From: Selaginella moellendorffii
Lineage: Eukaryota; Plantae; Lycopodiophyta
Reading direction: 5' to 3'
Assembly (NCBI RefSeq): GCF_000143415.4
Contig: NW_003314277.1
Coordinates: 69,426-133,425, forward strand
DNA length: 64,000 bases
Below the pieces are notes generated by a model that did not search any database, was not told the DNA's origin, and saw only the letters and a list, made by a program, of their open reading frames with translations. Below are positions 1-64,000 of this stretch, in pieces. The position numbers were made by a program, and so were the translations under genes. Every line of letters begins with the position of its first letter. The stretch's first letter is position 1.

Positions 1-882
1 AGGAATTACAAGACAATAATTGAGATTGGGATGATTAAATTAATGTAGAGGATGGGCTTTTTATTTCCAGAACAAGAAAGTCAGATATATAAAGAGAGTG
101 CTTTCACGTCTTTTTTCCTTTTTTGTTTTTTCTTTTTTTTTAGCTCAGGTCTAAATCTCTTAACCTCTACTTGATCACTTTCCTATGACGCTGAGTCATA
201 GTCTTGAGAATCTGGACTACCTAAGCAGCACATAGTCGAAACTAATAACATGGAATGTGTGATTCAGCGTCCCAAGGTCACAAGCTTTAAAGGGAAAAGG
301 CCACAGCCAAAGAACACTTGAAACAACACCATAGCAAGTTGCTAGCTAGGAATTTAGTCTGACAGATGAGTGTTTTCCTTCAGTAAGAATAAATAGGATT
401 GTGCAAGCTTCGACCGTACTACGACGGAGAATCTAGCTCTAAATCTTCCATGTTCCACAGTTATCTTCGAAGTACAGTCCTATGACATTAGAAGCTCAGG
501 TATCCCAGAACAGCATCAACTCTTAATTTGAGCGAAAATTTCAGGGACGATAAGAAGTGGACCATCTTAAGCCCAGTAGACAAAGAAAGTGCCATCAGAA
601 TTATGTTGGAGATTTTGATTTGTTCTTTTGGGAAAAAAAATTAAAGAACATCTTTGGATTATCAAGGGATTGCATGGCATAATTTCACAGCTTGCGAGCC
701 AGTGATTCAACAAAGTTCCAGCAAACAAAAGTAAAACTTTCTGTATGGCTTCTGGCTGAGGGGATAGTATTGATATGAGGCGACACATAGGTTGAAACGC
801 CTTGGATCGGTTTTTCAAATGATGTCAAAGTCAGCTTTCTTTCCTGTTCATAATACTTGATAAGTATCATTTTGATAATCAA

Positions 883-1107
883 GTGGCAGCTCCACCTGAT
901 GGACAGATCCATCTCATGACAAGCAAATTTTTTCAAGGCAGCACTGTTGTCACAGTGGCTCACAGGTTCTCCAACATCTTGCATGCAGGTGGGTTCTTCA
1001 TTTCCCTCTTTTCTTATCATGATTCAAGAGATACAGTCAAGTTTGATACGCCATCGAGATTTGCCAATTTTTTGCGAGAGTATCAAGACTTAACGCGATT
1101 AGATTAG
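883..1107 (+). pseudogene. Degenerate C-terminal fragment of an ABCC/MRP-type ABC transporter
   Basis: FQGSTVVTVAHRF...KFDTPSRF...FLREY resembles the ABCC NBD2 tail (F..cTVitVAHR...eyDsP). No intact upstream gene. Confidence 0.45.
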
Positions 1108-1204
1108 GTTAATGAGCATCCCCGTGTACGAATTCGATTGCAAAACGAAACGAAAGTTCTAAAGTATTATACACCTTGCATTTTCTCGAGGAGAAGTTTT
1201 ACCT

Positions 1205-1304
1205 TCGGCCTCTTTCACCGCACAAGGCATGCGACACATACAGTGGACACGAGCCGAGCCGGGAACTAGCTTTTGCCACGTACGAGCCTTATACGGTATA
1301 AATA
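1205..1304 (+). promoter_or_regulatory. ELIP promoter: conserved upstream block, ABRE/G-box and TATA box
   Basis: GCCACGT (reverse of ABRE ACGTGGC) at 1275-1281 and TATAAATA at 1297-1304. The block TTTCACCGCACAAG...CGACACATACAGTGGACACGAG recurs, with a few substitutions, upstream of all five ELIP copies. Confidence 0.7.
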
Positions 1305-1381
1305 TCTGCCATCTCAAATGTAAAGAAAGTAGTTCATTTGCACAGTTTATTTTTTCCTGGCTAGCTCGCAGCTCAAAAACA

Positions 1382-2114
1382 ATGGCACTCGTCTCAGGCA
1401 GCAGCATCGCAACTCTCTCTTCTTCCTCTCTCATCTCCAACAAGCTCCACCTCCAATCCCAATTTCCCACGAGCTCCAGCTCGCGAAATCTAGTAGTGAG
1501 AGCGTCCTCGAACAAATCCAAGGATGGTGGCGATGGCGGCATCAGTGGCGTCCTCGACGACACCAAGAAGGAGATCACCCGCGAGGAAGTTCTCAAGAAC
1601 CAGGCCGAGAACGAGTCGGAGAAGCGCTCAGTGTTTGGCGCCGTGCCATCGTCCGGATCGCTCTATCCCAGGCCAGAGGTTGAGAGGCGACCAGAGACTG
1701 GCGATCGATCATTCCCCAGCTTGATGGCGTTCGATGGAGCCGGCCCAGAAACGATTAATGGAAGACTGGTAAGAGATTCTTCGCGTTTTTGCAAGCAACT
1801 AACGTGAACTTGACAAGCAGGCAATGATTGGATTGGTGTGGGCATTCGCGGTGGAGCGAATGACGGGACAAACCGTGGCGGAGCAGCTCTACTCGCCGGG
1901 GAGCACTGGTCTTTTCCATTTCTTGGCAGTGGCACAGCTATTCGCCTACGCGTCGCTGGTGCCCATGTTTAAGGGCGAGAGCCCCGACAGTAGATCAATT
2001 GGGCCGTTTAGAGCCATGGCAGAGCGCTGGAACGGGCGAACAGCGATGCTTGGCTTCCTTGCTTTGGTGATCACCGAGTTTTTCACCAAGATTCCAGTGT
2101 TCCACATGATGTAA
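1382..2114 (+). CDS. ELIP: Early light-induced protein (ELIP, three-helix LHC-like), copy 1; exons 1382-1768 and 1821-2114, 226 aa
   Basis: Ser-rich transit peptide. LHC motifs AFDGAGPETINGRL|AMIG and AERWNGRTAMLGF. A 52-nt GT-AG intron (1769-1820) joins the exons in frame. Confidence 0.92.
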
Positions 2115-2416
2115 ATTTCCCTCAAAACGTAATTGCCATTCTTTAGCAACTTAAAGTAGGCCTAATTACAGGTGGTCGGACCATGTAAACGTCCGCCTAT
2201 GAAGCCAGTCTACAGTTGGTCTCGGTTTCAGACGGTCTTCTTGTGTGATGTAAATTTGTTTGTGTTTAAATCATTCCTGTTCCCAAAAGTTTCTCTGGTG
2301 CAGGACGAATCCAAGTTGCGACTACAAGGAATTAAAAATGTCCATTGAATGCCATTTGTGGCAAAAAAAACTTCTTTATCAAGTCATGCTTTGTACTTGC
2401 TAATTTATGTTTTTAG

Positions 2417-2450
2417 TATTAGGGACCTGGTAGTTCCCAGGTCCCTAATA
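2417..2450. repeat. Perfect 14-bp-stem hairpin
   Basis: TATTAGGGACCTGG-tagttc-CCAGGTCCCTAATA. Confidence 0.85.
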
Positions 2451-3329
2451 GTGCACTTCATTAATTGATGGAGACATCTTTCACCTTTTTGCTGCTTGAG
2501 CTTTTATATAGCATTACATACCATTCATTCACATATACTGTTTACAAGGTCGCCCAGCACCCTCCAAGAAGCATGAGACTGATGGGTTCAAATATTCAGC
2601 TGTGTATTGTCTAATCTCATTGGCATCAGTGTCGTGTGCATAATCTTATAATCCAAATATAAAGTTGACAAAGAATATACCTTAAGTGTCTTTTATATAT
2701 ATATATATATATAGCATTATGCATAAACAACTTGAGTTTCGAGCTGTGGCATACTTTCAAAAACATGTTTTTTGTCTAGCAATTGCCTTTTCTTGGTATC
2801 GTAGGATGTAGCTCAGATGGTAGCATGCGAGAGGCACCGTGATCGATACCTGGCATCTCCATTGAAGCCTAGTGTAGGAACTCAATTGGAAGCTAGGTTT
2901 GCTCTTTGTTCGTTCGTTCACTCTCTCTTCTTCCTGCTTTCTCGAAGAAAGCGAAGAGTAGATGCATGATGCCTCCCAGGGATGCTGCATGTGCGGATGC
3001 CTTTTGCGAGGGAGTACATGTACCGCAAGACTGTCACGGGGTGGAGCGAAGCTAGAAATTCTGCTGATCAGTTTGAAGGACTGCTTTTTGTTTCTAGGCC
3101 TCTGTGGATTTTGATGAAACATGCAACAGAGATCAAATTTCACGTTATTTATTAATGTTTGATCCGTTGCACGGAGCCACATACAGCCTTTTGTTTTTCA
3201 ATAGTCTCTATCTAGGCGATCCGCATTTCACGTTTTCCATGCAATTATCAACCAAAACTCAGAACAAGATTATGTTTGGTTCCAAAAAATATGTTGTGTT
3301 TGTGTGGAGGAGGCCACATTTCAAACACT

Positions 3330-4800
3330 AGCTTTCTCAACGCTCCCCAGTTTGTCATACATTGATCACATCGGCTCCTGGTGCCAGAAATTCTCGTATG
3401 GCTTTGTAAGCGCGGTGGGAAAACCCGGCCGGGCTTCTCGAAGCATGAGAACGCTTGCAGACCTTTGCTTCATCGCGGGACGTCTGGTCGTTGTGGTTCG
3501 TGATTTCCTGGACTCTTGAGTGAAAACTCTTCCTCAAATAACAGGAACTGAGCCGCTCCATGGTGACGGACATGGTGAGTCCCAATATCTTCTTTTACTC
3601 GCTTCTGACACTTGCTTCCTTCCTGCATGCCGGGACATTTCTGCTTTCTCTCCTCCAGATCACAAACCAATCTCCATGCTGTGGCCGCTCTAGCGACGAA
3701 AAGCCTGATGGATGGATAATCTGTTCAATTTGTGACCACGACCAGGAAACTCCTGAATGCTTCACCACTTAAAACCAATCGTTCCCGAGCCAGAAGTTCT
3801 CGATGATGATAGCTCATTTCCAGCTGAAGAGGCTCCTGCGTAGTAACCACCGTTGCGTCTCGAATATCTTTCATCCGGATTGGAGTCGGGTTGCTTGTCA
3901 AATTCCGACTTTGAAAGCTGAGACGCTGCTGCATACCAAGCTGATAGAGTGATGCCTCTAGAGAAGCCAAATGACTTTTCTGGATAATGTAGTCTCTCGC
4001 ACACGTTGAACGTCGGACGTCGAGATGAGTCTCCAAAACGACTCGACAGTCCGTGCCAGTAGTATTGCAGCTGCTTCGAATGAGTGATGTTGGTGCTGTC
4101 TGAAGGGAAGAGCCACGGCAGTTTGCGATGATAAGAAATGAGGATTTCCTTGGCGGAGAACTTGTTGCATCTTCTTCCAAACTGCAGCTCCGACTCTTCC
4201 TCTGGAAACCCGCCCCTGTGTGGCATCTCTTCAAGATCTTCTTCTTTGCTCCTCTTCAAGATCTTCTTCTTTGCACATTTCTTGCTCCTCCAAATGCTCT
4301 TCTTCGAATGATGTGGAGGACTCGTCCAGAAACAATACACCACTGACCAGCAGCTGGCCGCGGATTGACGGAACGGCTTTTCTTCAAAACCAGCCCGTGG
4401 TGTTTCTTCCAAATCTTCTTGCTGCTCCAAGTGCTCTTCAAATGCGGAAGACTCGTCCAGAAACAGAGGAGTTACATCCCCTTCTGAGCAGCTGATCACG
4501 GACTGAGCACAATCTTGCTGTACGAGACAACAGTACGATCTAGCTGCTCACCTTCCACCCCTTCTGAGCAGCTGATCATGGACGGAGTGACAGCGTCTTG
4601 ATTGGACGATTTAGTCGTCACGGCCACCAAAGGGATGGTCTTGTTGACGCTGTTGATCAGCTGCACAGCAAGAGTCTTCAACTCCACGTCCACCATTAAG
4701 TTGTAAAGGAGCTGTATGCCGTCCTGATCGAGTCGCTGAAAGAGAAGAGTTCCATATTGTATGGAACTCCCACTGGGCCACATTTTTAGTAGCATTTTGA
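3330..4800 (-). pseudogene. Relic of an unidentified lineage-specific gene family; inverted mosaic copy of pieces of 14900-20445
   Basis: 3400-3625 matches 19535-19725 on the opposite strand. ITLSAWYA/FGFSRG matches 18350-18480. LFQRLDQDGIQLLYNLMVDVEL matches 14980-15075. 3331-3368 is a reversed piece of the PPR at ~20407-20446. Confidence 0.55.
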
Positions 4801-4884
4801 GTTGCTAAGGCAGGAAGCAAAGATCGCGAGTGAGTTGCATTTCGTGTGCCGCATTTTGACATTCTCCTTTGCAGTGGATGAAAA

Positions 4885-6440
4885 TCAAACGGCTCGCAGA
4901 AGTGGTTCTTGCAAGAACTGCAAAGAAATGAAAATGGCTTCCTACAAAGATGACAACAGTGAGAATCGATAGCACTGGCTAAAGAACAGTCTACCTCGGT
5001 GCGTATAGTTCTTGATCCTTGCAGAGGACAAGTGTTTAGGTACCTCGTGAATAGCTCTCTCACGTCTTTCACCTGATTCAAGCAAGTAAACACTCAAGTC
5101 CCACAAGTTTGATAGCGAAGCAGTACCGTGGATGATCCGTCAAGCTCCAGGCTCTCCTCTAGACCAGCTGGACCTCCGAACACGATAAGCGCGTGCCTGT
5201 GTAAGCCATGAATAACACAAGCAAGAGAAACTGCACGTAAACCTCACCTAAAACTAGGAACGCGAAGATCGCTAGTCAGGACTTTCTCTCCGTGCTCTGA
5301 CGTACCAATTGTGTAGTCGTAGCCTTCCTTGAAAAGTGAAAAACACTTGAGATAATAGATAAGAGAAACCGGTTTGGCACCTCGAAAGACGAATCGGAGA
5401 AAGCTTTAGTCAGGCGATCCACGACACGAACTGTATAGCCCCAGTACAGACCAGCACTCTCTCTCGGTGTGCTGGAAGGGACGACGGACAATTTCTTTCC
5501 TGAAATAAAGATCAAAGGGAAACACAGCGATTAAACAAGTGATTGTGAACTTTTTAGCGACACCTCGCTTCAGATTTTTGTCAGTAGATCCCATAGCGAC
5601 AGTAATCCTGGTGCCTGCCTTTACAGTCTCCTGAATCAAAACATCCTGCACACAAACATGACAATTACTCATACTCCCAAGTTCATCGATAAACAAGGAA
5701 AAAGCTTACCTGGCCAAGCCCAACATCAGCATAACATCCATTGCCACGACTCTTCTCGAAGCTTTTGTCCAAAGCAACTCCTACACCTCTCAAGACTTAA
5801 AACGCGAAAGGATGAGCAACGCTACCTTCTCGGAATGGCAACATGCTTGCTTTCGGAGATGATGAGGTGAATCCAGCGGAGGCAATTGTCCCTGAAGAAG
5901 CAAAGGCATGCATCAGAAACAAAGCTCGAAAGAGTTCTAGCTTGGTTACAAAACCGCATATCGGAGGCTCTTGTGCATTGGAACGAGCGCTCGCCGCAAG
6001 TACTGAGGAACCTCCAAGTAGCGAAGAACTCGAGCAAGAAACTCGCCACCACTCGCCTCACCCGTCTCTCTTCCCCATCCGGTCCTCTGGAACGAGCTCG
6101 CGGAGCTCTCTCCATCGTCGAAGACAACGATCTACAAGAAAATCTATCGCATGCTCTCGAGAAAGAAAGAAAGAAAGAATACCTCATCGATTCGAAATAT
6201 CGTGGCAGCCCTCGCGATTTGCCCCGCGAGCTAGAAAGAACCAAAGGAAAGATCACTGCCATAGAGCCCCGAGCCAGCGCTTACCCGTGTGGCGAGCTCT
6301 AGCGACTGTGCATTGTTGATGATCGATCCAGACACGGCCAAGCTCACAGTGTACTTGCGACCAGAGGAGCCGGAATCCAGCGCTTGCGAGGAATCGGCAT
6401 CGCGCTGCTCCTCTCGATCGCCATGCTTCCTCTTCCCCAT
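4885..6440 (-). CDS. SPOUT-family RNA methyltransferase (C9orf114/SPOUT1-like), multi-exon
   Basis: Exon peptides KYTVSLAVSGSIINNAQSLELAT, LRYLEVPQYLRRAL, AGLYWGYTVRV, YLNTCPLQGSRTIRTE|EAIFISLQFL. Short GT-AG introns; stop at 4885-4887. Confidence 0.88.
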
Positions 6441-6450
6441 CGCGAGCTAT

Positions 6451-6459
6451 AAACCCTAA
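6451..6459 (+). promoter_or_regulatory. Telo-box (AAACCCTAA) in a 32-bp head-to-head gap
   Basis: Exact motif between the divergent ATGs at 6440 (-) and 6473 (+). Confidence 0.6.
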
Positions 6460-6472
6460 AGTAAACCCGTGA

Positions 6473-8116
6473 ATGTTGTGGGGCATTTTGCGGCATAAAG
6501 ATCTCGGGCACAAGCATCGCCGCAGCTACTCCCGGATCGCCAGGAACAGGAAATTCGACCGATTGATCGCGGGCACGTCTCTGGCAGCGCGATCGGCCGA
6601 CACGAATCTGCAAACCCTAAAAGAGGAACTGGACCAGGTGCTAGAGGGGAAGATCCGCGGGAATCCAACGCTCTACGGCGACCTTTTGCGAAGAATCCGC
6701 GCCGCCAAGGCATTGCCAGAGGGCATCCGGCTCCACAACCACGTCGCCCAGACCCAATTCAATGGCGACATCTACGTGTGGAATCTCCTCGTCCAAATGT
6801 ATGGCTCTTGCGGATGCCTCGAGAGGGCATGCTCGGTGTTCCAAGAGATCTCTTCGCCAAATAGCTTCTCGTGGAACATCATGGTCGCAGCATATGCCCA
6901 GAACGGGCATTTCCACGGGGCATATTCTACGTTCAAGAAAACGCCCGAGAAGGACATCGTCACCTGGTCGACGATGATCGCGGCGTGCGTCCAGAACGGC
7001 CAAGGGCGAAGAGCCCTAACTCTCTTCCGGGAGATGGACATCGAGGGGACAACTCCGACCAAAGTGGCGTTCCTCAGCGTGCTCGAGGCCTGCGCTGCTA
7101 CTGGGTCTGTGAAGGAAGGCCGGCAAATCCACGCCGAGGTCCAATCCTCGCTAGAGCTCTCCCGGGATGCAAAGATCCAGACCGCCATCGTCAACTTCTA
7201 CGGCAAATGCGGGCTGCTGGTGGAGGCGCGATCGATGCTCGATGCCGCAGAAGATCGCTGCATCGTCTCCACCAACGCGATGATCTCGGCGTACGTCAAG
7301 CACGGCCAGATGGATCGAGCCCGGGAGCTGTTCGACTCGCTGGAATCCCCAAACGTGTCGACGTGGAACTCCATGATTAAGGGGTATGCCCAGCTCGGGC
7401 ATATCGCCACCGCCGTCGATTTCCTCAAGCGCATGGACTTGGACGGCATCCAGCCCAACACCATGACGCTGCTCACGCTCTTCGACGCCTGCGCGACCAT
7501 CCCGGCCCCCGCCGAGGGCAAGCTCGTCCACGCCAGCGTCGATCGGGGCGTCGACCGCGACGGCCCCATCGCCACCGCGCTCGTCTACATGTACGGGCGC
7601 TCCGGCGGCCTGGACGCCGCGAGGGCCATCTTCGACCGTCTGCCGGACAGGGACGTGGCGCCGTGGACGGCCATGATCGCGTCGTACGCGCACAACGGCC
7701 ATGGCGCCGCGGCGCTGGAGCTGTTCCAGCGCATGGCGCTCGACGGCTCGCCGCCCAACGCCGTCACCTTCAACACCATCCTCTGCGCGTGCAGCCACTC
7801 GGGCGCGCTCTTCGACGCGCGCGGCTACTTTCTGGAGATGCAGGGCAGCTTTGGGATCAGGCCGGACGCGGGGCATTTCGGGAGCATGATGGATCTGCTG
7901 GGCCGCGCGGGCAAGCTGGGCGACGCCGAGGAGCTCGCCTACGCCGCGCCTGGGGAGCCGGGCTCCATGGCGTGCACCGCGCTCATGGCCGCGTGCTCCA
8001 CCCACGGCGACGCCCAGGCCGCCGGGAGGCTCTTCGCGTGGACGAGCTCCGAGGCCGAGCCCCACGCCTCGTCGCCCTACGTCCTCCTCCACAACATCTT
8101 CTCTATCGAGCCCTAG
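6473..8116 (+). CDS. PLS-class pentatricopeptide repeat protein with E-type C-terminus, intronless
   Basis: 547-aa ORF with repeated xSWNxMxAAYAQNGH motifs and C-terminal HFGSMMDLLGRAG...SPYVLLHNIF; no DYW domain. Confidence 0.92.
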   Translation: MLWGILRHKDLGHKHRRSYSRIARNRKFDRLIAGTSLAARSADTNLQTLKEELDQVLEGKIRGNPTLYGDLLRRIRAAKALPEGIRLHNHVAQTQFNGDIYVWNLLVQMYGSCGCLERACSVFQEISSPNSFSWNIMVAAYAQNGHFHGAYSTFKKTPEKDIVTWSTMIAACVQNGQGRRALTLFREMDIEGTTPTKVAFLSVLEACAATGSVKEGRQIHAEVQSSLELSRDAKIQTAIVNFYGKCGLLVEARSMLDAAEDRCIVSTNAMISAYVKHGQMDRARELFDSLESPNVSTWNSMIKGYAQLGHIATAVDFLKRMDLDGIQPNTMTLLTLFDACATIPAPAEGKLVHASVDRGVDRDGPIATALVYMYGRSGGLDAARAIFDRLPDRDVAPWTAMIASYAHNGHGAAALELFQRMALDGSPPNAVTFNTILCACSHSGALFDARGYFLEMQGSFGIRPDAGHFGSMMDLLGRAGKLGDAEELAYAAPGEPGSMACTALMAACSTHGDAQAAGRLFAWTSSEAEPHASSPYVLLHNIFSIEP

Positions 8117-8382
8117 TCCGTACGTTTCGTGGGCTTGTGACAGCAAATTCCGTACCAACCGCCGCATTCCGGAGGATATTCTAAACGTCTCTGTACGGCA
8201 GATGGCTCCGTACTGTTAACTGTTGTACGAGGTGGAAGATTCGCAGTGATTTCCGTACCAACTGCCGCAACCTAAAAGGATATTCTAGGAGTTACGGACA
8301 ACGAAGATTCTATGCACGGAAGAAAGATTCGCGGGTACTTGGGATAGAACTTCCCAGCCCTAGAAACAGGGCTAGGGCAGCC

Positions 8383-9540
8383 ATGAACGGCAAGGTCTAT
8401 GGCGTGCGCAAGGTGTTTGGCGCCTCCACCATGGACGAGGAGTTCGAGGTGAGTTTCGTGGAGCACATGTGGAGCACGCACGGCCGCGCGGAGGTGGCGA
8501 GCAGCGCCGCGTTCAAGAGTTACAGCGGCAGCAAGAACCCGGTGGCCATCGCCAGGACGTCGTGGCCGGGCTTCTCCGCCTTCCTCGAGCACCTCCAGGA
8601 CGTGGGCAAGTGCCGGCTGCGCAAGGACGAGGGGCAGCGCTACGCCATCACGATGCTCGACCCCGGCTGCTCGCCCGGCGGCGGCAAGCGGAAGGCCGAG
8701 GACGAGAAGGACGAGCGCGTGCTGGGCGAGCAGATCCAGCGCGCCGCCAAGACCCTGCGCAAGCACCTCCACTCCAAGAACACCGCCAAGCCCGGGGAGC
8801 TCCAGAGAAGCGAGAAGGTGTCCTTCACCCTCCCCCGCCTCGCGGCCGCCTCCTCGAGCAGCAGCAGCAGCGCCGCCGCTGCCGCGGCGTCTGGTTCCAT
8901 CGCCACCGCCGCCGCTGCTACCTCCACCGCCATCTCCGCTGCCGCCACCGAGACGAGCAAGAAGCAACTGAGCCCCCCGGCGCCGCTGTTCCAGGCCATC
9001 GCGGAGCCGCCGGCCAAGCCACCCGAAGCTCCAGCTCCGCCGCTAGCGCTCATGAGTCGATCCAAGATGGAAGCCATCACCCGGCAGCTCGAGGCCGAGA
9101 AGCTGAAGGAGCTCTTCAACCTGCCGAGGAGTCCCAAGTGGGTGGACGCCGGGCTCATCGTGAGGATCACCCGCCACCCCCCGCGGCACCTGGAGCGATT
9201 CGCCAAGCAGGAGGCGGTGGTGGAGGACGTGAACAAGGACGGTCTCACGGCGCGGATCCGGCTCCTCCGCGACCGCCACGGGCAGAGGCTGACGATCGAG
9301 CAGGACCTCCTCCGGACTGTGGTTCCCGGCATCGGCGAGCTCGTCCGGGTCGTCAATGGTGGCTTCAAAGGCTCCGACGGTACCATTGTGGACAAAAGCT
9401 CGCGGGACAAGACCGCCAAGGTATCCTTCTCCAGCGGTGAGTTCAAGGGTAGAGAAATCGCTGGAATCTCATATCGTGATATGTGCCTTAGAGATCTGGA
9501 AGAGATCGTCACCCCTTGGAGGCTACGACACCACAGGTAA
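8383..9540 (+). CDS. KIN17-like protein (winged-helix plus tandem KOW/SH3 domains), lacking the N-terminal zinc finger; intronless
   Basis: EEFEVSFVEHM...FLEHLQDVGKCRL matches the Kin17 middle domain. IEQDLLRTVVPGIGELVRVVNGGFKGSDG...ISYRDMC matches the KIN17 C-terminus. Confidence 0.8.
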   Translation: MNGKVYGVRKVFGASTMDEEFEVSFVEHMWSTHGRAEVASSAAFKSYSGSKNPVAIARTSWPGFSAFLEHLQDVGKCRLRKDEGQRYAITMLDPGCSPGGGKRKAEDEKDERVLGEQIQRAAKTLRKHLHSKNTAKPGELQRSEKVSFTLPRLAAASSSSSSSAAAAAASGSIATAAAATSTAISAAATETSKKQLSPPAPLFQAIAEPPAKPPEAPAPPLALMSRSKMEAITRQLEAEKLKELFNLPRSPKWVDAGLIVRITRHPPRHLERFAKQEAVVEDVNKDGLTARIRLLRDRHGQRLTIEQDLLRTVVPGIGELVRVVNGGFKGSDGTIVDKSSRDKTAKVSFSSGEFKGREIAGISYRDMCLRDLEEIVTPWRLRHHR

Positions 9541-9767
9541 GCTCCCCGGGCCATTCTTTGCGCGGCTGCTATGGCTATGGTGGGATCCCAGCGAGCTCTG
9601 TTGTGAGGCTTGCCACCACCTGGATCATGTTTCCTTTTCAATGAATCCCAAGCCAGGAGTTACTGTTCCGGTTCTTCCTAGATCTCGGAGATAGACTTGA
9701 TCTTCCGGTTCTTCCTAGATCTTTGGAGATAGACTGGTTCTTTGGATAGATTGTCTGGAACTTGAGT

Positions 9768-10350
9768 CTACTCTTGCAGCTTTTGCTTCTTTTTCTTCTT
9801 CTTCTTCTTCTTTGTTGTTGTGGCTTGGATGTCCATGGCTTGGTTTTGGAGGACTTTGTTCTTGGTGAAGGCGTTCGTTCTACTTTCTTCTTCGTCTTTG
9901 GCGGCTTCGTTCTCGCCTGGGCCGGCTTCCAGCTGATCGGACTCTCGCTTGCCATTCTCGATTTGCTTTCGCAGTCTCTTCGACACTGGCGATGCGATGG
10001 AAAGAGCTGCTTGAGTGTGAGGAATGAATTTCGCTCCTAGGCCCAGTCTGTGAAGAAAGAAGGAAATCCATCCTCAACTGTCGATCGATCGCAGAGGAGA
10101 TTTACCGCAATGGCCGTGCCTCCGGCTCGGGTATGGAAGCGTCGTCATCCTTCTCGGCGTCAAAATCGTCTCCTCCGCTCATCTTTTGGAGCCATCCCTT
10201 GGCCTTGCAAGAAAGAAACCAGAACGCATTGATCGATCGAGCATCCCTCGTATCCAAGCTTACCAGCTCAAATGCCGCTGGTTTCACGATCACTTCCTTG
10301 CCGCCGCCGCGGCTCTCACCGACTATCCCCGGCGCCGCCGTCTCCCCCAT
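9768..10350 (-). CDS. Small conserved plant protein of unknown function (RPxRLGLGAK motif, Lys-rich tail); probably 3 exons
   Basis: Splicing two GT-AG introns gives ...KPAAFEL|AKGWLQKM...EARPLR|LGLGAKFIPH...EEESRTNAF...KKKKKKKK, with the stop at 9768. Confidence 0.7.
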
Positions 10351-10385
10351 GGCGCTTCCAAGAACCCTAAAATCCCCGGCCTTGA

Positions 10386-12080
10386 ATGCTCGAGCAAATA
10401 CCCTGCCGGCTCAATCATCTCAGGACTCTAGCCGCGCCCCCTCTCCGGATCTCGGATTGCGCAGCCTTGATCCAGCACTACGCGCGCACGAAATCGCTGC
10501 TCGAGGGCAAATGCTTCCACGAGGAACTCAAGAAATCCTTCGATCGCATCGATCCCTTCCTCTCCAATTTCCTCATCCTCATGTATGGCAACTGCGGCAG
10601 CGTCGCGGACGCGCGGTCGACATTCGAAAGTATCGAGCAGCGCAATGTCTTCTCCTGGAACATGCTCGTCACGGCATATGCCCGGAACGGGCATCTGTCC
10701 ACCGCGGAGATCATCCTCGAGAAATTCCCGGAGCACTGCTCGATCGCCATGAACACCACGATCACGGCGCATGCGAATTCCGGATCGCTCGATCGAGCCA
10801 AGAAACTGTTCCAGAAGATGCCAGTGGCGGATGTCGTCGCCTGGACAGCGCTCATCGCCGGACATACCATCGCTGGGCATCACGCGCAGTCGATCCAGCT
10901 CTTCCGGGCGATGTGCCTCGGCGGCGTCATGCCCGATCGCGTGGCGCTCATCAGCATTCTCGAGGCCTGCGATTGCCTCCGCGACGCGAGATCGATCCAC
11001 TCTATCATCCTGGAAGCTGGGCTGATCGGAGATCCCCAGATTTGCAGCGCTCTCCTCACGGCCTATGGCAGGAACCGGCGGCTGGAGCTCGCGACATCCA
11101 TCTTCCACGCGATGAAGCGCAGAGAATTGGTATCCTGGAACGCGATGATCTCGGCAGCTGCCAAGAATGGAGATCTTACTCTCGCAAGAGATCTCTTCTC
11201 GAGAATGCCCGAACGTGATGTGATCTCCTGGACAGCGCTCTTCGCCGAGGTCGCGCAAACCGGGGAGCTCGATCAAGCAAAGCATCTGTTTGATCGAATC
11301 CCGGAGCGCAACGACATCGCCTGGAACGCGATGATCGCAGCGTATGCCCAGAACGGGCATGGAGAGGAGGCGCTGGAGATCTTCCGGACGATGGATCTCG
11401 AGGGCGTCTTCCCAAACAGGGCGACATTCGTGAGCACTCTCGACGCGTGCACCATCTCCAAATCCTCTGCCAAGATGGGACGCTTCCTTCTCGCGGAGCT
11501 GCGCTGCCTTGGATACCATGGCGGCGACATCCGCCTGGACACCGCGCGGATCAATCTCCTCGGCAAGATCGGGAGCTTGGCCGCCGCGGTGGAGATCTTC
11601 GCGGGAGTGATCGACAAGAACGATATCTGCTGGAACTCGATGATCGCGGCGTATGCCACGAACGGGCATATCGAGGAGGCTATGGCGTCTCTCTCCGCCA
11701 TGACTCTCGACGGCTTCCACCCCAACGAGATCACCTTCCGGATCGTTCTTGGGGCGCTCAGCCACGCCGGGCTGATGGATCCGAGCTGGGATCTCTTCGT
11801 CTCCTCCGCCAGGGATTACTCGATCCGCCCGGCGATGGAGCACTATGTTTGCATCGTGGATCTCCTGGCCCGCGTTGGAAGGCTGAGCGAGGCGCGAGAT
11901 CTCATCGCGAGAATGCCATTTCATCCGGATCCAGTGGCCTGGACGGCGCTGCTCGGGGCTTGCAAGCTCCAGGAGGAGCGGGATCTGGGCGAGTTTGCCG
12001 CGGCGATGCTCGTGCAGCTGAACTCTGAGAACGATTCGCCCTACGTCGTCCTCTCGCATCTCTACTCGAAAGATGGATGA
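10386..12080 (+). CDS. PLS-class PPR protein with E domain, intronless
   Basis: 564-aa ORF of PPR motifs ending HYVCIVDLLARVGRL...MPFHPDPVAWTALLGAC...SPYVVLSHLY. Confidence 0.92.
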   Translation: MLEQIPCRLNHLRTLAAPPLRISDCAALIQHYARTKSLLEGKCFHEELKKSFDRIDPFLSNFLILMYGNCGSVADARSTFESIEQRNVFSWNMLVTAYARNGHLSTAEIILEKFPEHCSIAMNTTITAHANSGSLDRAKKLFQKMPVADVVAWTALIAGHTIAGHHAQSIQLFRAMCLGGVMPDRVALISILEACDCLRDARSIHSIILEAGLIGDPQICSALLTAYGRNRRLELATSIFHAMKRRELVSWNAMISAAAKNGDLTLARDLFSRMPERDVISWTALFAEVAQTGELDQAKHLFDRIPERNDIAWNAMIAAYAQNGHGEEALEIFRTMDLEGVFPNRATFVSTLDACTISKSSAKMGRFLLAELRCLGYHGGDIRLDTARINLLGKIGSLAAAVEIFAGVIDKNDICWNSMIAAYATNGHIEEAMASLSAMTLDGFHPNEITFRIVLGALSHAGLMDPSWDLFVSSARDYSIRPAMEHYVCIVDLLARVGRLSEARDLIARMPFHPDPVAWTALLGACKLQEERDLGEFAAAMLVQLNSENDSPYVVLSHLYSKDG

Positions 12081-13861
12081 TCGAATCTTTCGCGGGAACT
12101 TGGGAGAACCCTAAATTTTGGGCGATGCGATGGCGCCATTTACAAATCCGGGGCTTCTACACCGCCGAGTACATTGGCAAGAAGAAGAAGCTCGAGACCA
12201 AGTCACTGGCTGCCGGATGCCTGGATTTCCTCGCTCAGTCGCTCACCAAGATCCAGCCCTCGCGGATTTCCGCCAGCAAGGAGCAGCGATCATGGCAGGA
12301 CGCTTGCGCGGACAGCCCCGACGATCAATTTGCCGAGGACGACGAGGAACCCAGGCCGGCGATCCCCGTGATTGTGAAAGAATGCTGGGATCCACAGCTC
12401 CGGGCGTCCGTGGATCAGATCCTCCACCTCAAGATGCGCGCCCATCCCTCGAGCTACTTCCACGCGATCCGGGATTGCACGAGCAAGAAAGCCCTGCTCG
12501 AGGGGACGATGCTCCACGCCCATCTGTGCAAGGGAGGATTCAAGCCCAACACTGTTCTAGGGAATCTCTTGATCCAGATGTACGGCGTGTGTGGCCGTGT
12601 CGACGACGCCAGGGCAGTGTACGACACCCTCGAGTTTCGCAACGTCTTCTCCTCCAACATTATGATCGCGGCATATGCCCATAATGGGCATTTGCAGGAC
12701 GCCGTGGATGTATTCCAGTCTTCGCGGGCTACCAATGTGGTGACGTGGAACACCATCGTCGCGGCATATGCCCAGAATGGCGGGCTTGAGGAGGCCGCGG
12801 CATTGTTTGAGAGGACGCCGGATCGTAACGTGGTGTCATGGAATAACATGATATCCGCATATGCCCACTCTGGGCATCGTGGCGATGCCATTTTTCTTTT
12901 CCGGAAGATGGACCTCGAGGGCGTGGCGCCAAACCGGGTGACGTTTCTACATGCCCTAGATTCCTGTTCCAGTGTGAGCGAGGGTCTCTGCGTCCACGGA
13001 GAGATGCTCCAGTCGAGCGTAGAATTCGACGTAGCCGTAGGTACTGGGCTGGTGATAATGTACGGCAGATGTGGGTACGCCGGAGCTGCCAGATTCGTCT
13101 TCGACCGGCTCGGATCCTCCGACGTGGTGATGTGGACGGCCATGATCGTCGCGTACGCGCAGGCCGGTGACACGTTGGACGCCAGGTCGGTGTTTGACCG
13201 GATGCCAGCGCGGAGCTCCGTGACGTGGAATGCCATGGTGGCGGCCTATGCCTTTAATGCCAACGCCACGTCGGCGCTCGCGGTCTTCAAGCTCATGGAC
13301 CTCGAGGGCGTCCCGGCCACGAAGATCAGCTTTATCTGCGCGCTCGACGCCTGTTCCAGCGGCTCTTTGCTCGCGGCGGGGAAGACGATCCACGCCAATG
13401 CGATCGACAGCGATCTGGGCGACGATCTGCCGGTGGCGAATGCGATCATCAATATGTACGCGAGATGCCGCGACCTGGAGCGAGCCAAGCAGAAGTTTTC
13501 CTCCATGCCCAAGAAGAATCTGGTGTCTTGGAGCGCGATGGTTTCGGCGTATGCGCACTGCGGGCATTCGCGGGAAGGATTCGAGACGTTCCAGGCGATG
13601 CAGCTGGAAGGATTGAGGGCGACGGAGGTGACGCTGTGTAGCGTTCTTGCGGCAGCGAGCAGTGCCAGCAAGTTCCTAGATGGGGTGACGTATTTCCTGA
13701 CAGTTCCTGAGGACTATGGCTTCCAGCGGATCATGGATCACTACGTTTCCGTGGCGGACATGCTCGCCAGATCCGGCGTGCTCGATCACGGGCTCGCCAG
13801 CGCCAAGAACGACGTGGATTGTTTGCTTGCGGAGCACAGGCCGCTCGAGATACCATCGTGA
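12077..13861 (+). CDS. PLS-class PPR protein with truncated E domain (true start may be the ATG at 12125)
   Basis: 594-aa ORF of PPR motifs. Similarity stops after HYVSVADMLARSGVLD, and the usual MPFxPD..W..LL segment is absent. Confidence 0.85.
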   Translation: MIESFAGTWENPKFWAMRWRHLQIRGFYTAEYIGKKKKLETKSLAAGCLDFLAQSLTKIQPSRISASKEQRSWQDACADSPDDQFAEDDEEPRPAIPVIVKECWDPQLRASVDQILHLKMRAHPSSYFHAIRDCTSKKALLEGTMLHAHLCKGGFKPNTVLGNLLIQMYGVCGRVDDARAVYDTLEFRNVFSSNIMIAAYAHNGHLQDAVDVFQSSRATNVVTWNTIVAAYAQNGGLEEAAALFERTPDRNVVSWNNMISAYAHSGHRGDAIFLFRKMDLEGVAPNRVTFLHALDSCSSVSEGLCVHGEMLQSSVEFDVAVGTGLVIMYGRCGYAGAARFVFDRLGSSDVVMWTAMIVAYAQAGDTLDARSVFDRMPARSSVTWNAMVAAYAFNANATSALAVFKLMDLEGVPATKISFICALDACSSGSLLAAGKTIHANAIDSDLGDDLPVANAIINMYARCRDLERAKQKFSSMPKKNLVSWSAMVSAYAHCGHSREGFETFQAMQLEGLRATEVTLCSVLAAASSASKFLDGVTYFLTVPEDYGFQRIMDHYVSVADMLARSGVLDHGLASAKNDVDCLLAEHRPLEIPS

Positions 13862-14339
13862 AGCTCGCTGATGCTGTTTCTCAAGGATAGATCTCAAGTA
13901 TCTAAGTTATCTAGTTTGGTGAGGCCTGGCACGCCCAAGGAGGACTCTTTGGCAAGCCTGGATATGTTGTCCATCAAAGATAAGAACATCGGAAACCTCT
14001 CGTCGGGAACCCCGCAAGCCATGGCAGCCTCAGTGAGAGTGGTGATCGGGCGTGGGACAAGCTCCGGTGATGGTCATCCGCGAGAAGAGCTGCTGGATGT
14101 ATCAAGAAGGGACATCGATATCAAGAATGCCAGGGAACGTTGTAGCATTTGCCCCGCACGGGCATTTCTTCAGGGCTCTTGCTTTGCCTCGCCACCTATT
14201 GTTTTGATGGGATGGCGAACACGATGGCACTCTTGGCCACTGGCCACTGGTCGTGATTTGGTACATGCAATGGGGGCCTACGAGTGTCAAGGGCAGAGTG
14301 GGTGGGCATCTAACAAATTGCCTGGCTTGGGTATTTTGT

Positions 14340-15760
14340 GTGCCGTCACGATCGAGCGAGAGAAACGGTGTATAGCAAACAAGGTATGGCGCTTGTGAAG
14401 ATATGGCGGCAGCTGCTGGCTATGGAAAAGGACGATCATCCTCCTACATGCTCCTTGCAACAAGCAGAGCTTGCAAGCCCAGCAAGCTCAAGAGTGGCGA
14501 GGAGCATTTCCCAGACGATGAACTCAACCGCTTTTGTCTGGCGGCACTGCAACAGGGCACAAGTAAGCTCGCTTTTAACTTTTTTCTGGTTTTTGCTTCC
14601 GAACTGACTGGCTGTTTGCTTTTCTTTTTAAGTTTGCTAGACCCGACCCCCCGGACTCGAGGACTGACTTGGCTGTGGTCGGCTAAGCGGAGATCATCCG
14701 CCAGAGGACGATGGGTAAGTCGAGTCTCTGGTTGTTCTTGAAGTGATTTTGGATTGGTTTTTGTAGTGGAGTGGAGCAATTGCTTGACTGCTGAAGAAGA
14801 TGACCAAACTTATGGTAAGCTGTTCTTCCGTTCCTTAACGGGCTGGCCCTCACGGTTAAGTTAATCGGACCATCTGTGGCCGTGGATCGAGAAATGTTGC
14901 AGTACTTCCAGTCGCTGAGGATTCTTGTGATCCCTTCAACGTCCTCCTGCCTTCTTCTCTGTGATCTCCACTGTTCGCTGCCTCTCTTCCAGCGAGTCAA
15001 CCAGGACGACTTGCAGCTCCTTCGCAATTTCATGATAGACGTGGAGTTACAAGAATCTTGCCTGATCAACAGCGTCTGGTGCAGCAAGAAGATCCAACTA
15101 CACCAGTGCTTATGAGGCGAAATCTTCTTGATGCTGAAGAAGATGACGGTAAGCTATTTGTGCTCCTTTTGTGGCTTTTAGTGCTCCAGCGAGGAACACC
15201 TACGCACTGCAACTGTCGCTGGGGATTCTCGGTAATGTAAGCATGCTTTGCGTTTCTCTCTTTTTGCCAGCTTCCATGTTCCAGTTTCAAGCAAGAGAAG
15301 CAGTATATGGCCCTTGGTGATCACTTGGACTCACAACTCTACCTCGAAGGCTTTAAGCTCTACCTCTCTACTGCAGCATCCATCAGTGATTATCCAAGGA
15401 TTACAGGTCTTTTGCTCGTGGATCTCAAGCTGTGAGATGCAGGTTTTGTATTCCATTTTGAAGTAAGACACATGCTAGCGGCATCTGGCCTTCATCCAAC
15501 AAACAAGTCCTTGACCCGCTGGATGCTTATCTTGTGTTACGTTTTCCTGTCTCCACGCTTAACACTTGCTTGTAAAGGTTGCGTTGCCGGTGGTGGTCGT
15601 TCTGTTCTTTCCATCACGGGCTGCATGGAAGCTCCTCTACAAGGTGGCGACAATCCATGCAACGAGTAAGAGGGTGTAAGTAGCTTGCCGGGAAGAGGTG
15701 ACTGGGAGATCATCGTTCCTGAGCGAGGAAAGCGAGGAGAGCTGGCTAGCTTGGAAGAAG
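14340..15760 (+). pseudogene. Relic of the same unidentified family as 3330-4800 and 17570-19740
   Basis: 15575-15760 is a diverged duplicate of 18055-18260, and 14980-15075 matches the 4496-4795 (-) ORF. No long ORF. Confidence 0.45.
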
Positions 15761-15765
15761 ATAGG

Positions 15766-15807
15766 CTCGCCTTGGTGATCACCGAATTTTTTGCCAAGGC
15801 TCCTATG
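15766..15807 (+). pseudogene. 3'-terminal ELIP fragment
   Basis: CTCGCCTTGGTGATCACCGAATTTTTTGCCAAGGCTCCTATG translates to LALVITEFFAKAPM; the ELIP copies read LALVITEFFTKTPV. Confidence 0.7.
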
Positions 15808-15989
15808 ATCAAAGGTCATCCGTTCAAGATTTCACAACAAGAACAATCTTTGTATTAGCTATACATACTACTGGTGAGTTTGCAGTTTCCTCTCGCTGGG
15901 TGATATCATCCAAAATTACCACTGCGGATGCCCTCTGGAGCTCACCACCTCTCGTGCTTCATCACTGCGTGAGAACAATGCGCCTTTGA

Positions 15990-16265
15990 CTATGTTACAA
16001 CGGAGTTGACAAAGGTCCTTTGGGCTTGATAAATGTCACGAGAGAGCTGTTTCACCGTCCCCAAGCTCCAGTTGAGCACGCGATCCCCGAAGAGCGTCCT
16101 TGCCATCCCCGAAACGAGATCTTTGTCGCCATCACCGGCCTTCGCATTTTCCGTGAGTGGAAACCTCAGCATCGTGGAGGACTGAGGCGAATACGTAGCT
16201 TCTCCAACAATGAGCTTGCATGCCTTCGTGAACGTAGGACTACACCTCTTGAAAGCACCTCTCGT
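15990..16265 (-). pseudogene. Diverged C-terminal fragment of the orphan REase-like family
   Basis: SSTMLRFPL...DLVSGMARTLFGDRVLNWSL aligns with SSILSFPV...LLVSGLLRMFFGNRVLHWTL of the adjacent gene. Confidence 0.7.
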
Positions 16266-16297
16266 TGAGATTCCTGGCAGCCACTGTGGGTCATTCT

Positions 16298-17377
16298 ATG
16301 GAGTCGCACGCCAGCAGTGTGTTTAGCCTGGAGCAGCCGCTGGTCCAGGTAGAGCAAGGCAGGGTCAAGAAATTCGGTGGCGATGGCGCCCTCGTGAGCG
16401 AAGAGGTGTCACAGTTCCTCCTGGGTGAGCTTCTCTTCGAGATCCAAAGGCACGGCAGCGCTTACGGCAGTCTCAAAGGAACTAGGCGGGCATGGCTACT
16501 CACGGCTTTGCTCTCTAACTTGCTCACGCGGTTCTCTCCAAAGCCCGGAGAGCTCATCGAGGGCGAGCCACCGAAATACAAGGCCAGGGCCACCTCCGCT
16601 CGCTGCGAGCAGCAGCTTAACGGCGTGATGAATTGCTACACTTACGATTTCAAGCTGGACAAGAGTCTTCCCAGCGCTGTTCTTGTGGTGGTGCAAGGCG
16701 GCCGTGACGAATCCAAGTGGCCCGACTGCATGTACCAGGCACTGAGCCAGGCCGGCATGGCGGCAGCGATCAGGAACTCGTCGGCAAACAGGCTGAGGAA
16801 AGTCCACTGCCTGGTGCTCGGCGATGGTTGGTGGGGCTGTGCCGAGATCCATCCTCTGGGCTACGTGATGGTCAAGCCCGGAAGCAGGATCTCGAGCAGC
16901 AGCGTCGAGGAATTCAGATGCCAGCTTGAATCCAAAGGGACGATCAAAAGCGGTAGTGCCAAGCTCCTCTCGAAGAGCTTCCAGCGCTATCCAGACAAGA
17001 AGAGCTTGTTGGTGGAGCTGGAGGAACGAGTGAGGCTGCGAACCGAGGAGGCGGCCAGAGCACTCAACGCCAGGCTCGTTTTCGACAAGATTGTGCACAG
17101 CGAGGAGATAGAACGCAGCTTCTCGCCCGTGATTGAGAAGAGAAGACTGCTGCTCGTAGGAGCGATTGTTTGTGACAGTATGGTCTACGAGAGCAGCATT
17201 CTGAGCTTCCCGGTGGCGCGCAAGGTAAGCGCCAATAACAAGCTTCTTGTTTCGGGTCTCCTCCGGATGTTTTTCGGTAACCGGGTGCTGCACTGGACGC
17301 TCCCGGGGATCCAGAGACTGGTTGCCACACGCGACAAGGAGCTCGAGGAGAAAGTGGATGCTGTGCTAATGCCATAG
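16298..17377 (+). CDS. Orphan 359-aa intronless protein; putative PD-(D/E)xK (Crinkler-REase-like) fold, copy 1
   Basis: Intact ORF from ATG 16298, conserved with 52298-53377. The motif order E..YDF..VLVVVQGGR..QALSQA..RN..VHCLVLGDGWW suggests the fold; this is inference. Confidence 0.75.
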   Translation: MESHASSVFSLEQPLVQVEQGRVKKFGGDGALVSEEVSQFLLGELLFEIQRHGSAYGSLKGTRRAWLLTALLSNLLTRFSPKPGELIEGEPPKYKARATSARCEQQLNGVMNCYTYDFKLDKSLPSAVLVVVQGGRDESKWPDCMYQALSQAGMAAAIRNSSANRLRKVHCLVLGDGWWGCAEIHPLGYVMVKPGSRISSSSVEEFRCQLESKGTIKSGSAKLLSKSFQRYPDKKSLLVELEERVRLRTEEAARALNARLVFDKIVHSEEIERSFSPVIEKRRLLLVGAIVCDSMVYESSILSFPVARKVSANNKLLVSGLLRMFFGNRVLHWTLPGIQRLVATRDKELEEKVDAVLMP

Positions 17378-17569
17378 CCTTTGAGAACATCTCAAGTATA
17401 GTTACATAGTGTCGTGCTGTCATCCAGCCGAGGATCAATAGCCATGGAACAATGGAAGGAAGTTTGAGATCTTTAGGACGGTTTTCGTGTTGCAAGTGCA
17501 AACTCTTCGCTTCTAGCTTAGTACCCATGGCAACGGCATATTCTTACGAGGCACAGATGCGTGGTTAAC

Positions 17570-19740
17570 TCTTTTGCGGCTTCAGCGCGGGGCGTTGTTT
17601 CAAGTCCTACAACTCCAACGTGAGCAATCTTTGCATTCCTTTCGGTGTGTGTGGATGCATGCTTCCAAATCTAGCACACTGCTTCCCACTAACTGTAAGT
17701 CTAGTTCGTTTCTTTTTCCGTTTCTCATATCTCCTCGCTTAACTCTTACTTGTATAGAGCAGAGCATGGATTGCCGGAGCTGGGCCGTCCTGTTCTTATC
17801 GGCCAGATAAACAGTGAACTCTTTTATGGTTGGTGTCGTCTCAAGTCCTACAACTCAAATTGAGTTTGCATTTTTTGTTGGTGGATCACAGGCTATGAGA
17901 ATTCCATTTTCAAACAAAATACATACCAGTGGTGTCTTGCCTTTCATTCCATAAACCAGTCCGTGAGGGGCCAAGAACCTGCTGAATGCTTATGGACAAT
18001 ATTCCTTGGCTCAGTCGACAGACAGACTCCATCAAAGTGTAAGTCTATCTTTTAGGTTGCATTGCCAGAGCGCGCAAGTGGTTGTCGTTCTGTTCTTTAC
18101 ATCACGGGTTGCCTGCAAGCCCCTCTACAAGGCGACAGTCCATGCAACGAGCAAGAGGTGGAAGTAGCTTGCCGAGAAAAGGTGGAAGGCGAGCAGCCAC
18201 ATCGTGACTGGAAGATAATCCACAGAGGAAAGAGCGGAGAGCTGACCAGCTTAGGTGAGCAGAATCCAATAAAGCTGGATAATGTAGACTCTTGAAGTCC
18301 GAATTGACAAGCAGCTGGACTCCAGATATCAGGTGCAGGTTATTTGGCTTTTCTAGAGGCAGCATCCATTCTACGGTGGTTACTCTATCAGCTTGGTACG
18401 CAGAAGCGTCTCATCTTTAGTCGGAATTGACAAGCATCTCGATTTCAATCCGGATGGAAGATATGAGACGCAGAATCCGATAGTGTTGTCAACCGGTACT
18501 TCTCTTGGAGCTTCAGCTTCATGAGACTTTAGGCTTGGCGGTTATCAGAGAAGGGCTTAGAGACGGGTGATTAAGAAGAAGGCTCTAGTTTTCACAGGCT
18601 GTGGAAAGCTTGCCAGTACTGGACAAGATGCTGCCGGAGTTGCGTCCAGCTTTACCGACGCGGTCTGATGCTCACGAATATGTCCATCATAAAGAATAAC
18701 CATCCAATGTATCAACTGCAAGGTAAGTTTCGTGGCGATGAAATCTTCATTGCGATCTTTACACTTCGAAACATCAACTGGTGCCTCTCGACGTCCATTA
18801 CAGAGCAGATGAGATTACAACGTGGTTACTTTGGTGCGCAGCGACAGCACTCAGGAGTTCCTGCAGGCGGACCACAGCTCAATTAAACCGTTCCTCGCTT
18901 TCCACAGCTGCTCGCAGAACACCTGGCCAATGAGGAAGAATATGGGATGGCTGAGCGAGTGGAAGCTGCTTGCTTGGAAGACGAGCAGCTGAACATTGTG
19001 CCCGAACGAGGAAAACGACGAGCAGAGGTTGCTATCTTCGAAGAAGCTCAAGCGGTGGAAAACGGCTGATTGCTCGGAAGTTGAAGTAGCTTCTCCACTG
19101 TTGCTGGTCCGCATTTGAAGAGCACAAGGAGGAGCAAGAAGAAGATCTTGAAGAGACGCAATGTTTGAAGCGACAGTTGAGAGTTTTCAGAGCCTCAACC
19201 AGTTCTTCTCGACGTCCAACATCTGATCTGGTGCTCAGGGAGGGCTGCTTTAAAAGTCGAAGCAGCTCGACTCTAATCAGGATGGTGATATCAGGTGCAG
19301 TTTTTGAGAGGCAACATCCATTCTACGGATCAGAAGCCTCTCAGATGCATCGCCACTTAAAACCAATCGTTCCCGAGCCTTAAGTTCTCGACGATGATAG
19401 CTCATTTCCAGCTGAAGAAGCGTCTGCGTAGTAACCATCGTAGAGATAGATGCTGCGTCTCAAATATCTTCCATCCGGATTGGAGTCGAGTTGCCAACTC
19501 CGACTTCGAAAGCTGGAGATAAGTGATAAGTGAAAAGGAAGGAAGCAAGCGTTTAGCGAGTAATAAAAGAAGATCTTGGGACTCACCATGTCCGTCGCCA
19601 TGGAGCGTCTCAACAAGAATTACTACGTTTTCACTCGGAAGAAATCACAACGATCTGAGGTGCCGCGATGAAGAAGAGGTTTACAAGCATTCTCATGCTT
19701 CGAGATTTTTCCACTGCGCTTACAATTCATGCGTTTGCAA
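17570..19740 (+). pseudogene. Scrambled relic of an unidentified family, with a local inversion at ~19350-19515
   Basis: Several blocks match 3400-4450 on the opposite strand, whereas 19352-19515 matches 3764-3921 on the same strand. Confidence 0.5.
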
Positions 19741-19802
19741 GGTACAAGGCATACGAAGAATTTTAGTTTTTGTATTGTCCAATACATTCGCAATGGAGGA
19801 CA

Positions 19803-21833
19803 ATGCTCTCTTCTATGGTATTACGAGGCTTGGTGGACTCTTCCTCGTCTTCTTCTAGGGCAGCTCTCTCCGTGGGGGAGTGCGCGGCTCTTCTCCGGCA
19901 ATGGGGCAGCGCCAAGAATCTCCTCGAAGGCAGGAAGCTCCATGGATTTCTGCGCGACACCGGGCAAGACCAAGACACATTTCTTGGGAATCTCCTCGTC
20001 CAGATGTATGGGAGCTGCGGTAGCACGGATGAGGCATACGCTGCCTTCTCCAGGATTTCCAGGCGGAATGTCTTCTCGTGGAACATTTTAATCACAGCAT
20101 TTGCCCAAGACGGGCATTTGCAACGAGCGGAGATTTTGTTCCAGAAAATGCCCGAGCGTGATCAGGTCTCCTGGAATGTGATCATCGCCGCTTTTTCTCG
20201 GGCCGGCGACATCGATCGGATGCCCGGGCTTTTGGACGCGATGGAGCGGCAGGGAATCTATCCAAACAGGCTGACTTTCGTGGCTCTTCTCGACGCATTT
20301 GACCGCAGCGAGCTGGATCCATCACGATTTTCTGATGAAGGTAAGCTCCTTCACTCAAAAATCTCGCAGCATGGTTTCCATTTCGATCTCCAGATCCAGA
20401 CTGCTCTGATCAAAATGTATGACAGACTGGGGAGCGTCGAGAAAGCCATCGCGGTGTTTGATCGGATCAGCAGTCCAGACGCCATCGCGTGGAACAGTCT
20501 TCTATCAGCATTTGCTCGGAACGGAGATCTCGACGCCGCAAATGCTTTGTTCCAGCGAATGCCGGAGCGAAGTTTGGTGTCCTGGAACATCGCTATCGCT
20601 GCGAACCTCCACTGCGGCCGTGCAAAGACCGCTCTCTGGTTGCTCCAAGTTATGGATCTCGACGGTGGCGATACCGCAGATAGAGCAATCTTCATCACTG
20701 CTCTCTATGCTTGTGGAGTACTCGAAGAACTGAGACTGGGCGAAGCCATCCACGCCGAGATCGCTGCGTCCGGCCTGGAAACAGACGTTTGCATCGGAAC
20801 AGCGCTGATCAGCATGTATGGCAAATGCCACCGAGCTCTACTCGCTCGCCATGCTTTCGACAGGATCAAAGAGAAGAACCAGGTGGCTTGGAACGCGATG
20901 ATCACAGCATACACTCAAAACGGTCGCTTTGATCTTGCGAGGGGTTTGTTCGATCTCATGCCTGGATCAGACGTCGTGTCCTGGACGCTCATGCTCACGG
21001 AGTTCGTGCAGAAGGGACTTATCCGGGAAGCACGAGAGATCTTCGATCGAATTCCCGTCCGGGACACGGCTAGCTGGAACGCCATGATCTCAGCTCACGC
21101 AGGAAATGGAGAAAGCTTGCGAGCTATCGAGCTTCTAGCAAAGATGGATCTGGAAGGATTTGAGGCGGACAGAGCTACGTTTATCGGCGTCTTAGCATCT
21201 CACTTCGCTCCATCCGAGGCAAGGTTGCTCCAGGATTTGATATCCAGCTCGGGTTGTCGCAGCGATAGCTCAGTCGCCACCGCACTTGTGAGCATGCACG
21301 GCCGATCTGCTCGCCTCGCCACCGCGCGCGAGATCTTCGATGCGACTCGCGAGAAGAACGTCGTGCTGTGGAGCGCGACAATTGGGATCTACGCCGACAA
21401 TGGACTCTTCGACGCGGCCATGGAGCTCTTCTTCCGGATGTGCTTGGAAGGCGTGCATCCAAACGACGTTACGTTCGTGAGCATTCTCTCGGCGAGTGCT
21501 CACGCGGGGGACTTGAGCAACGCGAGGCAGTGGTTCTTCTCGGTGGCGACGGACTTTGGGGTGGCGTATACCAGGGATCACTACGTTTGCATGGCGGACA
21601 TGCTAGCGCGTTCCGGCCTCATGGATCAAGCACGGGAGCTTGTGGGTGATATGCCGTTTGTGCCGGACAGCTGCTCGTGGAAGACGGTGCTCGCTGGATG
21701 TTTAGTCGCGGGGAGCTTGAAGCAAGCCGAGAGAGTTGCTTGCAGTGTGATTGAATGTGAGCCGGAGGACTCGTCGTCATATATCATGCTGTCAAACATC
21801 TATTCCGCAGCGAAGGACCAAATTCTTGTCTAG
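19803..21833 (+). CDS. PLS-class PPR protein with E domain, intronless
   Basis: Long ORF (first ATG 19803) of PPR motifs ending HYVCMADMLARSG...MPFVPDSCSWKTVL...SSYIMLSNIY. Confidence 0.92.
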   Translation: MLSSMVLRGLVDSSSSSSRAALSVGECAALLRQWGSAKNLLEGRKLHGFLRDTGQDQDTFLGNLLVQMYGSCGSTDEAYAAFSRISRRNVFSWNILITAFAQDGHLQRAEILFQKMPERDQVSWNVIIAAFSRAGDIDRMPGLLDAMERQGIYPNRLTFVALLDAFDRSELDPSRFSDEGKLLHSKISQHGFHFDLQIQTALIKMYDRLGSVEKAIAVFDRISSPDAIAWNSLLSAFARNGDLDAANALFQRMPERSLVSWNIAIAANLHCGRAKTALWLLQVMDLDGGDTADRAIFITALYACGVLEELRLGEAIHAEIAASGLETDVCIGTALISMYGKCHRALLARHAFDRIKEKNQVAWNAMITAYTQNGRFDLARGLFDLMPGSDVVSWTLMLTEFVQKGLIREAREIFDRIPVRDTASWNAMISAHAGNGESLRAIELLAKMDLEGFEADRATFIGVLASHFAPSEARLLQDLISSSGCRSDSSVATALVSMHGRSARLATAREIFDATREKNVVLWSATIGIYADNGLFDAAMELFFRMCLEGVHPNDVTFVSILSASAHAGDLSNARQWFFSVATDFGVAYTRDHYVCMADMLARSGLMDQARELVGDMPFVPDSCSWKTVLAGCLVAGSLKQAERVACSVIECEPEDSSSYIMLSNIYSAAKDQILV

Positions 21834-22469
21834 CTAATTTCCTGGCGGCAAGCTTTCAACTTTGGAGGAGCTAGAAAAGGTAAGCTTCCATTGTTTCGTG
21901 ATTTCACTGTAACATCCAATTCTACAGGAAGATAAGCATCAGTACACCTTCGTGGACTTCTGGAAGAAGGTATTAAGATGTTTTGGATATTGCTGGATTC
22001 TTGGTGCAGCAAACCTTTGACTTTCCACTCTCGCAGCCCACTAACTTCAGTTGCTAGATTTCTCAATAGGATATCGCGGTAAGATTTCTTGACTTTCTAG
22101 CAGCGTTTCCCAAGCTTGTCGGCAGATCTATGCGGTAGATCGGTCATTTTGGTCGCCCAGAAGTGGTGCAGTAAAGTGAACTTCTCATGGTTACATCTAA
22201 GAGGTAAAGTGCGTTTCTTCAAAGGATACTTTTTTGGTCCAGCACACATTTGACTTGCGACTTTCTATGCACAGCCACCAACTTTTAGCAGGCCGAGCTC
22301 TCGGTTTAAATGTTATCCGCAGCAGCAGCAGCAGCACTCTCATCTTCAGGAAACTCGCTTCACTTCATCCGGGAAAAGCTAGAACAAGCTCTTTCTTGAT
22401 CGTGGTATGTGATTTCACGAGTGAAAGCTTTGATATCTGTGTTCACTAATTCGTGAAAATCTAGCAAAG

Positions 22470-23856
22470 ATGGCCTCGCGCTTGAACGTCTACGCCGAGA
22501 AGCCAATGACTATCAAACCGGCGCGTCCCACCAAGAACCAGACCATATTTCTCAGCAACTTGGACCAGCAACTCTTCTTCCACGTCGAGATGCTTTTCAT
22601 GTACGATGTCCAGTCCCCGGACACGGGAGACGTGGTGGACAACGTACGCAACGCTCTCGCCGAAGCTCTCGTTCCATACTACTTCGCGGCGGGGAGATTC
22701 AGAGTGAACGAGCAAGAGAAGAGGCTTGAGGTGGAGTGCAATGGAGCCGGGGCAGACTTTGCCGGGGCCTACTGCGATTCCACCATCGCCGAGCTGGGCG
22801 ATTTGCGAATTCCCAATCCAGACTTCCGGAAGCTGCTCGTTTACCCGGTTGATGTAAAGAGGATCGAAGATATCCCCTTGTTCTCTATCCAGGTAAGCCA
22901 GAACTTCCTCTCTTTTCATTCTTTCTTTGTTCTTATCGCTCTTCTTTGTGTTCTTGAAGGTGACGAGATTCAAATGTGGGGGATTCATTGTCGGGATTTA
23001 CACCAGCCATATCGTGTTTGATGGGATTTCGGGATGCCAGTTCTTCAGCGACATCGGCAGGATCTCTCGCGGCGAGTCCATCGCGGCCAAGGCAACCATG
23101 ACTCCCGACAGGACGACCCTCCGCTCGCGGTCGCCACCGAGAATCTCCTACGCCCACCCGGAGCTCATGAGTCTCCCGGACATTCCCGCGAGGCTGCTCT
23201 TCAACCCGGCCTCGTACGACGTCTCCAAGCCCCCAGTGCACGCCTTCAAGACGTTCTCCTTCTCTCTCGCGCAGCTCGATCTTCTCAAAAAGAGAGCTAT
23301 TGAGGGAGGAGAGGTCTCCCGCTGCTCCACTTTTGAGGCCCTCACAGGCCACGTCTGGAAGGCACGCACCACCGCTCTTGGGATGGACCCATCCTCCAGG
23401 GCCAAGCTCTTCGTGGCGATGAACATCCGGGACAAGCTCAAGAGCCCGGCGCTGCCCGACGGCTTCACGGGCAACGCGGTGGTGGCGGCGCCGTGCGTTG
23501 ACACGACCGTTGACTCGGTAGTCAATGGTTCGCTGTCGCTGTGTGTGCGCAAGGTCCGGGATGCAATCGCGAGCGTGAACGAGGAGTACATCCGGTCGGA
23601 GATCGACTGGTGCGAGGTCAACGGGCACGGGATCATTGACCTGCCCGGCGGCATGATCATCACACCCTGGTCAAAGCTGCCTTTTGATGGCGTTGACTTT
23701 GGATGGGGGGCGCCCACGTACATCGCGGCCCCGGTCAACGACAGGCCCGAGTACGTGCTGGTGCTGTCCAGCTGCAAAGGGGATGGCGGCGTGGACGTGT
23801 TCATGGCGATGGAGTTTCACAAGATGAGAAAGCTGGAGGAGTGCCTCAGTATCTGA
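22470..23856 (+). CDS. BAHD acyltransferase; exons 22470-22892 and 22960-23856
   Basis: HxxxD motif (HIVFDG) and DFGWG motif. The single intron falls at FSIQ|VTRFKCGG. Confidence 0.93.
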
Positions 23857-24619
23857 GTGTTTTGTTTGTACAGTAAGATTCTATAATCTGTCAGCAAGTG
23901 GAAGTATTTGTATACTTTATCTGGTACAACAGCGAGGTCAAAGCCCCGCTCATGATCATCCATTGAAAGAATTCAGCTGTTCTTCTCGCCCGCCAAGGCC
24001 GAAGTCGCGAGAAGAAGCGGGACCTTGGTGGATCAAACTGTCTGGCGGACACGATTCGCTAAAGGAGATTAATGGTTTCTTTTTCTTTTTCTGACGGATT
24101 TATACACACTACAGTGACAGAACTTTCAGGCATTTGGACGGAGCTAAGACATGTTACTGCTCGTGGATCAGCCCGTCCACTTCTCACAAAATCGTTCAAG
24201 ATCAGCTCGTCGCAAAGGAAAACAGAGCTTAGAGCAGCTTTTCGCGGTTCCAGAGTTTCTGGTGGGGATTGACTGGTTTGCATTTGGAGTAGCAGCAGAG
24301 GTTTTCAAGATCTGGAGCAGAGGACGAAGCAATGTATGTCTCGAGCAGTTAAGGGGACGAGGAGTCCCTCGAAAAATGATGAGAGATCTATACTTGAGGA
24401 AGGACTCGTGGCGAAAGTGAAAAGAATCGCAAGCATTCTCGTCTTTGATGAAGAGTTGACTCCAACAGTGTTGAGAATGGAAGAGTGTCGGATGAGTAAA
24501 GGAGACCTCGGTCTAATTCACTCCGCAAACGAGGGTATATTCTTACCATTTGAAATATAAATATTTGACTAGCCCACAAGCACGGGTTGGGATATGGCTG
24601 CGTCCGTCGGCGCCAGGGC

Positions 24620-27613
<2,994 letters not shown>

Positions 27614-27752
27614 ATATGTGTACAACAATGATTCATCATGCTTAAACCGTAATAACAACTTACTATGTGAAACAGCCATTTTCACTTCAATGGAGAGCTA
27701 CAAACCTCGTACACAAGGCTAAATTCTTACGCGGCAAAAACAATGCGATAAA

Positions 27753-29693
27753 ATGGCCTCTATACAATCGAGCACGGTTACGATCTGTGATTATGCCAGG
27801 AAAGGGCAATTGCCAGAAGCGAAACGTGTTTTTGAAAGAATGCCTCAGCTAGATACTGCATGCTGTAATGCAATGCTCGCGGCTTATTCACGATACAGAT
27901 TGCTAGATTTAGCCCATCAAACCTTTGAGAGCATACCTCAGCCGAATCTCATTTCATGGTCCACCATTATCTCTGCTTATGCCCAAGCTGGGCATCTTGA
28001 TAGCGCCCGAGAACTGCTTCATCTTATGCCTTTGCACAATCTTGTGCCGTGGACTGCGATGCTCGCAGCGTACGCTCGAGCCGGCTCGCTCTCTCTAGCA
28101 GAGCATATCTTTGAGATGATGCCCGAACGAGATCTTGTATGCTTCAATACTTTGCTTGCGGCCTATGCCACGCTCGGGCTCGTAAACCAGGCCGAGAGAT
28201 TCTTTCATGAAATGCCCCAGCGAGATCTTTGCTCGTGGAATAGTCTACTTTCCGCAATGGCCATGCCAAATGATGCCCAAAAGGTTTGGGAGAATATGCC
28301 CCAGAGAAATCTAGTTTCTTGGAACACAATGCTGGGTCTCTACTTAGATTGCGGTAAATTGGATGCCGCCAAGCTGGTGTTTGAGGACATGCCGGAGGGG
28401 AATCTAGCAGCGTGGACTTCCATGATCAGAGCATATGCCGACGCCGGATACCCAGAATATGCTCAAAGTATTTTTCTACAGATGCCGAAGCACGACCTCG
28501 TGGCATGGAATGCTTACCTGGCTGCGTATAGTAACAATGGTCATGTAGATCAGGCAAAGAAAATATTTAATAGGATGCCATGGAGAGATATAGTGTCGTG
28601 GACAACCATAGTTGTCGCAGCTGCCCAGTATGGGTATTTGGAAGAATCCTTACGATTGCTGTATTGCATGCCGTACTGGAACACTTTGGCGTGCAATGCC
28701 GCGCTCGCAGCCTTGGCGAAAGCTAATAGAATGCAGAAATTAGAAATCATGATCGATTATATTTTTGAAAAAGATATTGTAACGTGGAACATACTTTTGA
28801 CTGCTTTTGCCACGAATGGGGATTTTGAGCGAGTCATGGACCTTTTCAATTCTGCGTTCGAGAAAAATATGGTATCCTGGAATATTGTGGTATCCTTTCT
28901 TGCTTGCAAGGGCCAATTAGAGGAAGCGAGAATCTATTTTGAGACTATGCCGGAGCAAAACACTGTACCATTATGCGCATTAATTTCTGCATACGCCCGA
29001 ATGGGGCACCTAGACGAGGCAAAACAACTTTATAGAGCTGTACATATTGAGAGCACTGAAATAAAAACGGCAATGATCAGCGCGTTTGCAGAAAATGGCT
29101 GTGTAGAAGACGCCAAATACCTGTTTGAAAGTGGTACAAATCATGATTTGGTGTCGTGGACTGCTTTTATGACCGCATTTGCCATTAATGGGCATTTTTG
29201 TCATTGTGGGTCCTTGTTCCTGCGTATGCCCGAAAGGGACGTGGTTGCATGGACCACACTGCTTGTAGCTTACGCACAGAACGGCAGGTCCGACGAGGCA
29301 CTATACGTTTTCCACTCCATGAACGCCATGGACGTGTCCGTGGATGGATGCTTTGGCTGTGCGCTCGTGGCATGCAGCCACGTTGGCAGCGTCTACGCGG
29401 CAAGATCTTGCTTCGTGTCGATAGAGATGGACTTCCATGTACAGCCCGTGAAGCTCCACTTTCGGTGCATGATCGATGTCTTGGGGAGAGCCGGGTATTT
29501 GCATTCTGCCCAGGAGCTGCTCAAAACCATGCCCTTCGAGCCCGAGACTGGGGACTGGAAGTGCCTCTTGGGGGCATGTAGGAGCTGCAGATCCTCCGTT
29601 GAGTTTGGGAATTTCGTTGCCAAGAATGTCATTGACAAGGATCCGAGAGGAGCTGCTGGTTATGTCCTTGCAGCCAACATGATCGTCTCTTAG
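27753..29693 (+). CDS. PLS-class PPR protein dominated by short 31-aa (S/SS) motifs, with E domain
   Basis: 646-aa ORF with a repeated F..MP.(R/H)(D/N)LV.W..ML.AYA pattern, ending HFRCMIDVLGRAG...GYVLAANM. Confidence 0.9.
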   Translation: MASIQSSTVTICDYARKGQLPEAKRVFERMPQLDTACCNAMLAAYSRYRLLDLAHQTFESIPQPNLISWSTIISAYAQAGHLDSARELLHLMPLHNLVPWTAMLAAYARAGSLSLAEHIFEMMPERDLVCFNTLLAAYATLGLVNQAERFFHEMPQRDLCSWNSLLSAMAMPNDAQKVWENMPQRNLVSWNTMLGLYLDCGKLDAAKLVFEDMPEGNLAAWTSMIRAYADAGYPEYAQSIFLQMPKHDLVAWNAYLAAYSNNGHVDQAKKIFNRMPWRDIVSWTTIVVAAAQYGYLEESLRLLYCMPYWNTLACNAALAALAKANRMQKLEIMIDYIFEKDIVTWNILLTAFATNGDFERVMDLFNSAFEKNMVSWNIVVSFLACKGQLEEARIYFETMPEQNTVPLCALISAYARMGHLDEAKQLYRAVHIESTEIKTAMISAFAENGCVEDAKYLFESGTNHDLVSWTAFMTAFAINGHFCHCGSLFLRMPERDVVAWTTLLVAYAQNGRSDEALYVFHSMNAMDVSVDGCFGCALVACSHVGSVYAARSCFVSIEMDFHVQPVKLHFRCMIDVLGRAGYLHSAQELLKTMPFEPETGDWKCLLGACRSCRSSVEFGNFVAKNVIDKDPRGAAGYVLAANMIVS

Positions 29694-29805
29694 TTCTAAG
29701 CTAGAGTCGATGAGTTCTAAAGATCTCAAACTTCGACCATCAGTCGTGATGGTTGTTCAATTGTTCATGGCTATCGATTCTCGGCAGCACGAAAAGTAAC
29801 AAAGG

Positions 29806-30780
29806 CTATGGCATTAGCATAGCATCCACTCTCTCTTCCAGCTCTTTGGCAACCAGTGTTTGGATCCCAGGGAGCGTCCAGTGCAGCACCCGGTTGCCAA
29901 AAAACATCCGGAGGAGACCCGAAACAAGAAGCTTGTCATTGGCGCTTACCTTGCGCGCCACCGGGAAGCTCAGAATGCTGCTCTCGTAGCCGTGCTGTCA
30001 CAAACAATCGCTCCTACGAGCAGCAGTCTTATCTTCTCAGTCACAGGCGAGAAGCTGCGTTCGATCTCCTCGCTGTGCACGAGCCTGGCGTTGAGTGCCC
30101 TGGCCGCCTCCTCGGTTCGCAGCCTCACTCGTTCCTCCAGCTCCACCAACAAGCTCTTCTTGTCTGGATAGCGCTGGAAGCTCTCCCAGAGGAGCTTGGC
30201 ACTACCGCTTTTGATCGTCCCTTTGGATTCAAGCTGACGTCTGAATTCCTTGACGCTGCTGCTCGAGATCTTGTTTCCGGGCTTGCCGGGCTTGACCATC
30301 ACGTAGCCGAGAGGATGGAACTCTGCACAGCCCCACCAGCCATCGCCGAGCACCAGGCAGTGGAGCCTGTTTGCCGACGAGTTCCTGATCGCTGTCCCCA
30401 TGCCCGCCTGGCTCGGTGCCTGGTACATACAGTCCGGCCACTTGGTTTCGTCCCGCCCGCCTTGCACGACGACAAGAACAGCGCTGGGAAGACTCTTGTC
30501 TAGCTTGAAATCGTAACTGTAGCATTTGATCACGCCATTAAGCTGCTGCTCGCAGCGAGCGGAGGTGGCTTTGCCTTTGTACTTCCGTGGTTCTCCGTCG
30601 ACGGGCTTTGGAGAGAATCGCGTGAGTAAGTTGGAGAGCAAAGCCGTGAGGAGCCATGCCCGCGTAGTTCTTTTGAGACTGCCGTAAGCGCTGCCGTGCC
30701 TTTGGATCTCAAAAAGAAGCTCACTCTTCGCTCACGAGGGCGCCATCGCCACCTGGACCAGCGCTGCTGTGTGGCTCCAT
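29806..30780 (-). pseudogene. Frameshifted copy of the orphan REase-like gene
   Basis: Deletions near 30725-30770 and a frameshift near 29990 relative to the intact copy at 52298-53377. Confidence 0.85.
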
Positions 30781-30983
30781 CAAGTTTTTAGGGTTCTTGC
30801 GGGCGGGAATCTCCGTTGGAGCTTGAGAACTCTAGCGTGATGAAGCCACAAGAATCTTGTCAATTTCGATTCGAAAGAGCATCGTTCCCACGCAGCAATC
30901 TTTGTAACGAAGCAGGATAACTTGGATGTAGTAAGTGTAGTGAAGTGAAAATCTAGAACAGTTTAAACTACGATGGAACTATT

Positions 30984-31743
30984 TTACATCATGTGAAATA
31001 CTGGAGTCTTGGTGAAAAACTCGGTGATCACCAAGGCGAGGAAGCCAAGCATCGCGGTTCGCCCATTCCAGCGCTCCGCCATGGCTCTAAATGGCCCAAG
31101 CGATCTGCTGTCCGGGCTCTCGCCCTTAAACATGGGCACCAGCGACGCGTACGCGAATAGCTGTGCCACCGCCAGAAAATGGAAAAGACCAGTGCTCCCC
31201 GGCGAGTAGAGCTGCTCCGCCACCGTTTGTCCCGTCATTCGCTCCACCGCGAATGCCCACACCAATCCTACCATTGCCTGTTTGACAAGTTCACGTTACT
31301 TACTTGGTTGATCTAGAAAAAAACGCGAAGAAAAATCACCAATCGCTTACCAGTCTTCCGTTGATCGTTTCCGGGCCGGCTCCATCGAACGCCATCAAGC
31401 TGGGGAACGATCGATCGCCAGTCTCTGGTCGCCTCTCGACCTCTGGCCTGGGATAGAATGATCCGGACGATGGGACGGCTCCAAACACGGAGCGCTTCTC
31501 CGACTCGTTCTCGGCCTGGTTCTTGAGCACCTCCTCGCGGGTGATCTCCTTCTTGGTGCCGTCGAGAACGCCACTGATGCCGCCATCGCCACCATCCCTT
31601 GATTTGTTCGAGGACGCTCTTACTACTACTAGATTTCTTGTCCCGATGGAGCTTGTGGATGATTGCGATTGGACATGGATCTTGTTGGAGATGAGCGAGG
31701 AAGAAGAGAGAGCTGCGATACCGCTGCCTGTGACGAGTGCCAT
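30984..31743 (-). CDS. ELIP: ELIP copy 2 (intron 31278-31350)
   Basis: Same two-exon structure and LHC motifs as copy 1; reading frame intact. Confidence 0.92.
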
Positions 31744-31822
31744 TGTTTTGAGCTGGGAGCTAGCTAGAAAAAAATTCAACAGTGCAACAATGAGCTACTT
31801 TCTTTGGCAAATGACACACAGG

Positions 31823-31935
31823 TATTTATACGGAGTGGGGATTGTATAACGTGGCAAATTTGACTTTCCATACGTGGCAAAATTGAGGTCTCGGCTCGTG
31901 TCCACTGTATGTGTCGCATCTTGTGCGGTGAAAAT
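31823..31935 (-). promoter_or_regulatory. ELIP copy 2 promoter: TATA box plus two ABREs
   Basis: TATAAATA (-) at 31823-31830; ACGTGGC at 31849-31855 and 31872-31878. The same doublet lies upstream of copy 4 (~54451-54480). Confidence 0.7.
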
Positions 31936-32229
31936 GGCCACAGGTAAAAGTTCTCAAGGTGTGATATTTTTGAACTTTCGTTTCATTTCACCATTAGCAC
32001 AGCAGGATGTTGTTTTTTTTCTGAAACAATTGTCTGTATATAGTTATGTATGACATGTTTAATAAGCAAGATCTAATCATGCTGGAGGTCTTGATGGACT
32101 TGCAAAAAAAGTGGCAAATGCCAAGGAAGGTTACTTGAGAGCATGTCTACTTGACTATCTCTCCTGTATATCACGAGAAAGAAAAAGAAACGAGTTGAGA
32201 GAAACAAAAGAGAAAATCATGGAAAACTC

Positions 32230-32460
32230 ATACAGTCTTGAAGAACCAAAATGCAGTCTGTGTTCGCAAGATGGTAAAGAGCTTGTGAGCCACAGTACTG
32301 CCTTGAATGCTCGCTTATATTTTCTTGTGATTCTCTCCGTGGCACCAAACCATCGATTGAGGCAATTGCTTCGTCTAGAACCACAATCTCCGTTCTGTTC
32401 CTTGCCAGACAAAGTAGCTGCTTTTCACCCATGCTACAATTCTCCCCACTTCCAGCACTA
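32230..32460 (-). pseudogene. ABCC/MRP transporter NBD2 fragment
   Basis: GENCSMGEKQLLCLAR...IVVLDEAIASIDG matches the ABC signature/Walker B region of ABCC NBD2; frameshifted. A related stretch starts again at ~63940. Confidence 0.7.
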
Positions 32461-34540
32461 TGAGTTATAATACCAACATGATCAGTGGAGGCTTTAGAAA
32501 ATACCAACAGAACATACTAACTTCAGAATCTGAACCTTCTCAGCATTGATTGTTACCAATTTTGGCACCTTCCAGATTTTCTTTAGAATATTCTAATTTT
32601 GTTTCCGATTTTAAGACTAAAAAAAAAACATCACACACATTGTGAGGGCCAAGCCAAGCACTCACAACATGAAATAAGTTAATATTAACGAGGTCAAAAG
32701 TACACTAAAGGTTCACACTTTCACTCGATAAAGTTGTCCAGCTTACACTAAAGTTTGTTTAGCAAGCTTGCTTACTTGGCCATCATCTCTTGAAATGCCT
32801 TTGATTTTACACCACCATCAAAGAGTTGCAAGCGACACAAGGCCATGACTTCCAAAGTGTCACTGCATTGTTAGTAATATAGAAAAAAAACATTTTACAC
32901 AAAATAACTGCTGTTTATCTTTTAATTTCCACTTTTCTTGTGCTTCTTTCATCTTGCACTAGATGAAAGCCTCCTCAATAGGACTGTTTTCCATCTTTCT
33001 GTGAGAAGGCCTAAGTAGAGGGCTCTTGGAACTGGGCAAAAGCTTCTTAGCTCTTTTAACATTCTTGACATGCCCAGGCTCTTTCCATGTGAGGTAGCTC
33101 GACTTATCATAAACCTGTGTGCTATTTAGTATGCTACAAATACCTTCCACACTGGCTACTTTGCTGCGTCTAGAGTTTTTCTCAATGCTGTATCAAGAAA
33201 AATCTTCTTGACAGCTTCCTTTGCTTCTCTCTTGATTCAAGGGATTGTCAGGACCGAGACTGACACCCCAGAGTTCAAATGCTGGGCGAGTTTTAAACCA
33301 GCACATCTGTATAGAGAGGAACTTTGTCTTGTAAAATCAAATAAAAAACAAATATTGCACTCATGATAACAACAATCATGAATGTTGATTCATATTAGAT
33401 TTGAGACAAAAAAGTGCTTTTTAATAATAATGAAAAAATCTATAAGATGACCAAAATAAACTTGCAATTATCTATATAGGAATCAAGCCCAAAAGATTAT
33501 AAGAATTTTAAAGAATCATTGTATTGGATTTAGTAGATTTGTGTGAATTATTTTTAAGTTGCACTTTTTCTATTTATTATAAACATATACATTTATGGAA
33601 AGGAGTTAGTGCAATTTTTTTTCTTTTTTACCAATTAGTAAATAATACCCTAGTGAGCATCATGAATTTATAAAAACAACTTACAAAGCTAAACAAATTA
33701 AAGACATGCAAATATCTTGGCAAGTACTTTCATTAACATCTACATTTAAAATGCCATATTTTTTAAAAGTAAGAATGATAATATTTTTACTTTCCATTCT
33801 TTTTTCAGCCCACTAGATGAAAAAAACATATGGAGCTGAATTAATGTATACCAAATTCCTTGGGCATCATTGATTTTCTTTACAAAAAAAAAAGCAAATA
33901 AAATGAACTCAATATGGAAAGCAATCAACAGGCTATTACAATAATAGTTCCATCATCCATCACTCAAAGCAAGGGAAGTTACATATAAGCAAAAACAAAT
34001 CTTCCCCCACTCTGTTTAACAGAGTCTAATGAATGTTCACTCTTTCTTAACGATACTTTTTGAAATAAATGGGTAAGAATCAATGGATATTATTTTTTTT
34101 TCCGAATGCTCAAAATCTAAAGCTTCCAACCTATATGTTTATATTTATACTTATCTAAAATTTTAAAGAGTTCAGTTTAGCTAGCTTAAACTTTAGTCAG
34201 AGAAGTGAACTCGATCAACACCATGCCATCACAACTCCACTGGTTATTCTCAGGATAGTTGTTCTTGAATGCCACAAGGTCACCCTAATTTTGAGGAGCC
34301 ACAAGCTGAGTAAATAGAAACGTCAAAACTGTGTCGGTGCTGAAGGGTCAAATGAAAGAGGGCATAAACCCTCATGCCAATTTTTATAAAACCAATCGTA
34401 CAAGCAGTTCCTGTGCATAATCAAGATGCCCGACTTGGGCACTATGGTGGAAGTGTATAAGTAGCGAGCATTACATTCCAGCAGGCAGGATCAAGCTCTG
34501 GCATTCTTTCAAATAATGGCAATTACGTTTTAAGTAAAAT

Positions 34541-35300
34541 TTACATCATGTGGAACACTGGAGTCTTGGTGAAAAACTCGGTGATCACCAGGGCGAGGAA
34601 TCCAAGCATCGCTGTTCGCCCATTCCAGCGGTCCGCCATGGCTCTAAACGGCCCAATTGATCTACTGTCGGGGCTCTCGCCCTTAAACATGGGCACCAGC
34701 GACGCGTACGCGAAAAGCTGTGCCACCGCTAGGAAATGGAAAAGACCAGTGCTCCCCGGAGAGTAGAGCTGCTCCGCCACCGTTTGTCCCGTCATTCGCT
34801 CCACTGCGAATGCCCACACCAATCCTACCATTGCCTGTTTGACAAGTTCACGTTACTTACTTGGTTGATCTAGAAAAAAACGCGAAGAAAAATCACCAAT
34901 CGCTTACCAGTCTTCCGTTGATCGTTTCCGGGCCGGCTCCATCGAACGCCATCAAGCTGGGGAACGATCGATCGCCAGTCTCTGGTCGCCTCTCGACCTC
35001 TGGCCTGGGATAGAATGATCCGGACGATGGGACGGCTCCAAACACGGAGCGCTTCTCCGACTCGTTCTCGGCCTGGTTCTTGAGCACCTCCTCGCGGGTT
35101 ATCTCCTTCTTGGTGCCGTCGAGAACGCCGCTGATGCCGCCATCGCCACCATCCCTTGATTTGTTCGAGGACGCTCTTACTACTACTAGATTTCTTGTCC
35201 CGATGGAGCTTGTGGGCGATTGTGATTGGACATGAAGCTTGTTAGAGATGAGCGAGGAAGAAGAGAGAGCTGTGATGCTGCTGCCTGAGACGAGTGCCAT
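34541..35300 (-). CDS. ELIP: ELIP copy 3
   Basis: Intact two-exon gene with the same motifs; ABRE at 35420-35426. Confidence 0.92.
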
Positions 35301-36029
35301 TGTTTTGAGCTGCAAGTTAGCTAGCAAAAAATTCAACTGTTCAATGAATTTACAATGGGCTACTTTCTTTTACGTTTCAGATAAATGGGCACACAGATAT
35401 TTATACGGTATGGGACCGTACGTGGCAAAATTTAGATCTTGCTCGTGTCCACTGTATGTGTCGCACATCTTGTGCGGTGAAAATGGCCGAAGGCGAAACT
35501 TCTCTAGAGAATGCAAGGTGTGATATTTTGGGCTTTCGTTTCGTTTTCCAATCGAATTCGTACACGGGGATGCTCTTTTGTCTGCACAATAAGCGTGTTA
35601 ATGTAATGCAGTTAGAAAGACTCGAGTGCTCGTCTAGTGCATCAAACATGACTATCTCCCCGGTATCACGAAGAAAAAAAGGCAAATTTCAAGACTACTT
35701 TCAAACATTAAACAAGATGAAAAAAAGACTTTGTAATCCACTTGAGAGCTGGTTATCTAGTGTGGATTTGGCAAAGCTTCATTCATATACACATTTCAAA
35801 GGGATTCTCAGTATTGTTGAATGTTATGTAATCACATATTCAAGTTCTACTAAAGGAATTCCCTCTTTCTGGTGATGTTATATATGCTCTAACTTCTCAA
35901 GATCAGTCTTCTAAGTTACCTTCATCTAACAAAAACATCTTTCACAATGCACTCAATTTGCTTATGTTTAGAAAAATTAAGGATAACATATAACTCAAAG
36001 ACAAAGAAAAAAAAAGCACTTTCTAGTCC

Positions 36030-37000
36030 TCATTCCTTATTTTGTGATGGGAAAAAGTCCAATAATGGCAAGCTAACTCATTCTTGCAAACAATCACAAT
36101 AACTTTAGCTAATGAATGCAAATATAAAGCAGAGTTGAGTAAGCTTTATGTTGGGTGTCAAGCATCTTTACATGCACTTGGGTTTTTTGCTTCTTTCCAA
36201 GCAACTAAGTGGGAGGGTTCAGCTTCAACATTTTGGATTGCAAGTTTTTCATAAGAAACTACCTTAACAGGCCATGGCTCGCCCATTAATTTGATCTAGC
36301 CATTGGTAGCCATCCGATGAAGTCAAGTTCTCTGCCAAAACGTGGCTGACAACTGCCAGAACCCAGCTGCCAGCTGCTAGGTTTTGGAGAACCAGGCTAC
36401 CAGGTGCCAATTCTGGAGAACCCTTTTATCCTCAAATAACATTCTTCCATGTATTTATTAACAGTCTCGCCACAGCTTGTTAAGGCCATTCCATGGGCAC
36501 GGGCTTGCTCGTTCCCTCCAGAACTCACTTGCCAGGCTAAGACCTGGCTCGCCTGTTCTGGGCGGGAACATGCTCACCTTACCTGGGAACTCCTTCATCA
36601 CCTTTTAGCTCAATTGTCATCTTGGAGCATTGAGCATGTTCCTTACACATCAAATGATGTTGATGATATACCAATGCAGCAAGGGTTGTGGACAACTAAG
36701 AGAATCTATCCCACAGATTGCAACACAATAATGAACTTGATTAAATTGAAGGTGCAAGTCTTATTGGCTGAATTGGTAACAATTCTTATGGATTTGCCGA
36801 TTAAAAATAATGAGCCAAAGTTATTGTTTGCCAGGAAGGAGTTGACATTGAGGAGAGGAAAGTTTTACAAGATTTCCTTGGTGAGTTTTTAAATGTTTTT
36901 GCATGAGACTACTTGGAGCTGAAAGGCATTTCACCAAACATTATTATCCACAATTGAAGCAACTCAATCCTCTTCTTGAGCCATTGGTTAAGAAAAAAGT
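36030..37000 (+). mobile_element. Heavily decayed Ty3/Gypsy-like relic (RNase H-like segment followed by an RT N-terminal-like segment)
   Basis: HSLFCDG, LLAQLSSWSIEHVP..SN (RNase H-like) and ELKGISPNII (pre-RT motif). Many stops. Confidence 0.4.
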
Positions 37001-38044
37001 CCACAAATTGATAAGGAAGGCACATGCATTCCTTTTCCCACCAATGTCAAAATATATTTTCTGTCAATTTTTCTGAGTTACAAAAGGATTACATGTAACA
37101 CAGTGATTGGTATGAGACAGGAGGAGATATTTGCTATGGAAGAGAGGCTTGAGCAAGCCACATGAGATTTCTTTTAAAATATGAGCCTAAGCTTTGTCAA
37201 TAGGGACAACATCACTTTTCTGGTATATCCAAAAAGTGATTTTTATCACTGTTGATCAGATTAGATTCCTTTATTGAATGACAGCTCCAACTAGGTTGAC
37301 AGATTCAACTTCTCACTACAAATTATCAAGTATTTTTCAAAGGCATAACTTGTTTATTTAAAACATATAGACATCTTTAGAGTCACTGCAACACCTGTTT
37401 AAGCACGGGACCTTCCTAATGTTTTCTAAGCTAAGTGATAAGTTTATTTGGCACCACCATAGCATGACCATGGCTGATAATTAATTGCAGCTCACTAGGA
37501 GCTTGGTGGAGAGTAGTTACAAGCTGTTTTGCTGAGGTGTTGTTGTGGAAGTAGTGCCATGATGCTGCAAAGATGATACTTAATGTCAACATCTAACTTA
37601 CTTTCTTGGTCTTGATCCTGGAAGTTTTGGAGTAATTCTAGTACTGGTCAATTCCAGAGGTAGAAGCATTAGGCTGTAATGCAGCAGTGATAGAAGTGTC
37701 GATTCTAAATGATTGTGGGCTAAATTTTATATGGTGTGAACCCAGTGCAATTTTCAGCACAATCATCCTTCATCACACTTGACAATGCTAAGAGTACATG
37801 TTATTGGGAATGGATCCAAGGCAATGGGCAGATTTCTCTTGTCCTAGGAGCAATGTGATTCTTGGACTGTGTGTCTTCTCTAATCCATGGCTTTCACCCA
37901 CAACACCCAATGAACTTCTTCTCTTTCAGCTAACATGCCTGTTATTAATTAGCCAACATGATTTTTATTACTGAGCCTGGGATCCAACAGTCAACAGGCC
38001 TCCCCACTATCACTTTGTATATATAGAGCTTTATATATATATAG

Positions 38045-39299
38045 ACGAGCGCCAGTCCTAGAAAGCGCTTGGCCAAGCCGGCCGAGGATTCCAGCCGCTT
38101 GCACGTCAGCCAGCTCTCGAGGAATGTGAACGAGTCCCATCTCAAGGAGATTTTCGGTAGGCTCCCATGGGTTCTAGCGCGAAACTTTGATCTTTTTGCT
38201 TTGTGTAGGGAACTATGGGGATATTATTGCTGTGGATCTTGCGATGGACAAGACGGTAAGGATAAAGAACACTTCTTCCTGACAGCATTCTCGCGTAGGC
38301 TTCTCTTTTTTTTCTTCTAAATTTCCCCTCTTTCCAGGTGAATCTTCCAAAGAGATTTGCGTACGTGGATTACAAGAGCAAATCGGATGTTGAAAAAGCT
38401 CAACAGTTCATGGATGGGGTTGGCATTCTTTTTCTTTCTTTTCTTTGTTTTTTTTTTCTGTATGGACTCGTCATCAGTGTAAAGCTTACAAGAAAGGTAT
38501 CCCTGGCACGAGGGGTGTCTCCAAAACGAGACGCTGCGCCACCGCGACGAAGGCCACCAGCTTCGTCGCCGGTAAGGCGACGGTCACCTTCACCAGGATT
38601 CCGAAGGCGACGGAGGTCTCCAAACAGGTAAATTTTCTCTCGGCCGTCCTCATCGTGATTCTAATGCGCTATATGAATTTGCAGGAGCCCAATACGAAGG
38701 CCTATGGGTCGTCAGCGATCGCCAGCTCCTTACAGGCGCAGGTATGCAATAGAAAAGCTTTATGTGTTCTGAGGTTTTACCGCTGTACTATTCGCAACCA
38801 GGTCACCACTTCCAGTCAGGCGAGTACGTACACCACCACGGAGGTCTTCCCCAGTTCGACGTCGTTCAAGGACCCCTCCACCGAGGCGTATGCGCTCGCC
38901 TCCAAGGCGGATGATGCGATCGCGTTCCAGATCGCGTTCGGCTTTTAGAAGGTTTGTTGTCCTTGCTTCAAATTCTTGCTGGCTAACAGAATACTGTCTT
39001 TCCAGAGCAAGATCACCACCAAACAGGCGGGGCAGGTGAAGCTCCTACTCATCCGGATCTCCTAGTCCAGTGAGAAGAGTAAGTAGCTGTAATACTTCTC
39101 AATCCTGTTTTTGTTTTCTCACTGCTGCAAAAGCAGAGATCACCTGTCCGGGGGGGAGCAAGGAAATCTACGAGAAGCAGAAGTCCAAAGAGGTATCCTT
39201 TCGCTGTCTTCGCTTTCCACTAACTTTCTCTTTGATTGTAGAGCTACCAGCAGCAGTCCCAGCCGAAGTCCTGTTTCTCCAAAGAACACCAACCAGTAA
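38045..39299 (+). pseudogene. SR45/RNPS1-like splicing factor, 5'-truncated and missing the end of the RRM
   Basis: LHVSQLSRNVNESHLKEIFG|NYG..|VNLPKRFAYVDY..FMDG followed by RS/SP-rich exons. No start exon and no GQIDG exon seen. Confidence 0.7.
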
Positions 39300-40173
39300 G
39301 CTCTCAAACTGCAATCAATTCAGAACAAGAACAGTCTTAATTCTTGAGGTTGTGACAGGGCAACGAAAGCCAAGTGAGCTGCGGGCTGCAAAGTCGATTC
39401 CACAGCGAGTCCCTCAACCTCTCTGCCCAGCATTTTTCCTGCATTATTTATTTTTGTATAAGCATGTTTAATAGCCTGCTTGCTTGCTTGCATTCTTTCT
39501 TTTCGACTTACTGATAGTTTGTTTGCGCTTGAAATTGCATGGCTGTGTGCTTTTGTCGAGATAGACTTTTGATGAAATACAACCTCTCTTTTGGCTTGGA
39601 GTTCGAGAGCACGGCTTTTTCGCGTTTGTTTCCAACGCCTGTGGCTACAAAGGATAAAGGTTTCCACATTTTGACACCTCTGCTTCAGAAACACAGCTTT
39701 GTGGACACCTTTGTTTTTGGCAGTGGTCCCAGTAAATTGTTCTTGTGCTTCCTGGCAGATGATAAGGAGCTTGAGAGATTGACACCTCTGAGGCAAACAT
39801 CATCCACCCAGAGGCAAGCTTGAACACGTCCTCAACAATGGCATGGTTAACATGCTTTGTAAAGATTATGGTTTTGTTTACCTGCGCCATCTTGCTGGGC
39901 CTCTCGACGATCTAGTTAATCTGTGTCCAGAAGGCACGTCATTAAAATGTTAAACCGAATTCAAAGCACCATTCGGAAATCAACTTTGACTATGGGTTGA
40001 CCGGGCAAGCAAGACTTTGTCCCAATTGTTTTGCACGAGGGAAAAGGTGGCTGAAGCAGTGGTGAAGGTGCAAATTCCAACTTCATCACGTCACCTTTGC
40101 AAATATGCCACTTGGGCTATGTTGAGATGGTTGTTATTATTTTGCTAAGTTTCTATATGAAACCATGAACTAT

Positions 40174-40483
40174 TTAGGAGGAGCCAGAGAACGTCGCCTT
40201 GAGCTGCCGGACCGCATTCTCATCAATAAAGAACGTCTTGATGAGCACCTCGTCCAGGATGTCCGATCCAAACATGGAGCTTGCAATGAGCTGGATGCCC
40301 GGTGACTGCGAATCCAGCGTCACGACGGCCATGGCGGTGGTGTTGCCAACGTTGAGCTGCCAGTGGATCAAACCCCGCGGGAAGATCATCACGTCGCCTT
40401 TGGAGATGACCCAAGCAAAGAGCTGGTTCTGGGTGGTGACGAATCCGGCGTACAAGCTCCCTTCCACGACGTAGATGATCTCC
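40174..40483 (-). pseudogene. C-terminal half of a second germin-like gene
   Basis: Near-identical to 40491-40790. Begins abruptly at EIIYVVEG a few bp after the intact gene's stop. Confidence 0.85.
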
Positions 40484-40490
40484 GAACTAT

Positions 40491-41132
40491 TTAGGAAAAT
40501 GTAGCCTTGAGCTGCCGAACTGCATTCTCATCAATAAAGAAGGTCTTGACGAGCACCTCGTCCAGGATGTCCGATCCAAACATGGAGCTTGCGATAAGCT
40601 GGAAGCCCGGTGACTGCGAATCCAGCGTCACGATGGCCATGGCGGTGGTGTTACCAACGTTGAGCTGCCAGTGGATCAAACCCCGCGGGAAGATCATCAC
40701 GTCGCCTTTGGAGATGACCCGAGCAAAGAGCTGGTTCTGGGTGGTGACGAATCCGGCGTACAAGCTCCCTTCCACGACGTAGATGATCTCTGAGCCTCGC
40801 GGGTGCGTGTGTGGAGGGATGAGACCGCCGGGAGCAAAGTCGAGCCTGGCTATGGAGAGGCCGAGAGAGTTGAGCCCCGGATAACTGTGGACGAAGCCAA
40901 ACACCGCGTCGGCTCTCGATGGGCCGCTGGTGTTTGCGGAGTTTCGAAGGCCCGAGAAGATGAAATCCTCGGTGGTGGTGTTGGCTGCTCGCTTGCAAGG
41001 GTAGCCATTGAGGGTGAGGTCCTTTGCGAGGTCGGCCACACAAAAGTCCTGGAGGGGATCGGCGTCGGAGGCTGTGATCACCTGGAAGATTGGTGCTGCG
41101 ATGACGAGAAATTGGAGGAGTGTGATCATCAT
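40491..41132 (-). CDS. Germin-like protein (cupin), intronless, with signal peptide
   Basis: DADPLQDFCVAD, germin box PPHTHPRGSE, FPRGLIHWQ. Confidence 0.95.
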   Translation of the reverse strand: MMITLLQFLVIAAPIFQVITASDADPLQDFCVADLAKDLTLNGYPCKRAANTTTEDFIFSGLRNSANTSGPSRADAVFGFVHSYPGLNSLGLSIARLDFAPGGLIPPHTHPRGSEIIYVVEGSLYAGFVTTQNQLFARVISKGDVMIFPRGLIHWQLNVGNTTAMAIVTLDSQSPGFQLIASSMFGSDILDEVLVKTFFIDENAVRQLKATFS

Positions 41133-42101
41133 TGTGTTCTTGAGTGATCCATGGAACTTGAGGAAACAAACGAGAGAGATGAATTAGAAGAGTGACCTCT
41201 TTCTTTGATTGAGTTGTGAGATGGTTGTGAAAGTATTTAAAAGATGGAAAGGCTTGGAGAAGGTTCCATGAAACACAGCAGTTGCGATGGGATCCGTCAC
41301 TCTGTGTTTGACAATGTGGTGCTCTGCCCACGTCTTATATATTACTTCTTGTATCCTTTGAAGTGGGCCACTACTTATTGAATAAATCTTTGCAGCGTTG
41401 GTTGAAGAAATCTTACTTACGTCATTATTATTAATATTTTATAAGAAATTTATCTGTAACTTTAGAATATTCTTCATTCTAATGGTTGTAATTTTTTCTG
41501 CCATTCAACTTTTTCTAATTTGAATTTTCTTAGTTAAATTAGTATAAATAATGTGTTTATGTTTTGAAACCATTAAAACTATAATTTTGTCACTCCTATG
41601 AATCATCTTTAGAAAATAACAAATGATACCAGTTTTAATAAAATTCAGTAACTCCATTTGTCACCTAAAATTTTAGAAGTGCTTAAAATGTATAAATTAT
41701 TTGTTTTGTGTCTAAAGGCCATTAATTTTTTTCTCTTTCCACTACTTTAGTACATTCTAAGATAAACAATTCAATTTATACAAAAGATCAATAAAGTTGA
41801 AGTGCAAAATAATGAAATAGTAGTTAAAAATTATAATTAATATTTTCTATATACTCTCCAATTTCTAAAATGGTTTGGATCATTTAAATTTTTTTTATAA
41901 CTTAGAGTTTTGTTTTACACTTCTAAACAAGATTTATTACTATTTCTAAATTATTTCATCCAAACATTAAAAAATTTAAACTTATCCACAGCGATATATA
42001 ATAAAAATCATACAAAAATCATAGGAATGATTATAATGTAGGACAATGTGAAAAATATTTTTATTAAAGATGAAAATTATTTAATTTAAATGTGTAAGAT
42101 T

Positions 42102-42121
42102 TGTGTGTGTGTGTGTGTGTG

Positions 42122-42158
<37 letters not shown>

Positions 42159-42211
42159 GTATGTGTGTGTATGTATATATATCTATGTGTGTGTGTGTGT
42201 GTGTGTGTATA
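42102..42211. repeat. Compound (TG)n/(TC)n/(TA)n microsatellite
   Basis: Directly visible; abuts the 5' LTR. Confidence 0.95.
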
Positions 42212-45200
42212 TGTGAGGGCCAAGTGTACGGTTACGATGCCGTATACTAATATTAGCGTAGTGGCTGTCGGATTGGTTTCAATCTGGACCATTCGCTCTT
42301 GTATATAAGCTAAGGTTTTTGGGCTAATTAATATGCACATTTTTATATTCCCTTTCCATATTCTAAGCACTCACATTGGTGGAGATGAGGGGCACTTTTG
42401 ATTGTCCCTAAGAAGTACTTGAATTTGGGATTTTGGTTTAGACCTAGCTTTTGCATCGTCTAAATCTAACTTTTTCCATTTTCTTTCTTTTTGCTATTTC
42501 TTTTCAGGGTTTTAGTTTAGATTTAGCTTTTTGCATTGTCTAGATCTACCATTTCCTTCTAGCTTTTTGTCATTTCTCTTCTTTTTCTCTTTTTTTTTCG
42601 TTCATCTTCATGGCAGATTAACAATCTCCTCTTTTGACTCTAGAGCAGCAGTTGGTACAATTGCTTGATACTATGCGCTTGCAATTGAACAACCAAACTC
42701 AGTTGATGGTAGCGTTCACGGCACGTGGTACAACTCCTCCTGCTCTTGGTGCCAATCCTTGCGTTCGACCGGAGTTCTTTCGCGGGAATCCTGGGGATGA
42801 TGTGTACCATTGGTTTAATCACTTCACGATGATTGCCACATATCATTCTTGGGATGATGCTCGACGGTTGCGTGAGTTTCCCACGTGTCTTCAAAGGGCG
42901 GCGTTGCAGTGGTACAATGGTTTGAGCGCAGCCACTTGTGGGGATTGGAGTGTTCTCCCGGACGTCTTCAAACGCGCCTTCGAACATGCCGATGATTTTG
43001 ATGATGCTTTCCAACAATTGCATCGTCTTTGCCAAGGGCCATCTGAGTCGGTGATGCAATTTGGCGTTCGTTTCCAAAGTCTTTTGCTTCGTGCAGAGCC
43101 AAATATGTCGGAGCGGATTAAGCTAGGAATGTTGTGGCCAGCACTTCATCAAGATCTTGTCGGACTTGTGCATGCACTTGCTCCTGCCACCCTTGACAAT
43201 GCTCTTCACTTGGCACAACGTTATGAGACGTCGCCTTTTCCACTTCTCGCTGCACGTTCTTCAGCTCCACTTCTTATGGGTGATGGTCCTGTTCCAATGG
43301 AGGTTGATGCTGCTGCTGCTCGAGTCCAAGGACAAGCGCGAGGACGTGGTCGTAGCCGTGATGTTCGCTGCTGGGTGTGTGATGAAGTTGGTCATACTTA
43401 TCGGCATTGCTATCGTTTTCCAGATTGGCGACCTCCATTCCTGGGTGGAGACCTTGGCGTCAGCAACGTCTTATGGGTGTTGCTGCAGTGGAAGGTCTGG
43501 ACACCGAGATGCATCCGGGAAACGAGGAGTCGTGCAAGTAACGGAGGGACCTTGTGCGAATAAATTAGTGACCCCTCCATCTTTCTTTCAGGAGTATCAT
43601 CAAGGGGTTCACTCGGCACCGGTTCATCCAGTGTTTACTTTCTAAGCTCGTTTTTATAACAAAAGGTCTCCTATTATTCTCTCCGTATTGGTTGATACAG
43701 GTTTGAGTTTATCTTCTATTGCTCGACTTGTTGCCACACGTTGTCGTCTACACTTGCGTCATGCGGCGGAACCAGTTTTCATTCTTTATGGCAACGGCCA
43801 TACACATGCATGTGCACGGGATGAGGTGGACCTGGTTGTGCGTGTGGGCGATCTCAAGCTTGAGTTGCAGTCATTGCGGGTGGTGCCGAGTCAAGCTTTT
43901 GACTTCATTCTTGGTATGGATTGGTTGCAACACAATCCTGCCAAGTGTGACTTTGAGGTTTCTCCCCCTTGTCTCATACTTCCTTATGTTTCATCCATTC
44001 CTCTTACTTCCATACCTCTTCGTCCCTCTACTTCTACCTCTGCTTCCATTACTTCTGTTCCCCCACTCTTTCCTTCTGTGTTTCCATTTTGTTTTGTTTT
44101 TCCCTTTTCCAATCCCTCCGATGATCTTTGTGTTGCAGCAATTGATCAGCACAAAATAAATAAGGCCATCTTCAAGGCGATATTGAGAATGTAAATGCCT
44201 GAAAGGCAAGTCATCAGCAAGTGATGCAGGATTCTCAAACCCATCTCAAAACCTTCGAATCCACAGCTCAATCTTTTGAGCCTCGCGAACCTCAATAAAA
44301 GAAGGTAGATTTTGCTCTACACCTTGTGGACATTGAACGTTAAGGACAGCAACTACTGACGACACAGAATCCTCATCTAGAAAATCCACAGATGCTGACA
44401 CTCACAATCCGGAGATCAGATGAAAGATGACGTTGATGACTTCAGCAATGCTCGCAATGGTGTAGTGCGATCGGAAAGATGATCCACAAAACAACCAAGA
44501 TATTGCACCTTACCCAAAAAGCACTGCACACCATTCACTTTGAAGTAGGGAACTTTAGAACAGCCACAAGTTTGTCAGGATTAACTTGCAAACCCTCACG
44601 AGAAATACGGTACCCAAGATAAGTTGTGTCCTTGGACCCAAACACGCACTTTGACTGCTTCAGCTTTAAACCAACGTTGTATAGTCGATCCAACACTTTA
44701 CAAATATCACGAACGTACTCCTCCCACATCCCCTCCGAGTGGATCAAGACATCATCAATGAAGTCAGCAGTCACCTCTGGTATATCGCAAAGAACCTCGT
44801 CCATCATCCGCTGGAAAGTTGCTGGAGCATTGTTCAAACCAAACGACATCACCAAGAACTCGTACAAACCAAATGGTGTACAAAAAGCAGTCTTATGAAT
44901 ATCTTCTTCGGCCATCGGTACTTGCCAATACCCAGAAATAAGATTTAGCTTGGTGAACCAACGACTTCGCCCCAAACGATCCAAGAGATCAGCAGTGTGA
45001 GGAAGAGGATACACATCTGGAATCGTCACTTCGTTTAACGGATGATAGTCGATGCAGAAACGAATACTCCCATCAGGCTTTGTTACAAGATGAGGTTTAC
45101 ATGCCCAAGGACTTCGTGACTTCCGAATAACACTCTTCTCCAGCATTTCCTTAACGTTTGCTTGTAAAATCTTGATCTCCTTAGGTGATCGACGACGAAC

Positions 45201-46740
45201 AGGAACCTTGATTGGACGAGCATCCCCGGTTGGAATCGGATGACGTGTGGCAATCTTAGCCCCAGACGATAGATCAAATTCAAAGAGATCAGAATACTCC
45301 TTCATGTGGGGACGGATCCTGATGATCATTTACGGCTGGTGGTGCCTTCGGTGTTTATTCCGCGATTTCTCCATGCCTACCATGATTCTCTTGTTCTAGG
45401 TGGGCATATAGGACACCGTCGTGTCACCGAAAAACTGTGCAGGTCTTTCTATTGGCCGGAGATGCGATGTGATATTATCCGGTATGTGCGTAGCTGTGTT
45501 TGGTGCCAAGCTCGTAATACTCCCCCTCGTGCTGTGGAAGGACGGTTGGAGTCAATTGCAGTTTCCCGTCCGTTTGAGTTAGTGGCGTTTGATCTTATGG
45601 GACTTTTCCACGGTTGATTGCTGGTAATGAGTATGTTATTTTTGCTTCTGACTACTTGACTCGTTGGGTGGAAGTTGGTGCTCTTGCTAGCGCCTTTGCA
45701 ACTGCTGTTAGATACTTCTTCCTCAATCGAGTGGTGTTCCAGCATTCTTGTCCAGAGCGGATTCTTTTGGATAATGGTCCCGCATTTATGGCTAAGGCAT
45801 TTCATGTTTTGACGTCTCAATTAGGGATATGCCACACTTTCACGAGTGCTTATCATCCACAATCAGACGGTCTGGTGGAATGGTTTGTTCAGACATTCAA
45901 GGGGATGATTGCGAAGTATGTGAACTTTTAGCATTCGGATTGGGATGGTTATTTGCCATCTCTTCGGTATGCATATGTTACAGGGGTGCAAAGTTCTATT
46001 GGTGCTTCACCATATAAACTTCTATATGGTCATGATCCAATATTACCAATGGAGTTGGGTTTACCTTCGCGATTGCCACGAGCTGCAGATGCTAGATCAT
46101 GGGATCGGTATTTAACGAGCATTCTTCCACTTGTTCGAGCAAAGTCTGCCGAACACTTAGGCTGCGTACAAGTGGGACAACAACGACATTACAACTCCCA
46201 TCATCGTCCACCTATGGAGTACAAAGTGGATGATTTGGTGTTAGTTCGTTTTCCCCATCTTACAGTACGTGGTTTATCTAAGGGGCTTCTTGTGCAATGG
46301 AAAGGACCGTATTGGGTGTTGCGGCAAGTTGGACCACAAGTTTATGAGGTTCGGCATGACGTTCAGCAGGCCGATCCTCCAGAAATTGTGCATGTGCAAT
46401 GGCTAAAACGTTTCGTACAAAGGGATCAAAAGGAGTTAATACCACCTACAAATCCACCGATGCCTCCTTTTTACATTCCTCCGGATCCCGGCCCATCTTC
46501 AAGAGAACCTTGATGGTCTTCCATTATCCCAAGAGGAGGGGATGATGTGAGGGCCAAGTGTACGGTTACGATGCCGTATACTAATATTAGCGTAATGGGA
46601 TTTTGGTAGCCGTTCGATTGGTTTCAATTTGGACCACTCACTCTTGTATATAAGCTAAGGTTTTTGGGCTAATAAATATGCACATTTCTGTATTCCCTTT
46701 CCATATATATATATATATATATAAATAAGTGCTTGGAATA
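42212..46740 (+). mobile_element. Ty3/Gypsy LTR retrotransposon with short (~165 bp) LTRs and an inverted RT segment; defective
   Basis: 5' LTR 42212-42375 (TGTGAG...CTCACA). PBS TGGTGGAGATGAGGGG at 42377. gag with CCHC knuckle (CWVCDEVGHTYRHC), protease LVDTG...ILGMDWL. RT (FIDD) on the minus strand, 44535-45308. Integrase HHCC, core and GPY at 45309-46513. PPT 46531-46542; 3' LTR from 46546. Confidence 0.95.
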
Positions 46741-46763
46741 TGGAAAGGGAATACAGAAATGTG

Positions 46764-46775
46764 CATATATATATC

Positions 46776-46818
<43 letters not shown>

Positions 46819-46860
46819 GTATATGTATATGTATCTGTGTATATATTGTGTGTGTATGTA
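46764..46860. repeat. (TA)/(TG)/(TATGTG)n microsatellite
   Basis: Directly visible on the right flank of the element. Confidence 0.9.
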
Positions 46861-48624
46861 TTACACTGGCTACATACTACATTAATTATAGTATTATAGC
46901 ATATAGACCATTAAGGATTAAATCTAGTCCATCCACTCTTGTATATAAGTCTAAACCCCAATCAATATACTTATCTTGAGCACTCAAGCATAAAATGCAA
47001 AAATATTCATAAAGATATTATTGATATCAAGGAATTGCAAAAATAAAAATAATTTATTCTTTATATTGTAATGCACCTTATGTCTCTCCAATTGAAAAAG
47101 GGTATTATAACAATATACTAGCACTTGCCTAGCATATGCTGTGTAATTAGCAAAATACTGTTTTGATTTTTTAATATATTAAAAACTAAATTAGAATAGT
47201 ATTGAAACAACAAATATTATATTCCACTTTAATTGAGAGAATTATGCCTAGAAAATGTTAGATGAATCAAAAATAAATTCTTGTAAACTTGATAATGTAA
47301 CTATTTAGAACAAAATATATTCATTCATAAAAATATTATATACAAATTATTATTTAGAAATATGAATATATTTTAGAACAAATTGACAAATAAAAAATTA
47401 AAAACAAATAAAAGAGAATAATTAGTGTAAAAAATTAATTAATTATAAGTTTTACTCAAAATATAAAACAATAAGTTTTTAGGAACATTAATATATTACT
47501 ACCCAGATCCAATCAAAAAAATAATTATTTGTAAATATATATAATAAATTCAAATCTTATATTCCATAGTATTATATACTATAAATTAGTAAAAATATTT
47601 TAAAATATTATTGTTTAATCAAATACTACATACATTATCGTAGTTTTTTCTGACAATTATAAATAACTAAGGCTACATATAAAAATATAATATGTAATTT
47701 TATTGTTAAAGCCCCCCACAGTTGTGATTTAGCCAAAAAATGATGTCTGTTTGAGAGAAACCCTAATCATCTAGTAATAAACCTTACATTTTAACTTCTA
47801 ATATGGTTTCAACATTTTGATCTTTTGCACTTTTGATCTAATGTGGTTTATAATTAAAGTGACTACTTTTGAGTGAGGATAGGCAGATTCCTGTGCAAAA
47901 TGCCTGTGAAAAATTAAGTTAGATTTGTGAGGTTCATGAGATTTGGGGAGTTCTCATCATGACTTATTTTTCACTCTTTGTTCTCAAGTAACGAACTTTG
48001 AACTACAGTCTATATTGCGGTGGGGGGGAGGCAGGGTTTCACTGTGAGTTAGTTCAACTTGGAATTTTTCTCACACCTCTTACTGCCATTTTCATCAGGA
48101 TATACAGCAAAAAATAGGTCGGGAGATACAAAGTGTCTCCTTATTAACTGGAACTGGTTTCATTGGAATTCTTTGCAAGTTAAGACGCTTTTTCGACCGA
48201 TTGTGTCTAAAAGGCCCCTGCCTCACGCTGTTCTTGAGTCACTAAAAGACATCAACGTTTGATGCAGGAGACATTTAATGGGAAAATGTTCTCGATCTTC
48301 AGCTGCATGCTCAAGTTCCTCCAGGAGCTCACCGCCATCCGGACTTCGAGAGCGCCCGGCTGGTAGTGACGGACATAGTGAACGCATCCAAAGTGTATTC
48401 CAGCTTCTTATCTTCAGTGGGAGCATCAGCAAATGATGATGATGAGAGGCAGATGATCGTCGTGGATGGCTGGCTGGAGTTTGAGGCCGTAGCTCGAATC
48501 GCTGTGCACATCAAGGAGAGTAGACGTGCTGCTACTAGAAAAGACCGATGGCTTCTAGTGTGGTAAGAAAAAGTTCCATGTAACTGATTTGGTTTCCTTT
48601 TGTTAGAGCTATGGCCCCAGTGAC

Positions 48625-49770
48625 TCATGAAACTTTCCTATAGAGATTTTGGAAGCCACTTCCAATGCACGTAAGTAGAACCGTGCCTGTCGCCGGGTCA
48701 GGCTTGATACTAAACTGCACTCCCAAGAATTCTTTGATGTGTTGCAGCGTCTTGATACTGTAAGAAGAGAGCTTACCAACCCTGACTTTGGAAACATCTT
48801 CCAGGCACAGAGCACAGAGGATGAACAGCAAACCCTGTATGGCAAACAGGAAAGTTTGTGAGATTGCCTTCTTTCCTTTCCAGCTTCACAGATAGATACC
48901 TGGTGAGTTGAATCTACAACTCCTCCCAGATTTATCTCCTGTAGCAAGGACATGGCTGCTTGCGTCCCTAGGTCCTCTGGAAGCTGGAGCTCAGATGCTC
49001 CTGAATGCGTAGCCGCACACTCGAAGCTTAAAATGCAGCCGGTGGTCGTTTCTGCCACCAGTGAGATCCCATAGCCCGGAGATCTGTGCCATGACAAAGG
49101 AAGCAAGATGAAAAAAGTTTACTTTGCAGCACAAAATCATGGAACTTACTTCCCGGACTCCGAACCAGTGTAGTGATCAGTAAAGATGTACACGTTGGGG
49201 AGCAAGCGATTTAGCACGCCACATTCAATTGGCCATATGAGGTGAGACACATGTGGAGTAACTTACTCCTCAGATATGTTTCACCATGCCCTCATCCACC
49301 CATGTAGCAGCCTGGCGAAGGATTCTTAACGAGGAGAGAAAGAAAAGAAGAGGAGTTTGGAGAAACTACCGTGAGGCTCTTGGGGACAATGGGAACTTTG
49401 AGGATGACTTCACTACCACCAAAGGGAGGAGCTCCACGGGCAACAACCTTGAGTTCTAGGCCTTCAATTGGAACACCAAAGTGCTTAAGCATTTTGGCAG
49501 TGTTGCTGTGCGAAAGGTGTCGACGCAGGGGTCCCTGCTGTCATTTGTAATGCCTGTCACAGGCCACAAAGAATCCTAGTTAACAACCGAGAGACTTGGA
49601 AATCGAAACATGAAGAAGAAAGAAACAAGGAAGGAAAAGGAAAAAAACGATATGGATATGGAGGAAAACATACCTCTCAATGTGATCGAAAGCGGCTTCT
49701 TTCCAAACAATCCCAAGATGATGAGAGGCTCAAGAAAATATCCAATTCCGCGACTTACTGCACTTCCAGG
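48625..49770 (-). pseudogene. RCL1: RNA 3'-terminal phosphate cyclase-like (RCL1) pseudogene, 5'-truncated
   Basis: SRGIGYFLEPLI, GITND, RGAPPFGGSEV, SPGYGISLVAETTTG, GGVVDSTHQ, CIGSGFQNL. Stops and deletions at 49200-49290. Confidence 0.85.
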
Positions 49771-49960
49771 CCACCACATCTTTCTTCTTCATCCCTTGGA
49801 ACACACCAATTGCGCCTCGCAAGCTGCCACATGCAGCATACATGTCAATCAGTGCAGTAGACACGATCAAGCTCGAATCCCAGCTAGCAACAACGATTTG
49901 GGAGTGGATTTGCTTACCTACCGGAAGAAATCTTGATCCACAGCACGCTCCAAGGGCCGT
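49770..49960 (-). pseudogene. PPR fragment fused upstream of the RCL1 relic
   Basis: ALGACCGSRFLPVGKQIHSQI...STALIDMYAACGSL..A..VF..MKKKDVVAW is one L-S PPR motif pair. Confidence 0.8.
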
Positions 49961-50335
49961 GACGGACTTGATCCTGCCCAGAGTGACGCCGTGGAGCAGC
50001 AATCTCCAGTCAACACTTTGCATGTGCCACGTGTCGCTAGGCCTTCTTCTCCTACTTGGCCACCTCCCATTGGCGGGAGCAAACATTAGCATGATTATTC
50101 ACTTGGTTAAAAAAATAACCCCTTTACAGTTACCCCCCATCAGATGGTTGTGATTAGCTAGATTCGACAACTCAGAAAGTTTGGCAACTCCTCCTTATTG
50201 TGATAGATGTGTACAAGAATGATTTATCATGCTTAAACCATAATAACAACTTACTATGTATTTTTCACTTCAATGGAGAGCTACATACCTCATACACAAG
50301 GCTAAAATTTTATGTGGCAAAAACAATGCGATAAA

Positions 50336-52191
50336 ATGGCCTCTATATCATCGAGCATGGTTACGATCTGTGATTATGCCAGGAAAGGGCAATTGCCAGA
50401 AGCGAAACATGTTTTCGAAAGAATGCCTCAGCTAGATACTGCATGCTGTAATGCAATGCTCGCGGCTTATTCACGATACAGATTGCTAGATTTGGCCCAT
50501 CAAACGTTTGAGAGCATACCTCAGCCGAATCTCATTTCATGGTCCACCATTATCTCTGCTTATGCCCAAGCTGGGCATCTTGATAGCGCCTGAGAACTGC
50601 TTTGCCTTATGCCTTTGCACAATCTTGTGCTGTGGACTGCGATGCTCGTGGCGCACGTTCGAGCCGGCTCGCTGTCTGTAGCAGAGAATATCTTTGACAT
50701 GATGCTCGAAAGAGATCTTGCATGCTTCAATACTTTGCTTGCGGCATACGCCATGATCCGGCTCGCAAACCAGGCCGAGAGATTCCGCAATGGCCATGCC
50801 CAAAAGGTTTGGGAGAACATGCCCCAGAGGAATTAGTTTCCTGGAACACAATGCTGGGTCTCTACTTAGACTGCGGCAAATTAGATGCTGCCAAGCTCGT
50901 GTTTGAGAACATGCCGGAGGGGAATCTAGCCTCGTGGACTTCCATGGTCAGAGCATATGCCGAGGCCGGATACCCAGAATATGCCCAAAGTATCTTTCTA
51001 CACGACCTCGTTTACTTGTCCACGACACTATATCTCTCCATGGCATCCGGTTAAATATTTTCTTTGCCTGATCTACGTGACCATTGTTACTATACGCAGC
51101 CAACCATAGTTGCCGCAGCTGCTCAGTATGGGTATTTGGAAGAATCCTTACGATTGCCGTACTGCATGCCGTATTGGAACACTTTGGCGTGCAATGCCGT
51201 GCTAGCAGCCTTGGCGAAAGCTAATAGAGTGCAGCAATTAGAAATTATGATCAATTATATTTTGGAAAAAGATATTGTAACGTGGAACATACTTTTGACT
51301 GCATATGCCACGAATGGGGATTTTGAGCGAGACATGGACCTTTTCACTTTTGCGTTCGAGAAAAATATGGTATCCTGGAATATTGTGGTATCGTTTCTTG
51401 CTTGCAGGGACCAATTGGAGGAAGCGAGAATCTATTTTGAAACTATGCCGGAGCAAAACACTGTACCATTATGCGCATTAATTTCTGCATACGCCCTAAT
51501 GGGGCACCTAGACGAGGCAAGACAATTTTCCAGAGCTGCACATATTGAGAGCACTGAAATAAAAACAGCAATGTTCAGCGCGTTTGCGGAAAATGGATGT
51601 GTAGTAGAAGCCAAATATCTGTTTGAAAGTGGTACAAATCATGATTTGGTGTCGTGGACTGCTTTTATGACCGCATTTGCCCTTAATGGGCATTTTTGTC
51701 GTTGCGGGTCCTTGTTCTTGCGTATGCCCGAAAGGGACGTGGTTGCATGGACCACACTGCTTGCAGCTTACGCACAGAACGGCAGGTCCGACGAGGCACT
51801 ATACGTTTTCCACTCCATGAACGCCATGGACGTGTCCGTGGATGGATGCTTTGGCTGTGCGCTCGTGGCATGCAGCCACGTTGGCAGCGTCTACGCGGCA
51901 AGATCTTGCTTCGTGTCGATAGAGATGGACTTCCATGTACAGCCCGTGAAGCTCCACTTTCGGTGCATGATCGATGTCTTGGGGAGAGCCGGGTATTTGC
52001 ATTCTGCCCAGGAGCTGCTCAAAACCATGCCCTTCGAGCCCGAGACTGTGGACTGGAAGTGCCTCTTGGGGGCATGTAGGAGCTACAGATCCTCCGTTGA
52101 GTTTGGGAATTTCGTTGCCAAGAATGTCATTGACAAGGATCCGAGAGGAGCTACTGGTTATGTCCTTGCAGCCAACATGATGGTCTCCTAG
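50336..52191 (+). pseudogene. PPR pseudogene (paralog of 27753-29693)
   Basis: CGA>TGA stop at 50591, deletions near 50785 and an 87-bp inversion at 51016-51102. Confidence 0.9.
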
Positions 52192-52297
52192 TTCTAAGCA
52201 AGATCTCAAACTTCGACCATTTCGTCGTGATGGTTGTTCAATTGTTCATGGCTATCGATTCTCGGCAGCACGAAACTCTACGCCAACGTAACAAAGT

Positions 52298-53377
52298 CTA
52301 CGGCATTAGCACGCCATTCACTCTTTCTTTAAGCTCTTTGTCGCGTGTGGCAACCAGTGTCTGGATCCCGGGGAGCGTCCAGTGCAGCACCCGGTTGCCA
52401 AAAAACATCCGGAGGAGACCCGAAACAAGAAGCTTGTCATTGGCGCTTACCTTGTGCGCCACCGGGAAGCTCAGAATGCTGCTCTCGTAGACCGTGCTGT
52501 CACAAACAATCGCTCCTACGAGCAGCAGTCTTCTCTTCTCAGTCACAGGCGAGAAGCTGCGTTCGATATCCTCGTTGTGCACAATCTTGTCGAAAACGAG
52601 CCTGGCGTTGAGTGCCCTGGCCGCCTCCTCGGTTCGCAGCCTCACTCGTTCCTCCAGCTCCACCAACAAGCTCTTCTTGTCTGGATAGCGCTGGAAGCTC
52701 TCCCAGAGGAGCTTGGCACTACCGCTTTTGATCGTCCCTTTGGATTCAAGCTGACGTCTGAATTCCTTGACGCTGCTGCTCGAGATCTTGTTTCCGGGCT
52801 TGCCAGGCTTGACCATCACGTAGCCGAGAGGATGGATCTCTGCACAGCCCCACCAGCCATCGCCGAGCACCAGGCAGTGGAGCCTGTTTGCCGACGAGTT
52901 CCTGATCGCTGCCCCCATGCCCGTCTGGCTCAGTGCCTGGTACATGCAGTCCGGCCACTTGGTTTCGTCCCTCCCGCCTTGCACCACCACAAGAACAGCG
53001 CTGGGAAGACTCTTGTCTAGCTTGAAATCGTGAGTGTGGCATTTGATCACGTCGTTAAGCTCCTGCTCGCAGCGAGCGGAGGTGGCTTTGGCTTTGTACT
53101 TCCGTGGTTCTCCGTCGATGAGCTCTCCGGGCTTTGGAGAGAATCGCGCGAGTAAGTTGGAGAGCAAAGCCGTGAGGAGCCATGCCCGCGTACTTCCTTT
53201 GAGACTGCCGTAAGCGCTGCCGTGCCTTTGGATCTCGAAAAGAAGCTCACCCAGGAGGAATTGTGACACCTCTTCGCTCACGAGGGCGCCATCGCCACCA
53301 AATTTCTTGACCCTCCCTTGCTCTACCTGGACCAGCGGCTGCTCCAGACTCAACACACTGCTAGGGTGTGGCTCCAT
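52298..53377 (-). CDS. Orphan 359-aa REase-like protein, intact copy 2
   Basis: Open from ATG 53377 (MEPHPSS). Same length as copy 1; indels between them preserve frame. Confidence 0.75.
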   Translation of the reverse strand: MEPHPSSVLSLEQPLVQVEQGRVKKFGGDGALVSEEVSQFLLGELLFEIQRHGSAYGSLKGSTRAWLLTALLSNLLARFSPKPGELIDGEPRKYKAKATSARCEQELNDVIKCHTHDFKLDKSLPSAVLVVVQGGRDETKWPDCMYQALSQTGMGAAIRNSSANRLHCLVLGDGWWGCAEIHPLGYVMVKPGKPGNKISSSSVKEFRRQLESKGTIKSGSAKLLWESFQRYPDKKSLLVELEERVRLRTEEAARALNARLVFDKIVHNEDIERSFSPVTEKRRLLLVGAIVCDSTVYESSILSFPVAHKVSANDKLLVSGLLRMFFGNRVLHWTLPGIQTLVATRDKELKERVNGVLMP

Positions 53378-53575
53378 CAAGTTTTTAGGATTCTTGCGGG
53401 CGGGAATCTCGGGGATGGTGTTTCGTTGGAGGTTGAGAACTCTAGCGTAATGAAGACACAAGAATCTTTGTCAATTTCGATTCGAAAGAGCATCGTTCAC
53501 GCAGCAATCTTTGTAAAGAAGCTTCAATGTAGTGAAGTGAAAATCTAGAACAGTTTAAACTAGGAACCATTAAAT

Positions 53576-54335
53576 TTACATAATGTGAAACACTGGAGTC
53601 TTGGTGAAAAACTCGGTGATCACCAAGGCGAGGAAGCCAAGCATCGCGGTTCGCCCATTCCAGCGCTCCGCCATGGCTCTAAATGGCCCAAACGATCTGC
53701 TGTCCGGGCTCTCGCCCTTAAACATGGGCACCAGCGACGCGTACGCGAATAGCTGTGCCACCGCCAGAAAATGGAAAAGACCAGTGCTCCCCGGCGAGTA
53801 GAGCTGCTCCGCCACCGTTTGTCCCGTCATTCGCTCCACTGCGAATGCCCACACCAATCCTACCATTGCCTGTTTGACAAGTTCACGTTAGTTACTTGGT
53901 TGATCTAGAAAAAAACGCGAAGAAAAATCACCAATCGCTTACCAGTCTTCCGTTGATCGTTTCCGGGCCGGCTCCATCGAACGCCATCAAGCTGGGGAAC
54001 GATCGATCGCCAGTCTCTGGTCGCCTCTCGACCTCTGGCCTGGGATAGAAGGATCCGGACGATGGGACGGCTCCAAACACGGAGCGCTTCTCCGACTCGT
54101 TCTCGGCCTGGTTCTTGAGCACCTCCTCGCGGGTTATCTCCTTCTTGGTGCCGTCGAGAACGCCACTGATGCCGCCATCGCCACCATCCCTTGATTTGTT
54201 CGAGGACGCTCTTACTACTACTAGATTTCTTGTCCCGATGGAGCTTGTGGGCGATTGCGATTGGACATGGATTTTGTTGGAGATGAGCGAGGAAGAAGAG
54301 AGAGCTGCGATACCGCTGCCTGTGACGAGTGCCAT
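53576..54335 (-). CDS. ELIP: ELIP copy 4
   Basis: Intact two-exon gene nearly identical to copy 2. Confidence 0.92.
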
Positions 54336-54701
54336 TTTTTTGAGCTGGGAGCTAGCTAGAACAAAATTCAACAGTGCAACAATGAGCTACTTTCTTTGAT
54401 GTTTGATGGCAAATGACACACAGCTATTTATACGGAGTGGGGATTGTATAACGTGGCAAAATTGACTTTCCATACGTGGCAAAATCGAGGTTTCGGCTCG
54501 TGTCCACTGTATGTGTCGCATCTTGTGCGGTGAAAATGGCCACAGGTAAAAGTTATTTGATTTTACAAGACAAAGTTCCTCTCTATACAGATGTGTTGGT
54601 TTAAAACTCACCCAGGCGTTTTGTCACGGGATCCTGTAGAGTAACCTGCAGCATGCAAGCTGCACTGCCGTCGTCGCGGGTCCTTGGTAAACCCGTTTTT
54701 T

Positions 54702-54801
54702 NNNNNNNNNNNNNNNNNNNNNNNNNNNNNNNNNNNNNNNNNNNNNNNNNNNNNNNNNNNNNNNNNNNNNNNNNNNNNNNNNNNNNNNNNNNNNNNNNNN
54801 N
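54702..54801. other. Assembly gap (100 N)
   Basis: Run of N. Confidence 1.
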
Positions 54802-55120
54802 AGAAGGAAAAAAAATAATTCAACCATAAAAATGCAAATCAGTACAATGGCACAAGATTGCAATGCTGAAAAGACTGAGAGCTTTAGCCAACAGTTAGCC
54901 CCTCTATTTAGCATAGGAGGTTGCTTGGTGTGCTAAGTAGAGGGGCACTGTTGTTTGGTGTGATAAGTAGAGACTTCCTGTAACACAACATGTTGTTTCA
55001 CTCCCTCTCCACTTATGTGGAGGTGCACCTCCTTTTTGTATTTTCTGCCCATCTCCCATATGTTGCCACATGACCCTTCTGCCTACTACTATCGAAAACG
55101 CTTAGGTGAGTTTGACACCA

Positions 55121-55721
55121 ACACATCTGTATAGAGAGGAACTTTGTCTTGTAAAATCAAATAAAAAATAAATATTGCACTCATGATAACAACAACAGCT
55201 TATATCATGAATGTTGATTCATATGAGATTTTGAGACAAAGAAGTGCTTATTAATAATAATGAAAAATCAAAACAAACTTGCAATTATCTATTTCCAAAA
55301 GGGATTGCATTATATTTGTTTATTTGAATACATACGAATTAGACTCCTCAAATTTAATGATTATATAAACTGCTGAATCAAGCCCAAGGGATTATAAGAA
55401 GTTTAAAGAATCATTGTCCTGGATTTAGTGGATTTGTGTGAGTCACTTATAAGTTGCATTTTTTCTATTTATTATAAACATATATATTTATGTAAAGGAG
55501 TTATTGCAATAATTTTTTTCCTTTTTTACCAAATAATCTAAAGGTCAGCATCATGAATTTATAAAAACAACTTACAAAGCTAAACAAATTGAACACATGA
55601 AAATATCTTACTTTCATTAACATCTACATTAAAAATGCCATAGTTTTTTTAAAGTAGGGAATGATAATATTTTTACTTTCCATATTTTTTTACAACCCAA
55701 TAGATGAAAAAAACATATGGA
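55121..55721. repeat. Left arm of a ~600-bp near-identical inverted repeat (right arm ~63294-63894)
   Basis: CACATCTGTATAGAGAGGAACTTTG...AAACATATGG is the reverse complement of 63294-63894. A diverged direct copy lies at ~33302-33835 and a short inverted copy at 54555-54622. Confidence 0.9.
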
Positions 55722-56438
55722 ACCGAATTAATGTATAATTGATTTTCTTTACAAAAATAAAAATGCAAATAAAATGAAAACACCAACCTATAGGCTGGTG
55801 TAACACTGGAAAGCAATCAATAGGCTATTACAATAATAGTTCCATCATCCATCACTCAAACCAAGGGAAATTACATACAGGCAAAAGCAAATCTTCCCCC
55901 ATTAATGATACTTTTCGAAATAAGAATCAATGGATATTATTTTTTGCTTTATTGGATGCTCAAAATCTAATAGTATTTAAGCTTCCAACCTATATGTTTA
56001 TATTTATAATTATCTAAAATTTTATACAGTTCAGTTTAGCTAGCTTAAGCTAGTGGTTAGAGAAGTGACTAGATCAACACCTTGCCATCACCACTTCAGG
56101 TTCTTGAATGCCACGAGGTCACCTTAATTGAGGAGCCACAAGCCATGTAAATAGAAATGTCAAACTGTGTTAGTGCTGAAAGGTCAAATGAAAGAGAAAT
56201 TATGTGATATAGGTTATAGGCATAAGGAAGTTCCAATGGATGCAACTTGATATGAACCACAGGAATATTCCAAGAATATTTTATGGCATGTGGGATTTAA
56301 GGCCGTAATGCATTAAGGGCTGGGAGGTTGGCCTAGGGTTTGCTCTCTTGTTCATTTCATTAGTATAAGAGTAGCACATTCTTTTAGGGATGGCGGGTGA
56401 GCAAAACATTGATCCTAATGAGGAGTATGGTATTAATG

Positions 56439-56999
56439 TGTAAGCAACCAAAGGAAATGACTCAAGAGAAGATCCATAGGGGTTCAAATATAAAGGGAAA
56501 AGGCCCATGAACAAAAGTGCATCTTCTTTTCCAATCCGTTAAGGGTTTTGGGATATTTGAGGTTAAACGTACTTGGGTTTGAATTGTACTGGGCTGAGTG
56601 AGTTTACATTTGGTATAAGAGTGGTCTCAGGTCTAACTCTGTTGGTTGGCTAAGAGAATCATACCACATATTGATTGACATCTAGTAGGTCTAGTTTGCT
56701 CTCAATTGGGCTCGACCCGAGGGGTAGGGTGTCAAGAGAGCGGGGCTCGAGAGAGAGTTGCGCCTCTCAGTTTCCGTTCACGAGGGCGTAAACTTGCAAG
56801 GAAGCGTGATGGATTGTAAGCAACTAAAGGGAACGACTCGAGAGACAATCCATAAGGGTTCAAATATAAGGGAAAGGGCCTATGAACAAGAGTGCACCCC
56901 CGTTTCCAAAGTCTTGGGATATTTAGGGTTAAGCGTCCTTGGGTTTGAATAGTACTGGGCTGGGTGACCTCCCAGGAAGTCCAATCTCAGGAGCATACA
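56439..56999 (+). mobile_element. Cassandra-like TRIM (non-autonomous LTR element) with 5S-rRNA-derived LTR segments, nested in the chromovirus
   Basis: LTR1 56439-56608 (TGTAAG...TTTACA), PBS TGGTATAAGAG at 56611, ~200-bp non-coding interior, purine-rich tract, LTR2 56815-56999 (TGTAAG...ATACA). TSD TAATG at 56434-56438 and 57000-57004. Confidence 0.88.
56928..56982 (+). promoter_or_regulatory. 5S rRNA-like Pol III internal control region (A-box/IE/C-box) in the TRIM 3' LTR; degenerate copy at 56562-56601
   Basis: GTTAAGCGTCCTTGGGTTTGAATAGTACTGGGCTGGGTGACCTCCCAGGAAGTCC aligns without gaps to the 3' half of plant 5S rRNA (reference recalled from memory). Confidence 0.88.
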
Positions 57000-57024
57000 T
57001 AATGATGATAGCCATGACGATGCG

Positions 57025-57175
57025 AAAGAGACTCTTGATAATGTCGTTGTGTGATGATAGCCAAAGAGACTCTTGATAATGTCGTTGTGTGATGATAGCC
57101 AAAGAGACTCTTGATAATGTCGTTGTGTGATGATAGCCATGACGATGTGGAAGAGACTTTTGATGATGTCGTTGT
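57025..57175. repeat. 38-bp minisatellite (3 perfect copies plus 1 degenerate)
   Basis: AAAGAGACTCTTGATAATGTCGTTGTGTGATGATAGCC repeated head-to-tail. Confidence 0.9.
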
Positions 57176-60100
57176 GCGGCAAGGATGCCAGATTTCTGAG
57201 GTTTAGAGCGACATAAAGGAAGTTAAGGACTCGATCAATCTCACTAAGGATTTCTTGTTTCGCATGGACCCTCAAGGGTGCAATCAATCTCATGTCCATG
57301 ATTACCATTGGTACGTCAAGCATGCCAAGGATTATGGTATTGTGGAATAGTGGGAAAGGATTATGGTATTGTGGAATTGTGGGAAAGTTGTTGGATTCAC
57401 AATCCTTATGAGGATAAAGTGAAGATAGATTTCATTGTGACAAAGCTTATGGGCCATGTTTTTTTGTGGTGAAAGAACTACATCAAAGCTAATCCGAAGT
57501 CGACTTCTTGGACTAATTTAATAAAGGTTTTCCATGTTTCATTTGTCAAGAAGTTTGAAGAGGTTGATTTCATGAACCAATTGTTAGAGATCCTACAGAG
57601 GACTTTGTCTATGGATGCGTATGCTCGCAAATTTCCTGACCTTTGCCTTAATCTTACAAGCATCTATAATGAGTTGCTAAAGGTGCAATGTTTCATCAAA
57701 AGATTGAGCTCAGTGGATGTGTAGTAGAAGGTCAAGAAGGATTTTCCAGCAACATTGACTGATGCTATCACTAAGGCTCAAATTTTTTCACCTGAACTGT
57801 CAGTCAACTTGGTCAACTCTAGTCAACGAGATGGTCTACAGAGTAGTCAATATGATGACCAGCTTGCCAATGCTTCATATTCAGGGAAGAAACAGCCATT
57901 ATTCCATCGTGGTTCGAATAATAGAGATGGTAATGAGGCCAAAAGACATCGTTTGAACTAGCGAGAGAAAAACAAGGTGGAGGGCAATTATTTTTGTTGT
58001 CACAAGGCTGGACATCATGGCAAGGATTGTCCTTTTGTGAAAGGATAAAAAAATGCTAAGATGAATATGGTGGAATCCATTGTGGATACAACTCAGGCAT
58101 TTGCTGTGGTGGCTCTTCCACACCCTATGGCAAAAGTTCAAGAATCTAAGTTTCAAGTTCGTATCAACTCTATAGAGATTAATGGTTCTATGCGCAATCA
58201 ATTTATGAAGGCCAAAGGGGACATTCAGGGTAGTGTTGTTAGTATTCTTTTCAATCCAAGTGCTACTCACAATTTTTTGAGCTCCAAGGTGGTGAAAAAA
58301 CTTGGTTTGCCTGTGGAAAGAGTTCAGTAATCTACAAGGTGGTTATGGCAAATGGACATGGCACTCGTGTTTACAGTGAATAAGCTCTAAGTGTTCCTTT
58401 GACAGTTCAAGGGATTCTCAACCATCCTTCGTTCCAAGTTATGGATCTTGGTCACACCGACATTATTTTTGGGAAGGAATGGTTTTATGACAAGAAGCCA
58501 GGGATTGATTAGGAGTGTAATGTTCTGCGTATTAAAGTTGGTGGCATTATAAAAGAGATTGTCAGGACAGATAATAGTGATACCCCATTGATTAACGCTT
58601 TGGAGTTGGTGATATGCACACATGAGATAGCTAATTCTTTTGTGGTGTACATGTTTCTTTCTAATATGATCATGTCTGATTTGGAGTATGTTCATGGGCA
58701 TGGGGCTAGGGTGGATTCCATACAGGAGGAGTTTTGTGACGTATTTCCGAATGAGTTACTTGATGGTTTACCTCCTGAATGTGGCATTCAGCATAAGATT
58801 GACTTGGTTCTTAGAGCTACTCCTTATCAGCGACAACTAACTTATACTAGTCCTGCTGAAGATGAAAAGATTAATAGGCAGCTTGCTAAATACCTTCGGA
58901 AAGGGTGGTTACAGATCAACAAGTCCCCTTGGGCTGCTCTAGTGGTGATGGTCAAAAAGAAAGATGGTATATGGCATTTTTGCGTGAACTATAAGGGATT
59001 GAATGATAGGATAGTGAAGAATATGTTCCCGATCCCTCATATCGATGATTTGCTCGATTGTCTTCGTGGTGCTTGATATTTTTTGAAGATTGATTTGAGG
59101 CAAAGGTATCATCAGATTTGTGTCAAGCCAAAGGATGTTTCGAAAATTGCATTTTGGATAAAGACAGGTCACTACAAGTTTTTAGTGATGCTGTTTGGTT
59201 TGACAAATGCTCCTGCAACTTTTCAGAGATTGATGAATCAAGTTCTACAACCTTACTTGGGAAAGTTTGCAATTGATTATTTTGATGATATCTTGGTATT
59301 TAACTCTTCCATGGAGGAACATGAAATGCATGTGCAAAATGTTTTACAACTTTTGAGGGACAACAAACTTTACTCAAAGTTATCCAAGTGTGAGTTTTTT
59401 TTAGAGGAGATTGGATATCTTGGGCATTTGATTTCGGTACATGGAGTGAGAGTTGATCCCACAAAGATTCAAGTCATGGTTGATTAGCCTATACCTTTGA
59501 CAGTGCATGATCTTTGTAGTTTCCTTGGTATGGTTAGAGTTTTTTGACAATTTGTGAAGGACTTTTCAGGGATAGCAGCCCCTTTAACTAATCTTCTCTA
59601 GAACACATCAAAACATGCTACTATTTATGGTTGGGATGAGAAGTGTGAAGTGGCATTTCAACATTTGAAGTAATGTTGTATCTCTGCTCTAGTGTTGAAG
59701 ATTTTTGATCTTGAAAAGCCTCTTGTGGTTGAGACAGATGCAAGTGACATTGTTATTAGAGCCGTATTGTTTCAAGTTGAGCATCCTCTTGCGTACATGA
59801 GCCATAAGTTTGATGCCACACAGTGGAATTGGCCTACTCGAGACAAAGAGTTGTATGTTGTGATTGCTACTGTGAAGGAATGGCAACATTATCTATATGG
59901 ATCAGACTTCCATGTGGATTTAGACCATCAATCACTCCAATATTTCAGTCGACAAAAGGATTTTCGAGGCTATCTTGCTCGTTGGCAAGAGTTCCTACAG
60001 GAAATGTCTGTTAAGATCCAGTATAAGCATGGAGGTGACAATAAGGTGGCTGATGCATTATCCAAGATGGTAAATTCTATCTCATTTGTGAAGCTATCTA

Positions 60101-62209
60101 GCAATCTCTTGGATGAGCTTAAGGAGTTTGTTGACTTTGACTCCTTTATCACTGATACTCGCGTGAAGGTTTTGTTGAGGGACGCCTCTACAGATTTGAA
60201 GGGTGACAAGTTTGCGTTATTCGAAATACGAGATGGAATCCTGGTGAAAAAGGGATGTGTAGTGGTTCCTCGTGTTGACAAACTCATCAAACAAATTTTG
60301 GTTGAGTGTCATGATGTGCCAAGTGCTGGGCATCTAGGGGTATTGAAAACGTATATATTGGTGAAGAGGCATTTCTTTTGGCCTGGGATGAAGTCAGATG
60401 CTGAGAAGTACATATATGGTTGTTTGACTTGCTAAGCGGTCAAAGTTGATCATCAGAAGCTTCTTGACCTCTATCATCCTTTACATGTACCCGAGAATAA
60501 ATGGGATAGCATCTCAATAGACTTTATCATTGATTTGCCCAAAACCTTTTGAGGAAATGATGCTATTTGGGTTGTTGTGGATCGTTTAACGAAAATGGCT
60601 CACTTCTTCCTTGTGAAGACAACGATAAAAGCTTTTGAACTTGCTCAATTGTTTGTAGACCGATTATTCAATCTCTATGGTTTGCCAGGTGACATTGTGA
60701 GTGATTGGGATCCCAAGTTCACGTCCAAGTTTTGGCAAACGGTCTTTGAGAAGCTAGAGACTAAGCTGAGCATGAGTAGTGGTGAACATCCACAATCTGA
60801 TGGGCAGACAGAGCGCATGAATCAGCTATTAGAAAATATGCTAAGGTCTTTTGTGGGAAACTTGACTCAATAAAGAGTATGGGAAAAATACTTGCCTTTG
60901 CTTCAGTTTTCTCACAATTGCACTCATCAATCGGCTATTGGCATGTCTCCCTTTATAGTGATGTATAGTTATGAGTCTAAGTCTTTTGTGAGTTTGAATT
61001 TGGCTTTGATTTGGGTACCTCATACTTGTGATTTCTTGGAGGATATGCAAAATAAGCTTTAGTTAGCAAAGTTGAATATGTGGCAAGCTCAAAAGTGAGA
61101 CAAAAGATTGGCTGATGAGCATCATCGTCATCAAGAGTATAAAGTTGGTGACAAGGTTTTCCTTATGCTGTCAGATGCACAATAGTCTCTGAAAGGAGGT
61201 GGCAGTGCTAAATTGTCTCCATGGTATTGTGGACCTTGAACAATTTTACAGCAGATAGGGGATCTTGCATACACTTTGGACTTGCCAGTTAATTTGAAGA
61301 TTCATCCAACATTCCATGTGAGCAAACTTAAAGCGTGTTTGCACTCTGGTGATATTGTGGATCAGTCCATCATCCAGGTTTCAGAGATGTAGAGAAAGTT
61401 GGTCCAGCCAATATTCTTGCTCAAAGATTGGTGAAAACACACTGGAAGACCACTAAGGAGTTGTTAGTTCAATGGAATGGTTATTCTATGGACAAAGCTA
61501 TATGGGAAACTGAAAATGACGTGAAGAGAGTGTTTCTGAGTTTTGGTTATGACTTGAATGACATTCCTGAGGAAGGGGAGAATTGAGTTCTATAGCCATA
61601 TTGCTATATTATTTGAGCTATATGTTCTATTCTCATTCTTTTGTTTCTATTACCGTATTGTCATATGAGAAAGCCGTATTACTTTCTTTCTTTCGTGGCT
61701 ATTTGTTGCGATGTTGATGTTGCCATTTGCACATTTTTTCTCCATGGCTGTATTGCCTTGGACTCCCTTCATATGAGGCTTGTTTAGCTTCTTGAGGCTA
61801 TTGTATGTGGCTGGGTCATGCGGGAGGGAGAATGACATGAACCACAGGAATATTCCAAGAATATTCCATGGCCTATGGGATTTAAAGCCATAACACCTTA
61901 AGAGTTGGGAGGTTGGCCTAGGGTTCGCTCTCTTGTTCGTTTCACAATTGTTCATGCATAACACATTTAGAGCTCTCCAAGATCAAAATCACGGATGGTG
62001 GCAGAGGAGCTCGTGTGGCAACACAGGTGAGTCTCTCTCCTCAGCCAAGCCATCTTGAGCATATGCTACAGGTTCACAAGTAGTTCCTGTGCATAATCAA
62101 GATGCCCGACTTGGGCACTATGGTGGAAGTGCATAAGCAGTGAGCATTACATTCCAGCAAGCAGGATCAAGCTCTGGCATTCTTTCAAAGAATGTCAATT
62201 ACATTTTAA

Positions 62210-62826
62210 GTCTGGAGTCTTACAATATGATTATACAATACAAAATGATATATATGGTCCTTTAAGCATGACAAAGTGCTCCCCTGCGAGTAGAGCTGCT
62301 CCACCACCGTTTGTCCCGTCATTTGCTCCACTGCAAATGCCCACACCAATCCAACCATTGCCTGTTTGGCAGGTTCACATTAGTTACTTGGTTGATCTAG
62401 AAAAAAACACGAAGAAAAATCACTAATTGCTTACCAGTCTTCTGTTGATCATTTCTGGGCCAGCTCCATCAAACGCCATCAAGCTGGGGAACGATCGATC
62501 GCCAGTCTCTAGTCGCCTCTCAACCTCTGGCCTGGGATAGAGCGATCCGGACAATGGGACGGCTCCAAACACGGAGCGCTTCTCCGACTCGTTCTCGGCC
62601 TGGTTCTTGAGCACTCCTCGCGGGTTATCTCCTTCTTGGTGCCGTCGAGAACGCCACTGATGCCGCCATCACCACCATCCCTTGATTTGTTCAAGGACAC
62701 TCTTACTACTACTAGATTTCTTGTCCCGATGGAGCTTGTGGGCGATTGCGATTGGACATGGATTTTGTTGGAGATGAGCGAGGAAGAAGAGAGAGCTGTG
62801 ATACCACTGCCTGAGATGAGTGCCAT
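62210..62826 (-). pseudogene. ELIP copy 5, pseudogene
   Basis: 1-bp deletion near 62614, most of exon 2 replaced by ~55 bp of filler (62221-62275), ABRE mutated to ACATGGC. Confidence 0.9.
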
Positions 62827-63293
62827 TGTTTTGAGCTGCAAGTTAGCTAGCAAAAAATTCAACTGTGCAATGAGCTACTTTCTTTTACGTTTGAGATAAA
62901 GGTACTTATATGGTATGGGGACCGTACATGGCAAAATTTAGATCCTGGCTCGTGTCCACTGTATGTGTCACACATCTTTTGCGGTGAAAATGGCCGAAGG
63001 TGAAACTTCTCTAGAGAATGCAAGGTGTGATATTTTGGGCTTTCATTTTGTTTTCCAATCAAATTCGTACACAGGGATGCTCTTTTGTCTGCACAATAAG
63101 CATGTTAATGTAATGCTGTTACTTTAAAATATTAAACAAGATTGTGTTGCATTGTAGCAACCCTTGGTTTGTTTTTGTTTTTAAATATTTTTTATTACTA
63201 TATATAATTTTTTATAATCTGTCCAATATGCAGGTGTTATTCCTGCTTTTGTATATATTACATCTTTTATCCATATAAGATTTAAATTCGGCT

Positions 63294-63894
63294 CCATATG
63301 TTTTTTTCATCTATTGGGTTGTAAAAAAAATATGGAAAGTAAAAATATTATCATTCCCTACTTTTAAAAAAACTATGGCATTTTTAATGTAGATGTTAAT
63401 GAAAGTAAGATATTTTCATGTGTTCAATTTGTTTAGCTTTGTAAGTTGTTTTTATAAATTCATGATGCTGACCTTTAGATTATTTGGTAAAAAAGGAAAA
63501 AAATTATTGCAATAACTCCTTTACATAAATATATATGTTTATAATAAATAGAAAAAATGCAACTTATAAGTGACTCACACAAATCCACTAAATCCAGGAC
63601 AATGATTCTTTAAACTTCTTATAATCCCTTGGGCTTGATTCAGCAGTTTATATAATCATTAAATTTGAGGAGTCTAATTCGTATGTATTCAAATAAACAA
63701 ATATAATGCAATCCCTTTTGGAAATAGATAATTGCAAGTTTGTTTTGATTTTTCATTATTATTAATAAGCACTTCTTTGTCTCAAAATCTCATATGAATC
63801 AACATTCATGATATAAGCTGTTGTTGTTATCATGAGTGCAATATTTATTTTTTATTTGATTTTACAAGACAAAGTTCCTCTCTATACAGATGTG
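63294..63894. repeat. Right arm of the ~600-bp inverted repeat
   Basis: Reverse complement of 55121-55721. Confidence 0.9.
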
Positions 63895-64000
63895 GAGGTT
63901 TCAAACTCACCCAGGCGTTTTCACTATAAAGAAGAGGAAGAGAGTTGAGTGAGACATAAGACAACATCATGGAAAACTCGTACAGTCTTGAAGAACCAAA

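Follow-up and report, generated by a model that had tools for sequence, protein, structure and literature searches.

To our knowledge, Cassandra is the only validated lineage of LTR retrotransposons with a Pol III promoter. Its hallmark is a 5S-related stretch in the LTR (PMC10853983), and the similarity stretches shared with 5S by published Cassandras span only 66–97 nt (PMC10853983). Fern Cassandras measure 565–606 bp, with LTRs of 187–208 bp, interiors of 190–193 bp, and a Met primer-binding site (PBS) (Table S2, PMC10853983); 8 nt separate this site from the 5S part (PMC7215508). Deposited fern examples include AY860311 and AY860313 (supplement of PMC10853983). Cassandra has been reported from ferns and angiosperms, not from gymnosperms (PMC10853983; PMC10946416), and no report of it from lycophytes was found in the searchable literature. 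Ajax, a TRIMp3 of nemerteans, carries in its LTR just the promoter part of 5S, namely box A, IE, and box C, and independent 5S capture has been proposed for it (PMC10886601). Helenus-1_SMo, a TRIM that bears a tRNA-like sequence, comes from Selaginella moellendorffii (Kojima 2024, PMC10886601). Eight TRIM subfamilies of the same species, SmoRetroS1–8, have been described, none of them named Cassandra (PMC4717578), and the TRIM survey that included S. moellendorffii recorded 5S sequences as absent from non-Cassandra TRIM families (PMC4717578).

The window analyzed here (the whole 64,000-nucleotide stretch of S. moellendorffii DNA) harbored a TRIM, i.e., a non-coding LTR element of 561 bp, at 56439–56999, as delimited from the sequence and the LTR alignment; all stranded features given below lie on the plus strand. 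Its dimensions (561 bp in total, with 170- and 185-bp LTRs around a 206-bp interior) matched the fern Cassandras in size and layout. Both LTRs displayed the termini TGTAAG...ACA: (i) the 5′ LTR (56439–56608; 170 bp, TGTAAG...TTTACA) was truncated by ~24 bp at its 3′ end relative to the 3′ LTR and (ii) the 3′ LTR (56815–56999; 185 bp) was without ~9 bp near 56910 that were present in the 5′ LTR and in most family contigs. The alignment of the LTR pair comprised 135 matching columns, 27 mismatched ones (20 transitions and 7 transversions), and 34 gap columns, giving a K2P divergence of 0.19 and mismatches at 16.7% of 162 sites (about 17%). A 2-nt spacer (TT) separated the 5′ LTR from a decayed PBS of the initiator-Met type (56611–56622; TGGTATAAGAGT), which kept 10 of the 12 letters of the canonical motif. 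The non-coding interior (56623–56797) was free of sense ORFs that were long or carried a Pfam domain, with plus-strand stop-to-stop frames touching it reaching 74 aa at most, and it was followed by a purine-rich, PPT-like tract (56798–56814) that ended in ...GATGGAT and directly abutted the 3′ LTR. This tract was weak, its end resembled PPT strings listed for some Cassandras, and its position 56809 was G in most family contigs. The unit and LTR lengths, the coordinates, and the non-coding interior were thus as the first-pass annotation had described them; the unit held no gag, pol, or meaningful ORF.

A C>T/G>A bias proposed earlier for the decay was borne out: changes of this type made up four of the six positions at which the 3′ LTR departed from the family majority. 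The copy at 56439–56999 is inactive: its 5′ LTR boxes (see below) are damaged, ~24 bp are deleted from that LTR, its PBS carries two changes, and its LTRs are 17% apart.

The TRIM was flanked by the exact target-site duplication TAATG (left copy at 56434–56438 and right copy at 57000–57004), and this duplication was identified from the sequence and from empty-site contigs among public DNA contigs with the same species label (one, two, and one contigs in runs X1, X2, and X3, respectively). At the empty site, 56433 was joined to 57000, with 566 bases skipped and 5 letters common to both sides, i.e., a single TAATG. The insertion point lay 75 bp inside a decayed host chromovirus (Ty3/gypsy; 56248–61944), whose frames were broken by many stops. 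The host had 112-bp LTRs (56248–56359 and 61833–61944; 87.5% alike), target-site duplication CAACT/CAATT, and PPT GGGAGGGAGAA, and its Pfam domains comprised gag (57473–57724), protease (58049–58330), RT (59077–59487), RNase H plus integrase zinc domain (within 59674–60435), integrase core (60553–60873), SH3 (61240–61392), and a chromodomain (61353–61586) scoring 23.4 bits, just below the 25.1 cutoff. The proposed nesting near the start of a chromovirus thus stood on domains from gag to SH3 plus the sub-cutoff chromodomain. The frame said to be restored by excision fared less well: removing the TRIM and one TAATG did yield MAGEQNIDPNEEYGINDDSHDDA at the host gag start, yet a stop interrupted the reading frame after 32 codons. 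The LTRs of the nested TRIM (16.7%, 162 sites) were no less diverged than those of the host chromovirus (12.5%, 112 sites); the TRIM LTRs may have been non-identical at insertion, or may have decayed faster, CpG observed/expected being 0.54, vs. 0.86 for the window. Elsewhere in the window, a germin-like ORF was 98% identical to an S. moellendorffii protein, which supports a lycophyte genome.

Further copies of the element were looked for in the public DNA contigs, where pieces on the 190-bp 3′ LTR with at least 80% likeness numbered 5358, 5329, and 2453 in X1, X2, and X3, respectively, and the summed DNA depth on the LTR was tens of times that on the host flanks. Dozens of contigs ended exactly at the element tips with unlike flanks: loose ends directly before 56439 were presented by 57, 60, and 39 contigs in X1–X3 (mutually unlike, agreement ~0.4), and those behind 56999 by 34 contigs (agreement 0.38). 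The TRIM family is abundant, with many independent insertions. Within the window itself there were no other copies of the TRIM, BLAST giving just two 15-nt chance matches. Backward contig joints, which might be read as tandem arrays, mostly came from contigs choosing the better-matching LTR, and that reading was rejected. One X2 contig displayed an LTR, then 38 letters, and then an LTR.

The first-pass annotation had further claimed a 5S-like tract in both LTRs, and a sense-oriented 5S-derived tract, from box A to box C and next to the PBS, was found in each. In the 3′ LTR, the Rfam 5S_rRNA model RF00001 matched 56909–56996 with 26.9 bits. By the covariance model, the match exceeded chance but was weak: the E value was 0.0032 in the local 801-bp scan, the score was below the gathering score of 38, and the E value for the whole window was 0.25; no match in the Rfam scan reached its gathering score. 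Clear 5S similarity was limited to ~56927–56982 (~56 nt): the model skipped 32 positions, the 5S 5′ half being missing or replaced, and helix I was non-pairing in the RF00001 alignment, its pairs being flagged as non-standard. Aligned to the 5S consensus, the 3′ LTR displayed uninterrupted identity over stretches of 10 and 9 letters. The tract contained a box A-like motif (56927–56938; GGTTAAGCGTCC, one mismatch to RGTTAAGYRHGY) and, exactly 18 nt after it, a box C-like motif (56957–56969; GGGCTGGGTGACC, one mismatch to RRRATRGGTRACY), and it ended ~5 nt from the PBS. The Cassandra box A–N18–box C query (PMC7215508) had a single match in the window (56927–56969, two mismatches), against 0.02 expected per window and matches in 2 of 100 shuffles. 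The 5′ LTR harbored a decayed counterpart (56561–56603) with a box A-like motif (56561–56572), an 18-nt spacer, and a box C-like motif (56591–56603), which had two and three mismatches, respectively, to the published boxes as counted by eye; it was identified by alignment to the 3′ LTR tract and was unreported by the Rfam 5S model at E values up to 10.

That the LTR of an ordinary TRIM came to resemble 5S by chance would fit the sub-gathering Rfam score and its window-wide E value of 0.25, but we regard this as extremely improbable: an independently published motif with fixed spacing matched where 0.02 matches were expected, the tract shared the 10- and 9-letter runs with the 5S consensus, and true 5S-like RNA reads cross-mapped onto it (see below). 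The Cassandra hallmark was taken as present in this TRIM, on the RF00001 score of 26.9 bits (below gathering), the motif match, and the family-wide occurrence of the tract.

The family-wide reading of the tract was obtained from the same DNA contigs. The 56-nt 5S core of the 3′ LTR differed from the family majority at 56974 only; the one-letter departure in box A and that in box C were each the majority reading in the family, and at the box A mismatch position the alternative letters all stayed below 25% of DNA depth. Variable positions (at least 25% of DNA depth) numbered 3 of 56 in the 5S core, vs. 8 of 112 in the remaining LTR. No T4 run, as a Pol III terminator, followed the 5S tract in either LTR; the sole T4 runs (56527–56530 and 56546–56549) lay upstream of box A and, within this copy, were confined to the 5′ LTR. 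RNA made from a canonical Pol III start would include both runs. A 5S-like fold of the LTR tract found no support, the tract folding no better than shuffles (z −0.13).

RNA from the family was seen in run X6, of which about 12% was covered; these data are poly(A)-type or total RNA-seq and as such blind to Pol II vs. Pol III. Low-level sense-strand RNA extended from the LTR across the PBS and on into the interior, with a depth of 8–12 per bin throughout the interior and all first mates on the minus strand, and no preferred start or end of the family RNA was found in X6. Ten interior RNA reads all had the same variants, as if from a single locus. About 90 RNA reads fell on the 5S tract, only ~10 of them of the family's own type; most deviated from the family at 56939, 56944, 56949, 56965, and 56970 and in the upstream letters, so most RNA reads on the tract derive from other 5S-like loci. 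The RNA peak on the tract was accordingly rejected as element transcription, since most of its reads had other letters and other upstream sequence.

These observations bear on whether the tract still acts. It may be an inert passenger, with the family's RNA made by Pol II or arising as read-through of neighboring genes, as in ordinary TRIMs; the family-wide deviations from the published box motifs, the lack of extra conservation in the core (3/56 vs. 8/112 variable positions), the absent terminator after the tract together with T4 runs upstream of box A, the missing 5S-like fold, and RNA reads that had no defined start and, for the 10 interior ones, looked single-locus all favor such a relic. 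Against it, the spacing is exactly 18 nt and most of the thousands of family pieces kept both boxes, and this layout is the defining one of a lineage with reported Pol III transcription (as summarized in PMC10886601). We consider the relic rather unlikely.

A 5S-derived tract running from box A to box C beside the PBS marks the TRIM as a Cassandra-type element. The locus is probably best explained as a dead copy of an abundant Selaginella-type TRIM family that carries a 5S-derived LTR tract, is likely transcribed by Pol III, and is mobilized in trans. By this account, the 5S-derived tract would serve as an internal promoter from which RNA polymerase III would transcribe the element, reverse transcription would be primed by the initiator Met-tRNA, and reverse transcription and insertion would be accomplished in trans by the proteins of an autonomous LTR retrotransposon.

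As to that autonomous element, the first-pass annotation had put forward the host chromovirus family as the mobilizing partner, on the ground of a PBS variant common to the TRIM and its host. The PBS after the LTR end, in fact, read the canonical Met motif TGGTATCAGAGC in 47 (X2) and 35 (X3) DNA contigs and in 8 RNA reads. Since the family mostly carries the canonical Met motif, the changes in this copy (C>A and C>T) reflect decay, as a minority or private state, and the link to the host chromovirus proposed from the PBS is unsupported. Met PBS variants like that of this copy are listed for published Cassandras. The PBS-like site of the host chromovirus had three mismatches to the canonical motif and was hence missed at a threshold of at most two mismatches. 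It may be said for the partnership that a Met-type PBS and 5-bp target duplications occurred in both elements and that the lone TRIM-related large element reported for S. moellendorffii by Gao et al. was a Ty3-gypsy element (PMC4717578). The common PBS variant, though, was not the state of the family, BLAST detected no sequence similarity of the TRIM to the rest of the window (host chromovirus included), Met PBS motifs at up to two mismatches were no rarer than chance in the window (3 found vs. 4.7 expected), and nesting is uninformative on partnership; we accordingly hold this particular partner to be improbable.

Like the fern Cassandras of Nephrolepis exaltata, Didymochlaena, and Sphaeropteris (Kalendar 2008/2020; Maiwald 2024), the Selaginella family displayed a non-coding TRIM structure with short LTRs and a short interior, a sense 5S-derived box A/box C pair, spaced 18 nt apart and placed toward the PBS in the LTR, and a Met PBS that was canonical in most members, a likeness drawn from the lengths and short motifs compared plus the 5S tract. 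It differed from them in its lycophyte host, in one family-wide departure per box, in a tract without a following T-run, and in an unrecognizable 5′ half of 5S. It resembled Ajax in having a partial 5S promoter in the LTR, a 5-bp target duplication, and no 5S-like fold, while Ajax differed in its Leu-tRNA PBS, its animal hosts, and a 5S part resembling SINE3, compared with a Met PBS and a plant host here. Helenus-1_SMo likewise resides in Selaginella, bears part of a Pol III-type small-RNA gene in its LTR, and makes a 5-bp target duplication, but the sequence it carries is tRNA-like, its LTRs measure 120 bp, and its interior measures 85 bp. A Helenus (tRNA) reading of this TRIM was rejected: ARAGORN found no tRNA gene in the whole window, and Rfam likewise gave no tRNA match there. 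The family could well equal one of SmoRetroS1–8, likewise abundant TRIMs, which were compared by description only; SmoRetroS4 was excluded as this element, being 393 bp long with a 104-bp LTR.

Two histories are compatible with the Cassandra-type assignment. In the first, which we count as quite possible though somewhat short of an even call, the Cassandra lineage is older than the lycophyte/euphyllophyte split (over 400 million years ago), and Selaginella kept its fern-like architecture and its 5S-mimicking promoter. In the second, held to be equally possible, the Selaginella TRIM gained a 5S promoter fragment itself, rather than by descent from the euphyllophyte lineage, one conceivable source being a 5S pseudogene or 5S-derived SINE that had inserted into its LTR; such an element would work like Cassandra. 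Independent capture is suggested by the restriction of recognizable 5S to the promoter part, as in Ajax (PMC10886601), by a Cassandra distribution that is already patchy, covering ferns and angiosperms and not gymnosperms (PMC10853983; PMC10946416), and by the recurrence of Pol III promoter capture by TRIMs in Selaginella, where Helenus-1_SMo is also found. It is countered by the close match to fern Cassandras in size, LTR and interior lengths, Met PBS, and tract position, and by the fact that published Cassandras, too, share just 66–97 nt with 5S.

The exact published Cassandra search pattern would miss this family, and the one-letter departure per box from that pattern would explain why pattern searches did so; the same departures suggest re-screening other early-diverging plants with looser models. 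The find would extend Cassandra-type elements to lycophytes, so that either Cassandra predates its proposed age by some 150 million years or 5S capture by plant TRIMs has been repeated. Either way, Selaginella offers a small, well-assembled genome that allows the family's copies, the native 5S gene, and possible partners to be enumerated. In lycophytes, the 5S gene is reported to be linked to the 35S unit (Wicke 2011, as cited in PMC3692318). Should the ancient-lineage history be true, Cassandra would be the oldest traceable non-autonomous LTR retrotransposon lineage, the Selaginella family would provide a second, deeply diverged system for the co-evolution of element and host 5S promoters, and Selaginella would harbor both known plant TRIMp3 types, the tRNA-based Helenus and the 5S-based Cassandra.

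The TRIM spanned 561 bp (56439-56999) and displayed the following structure: 5' LTR (170 bp, 56439-56608), TT spacer adjoining it, PBS-like site TGGTATAAGAGT (56611-56622), non-coding interior, purine-rich tract (56798-56814) directly before the 3' LTR, and 3' LTR (185 bp, 56815-56999). Both LTRs had the form TGTAAG...ACA, and TAATG was found at both flanks of the element (56434-56438 and 57000-57004). Our own figures for the unit, its LTRs, PBS, interior, and target duplication agreed with those of the first-pass annotation. In the LTR alignment, 135 columns were identical, 27 were mismatched (20 transitions and 7 transversions), and 34 were gapped, giving a K2P distance of 0.19; about 9 bp were missing from the 3' LTR near 56910 and about 24 bp from the end of the 5' LTR. 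BLAST detected neither a second TRIM copy in the window nor any similarity of the TRIM to another window part.

The Rfam scan gave no match at gathering thresholds. The proposed RF00001 check gave a match in the local scan (56909-56996, plus strand, 26.9 bits, E 0.0032), which lay below the gathering score of 38 and had an E of 0.25 when scored over the whole window. Its alignment displayed unbroken consensus identity across UAGUACUGGG and UGGGUGACC, skipped 32 positions of the model's 5' half, and had non-standard helix I pairs; only about 56927-56982 (the 56-nt core containing boxes A and C) was clearly 5S-derived. No 5S-like fold of the tract was found, its folding being no better than that of shuffles (z -0.13). 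As an independent test, a published Cassandra query (PMC7215508), composed of box A RGTTAAGYRHGY, 18 nt, and box C RRRATRGGTRACY, was applied: it had a single window match at 56927-56969 with one mismatch per box, against a chance expectation of 0.02 per window and any match in 2 of 100 shuffles.

Copies were sought in public runs labelled with the same species, and the three DNA runs X1-X3 (one sample) were compared with 56000-57500 at 80% likeness. The matching contig pieces numbered 9828, 10573, and 5256, respectively, which are not copy numbers of the TRIM family; the summed DNA depth of the LTRs was tens of times the host-flank level. Contig ends running into unlike sequence piled up exactly at the LTR tips, marking many different insertion sites: (i) before 56439 in 57, 60, and 39 contigs of X1-X3 (agreement about 0.4), (ii) before 56815 in 41 and 48 contigs, and (iii) behind 56999 in 34 contigs (agreement 0.38). 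In 1, 2, and 1 contigs of X1-X3, 56433 was joined to 57000 with 566 bases skipped and five letters fitting either side; this joint was the TRIM-free site with a single TAATG, on another allele or in a paralogous copy of the host. The TRIM insertion was real, and the family was large. A single X2 contig ran from an LTR end through 38 letters (PBS-like start and PPT-like end) into an LTR start, and it represented a family member, or an array unit, with a 38-nt interior.

For family variation, the runs were compared with the 3' LTR alone, and letters at ≥25% of depth were listed. The family majority had the same box A and box C letters as this 3' LTR, and the core of this copy differed from that majority solely at 56974 (A here and G in most), a CpG decay; further majority differences were located at 56847, 56881, 56902, 56925, and 56985. 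At four of these six positions, this copy carried a G>A or C>T change, in keeping with the claimed C>T/G>A decay. By our own count, the positions varying at ≥25% in a DNA run were 3 out of 56 in the core and 8 out of 112 elsewhere in the LTR, giving no measurable extra conservation of the core.

The RNA comparison covered about 12% of run X6. The TRIM interior had an RNA depth of 8-12 per bin with the first mate always on the minus strand, which means sense RNA in usual stranded libraries; all these reads carried the same differences from this copy and thus probably came from one other locus. No preferred RNA start or end on the TRIM was seen in this part of X6. Expression of TRIM family members was weakly shown. 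About 90 reads fell on the 5S core; most of them differed from the family at 56939, 56944, 56949, 56965, and 56970, and they extended upstream into other sequence (like the 5' half of 5S in 35 and something else in 39). These non-family letters and upstream sequences ruled out the peak as TRIM-family RNA, and most of its reads came from other 5S-like loci, namely true 5S genes or sister elements. About 80 such reads on 56927-56984 lay within RNAs longer than mature 5S: upstream letters resembled the 5' half of 5S in one set, while downstream an LTR-like ...TTTACA end was followed by unlike sequence; they may represent sister elements whose 5S part is fuller, or true 5S genes that are read through.

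The TRIM was also compared with Cassandra, a lineage defined in PMC10853983 by a 5S-related LTR stretch together with Met PBS and PPT. Table S2 of that study presented 81 elements with 5S similarity stretches of only 66-97 nt, typical boxes GGTTAAGCGTGC and AGGATGGGTG, and three fern Cassandras of 565-606 bp (LTRs 187-208 bp and interiors 190-193 bp). The PBS-to-5S distance was 8 nt in fern Cassandras (PMC7215508) and about 5 nt here. The Selaginella TRIM matched the Cassandra description with fern-like dimensions, and it differed in four respects: (i) one family-wide departure per box from the published motif, (ii) no T-run terminator behind the tract, the sole T4 runs being upstream of box A, (iii) absence of a 5S-like fold, and (iv) a lycophyte as host organism. 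Cassandra RNA starts and ends inside the 5S part, leaving an 18-nt terminal repeat, according to PMC10886601. If Pol III started at the canonical distance of about 50 nt ahead of box A, the upstream T4 run would fall some 15-20 nt behind that start, and this run might conceivably parallel the Cassandra RNA ends within the 5S part.

The first-pass annotation had also proposed the host, a decayed chromovirus (56248-61944), as mobilising partner via a common PBS variant. A canonical Met PBS followed the LTR end in 47 (X2) and 35 (X3) DNA contigs and 8 RNA reads; since the family letters read canonical, the two PBS departures of this copy were decay or a minority state, and similar single-letter variants occur among published Cassandras, e.g., in Medicago and Setaria (PMC10853983 Table S2). 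The host PBS-like site had three mismatches to the canonical Met PBS motif and was absent from the motif search at up to two mismatches, which found 3 sites in the window versus 4.7 expected, no rarer than chance. With the variant not being the family's state and TRIM-host similarity absent, the common PBS type was all that supported the partner proposal. On the minus strand, a Met-type PBS differing from the canonical motif by one mismatch was located at 62795-62806 beside a repeat family at 62.2-63.1 kb, probably marking another LTR element on that strand.

The host had 112-bp LTRs (87.5% alike), target duplication CAACT/CAATT, and a GGGAGGGAGAA tract before its 3' LTR. Pfam identified gag, protease, RT, RNase H, integrase zinc and core domains, and SH3, with the chromodomain (23.4 bits) just below its cutoff of 25.1. 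The TRIM was inserted 75 bp beyond the host 5' LTR and 44 bp downstream of an ATG. Its removal reproduced the peptide quoted for a restored frame, but a stop followed after 32 codons; the stops arose because of a tandem array of four 38/49-nt units (57003-57176) in the host leader or gag N-terminus, directly behind the insertion site.

Around the host and its surroundings, a 638-bp inverted repeat pair (55094-55729 and 63285-63922, 98.7% identical) might represent the termini of a larger element, an inverted duplication, or an assembly effect; a 100-N gap (54701-54800) was present near its first copy. The window further contained several PPR genes, a BAHD transferase, a KIN17-like ORF, a germin-like ORF, a roughly 4-kb segmental duplication (27.7-32.0 kb and 50.3-54.6 kb, blocks 92-99% identical, including PPR-repeat ORFs), four copies of a 300-bp repeat family (31191, 34748, 53783, and 62275), and a long near-perfect hairpin at 46666-46777, matched on both strands by many unrelated miRNA precursor models far below gathering scores and probably a palindromic simple repeat. 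A Selaginella moellendorffii protein matched the germin-like ORF at 98% identity across 93% of the ORF's length, the next four matches came from the same species, and Diphasiastrum, another lycophyte, came after them at 65-73%; the genome is that of a Selaginella-type lycophyte.

A full-text literature search found no report of Cassandra in a lycophyte. The accessible parts of PMC10853983 and PMC10946416 gave its range as ferns, monocots, and dicots, excluding gymnosperms, and the PMC10853983 supplement contained no lycophytes. As far as its accessible text goes, PMC4717578 annotated eight S. moellendorffii TRIM subfamilies, none named Cassandra, with a Table 1 row of 8, 1,177, 10,158, and 1.19 (read here as the numbers of subfamilies, complete elements, and total copies, followed by the percentage of the genome), and reported 5S sequences as absent from TRIM families other than Cassandra; a tRNA-bearing TRIM, Helenus-1_SMo, was reported in this species in the accessible part of PMC10886601. 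The Selaginella family may well have a catalogue entry already, as a TRIM without a name or in Repbase. The observation itself was thus confirmed. Of the original reading, the proposed partnership with the host was not supported, and the main part, a Cassandra-like TRIM with a 5S-derived putative promoter tract in a lycophyte, was supported at the level of structure.
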